From Candidatus Micrarchaeota archaeon (lineage in GTDB: Archaea; Micrarchaeota; Micrarchaeia; Anstonellales; Anstonellaceae): 18,255 nucleotides of DNA. The notes under the pieces were generated by a model. It was not told the DNA's origin, made no database searches, and saw nothing but the letters and a program-made list of their open reading frames with translations. A program made the translations under genes and the position numbers. Of this stretch, positions 1 through 18,255 are shown in pieces. The stretch is from assembly GCA_013331805.1 (NCBI GenBank), contig DUFS01000036.1, positions 4,813-23,067 of the forward strand, in the 5' to 3' direction. How positions within the stretch are numbered: the first letter of the stretch is position 1; the number at the start of each line of letters is the position of its first letter.

Positions 1-1372
1 AAACCCTTTTTGCGAATTCACGGAGGAATTCGTCCAGCTTTTCGTTGGGTATGGTCGCCCCTGCCGCGATGTTGTGCCCTCCCCCGACTCCGCCAAGCCC
101 TGCGCAGACTTCAGAAAGGATTTTCCCAAGGTTCAGCCCCTCTGCCACCAATTTTTTTGTACCCCTTGTAGAAAGCTTGATGTTCCGAGCGGAACTCGCC
201 CGGCCCGTTCCACTTCTGGAAAAATCAGGCGATGATTTTTCCATGCCGGATTCCTCAAGCGACAGCGCCAGCACCGGTTTGTTCCTCGCGCCCGGGAAAA
301 GCATCCCTGCCACAACGCCAATAATCGAATCCGCAATGACCCCCCTGCCGTCAATCAGGATGAACTTGCCCAAATCCTGCGAGTTTTTCACTGCAAACTC
401 AATTCCAGCCCTGAGGTTCTTTCTATGTTCTGCAAGAAGTGCGCGGGCCGATTCATAGGCGCCAAGGCGCGAAAGGCATACATCCACCCCGAGTTCTGCC
501 CTGTCATTCCTGCCGCAGGCATTCAAGAGTGTGGAAAACTCAGATGCATCGCGAAGCTCGGTGCCCTCTTGTCGATTAAGGAGAGTAAAGACCTCGCCAG
601 TGAGCTTGCCAGCAGCCTCATGTGAAATCTTCAAAGACAGCAGATCAGCGAGTGCAGAAACCAGCTTCTTCTTTTCGTCCAGAGGCAAGTCCCCATAGGT
701 GCTCCACTTCTCCCCTTTCTTAAGCTCGATTCCAAGCTCGGACAGGAATTTGCAGCACTCGTCCTCATGCCCGGTAAGGCCTGGCAAATAAGGCCCGTCA
801 GCATAAAGCAAAAGCTGCGTCAAGGGCCGGCTGTTCCTTCCGAAAAGCAACAAGTCAACGGCCACTTCGACTTCCTTCTGCCCCACGGCAATGTCCAGCA
901 TTTTCTTATTCAGGCTGCGGAGGGGGTACTGTATGTCCCCAACCGCGCCCACCACGCCCAAGTCGGCCGACTCCCTGAAAACAAAAAATGCGCATCCGGC
1001 AGCTGAAAGCTCGCTCCCCCCGTCAAAGCCGAACAGATGAGGATTTGCCTGCAAATGCCCCTTTGCCAAGGGCTGGTGGTGGTCGATTATCAGGACGTTG
1101 TTCTTCATCTCATCCACAAACGCAGAGCCGCTTCCCAAATCCACAAAAATTACGGATTTTTCGCCCTTTATGGACTTAATGAACTCCTGGTCAAGCTTCC
1201 GGACGTTTTTTATCCGGTATTCCTTGCCATTTTTCTCAAACCACGAAGCCACGATCGAGCCGGAGGTTATTCCGTCGCAGTCATAGTGGTGGACAACCAG
1301 CGGCGTTTCCATTGCCAGGGCCGATTCCTTGGCCTCTTCACACCTCTGCAGGAAAGCTTTTGCGTCCCCCAT
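1..1372 (-). CDS. recJ: DHH-family phosphoesterase, archaeal RecJ/GAN (Cdc45-like) ssDNA exonuclease with C-terminal DHHA1 domain; 3' end runs off the window
   Basis: Translated by hand; absent from the ORF track because there is no stop in the window. ATG at 1372 gives MGDAKAFLQRCEEAK...VVHHYDCDGITSG (motif I)...IFVDLGSG (II)...LIIDHHQP (DHH)...VVGAVGDIQ (IV)...LLLFGRNSRPL...EFSTLLNACGR...IIGVVAGM...GGGHNIAAGATIP (DHHA1). The frame is open to base 2. Confidence 0.93.
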   Translation of the reverse strand, partial: MGDAKAFLQRCEEAKESALAMETPLVVHHYDCDGITSGSIVASWFEKNGKEYRIKNVRKLDQEFIKSIKGEKSVIFVDLGSGSAFVDEMKNNVLIIDHHQPLAKGHLQANPHLFGFDGGSELSAAGCAFFVFRESADLGVVGAVGDIQYPLRSLNKKMLDIAVGQKEVEVAVDLLLFGRNSRPLTQLLLYADGPYLPGLTGHEDECCKFLSELGIELKKGEKWSTYGDLPLDEKKKLVSALADLLSLKISHEAAGKLTGEVFTLLNRQEGTELRDASEFSTLLNACGRNDRAELGVDVCLSRLGAYESARALLAEHRKNLRAGIEFAVKNSQDLGKFILIDGRGVIADSIIGVVAGMLFPGARNKPVLALSLEESGMEKSSPDFSRSGTGRASSARNIKLSTRGTKKLVAEGLNLGKILSEVCAGLGGVGGGHNIAAGATIPNEKLDEFLREFAKRV

Positions 1373-1401
1373 AAATACACACCCTCTTTTGGCAAAATAC
1401 A

Positions 1402-1410
1402 TGTATAAAA
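1402..1410. promoter_or_regulatory. Putative shared TATA box of the divergent recJ / metallopeptidase pair
   Basis: TGTATAAAA (TTTTATACA on minus), about 24 nt before ATG 1434 and about 30 nt before ATG 1372 on the minus strand. Confidence 0.6.
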
Positions 1411-1433
1411 GGCAGCCTGCGCCAAACACAACC

Positions 1434-1862
1434 ATGGACGTTGAGATGGCCCCCGATGTTGAGAAAATGGTGTCCGACATCGTGGACACGCTTTCGTACG
1501 GGCACATAAACGAGTTTCGGATAATCTGCATGCGCTCGCGGAACGCCACTGCAAGCGCCTACGCCCGCATATGGAACCTGCCTGACATCTGGCAAAAGGC
1601 GCTTGGCGTGGGCACATTTTACATCATCGAAGTTCTTACGCAGCACTATGATCCCCTGCAGCAGGAAAAAAAGGAAAAGGTGCTGATACACGAGCTATTG
1701 CACATACCGAAAACCTTTTCCGGCGCGCTCCGCCCACACGGTGGCAAGGTGAAGATAAACGAGCAGATGGTGGGCAAGCTGCACAAGCTATATAAGGAGC
1801 GCAAGAAGCAGATTCAGGCTGCGTCCTCCAATCGCCTTGAAAGGGCAGAGGAGATGTTCTGA
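1434..1862 (+). CDS. Putative Zn-metallopeptidase (archaeal COG4900-like family)
   Basis: HEXXH motif in KVLIHELLHIPKTFSGALRPH, plus RSRNATASAYARIWNLPDIWQKAL and YIIEV, typical of this archaeal family. Start placed at ATG 1434 (MDVEMAPDV), just downstream of the TATA box. Confidence 0.8.
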   Translation: MDVEMAPDVEKMVSDIVDTLSYGHINEFRIICMRSRNATASAYARIWNLPDIWQKALGVGTFYIIEVLTQHYDPLQQEKKEKVLIHELLHIPKTFSGALRPHGGKVKINEQMVGKLHKLYKERKKQIQAASSNRLERAEEMF

Positions 1863-1867
1863 AAAAA

Positions 1868-1959
1868 GGTGCCACGATGAAAAACACCATAATCGGGCTT
1901 GGCAGGAGTGAATTCGGGCTGGTGCTGATATGAAAATCGGGATAATCGGGTTCGGGAGC
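1868..1959 (+). repeat. Degenerate direct duplication of the nadX 5' end, forming an 18-aa mini-ORF (1877-1933)
   Basis: ggtgc-cacg-atgaaaa-acacc-ataatcggg-cttggcag versus ggtgc-tgat-atgaaaa-tcggg-ataatcggg-ttcgggag, 53 nt apart. Peptides are MKNTIIGLGR versus MKIGIIGFGS. Confidence 0.65.
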
Positions 1960-2676
1960 ATCGGAAGCTTTCTTGCAAGGAATCTCAAAAGCGATGTTCT
2001 TTGGGTAATGGACAATTCGCCAGAGGCAAAAAAACGGTTCCTTTCCTCTAACTTGAAGTGCAAATTCTTCAGTTCTCTTCCCAAAAAAGCAGGCGGGGCT
2101 GCTCTCGTTGTGGAAGCCGCTTCGCAGCAGGCGGTTCCGCTGCTTTCCAAGTGCCTCCCCCGCTGCAGCGTCATGGTGATGTCCGTTGGCGCGCTTGCGG
2201 ACGACAAGCTGCGCATTTCTCTTCTGTCAATGGCGAAAAAGCACAAGCGATCAATATACATACCTTCTGGAGCAATAGGCGGAACAGACGCAATTTCAGC
2301 GCTCAACGGAAATCTGGAAACAGTGCTTCTCGAGACCACCAAGCCCCCTGCCTCGCTTGGGAGAAAAGACCAGAGGAGGGCGGCAGTATTCGAAGGAAGC
2401 GCAAGGGAGGCATGCGGGCTTTTTCCGCAAAACGTCAATGTCTCGGCAACACTTTCCCTTGCAGGCATAGGCTTTGACAGGACAATAGTGCGCATAGTGA
2501 GCGACCCGGACACAAGGGCGAACACGCACAAGATATTCGCGCGCTCCAAATCATGCACAATGGTCCTGGAGTTCGAGAACCTGCCTTCCGAGGAAAACCC
2601 GAAAACATCCGCGCTGGCGCTATCTTCAGCCCTTCGCAGGATAGAAAAGATGGATGAAACGCTTCAGATCGGTTGA
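1930..2676 (+). CDS. nadX: L-aspartate dehydrogenase (NAD biosynthesis)
   Basis: Rossmann motif IGIIGFGSIG; VVEAASQQAV, MSVGAL, IPSGAIGGTD, TTKPP, FEGSAREA...FPQNVNVSATLSLAG, NTHKI (catalytic His) and NPKTSALA are NadX signatures. Confidence 0.92.
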   Translation: MKIGIIGFGSIGSFLARNLKSDVLWVMDNSPEAKKRFLSSNLKCKFFSSLPKKAGGAALVVEAASQQAVPLLSKCLPRCSVMVMSVGALADDKLRISLLSMAKKHKRSIYIPSGAIGGTDAISALNGNLETVLLETTKPPASLGRKDQRRAAVFEGSAREACGLFPQNVNVSATLSLAGIGFDRTIVRIVSDPDTRANTHKIFARSKSCTMVLEFENLPSEENPKTSALALSSALRRIEKMDETLQIG

Positions 2677-2692
2677 CAACGGAGTTGATCCA

Positions 2693-3508
2693 ATGATAAT
2701 CGGCGCAATGAACAGCCCGAAAAACAGCCTGGTTGAGGAAATTCAGCTTTTTGGGGAAATGGGCTTTGACTTCGTCGAGGTCACGATCGAGCACCCTTCA
2801 GCCACCCCTGAGAAAATAATGGCAAATAAAAAAACAATCATGGATGCTTTCCACTCCTATAACTTCGGTGTTCTCACACATTACCCTTGGTATTTTTCAG
2901 TGGCGCATCCCTACTCCAGAATACAGGACGCAATAGTCCAGGAGTTTGCCAAGGCATTTGACGCAGCATCAGAGCTCGGGGCAAAAAAAGCCACCATCCA
3001 CACCGAGTTTTTGCCTTCCGGGATCCAGGACAGGCCGATCCATGTTGCAAAAACAATTGAAACAGTGAAAAGACTTTCCAAGGAGGCGTCCGAGCGAGGG
3101 CTGCAGCTTCTGATCGAGAACTTCAACCAGGGTTCGTTTTCGATAAAGGAGTTCAAAACGCTCTTTTCCGAGCTTGACATAGGCATGACCCTGGACATCG
3201 GGCACGCCTCCACTTCCGAGGGAGAGGGCATGAACAACTACCTCGCGCAGTTCAAGAAAAGGATTTCGCACGTGCACCTGCATGACAACGACCGGCGTTC
3301 TGACCAGCACCTTCCTCTTGGCGCTGGCAAAATCGACATGCCCAAGGCGGTTTCCGAGCTCAAGTCCTTTTACGACGGCACAATCACGCTTGAAATACAC
3401 TCTTCAGATCGGGAATACCTGAAAATCGGCAAGGACAAGCTGGAAATCCTCTGGTACGGCCGCGAGCACCATGAAAGGAACAAGAACTACCAACAGCCGA
3501 AAAAATAG
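2693..3508 (+). CDS. Sugar-phosphate isomerase/epimerase / AP-endonuclease-2 family TIM-barrel metalloenzyme
   Basis: GFDFVE, TIH, LLIENF, TLDIGHA, HVHLHDN, DQHLPLGAGKID and ITLEIH form the metal-binding pattern. Start placed at ATG 2693 behind an SD-like GGAGTTGA; the track's 2654 start overlaps nadX. Confidence 0.85.
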   Translation: MIIGAMNSPKNSLVEEIQLFGEMGFDFVEVTIEHPSATPEKIMANKKTIMDAFHSYNFGVLTHYPWYFSVAHPYSRIQDAIVQEFAKAFDAASELGAKKATIHTEFLPSGIQDRPIHVAKTIETVKRLSKEASERGLQLLIENFNQGSFSIKEFKTLFSELDIGMTLDIGHASTSEGEGMNNYLAQFKKRISHVHLHDNDRRSDQHLPLGAGKIDMPKAVSELKSFYDGTITLEIHSSDREYLKIGKDKLEILWYGREHHERNKNYQQPKK

Positions 3509-3568
3509 GGAGCTGCTTTTTCCGGAAGCTTTGCGATGAAGCGCGAATACCGGCAGCCGAAAAAATAG
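3488..3568 (+). repeat. Direct repeat of the TIM-barrel gene 3' end, 60 nt period
   Basis: tacCAAcagccgaaaaaatag (3488-3508) and tacCGGcagccgaaaaaatag (3548-3568); 15 bp identical at 3494-3508 and 3554-3568. Confidence 0.85.
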
Positions 3569-5413
3569 CTAATTTTTCCTTTTGAATATTTCCTGCGCCT
3601 CGGTTGCGTCCACCCTCAGCCTGTATGCTGCCATCAAGCCCTTCAAATCAAGCTTCTCATCAGAAATCAGCTTTTCAAGCGCCTTTCCAGTGATTTTTTC
3701 CAGGTTGAGTTCCCTAGCTGCGTCTTCCGGCCCAAGCGCTGGGTTCCTGCACATTGCCCGAAGTATCATAGCCATTGCGGACTTTGCAAAAATGTTTTTC
3801 CTGGCTGCTGCAAATGCCGAAAGCAGCCTCGGCTCGTCAAGCGCCTTGACATTCTCCTCCTCGCGCTTCAGGCTCTGCAATGTGTTGGTGAGCGTTGATG
3901 CAACCAGCTTTGCATCGGTTCCTTCTTTCGTCGCTTGCGCAAACAGGGAAAGCTCGGGCGTCTGCGCAATGAGCTTGAATGAAGGGTTGTGCGAAAGCAA
4001 TCCTTTTGCAGAGGCAAGCTGCGATGCAAGCTCATCATTCACGTTTGAGAGAAGCTCCTCCTGCTTTTCCTCCATTTTCCTGGTTGCAGCCGCAGCCTTT
4101 GCAGCTTCCGCAAGCATTTCCTTTGTGATTTCAATGGGCGGCAGGTCTGTTTCAGGATAAAGCCTTGCCTTGCCAGGAAGCGGGCGAAGATACGAAGAGG
4201 TGCCGTCAGGATTGGCCTTGCGGGTCTCCTCAGGCACTCCGAAATAATTCGCCCTGCAGGTGACTTCTGAAAGCGCGGACTGGCATTTCCTGTGCTCGCC
4301 TGCCACCATTGCGAATGCGTCGGAAGCGCCCACTCCAAGCGCCACCTTTGCCTCTGCAATTTCATCATCCGAAAAGCCGTATTTTGCAAGATCCTCGTCA
4401 GAATGTATCAGCCCGGAAATGCCTGCAGCCCTAGCATAATCCGAAAGCTCGGTTCCGAATCTCCTGTTTGGCGCAATCTCCTTTCCAAGGAGCGCAGAAT
4501 GTCCGTCCAGTTTCATTCCCAGGACTTTCCCTCCGTTTTTGATGGATTTGGAAACCAGCTGGGATTTGGTACCGGAAAAAACATCAGTAAGGTCCACAAA
4601 AACCAAAGCGATTTCCTTGTTGCCCAGCCTCCTTTTCGCCTCTCCTGAAATTTCCAGCACTCTCTTCTGCCGCTCAACTTCAATGCCAATTGTTTTTTCC
4701 ACCATGTCAAGTGCCTGGACGCCCTTTATCTCCACGCGCGCGCCCTCTGGAATGGAAACGTTCAAATCCTGCCTGATGGTCCCGATTCCGCGCTGCACCA
4801 GGCCGGTTTTCCTAAGCAGCGTGCCTATTGCCAGCGCTGCCTGCTCAGCCTCTTTTCCGGATTTCAAGTCAGGAGCTGTTGCGATCTCCACAAGCGGGAT
4901 GCCCAGCCTTCCCAGATCGTAAGCTGCGCGGCTCTCCCTGCCCTCAATTATCCCCGCACTTTCCTCCTCTATGCAGATGGACTGTATTTCCAGCTTGCCA
5001 GAAGGCGTTTCCACTGCCCCTCCCAGGCCTGCAACCGCAGTTCTCTGGAAGCCGCTGGTATTGCTGCCGTCAATCACGTGCTTGCGCATCACATGCAGCC
5101 TGTCAACCGGCTTTGAGTGAAGAAGCGTGCAAAACACCAGGACAGCGTGCAGTGCCTCCCGGTTCATCATATGAGGCGGCTCCTCGTCTGCCTCAACCAG
5201 GCAGGAGCATTCCCGCGGCGCTGAGTACTGGAACTCCCTGCTTCGGATCGCCTCCAGCCGCGAGGCTGCGTCGATTTCTCCGAGTTCTGAGAGCACTGCG
5301 TGCTGCTTCCTTGAGAACTGCGCGCCCTGCTGCCCTTCCGATTCCCTTGGCAGGCAGCCGCAAAAGAGCTTCTTTCCAAAAATCCGCTGGTGAATTTCAA
5401 TCCCGCACTTCAT
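3569..5413 (-). CDS. gatE: Glu-tRNA(Gln) amidotransferase subunit E
   Basis: MKCGIEIHQ..KLFC, SELGEID, CLVEADEEPPH, MRKHVIDGSNTSGFQRT, RLGIPLVEIAT, RGIGTIRQDLNVSI, AspRS-like insertion (GLIHSDE), GVPEETR, RPLPGKARLYPETD. Real start is ATG 5413. Confidence 0.97.
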   Translation of the reverse strand: MKCGIEIHQRIFGKKLFCGCLPRESEGQQGAQFSRKQHAVLSELGEIDAASRLEAIRSREFQYSAPRECSCLVEADEEPPHMMNREALHAVLVFCTLLHSKPVDRLHVMRKHVIDGSNTSGFQRTAVAGLGGAVETPSGKLEIQSICIEEESAGIIEGRESRAAYDLGRLGIPLVEIATAPDLKSGKEAEQAALAIGTLLRKTGLVQRGIGTIRQDLNVSIPEGARVEIKGVQALDMVEKTIGIEVERQKRVLEISGEAKRRLGNKEIALVFVDLTDVFSGTKSQLVSKSIKNGGKVLGMKLDGHSALLGKEIAPNRRFGTELSDYARAAGISGLIHSDEDLAKYGFSDDEIAEAKVALGVGASDAFAMVAGEHRKCQSALSEVTCRANYFGVPEETRKANPDGTSSYLRPLPGKARLYPETDLPPIEITKEMLAEAAKAAAATRKMEEKQEELLSNVNDELASQLASAKGLLSHNPSFKLIAQTPELSLFAQATKEGTDAKLVASTLTNTLQSLKREEENVKALDEPRLLSAFAAARKNIFAKSAMAMILRAMCRNPALGPEDAARELNLEKITGKALEKLISDEKLDLKGLMAAYRLRVDATEAQEIFKRKN

Positions 5414-5433
5414 GGTAAAACACTTCCGAAAAT

Positions 5434-6756
5434 TCAGTAGCCTGCCATCTCGCTTCGCTCGGTTATTTCGCCAACCAGGCTCCTTTCCACAAGCTCCTTT
5501 ACCTTCGCCATCTTCTTTTCCCGCGCCAGCACCCACATAAGTTTAACATAGGCCGTTTCGGGGGTCATGTCGCAGAGATTGCCAATTATGCCAGCCTCAA
5601 GAAGCGCACGCTGGTTGGTGTAGACATTCATATCCACCCTGCCATAAATTGTCTGGGAAGGCATCACCACCGGTATTCCGCTATCGATGAGCGACCTGAC
5701 TGAAGAAAGAAGGGGTATTGAATCAGGATTGCCTGCAAGGTTGACCGGCAGGTGCCCGAGCCCAAAGCCGACCAGCACCACCCCGTCATACTTTGAAAGG
5801 GACGAGATCTCCTTAGGATCCATGCCAGGGTACGCATACCTGAGCGCAACATTTGTGTTCAGCTTGGCATCCACCCTGAATTTTCCGCCCGGCTTCCTTG
5901 AAGGGCACCGCTCGGAAAGTTTCTCGATCTTTTCAGAAGCCGCAAACACCCTGGCAGCAGGAAAAGTGTTTATCGAGCGGAACGCGTCCCTGCGCGAGGT
6001 GTGCATCTTCCTCACCTTTGTCCCGAAATGGAGAAGGCAGGAGTCGTCGGACATGTTTTCATGCATGCAGACGAAGACCCCGGAAATATCGGCATTTGCC
6101 GCAACCATCGCAGAATGAATGTTCACCTCTGCATCAGACGAGCCCCGATCCGAGCTTCGCTGGCTTCCCGTAAGCACCACCGGGCAGGGCAAGTCCTGCA
6201 GCATGAATGAAAGCGCGGATGAAGTATAGTGCATTAGGTCGGTCCCGTGCGTGAGCACCACGCCGTTCGCGCCATCCTTTAATTCATCCGAAACAGCCTC
6301 TGCGATTTTTTGCCAGTGCGCTGGCGCCATGTCCTCCGAAGCGATTGAAAAGAGGGTCTGGGGCTTTATCCGGAACTTGGCAAGCGCAGGCAGGCTCTCG
6401 ATAAGCTCTTTGGGGCTGGTGGTGGGGTAAACTGCGCCTGTCCTGTAGTCTATCTTGTTCACTATCGTCCCGCCGCAGCCGACAAGGGAAATATACGGCT
6501 TGGCAACCTTGATTTTCTCATTGTCCGCCTTCCTGTTTCCAAGAAGCGATGCAGAGCCTTTTTCCACAAGTTCGACCGATGCAATTCTGGCCTTTCTTAT
6601 CCCTATGTTATAGCCAGTTGCCAGTTTCAGCGTGACAAAGCCTTCATCCTTCTCTGAAGAAGGCAACAGGACCCCCAGGTGTTCCTCGCTTTCGCACCTG
6701 ACTATCACTTCGTCGCCTGGCTGTGCAGGCGATGCGGCTTTCCTTGCCTTTGGCAT
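5434..6756 (-). CDS. gatD: Glu-tRNA(Gln) amidotransferase subunit D
   Basis: N-terminal domain LKLATGYNIGI; asparaginase motifs GGTI, HGTD, GSQRSSDRGSSD, RKMHTSRRDAF, DMTPETAYVKLMW; adjacent to gatE. Start ATG 6756 (MPKARK). Confidence 0.97.
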   Translation of the reverse strand: MPKARKAASPAQPGDEVIVRCESEEHLGVLLPSSEKDEGFVTLKLATGYNIGIRKARIASVELVEKGSASLLGNRKADNEKIKVAKPYISLVGCGGTIVNKIDYRTGAVYPTTSPKELIESLPALAKFRIKPQTLFSIASEDMAPAHWQKIAEAVSDELKDGANGVVLTHGTDLMHYTSSALSFMLQDLPCPVVLTGSQRSSDRGSSDAEVNIHSAMVAANADISGVFVCMHENMSDDSCLLHFGTKVRKMHTSRRDAFRSINTFPAARVFAASEKIEKLSERCPSRKPGGKFRVDAKLNTNVALRYAYPGMDPKEISSLSKYDGVVLVGFGLGHLPVNLAGNPDSIPLLSSVRSLIDSGIPVVMPSQTIYGRVDMNVYTNQRALLEAGIIGNLCDMTPETAYVKLMWVLAREKKMAKVKELVERSLVGEITERSEMAGY

Positions 6757-6780
6757 ATTCCCGCATTTTGCAATCGAGCA

Positions 6781-6786
6781 TTTAAA
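6781..6786. promoter_or_regulatory. Palindromic TTTAAA TATA box shared by divergent gatD and the DRG GTPase gene
   Basis: 24-25 nt from both ATGs (6756 on minus, 6812 on plus). Confidence 0.65.
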
Positions 6787-6811
6787 GGGTTTTCCAACAC
6801 CACTATTCAAC

Positions 6812-7900
6812 ATGGGAATAGAAGAGAAGCTGAAAGAGCTCGAGGACGAGATGGCTCGCACTCAGAAGAACAAGGCAACCGAGTACCACATCGGCATACT
6901 CAAGGCTAAGATTGCAGCCCTCAGGCGCGAAATAATCGCCCCAAAAAGATCCGGAGTGCGCACAGGCGGCTTTGACGTAAAGAAGAGCGGAGATGCCACA
7001 GTCGTGTTCATCGGCCTTCCCTCAGTCGGAAAATCCACCCTGCTCAATGCACTGACAGGATCCAAATCCAAGGTCGCCTCCTACGCTTTCACCACGCTCA
7101 CCTGCATACCAGGGGTGATGGAGTACAAGGGCGCAAAGATACAGCTTCTCGACCTTCCAGGAATCATAGTCGGGGCAAAGGAGGGCAAGGGCAGGGGCAA
7201 GGAGGTGCTCGCCGTTGCAAGGAACGCCGACCTGGTCCTTATACTGCTGGACGTCTTCCAGCCCGGCATACTCCCAAAAATCAAGGAGGAGTTGGGAGGC
7301 ATTGGCATGCGCCTGGACGAGCCCCCTCCTCAGATATACCTTACCAAAAAGCTTCGCGGAGGGGTGGAGATAAATTCAACAGTCAAGCTCACCCATCTCG
7401 ACGAAAGGATGATACTGGGCGTTCTCAATGAATACGGGATACACAATGCGTCAATAGTGCTCCGCGAGGATGCGACTGTGGAGCAGCTCATAGACGTGCT
7501 TGCTGCAAACCGCCGCTACAGCCGCCTGCTTGTCGTCTTAAACAAGGTGGACATGGTGAGCGACCAGTACTTGAAGCAGATACAGTTTGACTTCGTGCCC
7601 GTGTCAGCGGAAAAGGGCAAGAACATAGAGGAATTGCGCGAGGCAATTTATCAGAAACTCGCTCTCATCCGCGTGTACACCAAGCCCAGGACGGAATCAG
7701 CGGACCTGAAGGAGCCCATGATGATGCGCTCAGGCTCGACCATTGAGGATGCCTGCAGCCGCCTGCACCGCGACCTTGCCCGCGACTTCAAGTATGCTCT
7801 TGTCTGGGGCAAGTCTGCCAAATTCCCAGGGCAAAAGGTGGGGCTGCAGCACATTCTTGTCGACGGAGACATATTCACCATAGTAAAGAAGCAGGGCTGA
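6812..7900 (+). CDS. drg: DRG/Rbg-family (OBG superfamily) GTPase with TGS domain
   Basis: TQKNKATEYHIGILKAKIA, G1 GLPSVGKST, YAFTTLT, G3 DLPGI, G4 NKVD, C-terminal TGS (VWGKSAKFPGQKVG). Start ATG 6812. Confidence 0.95.
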   Translation: MGIEEKLKELEDEMARTQKNKATEYHIGILKAKIAALRREIIAPKRSGVRTGGFDVKKSGDATVVFIGLPSVGKSTLLNALTGSKSKVASYAFTTLTCIPGVMEYKGAKIQLLDLPGIIVGAKEGKGRGKEVLAVARNADLVLILLDVFQPGILPKIKEELGGIGMRLDEPPPQIYLTKKLRGGVEINSTVKLTHLDERMILGVLNEYGIHNASIVLREDATVEQLIDVLAANRRYSRLLVVLNKVDMVSDQYLKQIQFDFVPVSAEKGKNIEELREAIYQKLALIRVYTKPRTESADLKEPMMMRSGSTIEDACSRLHRDLARDFKYALVWGKSAKFPGQKVGLQHILVDGDIFTIVKKQG

Positions 7901-7929
7901 GGACAATAGATTAAATACAGGCGGGGTCC

Positions 7930-8232
7930 CTAATTTTTCTTTCCTTTCTTCTGCATCTTCTTCACCCAGCCAGGCAGCTTGGAGGGGGTTTTTGAAAAAT
8001 CTACGAAGCTGACCTCGGTTCCTCGCTGTTCTGCGTGAACAAGCGGGGTGCCGTCATCCTTGGAAAGTGTGTATGAAGTTGAATCAGGCTTTATTGCAAG
8101 CGTCATCTTCTGCTTTTTTCCAACAATGTCAAACTCAAAGCTGAAGTTCTGTCCGTCCTTAGAAACACGGACCTCCTTTATCTTGTCCCACGGAATATCG
8201 GTTGAGAGCGGAAATCTTGTTGGTGCGTTCAT
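7930..8232 (-). CDS. Hypothetical protein (100 aa, beta-rich, PH-like motif IPWDKIKEVRV)
   Basis: Clean ORF convergent with drg, natural amino-acid composition, weak SD-like AGGT upstream. No confident family. Confidence 0.65.
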   Translation of the reverse strand: MNAPTRFPLSTDIPWDKIKEVRVSKDGQNFSFEFDIVGKKQKMTLAIKPDSTSYTLSKDDGTPLVHAEQRGTEVSFVDFSKTPSKLPGWVKKMQKKGKKN

Positions 8233-8240
8233 AAAAATAC

Positions 8241-8393
8241 CTATCGTTTGTATCCATTACTTTGGTTATATTTCATTCCGGGCCCATCAAAATCCTCTGC
8301 GGCTTTCTTGATTGCGTTTATTAGAGCTTGCAGCTCTCCTTTTCTTTGCACTTCTTTGGAAGGAGCAAATCCAGACTCTTGAAATATGAACAT
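8241..8393 (-). CDS. Small hypothetical protein (50 aa), not in the ORF track
   Basis: MFIFQESGFAPSKEVQRKGELQALINAIKKAAEDFDGPGMKYNQSNGYKR*. SD-like GAGGTG overlaps the upstream gene's TGA a few nt before the ATG, and the ORF fills the gap between two co-oriented genes almost exactly. Confidence 0.55.
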   Translation of the reverse strand: MFIFQESGFAPSKEVQRKGELQALINAIKKAAEDFDGPGMKYNQSNGYKR

Positions 8394-8402
8394 ACAGCCA
8401 CC

Positions 8403-8819
8403 TCATGCGAGCTTTTGGTAGTCTATCTCCCCTTTCCTGTACACCAGCATCTCAAGTATGACGTCTTCCTTCCCTTTTTTTATGGATCTGGCAAGCGTCT
8501 CTGACTTATTATCGACTAACAAAGTTATCTCGTAGACTTTTCCATATAGTGTTTTTACTTTTAAAGAATAGGCGTCAACACCTTCTCCACTTGCCAAACT
8601 CACTTCCTGAATGTTTTCAACACTCAGGTTTTTTATTATGGGAACAAATTTGCTTTCCTTTTTTTCTTTTAGGAATTGTTTTATCTGCTTTTGGCTTATG
8701 AAGCCGTTCAACACGATTTTCGCTTCCAGCACAGTTTTCTCACTTAGATTTCGTACGTCAATTATTGGCTTTTCCCTTTCCCAGACTGACTCTTCCCTTG
8801 CTTTGTATGTCTCTGCCAT
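8403..8819 (-). CDS. Hypothetical protein (138 aa, AT-rich gene)
   Basis: Lys/Glu-rich ORF in a visibly AT-richer segment, divergent from the AlkD-like gene across a TATA-containing 52-bp gap. Confidence 0.7.
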   Translation of the reverse strand: MAETYKAREESVWEREKPIIDVRNLSEKTVLEAKIVLNGFISQKQIKQFLKEKKESKFVPIIKNLSVENIQEVSLASGEGVDAYSLKVKTLYGKVYEITLLVDNKSETLARSIKKGKEDVILEMLVYRKGEIDYQKLA

Positions 8820-8842
8820 GCCATTTATTCTGCCAAATCCAG

Positions 8843-8850
8843 CTTATATT
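8843..8850. promoter_or_regulatory. Putative shared TATA box (CTTATATT) between divergent genes
   Basis: Centred in the 52-bp gap, about 21-23 nt from each ATG. Confidence 0.5.
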
Positions 8851-8871
8851 CCTTTTCATCATTCCTCATCC

Positions 8872-9549
8872 ATGAAGGCATCGCAGCTGGTGACCCATCT
8901 TAGGCACAAGGGCAACCCAAGGAACCTCGAGGGCATGGCCAAGTTCGGCATCAACACCAAGAAGGCTGTCGGCGTCCAGATTCCGCACCTTCGGCAGCTT
9001 GCGAAAAACATAGGCACGCACCACAACCTTGCTTCCGACCTCTGGAACACCCAGATGCACGAAGCCAGGCTCCTGGCAGGCTTCATTGACGACCCGCTCA
9101 AGGTGACTGAGCGGCAGATGGAGGACTGGGTAGAGGATTTCGACTCCTGGGACATCTGCGACCAGGTGTGCAGCAACCTTTTTGACAAGACGGACATGGC
9201 GCACAGGAAGGCAGTCGAATGGTCGCACAGGAAGGAGGAATACGTCAAGCGCGCAGGCTACGTGCTCATGGCGTGCCTTGCGGTGCATGACAAAAGGGCG
9301 AACGCAGCCGCCTTTGAAAAATTCTTCCCGCACATAATCCGCGGCGCAACCGACGAACGCAATTACGTGAAAAAGGCTGTGAACTGGGCATTGAGGCAGA
9401 TTGGGAAGCGGAGCATGAGGCTGAACAAGGAGGCAATCGAAATAGCAAAAAAAATAGGGGCGATGAACTCTTCTTCTGCAAAATGGATCGCTGCTGATGC
9501 ACTTCGCGAGCTTGAATCCGAAAAGGTGCAGAATAGGATAAAGCAGTAG
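8872..9549 (+). CDS. DNA alkylation repair protein (AlkD-like HEAT-repeat DNA glycosylase)
   Basis: GVQIPHLRQLAK, LW...HEARLLA, WVEDFDSWDICD, EYVKRAG and DERNYVKKAVNWALRQIGKR are DNA_alkylation family signatures. Start ATG 8872. Confidence 0.9.
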   Translation: MKASQLVTHLRHKGNPRNLEGMAKFGINTKKAVGVQIPHLRQLAKNIGTHHNLASDLWNTQMHEARLLAGFIDDPLKVTERQMEDWVEDFDSWDICDQVCSNLFDKTDMAHRKAVEWSHRKEEYVKRAGYVLMACLAVHDKRANAAAFEKFFPHIIRGATDERNYVKKAVNWALRQIGKRSMRLNKEAIEIAKKIGAMNSSSAKWIAADALRELESEKVQNRIKQ

Positions 9550-9561
9550 GGAAAGCAGCAG

Positions 9562-10296
9562 CTACAGCTTCACGACCTTCTTCCCGTTGATTTCGTAAAC
9601 ATTCCCCTTTTCGTCGATTTTCATGCTGGCAATTATTTCAAAGGGCTTCCCGACGGACTCAATCCATTTTCCAGATACGCTGAGGTTTGAATAACCTTTC
9701 TCTTCCTTTACTGCACTGATGCTGACCACGTTTGGAAAAAGAAGCTTGCCCACCTGAGCTAACACAGTTGGAAATTTTCGTGTGTAAGATTTTTTTCCAG
9801 CAGCGTCGCTGTTGATGAAGTCATAGGCTTCTTCGACCCGATATTCGTATTTGCCCCCACCCAGCGTTCGCCTTGCCAGCATCGTATAGCCAATCGTGTC
9901 CCAAACGTCGCTGTTTGCCATTCTGCCATCAATGTACCCCTGCCTCTCCCATCCGTCTTTCCCAAGGGACCATTTTCGTTCGATTTCAACTTGCTTTTTT
10001 TGCTCCTTTGAGAAATAGCTTAGCTTTCCCTTTGTCCCTGCCAGCAGCTGCTTCCATTCCATTTCGGAAAAATCAATCTTCAGGGGCATGCCAGAAGAAT
10101 TCAAGTAATGCGCCAGGCATTTTACTGCATTGGCATACCCGCCAGTCATATCTTTCAGCTTGTCATTCGGCATTCTGTTAATCCAATTTTCCCCATAAAG
10201 CATGATAGCTTGAATTGCCTTCTTTGCCGACTTTTCCACAAGCTTTATCGTCACAACTCCGATTGGGGGCGCCATCATCTGGAAAAGCAATGCCAT
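9562..10296 (-). CDS. Hypothetical protein with colicin M-like (lipid II phosphoesterase-type) motif series
   Basis: LAHYLNSSG(61-69), TIGYTML(134-140), KYEYRVEEAYDFIN(149-162) and GKPFEI(216-221) occur in the same order as the colicin M catalytic-domain blocks. The ORF is very likely real; the family assignment is by eye only. Confidence 0.6.
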   Translation of the reverse strand: MALLFQMMAPPIGVVTIKLVEKSAKKAIQAIMLYGENWINRMPNDKLKDMTGGYANAVKCLAHYLNSSGMPLKIDFSEMEWKQLLAGTKGKLSYFSKEQKKQVEIERKWSLGKDGWERQGYIDGRMANSDVWDTIGYTMLARRTLGGGKYEYRVEEAYDFINSDAAGKKSYTRKFPTVLAQVGKLLFPNVVSISAVKEEKGYSNLSVSGKWIESVGKPFEIIASMKIDEKGNVYEINGKKVVKL

Positions 10297-10336
10297 AAGC
10301 TAATCTTGGGCATAAAAAAGATAAAAACAGCCATGT

Positions 10337-12376
10337 TCAGATTGCGCCCAGCTGCTTTCCCGCGATCGCTGCCGCGACCAGCAGGGAAACGATGTTGAGC
10401 ACCTTTATCATCGGGTTGAGCGCAGGGCCCGAAGTGTCCTTGAAAGGGTCGCCCACTGTGTCGCCGACAACCGCGGCCTTGTGCGCGTCGCTTCCCTTTC
10501 CGCCAAAGTGCCCGGACTCTATGTATTTCTTGGCATTGTCCCAGGCTCCTCCTGCGTTTGCCTGGAAGACTGCCATGAGCTGCGAGGCCATAATGGCTCC
10601 TGCCAAAAAGCCCCCCAGCGATTCCAAGCCGAGCAGGTAGCCTATCAGAATGGGCACGAGTATCACTATCGCGCCCGGTATGGCAAGCGAATTGATCGCA
10701 GCCTTGGTGGATATGTCTACGCAAGCGGCATAGTCCGGCCGCTTGGTGCCCTTCATTATCCTCGGGTCCTTGAACTGCCTGCGCACCTCCTCCACAACAA
10801 GATTAGCCGCCCTTCCGACAGCCTTCATGGTTAGCGAGGAGAAGATGAATGGAACCGCCCCGCCTATCAAAAGCCCGATGAACACGAGCGGCGCAGCCAC
10901 GTTTATGGACTCCAGGCCGCTTGACTCGAAATACGTGGAGAACAGTGCGACAGCCGCAACAGCTGCCGAGCTGATGGCAAATCCCTTGGTCACTGCCTTG
11001 GTGGTGTTGCCAACAGCATCCAGCTTGTCCATCCTCTTCCTTCCAGCCGAGGCAAGGCCGGACATCTCGCCAATCCCGTTCGCATTGTCAGAGATCGGGC
11101 CAAAGGTGTCCATTGCCATTATCATCGCGGTAGTGGAAAGCATCCCCAATCCCACAAGAGCAATGCCGAAGTAGCCAAGCCCAAAGCCGAAGTAGCCGAC
11201 CAGGATTGCAGCCGCAACTATCAGCACTCCGGCAACAGCAGACTCCATGCCCACCGCAAGCCCGGCAATCAGGTTGGTGCCTGCTCCGGACTTAGCCGCA
11301 GCCGCAATTTCGCGGACAGGCTTTTGCTTGGTGGAAGTGTAATAGTCGGTGATCTGCATTATTATCTGCGTAACCACCAGCCCGGCAACAAGCGCCCCGA
11401 AAGCGCCCCAACTGTCCAGCACAAAGATGGAAATTGCTGCGAAAAATAACGCAGCCACAATCGTAGAAGTTGTAAAGCCCCTTCTCATCGCGTCAAACGG
11501 GTACTCGCTTTCCCGCTTGACCTTCACGCCAGCGCTTGCCCAAAGGCCGATCAGCATGGCGCCTCCTGCAACCAGAAGCGGAAAGAGCGCGCCAGTAAGC
11601 CCGTACATCGCAGCGCCAAGCAGCATGGTCGCAATAATCGTCACAGTGTAAGACTCGAAAACGTCCGCGCCCATTCCTGCGCAGTCGCCCACGTTGTCGC
11701 CCACATTGTCTGCTATGGTTGCCGGATTGCGGGGGTCGTCCTCGGGAATTCCCTTTTCCACCTTGCCCACCAGGTCAGCGCCCACGTCCGCGGCCTTGGT
11801 GAATATGCCTCCGCCCACCCTCATGAAAAGCGCAAGAACGTTGGCGCCGAATGCAAAGCCAATGAGCGCGCGCCCTGCCTCGCCAAGCGCAGCATTTTCT
11901 TCGCCAAACAGCATGTATGCCCCTGCGAACACAGCGGCAACGCCAAGCAGGCCCAGCCCTGACACAAGTGCGCCGTTCACAGCGCCTGCCTGAAATGGCA
12001 CAGCAAGCGCCTCCTGCATGCTCGAAAGTGATGCTTTGGCTGCCCGCGCATTGGAACGAACAGCAATGTACATGCCAAAATAGCCTGCAAGCCCTGAGCA
12101 GGCTGCGCCCACCAGGAATGCAATTGCAACTGACTCGCCAAGCACAAAGTAGATTGGCATGAGCAGAATTATTGCAAAAATGCCGACTGTCATGAACTGC
12201 CGCTTGAGGTAGGCGTCCGAGCCTTCGCGGATGGCAAGCGAAATTTCCTTCATCTTTTCGCTGCCCTCGTCCCGCCTGAAAATGGACATGGCAAGCCTTG
12301 CCCCGTAGGCAATCCCGATTATCGCAAGGATTATCGGCACGTACAGGGCCACTGTTGGCACGTCAACTGCTACCAA
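10337..12376 (-). CDS. hppA: Membrane-bound ion-translocating pyrophosphatase, predicted K+-independent (H+-pumping) type
   Basis: GGIFTKAADVGADLVGKVEKGIPEDDPRNPATIADNVGDNVGD, DTFGPISDNANGI, DAVGNTTKA (Lys at the K+-dependence site), GGAWDNAKK, GDTVGDPFKDTSGP; many TM helices. TTG start with SD GAGGTGA at 12381-12387. Confidence 0.96.
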   Translation of the reverse strand: MVAVDVPTVALYVPIILAIIGIAYGARLAMSIFRRDEGSEKMKEISLAIREGSDAYLKRQFMTVGIFAIILLMPIYFVLGESVAIAFLVGAACSGLAGYFGMYIAVRSNARAAKASLSSMQEALAVPFQAGAVNGALVSGLGLLGVAAVFAGAYMLFGEENAALGEAGRALIGFAFGANVLALFMRVGGGIFTKAADVGADLVGKVEKGIPEDDPRNPATIADNVGDNVGDCAGMGADVFESYTVTIIATMLLGAAMYGLTGALFPLLVAGGAMLIGLWASAGVKVKRESEYPFDAMRRGFTTSTIVAALFFAAISIFVLDSWGAFGALVAGLVVTQIIMQITDYYTSTKQKPVREIAAAAKSGAGTNLIAGLAVGMESAVAGVLIVAAAILVGYFGFGLGYFGIALVGLGMLSTTAMIMAMDTFGPISDNANGIGEMSGLASAGRKRMDKLDAVGNTTKAVTKGFAISSAAVAAVALFSTYFESSGLESINVAAPLVFIGLLIGGAVPFIFSSLTMKAVGRAANLVVEEVRRQFKDPRIMKGTKRPDYAACVDISTKAAINSLAIPGAIVILVPILIGYLLGLESLGGFLAGAIMASQLMAVFQANAGGAWDNAKKYIESGHFGGKGSDAHKAAVVGDTVGDPFKDTSGPALNPMIKVLNIVSLLVAAAIAGKQLGAI

Positions 12377-12404
12377 ACCATCACCTCAAACCCGGGCGTT
12401 TCTT

Positions 12405-12794
12405 TCAGACAAAATCCAGCTTGGACTTGCCTTTCATGGCGATTACCGGCACTCCCAGTGCCAGCAGGCGCTTGCGAAGCGGAACGTCGTTCGTCGCCAC
12501 GCACACCGCATTTTCTTTGGCAAATTTAAAAATCCATCCGTCGACCTCGCCCCGCGAGGGCGCAATTTCGACTGTGAATTTTTCCCTGAGCCTGCCCATA
12601 TTCTGCAGCACGAACCTTGCCCCGGACGCCTTTTTTCCAGCCCTTCCGGCAAGGGTTTTCAGCTCGTCCATTGCGCCCGAGGCTATGACAAGCGTGATCG
12701 GCTCGTGCACTATCCGCCGAAGCTCGGATGGCAGGTCCACCCTGTATTCATACTGCGTGATCAGGAAATTGGTGTCTGCCAGGATTTTTTTCAT
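12405..12794 (-). CDS. PIN-domain ribonuclease (Fcf1/Utp24-like, COG1412-type)
   Basis: MKKILADTNFLI...MDEL...EVDG...VATNDVPLRKRL..LGVPVI pattern. Start ATG 12794. Confidence 0.85.
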   Translation of the reverse strand: MKKILADTNFLITQYEYRVDLPSELRRIVHEPITLVIASGAMDELKTLAGRAGKKASGARFVLQNMGRLREKFTVEIAPSRGEVDGWIFKFAKENAVCVATNDVPLRKRLLALGVPVIAMKGKSKLDFV

Positions 12795-12818
12795 GCTGGC
12801 TTTTCTGCTCGTTTCCCA

Positions 12819-12824
12819 TTTAAA
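12819..12824. promoter_or_regulatory. Palindromic TTTAAA TATA box shared by the PIN gene and trm56
   Basis: Centred in the 52-bp divergent gap, 22-24 nt from both ATGs. Confidence 0.65.
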
Positions 12825-12846
12825 GCAATAAGTCGAACTCTCACCC

Positions 12847-13377
12847 ATGCCAAATGTCATCGTGGTTCGTCTGGGCCACAGGCAGGGGCGGGACCAGCGC
12901 ATAACGACGCACGTTTTCCTTGCCGGGCGTGCGCTTGGGGCGTCGTCAGGAGTTCTTTGCGGGGACAGGGACGAATCGGTCATCAGGGGAATCACACGCG
13001 TCAGCGAGCTTTGGGGCGGCTCTTTTGCCGTGAAATACGAGGAAAACTGGAAAAGGTACGTCCTTGCGAAAAAAAAGCAAGGGGCAGTTGTTGTGCACCT
13101 CACAATGTACGGCGAAAAATTCGAGCAAAAAATTCATGGGCTTTCCGGAAAAGACTTGGTTGTTCTCGTGGGCGCAGGCAAAGTGCCCCGGGAAGCATAC
13201 GATCTCTCCGACTTCAACCTGTCGGTTTCAAGCCAGCCGCACTCAGAAATCTCAGCCCTGGCGCTGTTTCTCGACAGGGTTTTCGCTGGAAAGGAGCTAA
13301 ATGTTGATTTTAATGGGAAAATGAAGATTGTGCCCAACAAGTGCGGAAAAGAAGTGGTTCGTGGGACAAATGACTGA
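12847..13377 (+). CDS. trm56: tRNA (cytidine(56)-2'-O)-methyltransferase aTrm56 (SPOUT)
   Basis: VRLGHRQGRDQRITTHVFLAGRALGA, VHLTMYG, VGAGKVP..YDLSDFNLSVSSQPHSEISALALFLDR. Confidence 0.96.
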   Translation: MPNVIVVRLGHRQGRDQRITTHVFLAGRALGASSGVLCGDRDESVIRGITRVSELWGGSFAVKYEENWKRYVLAKKKQGAVVVHLTMYGEKFEQKIHGLSGKDLVVLVGAGKVPREAYDLSDFNLSVSSQPHSEISALALFLDRVFAGKELNVDFNGKMKIVPNKCGKEVVRGTND

Positions 13378-13380
13378 AGG

Positions 13381-13390
13381 AATATATAAA
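13381..13390 (+). promoter_or_regulatory. TATA box of tfe
   Basis: AATATATAAA preceded by purine-rich GAAGG, about 30 nt before ATG 13421. Confidence 0.6.
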
Positions 13391-13420
13391 CCGTCGCCCG
13401 AACTTTTACTGTGATTTTGA

Positions 13421-13981
13421 ATGCCTAGCAAAAAAACTTCCAAATCAAGGCGGAAGTCGGCCGCAAGGAAGCCCCTGAGGCCGAAAAGGCATTTTGCAAA
13501 GAAATCCGCAGGCAAGATACAGCGCTTTCATCCTTCTTCCAAAAAGTCGCGCCCGGACATACACGTGAAAAAATCCTCCTACTCCAAGGCTGCCCGCCAG
13601 GCGGTGCTCTCCTCTGCCTCGGCCCGCCAGCAGCTCATAGAAATGGGCGGCGAAAACACCATTGACATCATCCGCGAGTTTGACAAGGACATGTCCGATG
13701 AGGAGCTTGCGAGAAAGACGGGCATCAAGGCATCTGACGTGCGGGTAGTACTCAACAGACTGCATTCCTGCGGGCTTTTTACCTACACACGCGTGCGCGA
13801 CCGGGACTCGGGCTGGTATTCCTATATCTGGAAAATGAGCGAGGGCAAGCTCCGCGATTTCGTTTCAGTGAACGAGACTGAGCCCATCCAGGAAAAGGAG
13901 GAGTTTTCCGAGCCCGAAGACTACTTGAAGAAGAACATCGTCCTGCCGCAAGCCCCCATCTTCGAGAAAAGAAGGAGATAG
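13421..13981 (+). CDS. tfe: Transcription factor E (TFE/TFIIE-alpha) winged-helix domain, with basic N-terminal extension and no Zn ribbon
   Basis: MSDEELARKTGIKASDVRVVLNRLHSCGLFTYTRVRDRDSGWYSYIW is the TFE winged-helix signature. Position after trm56 matches a common archaeal neighbourhood. Confidence 0.85.
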   Translation: MPSKKTSKSRRKSAARKPLRPKRHFAKKSAGKIQRFHPSSKKSRPDIHVKKSSYSKAARQAVLSSASARQQLIEMGGENTIDIIREFDKDMSDEELARKTGIKASDVRVVLNRLHSCGLFTYTRVRDRDSGWYSYIWKMSEGKLRDFVSVNETEPIQEKEEFSEPEDYLKKNIVLPQAPIFEKRRR

Positions 13982-14048
13982 AAACTGTTCCAGCCCCAAT
14001 CCGCTGCTGCTGCGAAATGAATAATAAGCGTGGCTTGGAGATTTTCAC

Positions 14049-17000
14049 ATGAGGTGTTTCGGGAGGCACCTTTCAACACTGCTCCTTTTCTGTTCGATAG
14101 CTTTCTCTGCAACTTTCGATGAGTGTTTCCCCAGAAACGAGCTTTACAGCTTCTGGAATTCCCCCCTGTACGTTTCCCAAAACACCCACATACTGAATTT
14201 GGGCATAGCTTCGTTTTACTTTTTTGAATTCGATGCTGCGTCAGAAGGGCTGAACCTGACTGGGGTCGCCATGACATCGGGCTCGGAATTCCTCTCAGCC
14301 CTGCCGCCAGGCGAGCGCAAGGATTTCTCAGACATAGCATCCTCCCTAAACTCAGCTGCCAACTCATCCTCGTCAGCCAGGGAAAGCTACCAAAAGGCGC
14401 ACCTGCTTTCAAAAAACGCGCAAGGCGCACTTTCCACCCTGCTTTCACCCTACGAACTATCGCTTTTGATGGCGCCTGCCTCGGGCCAGCCTGCATCGTT
14501 TGCCACAATTCTCCTTCCGCTCTGGCACGCCTACGATCTGGCGCTTTATGGGTCCAATTACCCCTCTTACCTATGGCAGGCGCACCAGAGTGCAGCAAGC
14601 GCATTTGACTCAGCCAATTTCGCGCAAAACGAGCTTGCGAAAAGATGTGACGAAAGGCACCTATTCCTGAAGCGCGCGGGCGCTGGCGCAGCCGAATACA
14701 ACGGAAAAGCAAGGCAGGCATATTCCCGCGCGCAGTCTGCGCTCCTTTCATCATCTTCCAGGTGCAGCGCAAAAGGCGCACAGGAGATATCAGACTACTT
14801 TGCTTCAAGCCCGCAAGTTCCGAACGTGGCCGAGGCAGGGCTTGCCGAATACCTTGATAATGCATTAGGCAATGGCAGGAACACCAGCATCATTTTCCTG
14901 GCTGAAACATACTCAGGACTTTCACAGGCAGCGCTCCAGATGCAGCAGGAATTCGACCAAGACCTTTTTTCAGCCAAAGGGTCCGCAGAGAAGCTTTCAG
15001 GTGAGCTTTCGCTTCTTGAAAAAGAGAAGCTTGAGCTGATTGGGGAGCAGCCTGCGCAGTCAGGTGGGCAATACGCACTCATAGGTTCGGGCTTTTCCGG
15101 AATTCTCTCTGGATTCCGCAAGGCAAAAGAGGAGCTTGCCGCTTCAAAGCAGCTCATTTACGAATCAGAATCCCTGTCAAAATCCGAGCGAGTGGAAGGC
15201 TATCTGGCGAGCGCAATTTCAAAGGCAGAGCAATCGGGCAAGAGGTCCGAGTCCGCGCTCCTTTCGCTCCCTGAAATAAGGGCAAATGCGAATGACGCCG
15301 TTGCCATGCAGCGCGAGCTTTCGCAGGCTGCCATGGAAAAGGCAAGGCAAAAACTCACCCAAAGCCCGGGCTCGTTTTCCGATGCGCAGTCATTGGAGGA
15401 AGCAAGATCGCTCTTTGATTCCGCCGAAGAGGCATTCTCTTCTGCCGAAGCGCAGGGCAGCCTTGGGGAGCGCTTTATGCGCTATACCGACGCCTTGAAG
15501 CTCGCCGTAACCTCTTCCTCGCGCGCAGACTCGCGTTTTTTCCTGCCGCTGAAGAGCGGTGCCGAGCAGTCGCTTTACTCCCTCGAATCCCTGCTTCAAT
15601 CTGCACAAAAGGACGGCCTTGAGGTGCATTACGAGCAAAGCAGGCTGCAAAGCTACAGGCAGCTTCTGCGTTCCTCTTCATCATCTGAGACATTCCAGGT
15701 TATTTCTGATGCGACTGCCCAGGACTACAAAAGCGTGCTTCTGCGATTGTCGCAGTCCTACTCGCCTCTCAATGAGAAGTATGCGGAAACCGCCTACAAT
15801 TTGGAAGAAATCAGGAAAAGCGAGCCTGCCTTCCTGCCAGCATTCGATCCGCTTTCTCAGTATTTCCCAGGAGGCATTCTAAGTCCTGAGCTTGCGGCAG
15901 GCAAGCTCTCCACGATAAAAAAAGACCTGGATTCCCTTTATGCGCAGTCGCAGGTAAGGCTGCCTGCCCATCTCTCGGCCCTGCTTTCCGAGAGCACAGT
16001 CGTCCAGGAAATCTCAGACCCTCCAATGCTGGGCCAGCCATCCAGGTATTCTGCGGCCATAACAGCAAAAAATCCGACCGGACTTGCCTACAGTGGCAGC
16101 CTGCTTATCAAGGCCTTGACAAGCCTACCGCTTTACAGCCCTGATTTCATTTCTGGAGATCGCGTATTGGATGCATATTTCAAGGATGGAAAGACCAACA
16201 TAGCCATTGCAGGGGTGGAGCCTTATCAGGGATTTTCCTTTTCAGCATCCAAAACAGAATCGCCGGTATCAGTGGCTTCTTCAAACGACGAGTGCGAAAT
16301 TGCTTTCTCGCAGGGTGCCTTAGTTAAAAGAAAAATTGCATTTTTCGCAACCCGCAACCTTGAAAGCCTGGGGGTTTCCGAGTTAGTGCCAGAAGGCACG
16401 CAGAATGGAATTGCTTCATATTCAGGAAGGCAATACGCGCTTTATCCCTCATTTTCAGATGGGAGCAATGCCCTTGTTGGGGAAATAAGCAAAGTAACGG
16501 AAGGCAAAAATACGGTTGAAATCCTCTATGAGGTGGGAAAACCCTTTGAAGTTGCGGCGTCAAGCCAAATTTTGGAAAATATGGGGGGCGGCACCACCAA
16601 GGTTTCCTACGAGGTCATTCTCAGCAACCCCGGACTCGATTGCGATTCGGCTGCCATCGCAATTGACGAGCCCTATTCAGCGGTTTCTCATTTTTCCGCA
16701 ACTTCGCTTGACCAGGGGAAAGTGACTGGGGCAGCATCCGTTCCCACGAGTTTTGGCACCAGGCTGAGCTTCCTCGTTTCACCGCTTCGCAAGGGGAAAT
16801 CCATCCAAGCTTCAGTATCGTACACAATTCTGGACGTATCGGCAGCGGTTTCTTCGGCGCTTGCGCTTGCCGAAGCGCAGGTTGTGGAGTTCAAAAGGCA
16901 GCGGGACATTTATTCCCTTGCGCAAGCCAAGTCGCTCCTGGCTGAAAACAGGACAACCGAGGCACTAGCCCTGCTTTCGCAAATGAGAAGCGAAGCAGAA

Positions 17001-18131
17001 GGGCTCGTTCTTTCCTCTGCAGACTACCGGCAGTTCCTTGAAGAAAACCAGTCGGCATCCGCGCTTCTGTCAGATTCGCTCCAGGCTACCACAAGCCTTC
17101 TGGAGCAAAACCTTACTGAACAATCCGCAAGGCTCTCGCTGTCTATCTCCGCGCTTCAGGACGCTCTCCAGTCAGCCTCGCTTCTTTTCCAAGACGGCAA
17201 GTATGGTGATGCAGTCAAACAGGCAAGGAAAGCGGCCTCGAATTTCCGCTCCTCTCTTTCCGAGCTTGCCTGGGATTCCTCATCAGAAGTCTCCAGCCAC
17301 TATGCAAAAGCAAGGAAGGAGGCAGCGCCAAAAGATGCCCATTTGTCTGCGGCAGAAAGCCTGATTGCTTCTGCTAACTCGCTTTACTCCCAGGGCAAGC
17401 ACCTGCAATCCTACTTGTTGTCCTCCAGGGCATCGGGCGAGATTGCAGCCAGCTCGCAGCTTTCATTGTCCGGCGAAGAAGAAGCCAACCAGGCGCTCAA
17501 AATAATAACCGAGGATTTCGAGTCTCTCCGCGCCAAGGGTGAGAAATCGCTTTCGCAGTATTCGCAGCAGTTCTCTGCACTTTCCGGGCAGAGCAAGAAA
17601 CGCCTGCCCATCACCCCCTCATCCGCACAGCAGAAAATCGACGATGCTGCTAAGGGCCTGGCGACAGCTTCAAAATCCACCCTTCCGAATGAAGAGTCGC
17701 TTGCCCAGGCAACCCGCTCCTACGCAAAACTTGCCGAAGCCGTATCTGCGATAGAGGATTCGCTCGGCTCCATTCGGCTTTCGGCAGCATCCTCGCTTGA
17801 GGTTGCAAAAGTGGCGCTATCCGAGGTCAACGCAAAAGCCTCTCCAGAGGAAAAGGGGCAAGCTTCCCAAATCGAGTCCGAGGTAAAAAGTGCCGAAGCC
17901 TATTATTCGGGTTCGCTTTATGCAGACTCTCTCATGGCATCAGAGCGTGCGATAAGCGCCTCAAATGCCCTGCTTTCGAGAAAAGAAGGCGGGATAGACG
18001 CCGGCACAGCAGCGCTGGGCGCCCTGTCCCTCCTATTCATTGCCGCGGCTGCCTATTACTTTGCAAAAAGGAAAAAGCCTGAAGAAAAAAAGAAAGGGAA
18101 AAAATCGATTCCCAAAGGCGAGGAGATCTAG
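14049..18131 (+). CDS. Large (1360 aa) exported, C-terminally membrane-anchored surface protein of unknown function
   Basis: N-terminal signal-peptide-like MRCFGRHLSTLLLFCSIAFS-A; long Ala/Ser/Leu/Glu helical regions; central beta-rich region; C-terminal TM AALGALSLLFIAAAAYYFA followed by a Lys-rich tail. Confidence 0.85.
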   Translation: MRCFGRHLSTLLLFCSIAFSATFDECFPRNELYSFWNSPLYVSQNTHILNLGIASFYFFEFDAASEGLNLTGVAMTSGSEFLSALPPGERKDFSDIASSLNSAANSSSSARESYQKAHLLSKNAQGALSTLLSPYELSLLMAPASGQPASFATILLPLWHAYDLALYGSNYPSYLWQAHQSAASAFDSANFAQNELAKRCDERHLFLKRAGAGAAEYNGKARQAYSRAQSALLSSSSRCSAKGAQEISDYFASSPQVPNVAEAGLAEYLDNALGNGRNTSIIFLAETYSGLSQAALQMQQEFDQDLFSAKGSAEKLSGELSLLEKEKLELIGEQPAQSGGQYALIGSGFSGILSGFRKAKEELAASKQLIYESESLSKSERVEGYLASAISKAEQSGKRSESALLSLPEIRANANDAVAMQRELSQAAMEKARQKLTQSPGSFSDAQSLEEARSLFDSAEEAFSSAEAQGSLGERFMRYTDALKLAVTSSSRADSRFFLPLKSGAEQSLYSLESLLQSAQKDGLEVHYEQSRLQSYRQLLRSSSSSETFQVISDATAQDYKSVLLRLSQSYSPLNEKYAETAYNLEEIRKSEPAFLPAFDPLSQYFPGGILSPELAAGKLSTIKKDLDSLYAQSQVRLPAHLSALLSESTVVQEISDPPMLGQPSRYSAAITAKNPTGLAYSGSLLIKALTSLPLYSPDFISGDRVLDAYFKDGKTNIAIAGVEPYQGFSFSASKTESPVSVASSNDECEIAFSQGALVKRKIAFFATRNLESLGVSELVPEGTQNGIASYSGRQYALYPSFSDGSNALVGEISKVTEGKNTVEILYEVGKPFEVAASSQILENMGGGTTKVSYEVILSNPGLDCDSAAIAIDEPYSAVSHFSATSLDQGKVTGAASVPTSFGTRLSFLVSPLRKGKSIQASVSYTILDVSAAVSSALALAEAQVVEFKRQRDIYSLAQAKSLLAENRTTEALALLSQMRSEAEGLVLSSADYRQFLEENQSASALLSDSLQATTSLLEQNLTEQSARLSLSISALQDALQSASLLFQDGKYGDAVKQARKAASNFRSSLSELAWDSSSEVSSHYAKARKEAAPKDAHLSAAESLIASANSLYSQGKHLQSYLLSSRASGEIAASSQLSLSGEEEANQALKIITEDFESLRAKGEKSLSQYSQQFSALSGQSKKRLPITPSSAQQKIDDAAKGLATASKSTLPNEESLAQATRSYAKLAEAVSAIEDSLGSIRLSAASSLEVAKVALSEVNAKASPEEKGQASQIESEVKSAEAYYSGSLYADSLMASERAISASNALLSRKEGGIDAGTAALGALSLLFIAAAAYYFAKRKKPEEKKKGKKSIPKGEEI

Positions 18132-18255
18132 CCTGCGTAATCCCCCATGAGCACTCCCTGCGACTCCAGCACACCCACTTTTGAAGTACCGTGCTTGGCA
18201 GTGAAGGCGCTTTCAAAATCGCCCGCGCTTCCGCACAGCGGCGATATCTTGTTAG
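18128..18255 (-). CDS. 3' fragment of a convergent gene entering from the right edge
   Basis: Open frame ...NKISPLCGSAGDFESAFTAKHGTSKVGVLESQGVLMGDYAG*, whose TAG overlaps the TAG of the large gene in CTAG (18128-18131). Too short to identify. Confidence 0.45.
   Translation of the reverse strand, partial: NKISPLCGSAGDFESAFTAKHGTSKVGVLESQGVLMGDYAG

Follow-up and report, generated by a model that had tools for sequence, protein, structure and literature searches.

The catalytic signature of the colicin M (ColM) family is described as DxYDx5HR (PMC5821083, PMC8469651); the D226E substitution is reported to leave ColM almost inactive, and Y228, H235 and R236 are each reported as essential (PMC8469651). 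PF14859 reference structures are available for PaeM (4G75/4G76), syringacin M (4FZL) and pectocins M1 and M2 (8JC1, 4N58). A divergent ColM-fold toxin, DUF3289 (PF11692), has been tested and is reported to act in the periplasm of E. coli (PMC11148199, PMC12135965). Weapons against the bacterial wall are also described from archaea, where they are patchily distributed, as peptidoglycan hydrolases and as three colicin M homologues reportedly detected with BAGEL4 (PMC12352652; bioRxiv 10.64898/2026.07.27.741052). Two further comparisons concern architecture. The Lipocone preprint (10.1101/2025.01.14.632903) describes cystatin-like/broken-hairpin systems in which a novel ColM-fold tip stands behind an N-terminal trafficking element, and WHIX/RIX markers are described as a single N-terminal element that precedes many C-terminal bodies unrelated to one another.

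The window analysed here, a stretch of 18,255 nucleotides, holds a gene whose product resembles each of these systems in part. The source organism, Candidatus Micrarchaeota, is a tiny groundwater archaeon. A first-pass annotation, made from the sequence, had described an orphan gene with a colicin M-like series of catalytic motifs in a probable DPANN symbiont. We confirmed the 244-residue open reading frame and its ATG start, and the DPANN assignment is confirmed for relatives that carry homologues, which are titled Ca. Micrarchaeia or Micrarchaeota. The features of the locus are as follows.

9562..10296, minus strand: the gene, encoding a 244-residue protein with a predicted colicin M-like fold (open reading frame and model)
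10279..10296, minus strand: MALLFQ start, a variant of MFxFQ and a candidate export or sorting tag
10090..10113, minus strand: AHYLNSSG block (residues 62-69), which pairs with ColM residues 134-141 and supplies most of the sequence signal
9868..9909, minus strand: D130-R143 block, which falls on the ColM LGNITL strand in the anchored alignment
9817..9849, minus strand: Y150-F160, putative active-site block, with E156 at the D226 position and D159 at the D229 position
9778..9780, minus strand: R173, candidate stand-in for ColM R236, invariant in 25 of 25 members
9652..9804, minus strand: inserted beta-alpha-beta-beta-alpha subdomain, about residues 165-215 (secondary structure of the model)
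9634..9651, minus strand: GKPFEI terminal strand, aligned with the ColM GK-x-Y-x-I strand (G216 in 21 of 25)
10337..12376, minus strand: H+-pyrophosphatase gene hppA, bounding a variable slot on the left
8872..9549, plus strand: gene for AlkD-type DNA alkylation repair, bounding the slot on the right
10312..10327, minus strand: T-rich run that separates the hppA stop from the ATG; probably the terminator of hppA, and possibly a TATA box as well
8241..8393, minus strand: 50-residue open reading frame with an MFIFQ start, preceded by an SD-like GAGGTGG; the second gene of the window to carry the tag

The gene has a GC content of 0.46, against 0.53 for the genome. A "TTTTTAT box" had been noted upstream of it, and the T-rich run is indeed present. 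It lies directly 3' of the hppA stop, and because a comparable run also follows hppA in relatives that lack the gene, it is at least in part the oligo-T terminator of hppA. The earlier statements that the protein lacks a Sec signal and the gene an adjacent immunity gene were borne out. The sequence has no hydrophobic signal peptide, the feature that marks Sec/Tat-secreted archaeal peptidoglycan hydrolases, and nothing immunity-like flanks six archaeal loci of the family, where the neighbours are hppA and alkD; NMD3 and a CxxCxxCC gene; an AAA ATPase and an acetyltransferase-like gene (the latter identified by eye); a GHMP kinase, with a contig end on the other side; rhodanese and rpS2; and an Ig-domain protein. 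No linked immunity gene was found at these six loci, and an unlinked one may exist.

Comparison of folds places the protein near colicin M. With the AlphaFold model of the query (pLDDT 86.8), Foldseek searched 350,542 chains and ranked syringacin M first, and pectocin M2, PaeM and ColM were all among the top 13, with weak scores (best E 7e-3; TM 0.21-0.25, or 0.21-0.26 over two models). VIA, which compared 48,161 representatives and in which Z below 6 may reflect a mere common arrangement, had pectocin M1 as its top match (Z 5.5, rmsd 4.6, 135 residues aligned) and also matched PaeM (Z 4.8, 140 residues), syringacin M (4.7, 147) and ColM (3.7, 144). ColM-type chains were the only ones aligned over more than 100 residues among the matches listed, where two fatty-acid-synthase fragments of 50 residues equal the top match in Z. 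The model of a phage member, P0024 (pLDDT 68.7), again gave weak Foldseek scores, and its VIA ranks 1-3 were pectocin M1, syringacin M and PaeM. Over the two models, the top-ranked ColM-type VIA matches extend across 135-156 residues at Z 4.7-5.5 and rmsd 4.6-6.0.

Profile comparison agrees with these rankings. Our ColM comparison set comprised colicin M and its homologues (52 matches of a ColM-seeded search), of which 50 domains were aligned; hhalign matched the family to these with a probability of 93% and a pairwise E of 3e-7, with the four motifs in register. The score was 49, against 11.5 for the reversed profile, and none of 100 column shuffles exceeded 18.5. This match rests on the HY..G block, since its removal drops the probability to 0.5%, within the shuffle range. 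Against PDB sequences the best match of the family profile was PaeM, at E 0.26. In the Atlas, a language-model search, the first neighbours were mostly unnamed phage clusters (0.90-0.93), and the named ones include Colicin_M (11-47% of cluster members), DUF3289 and DUF6402. DUF3289 was the nearest named cluster to the query (0.85), and one section of a Bacillota SH3/peptidase M14/PG-binding protein was matched with a TM of 0.53.

Direct sequence comparison yielded little. The single protein had no useful match in Pfam, PHROGs or the PDB, Rab GTPase matches being noise (E>0.05); a word-indexed protein search returned the query alone, and a BFVD fold search nothing at E<=0.001. PF14859 was unmatched by the query at E<=1, by 23 search matches at E<=0.1 and by the source genome, and gave nothing above its cut-off across 201 Micrarchaeota genomes; three weak matches were rejected, as they fall in what was identified by eye as the DNA polymerase D small subunit. 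PF11692 was matched in none of the four carrier genomes, nor by the query or the search matches, and the family is absent from the 52 matches of the ColM-seeded search. A new toxin domain with no colicin M kinship, for example a nuclease or another hydrolase in which HY-x-x-G-x-G and the beta arrangement arose by convergence, would account for this silence, for the unmatched PF14859 and PF11692 profiles in the carrier genomes searched, for TM values below 0.3 and for a sequence signal that comes from one block. We consider it quite unlikely, given that the models of two divergent members both rank ColM-type chains first over 135-156 residues and that the language-model search yields three ColM-like families. 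The colicin M-like fold of the first-pass annotation has weak support from the structural rankings, the profile match and the language-model neighbours, all fold scores being weak, and remote homology to colicin M, though weak, is likely.

The four motif blocks are present in the order and with the numbering claimed for them: H63-Y64...G69, D130...G136-x-T138, Y150-x-Y152...E156-x-Y158-D159-F160 and G216-K-P-F-x-I221. The HY-x-x-G-x-G helix motif and the LG-x-[IT]-T strand of the ColM family are both recognisable, and acidic-x-aromatic-D-F and GK-x-aromatic-x-I follow in identical order. In an alignment of 25 members, E156, R173, G69, W109, G115, W116 and G136 are invariant, and T138 (23/25) and R142 (24/25) are nearly so. 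Judged by this conservation, the four motifs are beyond chance. The first-pass reading had been staked on conservation of the HY and YDF residues, and the outcome goes half against it: H63 is kept in 19 members, Y64 in 22 and D159 in 23. The Tyr of YDF is lost, as its column holds Phe in 20 members, Trp in four and Tyr in one. Glu at the D226 position, noted earlier for the query, extends to all 25. The downstream His-Arg pair had been called not evident; the His is indeed absent, and an invariant Arg, R173, had been overlooked.

By comparison, the 50 ColM domains have D226 in 49, Y228 in 41 (Phe in eight), D229 in 48, H235 in 39 and R236 in 49. Where they carry DxYDx5HR, the present family has E-x-[FWY]-D-[FL] with no His, and its Arg lies 14-40 residues C-terminal of the Glu rather than 10 residues after the first acid as in ColM. 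An inserted subdomain of about 50 residues, longer than the corresponding ColM stretch, precedes the last motif, and residues 159-216 gave separate VIA matches of 45-50 residues. The family also differs from ColM proteins in having no TonB/receptor domain and no immunity gene and in leaving PF14859 unmatched. Because D226E nearly inactivates ColM and the family has Glu, mostly Phe and no His, it falls outside the ColM family by signature. By profile as well as signature, the protein is not a member of the ColM family proper. Nor does it belong to DUF3289, a ColM-fold toxin likewise divergent in sequence that comes with a cognate immunity gene and T6SS delivery; the query family, found in archaea and phages, shows neither the PF11692 profile nor a T6SS/DUF943 context.

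These substitutions bear on whether the domain is an enzyme. It may be a ColM fold without hydrolase activity, or with other chemistry, that binds or sequesters a lipid carrier or serves as an envelope adhesin. The inactivity of ColM D226E would fit, as would the degenerate ColM domain of PmnH, which appears inactive (PMC8469651), and a catalytically dead pectocin M1 that is reportedly still able to lyse cells (PMC5821083); moreover, in P0009, P0010 and P0013 the domain is the tip of a large membrane-anchored protein. Against this stand a Glu and an Arg that remain invariant at 21-37% identity, as is typical of catalytic residues, and burkhocin M1, which has a degenerate DxFKx5R and is listed among characterised bacteriocins, its lipid II hydrolysis being unassayed (PMC5821083). 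We regard a non-hydrolase, or another chemistry, as unlikely. Invariance of E156 and R173 at such low identity points instead to a working catalytic site, probably rebuilt around the inserted subdomain.

The gene is an orphan in its local setting and has relatives elsewhere. A phmmer search of 1.84 billion representatives gave 24 matches: the query itself, 21 relatives, and P0008 and P0019, which are MucBP-repeat artefacts and were dropped. A profile search brought five further members, three of which entered the 25-member domain alignment. Members lack annotation and occur in Micrarchaeia, in Woesearchaeota, as archaeal Rhs toxin tips and in marine phages. The three archaeal colicin M homologues already reported were found by HMMER with the known ColM sequence at E<1e-6; the present family is missing from our ColM-seeded matches and leaves PF14859 unmatched, but the two sets may overlap.

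Four architectures can be distinguished. The first comprises soluble proteins, most with an M(x)xxFQ start, three of which are loci in genomes of the same genus. In the second, large membrane-anchored carriers (P0009-P0011, P0013) carry the domain at their C-terminal end or close to it; P0010 comes from a genome of Woesearchaeota, for which predatory traits have been proposed (PMC9723730). The third consists of a signal peptide, an Rhs core and the domain as C-terminal tip (P0014, P0015, P0017, P0020), so that, in these proteins and in the large carriers, the domain occupies the place of a polymorphic toxin tip. The RHS Pfam match of P0020 is weak, and its gene adjoins that of ribosomal protein S2. 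The fourth is made up of stand-alone phage proteins inside terminase/portal modules, and at two phage loci (L111, L115) the member gene adjoins peptidoglycan-binding genes (weak Pfam matches). No viral locus was found for P0021. In marine phages L111, L115-L119, L122 and L123 the stand-alone gene sits between terminase genes, and in L120 a short hydrophobic neighbour is holin-like by eye. Phage members are possibly lysis or exclusion proteins that target lipid II.

In the archaea, the gene was present in four of 23 genomes of the genus and four of 176 of the order, each time at another site. Over 401 sampled genomes of the phylum, the family profile matched in the source genome alone, the three other known carriers lying outside that sample. 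Among 21 other genomes with hppA, the hppA-alkD slot is closed in seven, where the two genes are directly adjacent, and holds an unrelated gene in three; in the remainder, hppA has other neighbours or stands at a contig end. In the closest relative, one of these three, the slot is filled in the same orientation by an unrelated gene of about 260 residues (L146:745-1566, GC 0.45). The colicin M-like gene is a lone passenger in this variable slot, and its occurrence has the pattern of an arms race. Contamination was rejected, since the genes on either side are archaeal and their order is retained in relatives. In a tree of the 25 domains, six tagged members group together (89/90); because the deep branches are without resolution, we claim no donor or direction of transfer. 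Large genes for FtsK/HerA/VirB4-like ATPases lie within 0.7 and 3.5 kb from homologues in two genomes, G017 and G006, which may be chance (L104:170-2794, identified by Pfam; L009:12001-15231, by eye).

The N-terminus of the protein led to a second finding. Five homologues begin with M(LM)F[LI]FQ; the MALLFQ of the query is a variant that the strict pattern misses, and homologues P0002 and P0012 are untagged. The source genome (G000) holds six more tagged genes, for unrelated products of 256, more than 265, 96, 254 and 1114 residues and the 50-residue product in the window. At the DNA level, the M-F-hydrophobic-F-Q pattern occurs 153 times in 42 genomes of the taxonomic family, against 28 in a reversed control; MFxFQ is found in 39 of the 42, and its frequency in most of the other sampled orders is close to background. 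We read out 91 of the 153 matches, and 75 open into at least 100 codons. Tagged proteins of at least 50 residues (n=82) fall into 61 BLAST clusters, so that there are at least 61 overall, and 61 of the 82 have an SD-like word upstream, compared with 16% of random ATGs in the source genome. MFxFQ is real as a protein-start motif, and a role in export is inferred for it.

A simple hydropathy scan (not SignalP) detected a hydrophobic signal core within the first 45 residues in none of 75 tagged proteins. When 67 tagged proteins were scanned against Pfam, many of them over about 830 residues only, 11 had a match: Amidase_2, SLT, NlpC/P60 (below cut-off) and GDSL lipase are among these, as are three Por_Secre_tail, two TPR, FHA and GNAT domains. 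With 56 of the 67 lacking a Pfam family, most of the tagged cargo is of unassigned purpose. SLT domains occur in 19 of the 42 genomes. Of 22 SLT matches, three are tagged; these are among the five strongest, and two have the form MLIFQ. The single Amidase_2 of the genus is untagged, so that wall hydrolases are not all marked by the tag.

Like the WHIX/RIX markers as described, MFxFQ is one N-terminal element before many unrelated bodies; it differs in being five residues followed by a polar linker, and archaeal. A contractile-sheath gene (PF04984) was found in none of the four carrier genomes, and no route of delivery to the periplasm was identified. The Lipocone broken-hairpin forms are also described as free of signal peptides and immunity genes. 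Those systems are bacterial and their trafficking part is a folded domain, in contrast to the five-residue tag here; their toxin domain may belong to the present family. In the freely accessible literature that was searched, we found no description of an MFxFQ tag or of the Glu-type family.

Several further loci deserve separate mention. A tagged family of about 330-360 residues (L019, L031, L035, L039, L040, L050, L062, L070, L080, L102; G000:C1 near 2756) lies directly upstream of a multi-pass, transporter-like gene (by eye) in two genera, and is a candidate structural part of a system that reads the tag. The 1114-residue MFLFQ protein of the source genome (G000:C69:29892-33236; L175) has an Ig-like stretch with a weak Filamin match and is followed by a gene with a signal peptide. 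A conserved family of about 750 residues, lipoprotein-like by eye and with a weak SLT match, recurs in many genomes of the genus (L157, L162, L164-L169). Within the window, a three-gene block adjoins the DRG GTPase gene (7930-8819, minus strand: a low-GC 138-residue frame, the 50-residue MFIFQ frame and a 100-residue frame). The 100-residue frame is kept beside drg in relatives, and in five of them (L058, L066, L073, L078, L094) a divergent MFVFQ gene of 50-57 residues precedes it. Elsewhere in the window lie a frame with a phage-type metallopeptidase domain amid housekeeping genes (1329-1862, plus strand; PF18894, E 1e-20) and a 1360-residue protein (14049-18131, plus strand) that has a signal peptide, extended helical stretches and a membrane anchor at its C-terminus and matched no Pfam family.

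The most likely reading of these observations, to which we give about an even chance, is an exported antibacterial effector of predicted ColM fold that would cleave lipid II-type polyprenyl-pyrophosphate carriers. The protein would leave the cell by a route that reads the N-terminal (M)xxFQ tag and would reach the outer face of a bacterial membrane. By analogy with ColM biochemistry, E156 and D159 may bind a divalent metal at the pyrophosphate while R173 may hold the leaving group, and the polyprenol-pyrophospho-glycan bond would be hydrolysed as in ColM. Cleavage of lipid II would halt wall synthesis and so kill or weaken the bacteria. The producer would need no immunity gene, since it makes no lipid II, and the gene would move as a solo unit into variable slots.

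That the target is bacterial is suggested by context, which leans this way through phage members beside peptidoglycan-binding genes, Rhs fusions and tagged peptidoglycan hydrolases; the lack of an immunity gene at the six archaeal loci fits as well. Alternatively, the same fold and chemistry could act on an archaeal substrate, the Dol-P or Dol-PP glycans of a host or competitor, where cleavage would deprive the S-layer of its glycosylation or release polyprenol for use by a symbiont. A cultured Micrarchaeota is reported to live on an archaeal host, joined to it by protein tubes (PMC11329633), and a shift in specificity could come from the altered active site, with its Glu and Phe and lack of His, and from the inserted subdomain. 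A producer with lipid-linked glycans of its own should, however, need protection, and no immunity-like gene is seen at the six archaeal loci; in addition, the marine phage members, which adjoin peptidoglycan-binding genes, have the identical E/D/R set. An archaeal substrate seems to us rather improbable.

The finding touches several questions. Divergent ColM-fold toxins are known from bacteria, and a Glu-type family in DPANN archaea and phages is new. With it, the colicin M superfamily would gain archaeal and marine phage members, and the different Glu/Phe/Arg site bears on the unsolved mechanism of ColM. The breadth of unrelated cargo under MFxFQ is likewise new, and the motif is possibly a new archaeal export tag; it offers a handle for listing candidate exported proteins across an archaeal family and for seeking the machine that reads the tag. 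Most DPANN hosts and lifestyles are unknown, and a lipid II-type toxin fold in Micrarchaeia and Woesearchaeota, without an immunity gene, is a concrete, testable sign of archaea attacking bacteria. It is conceivable, though we hold this more doubtfully than the effector itself, that a family of Micrarchaeia uses a novel MFxFQ-reading export to deliver a rotating arsenal of amidases, lytic transglycosylases and the Glu-type ColM-like hydrolase onto bacteria. If this is true, these DPANN archaea would prey on or parasitise bacteria, and not archaea alone.
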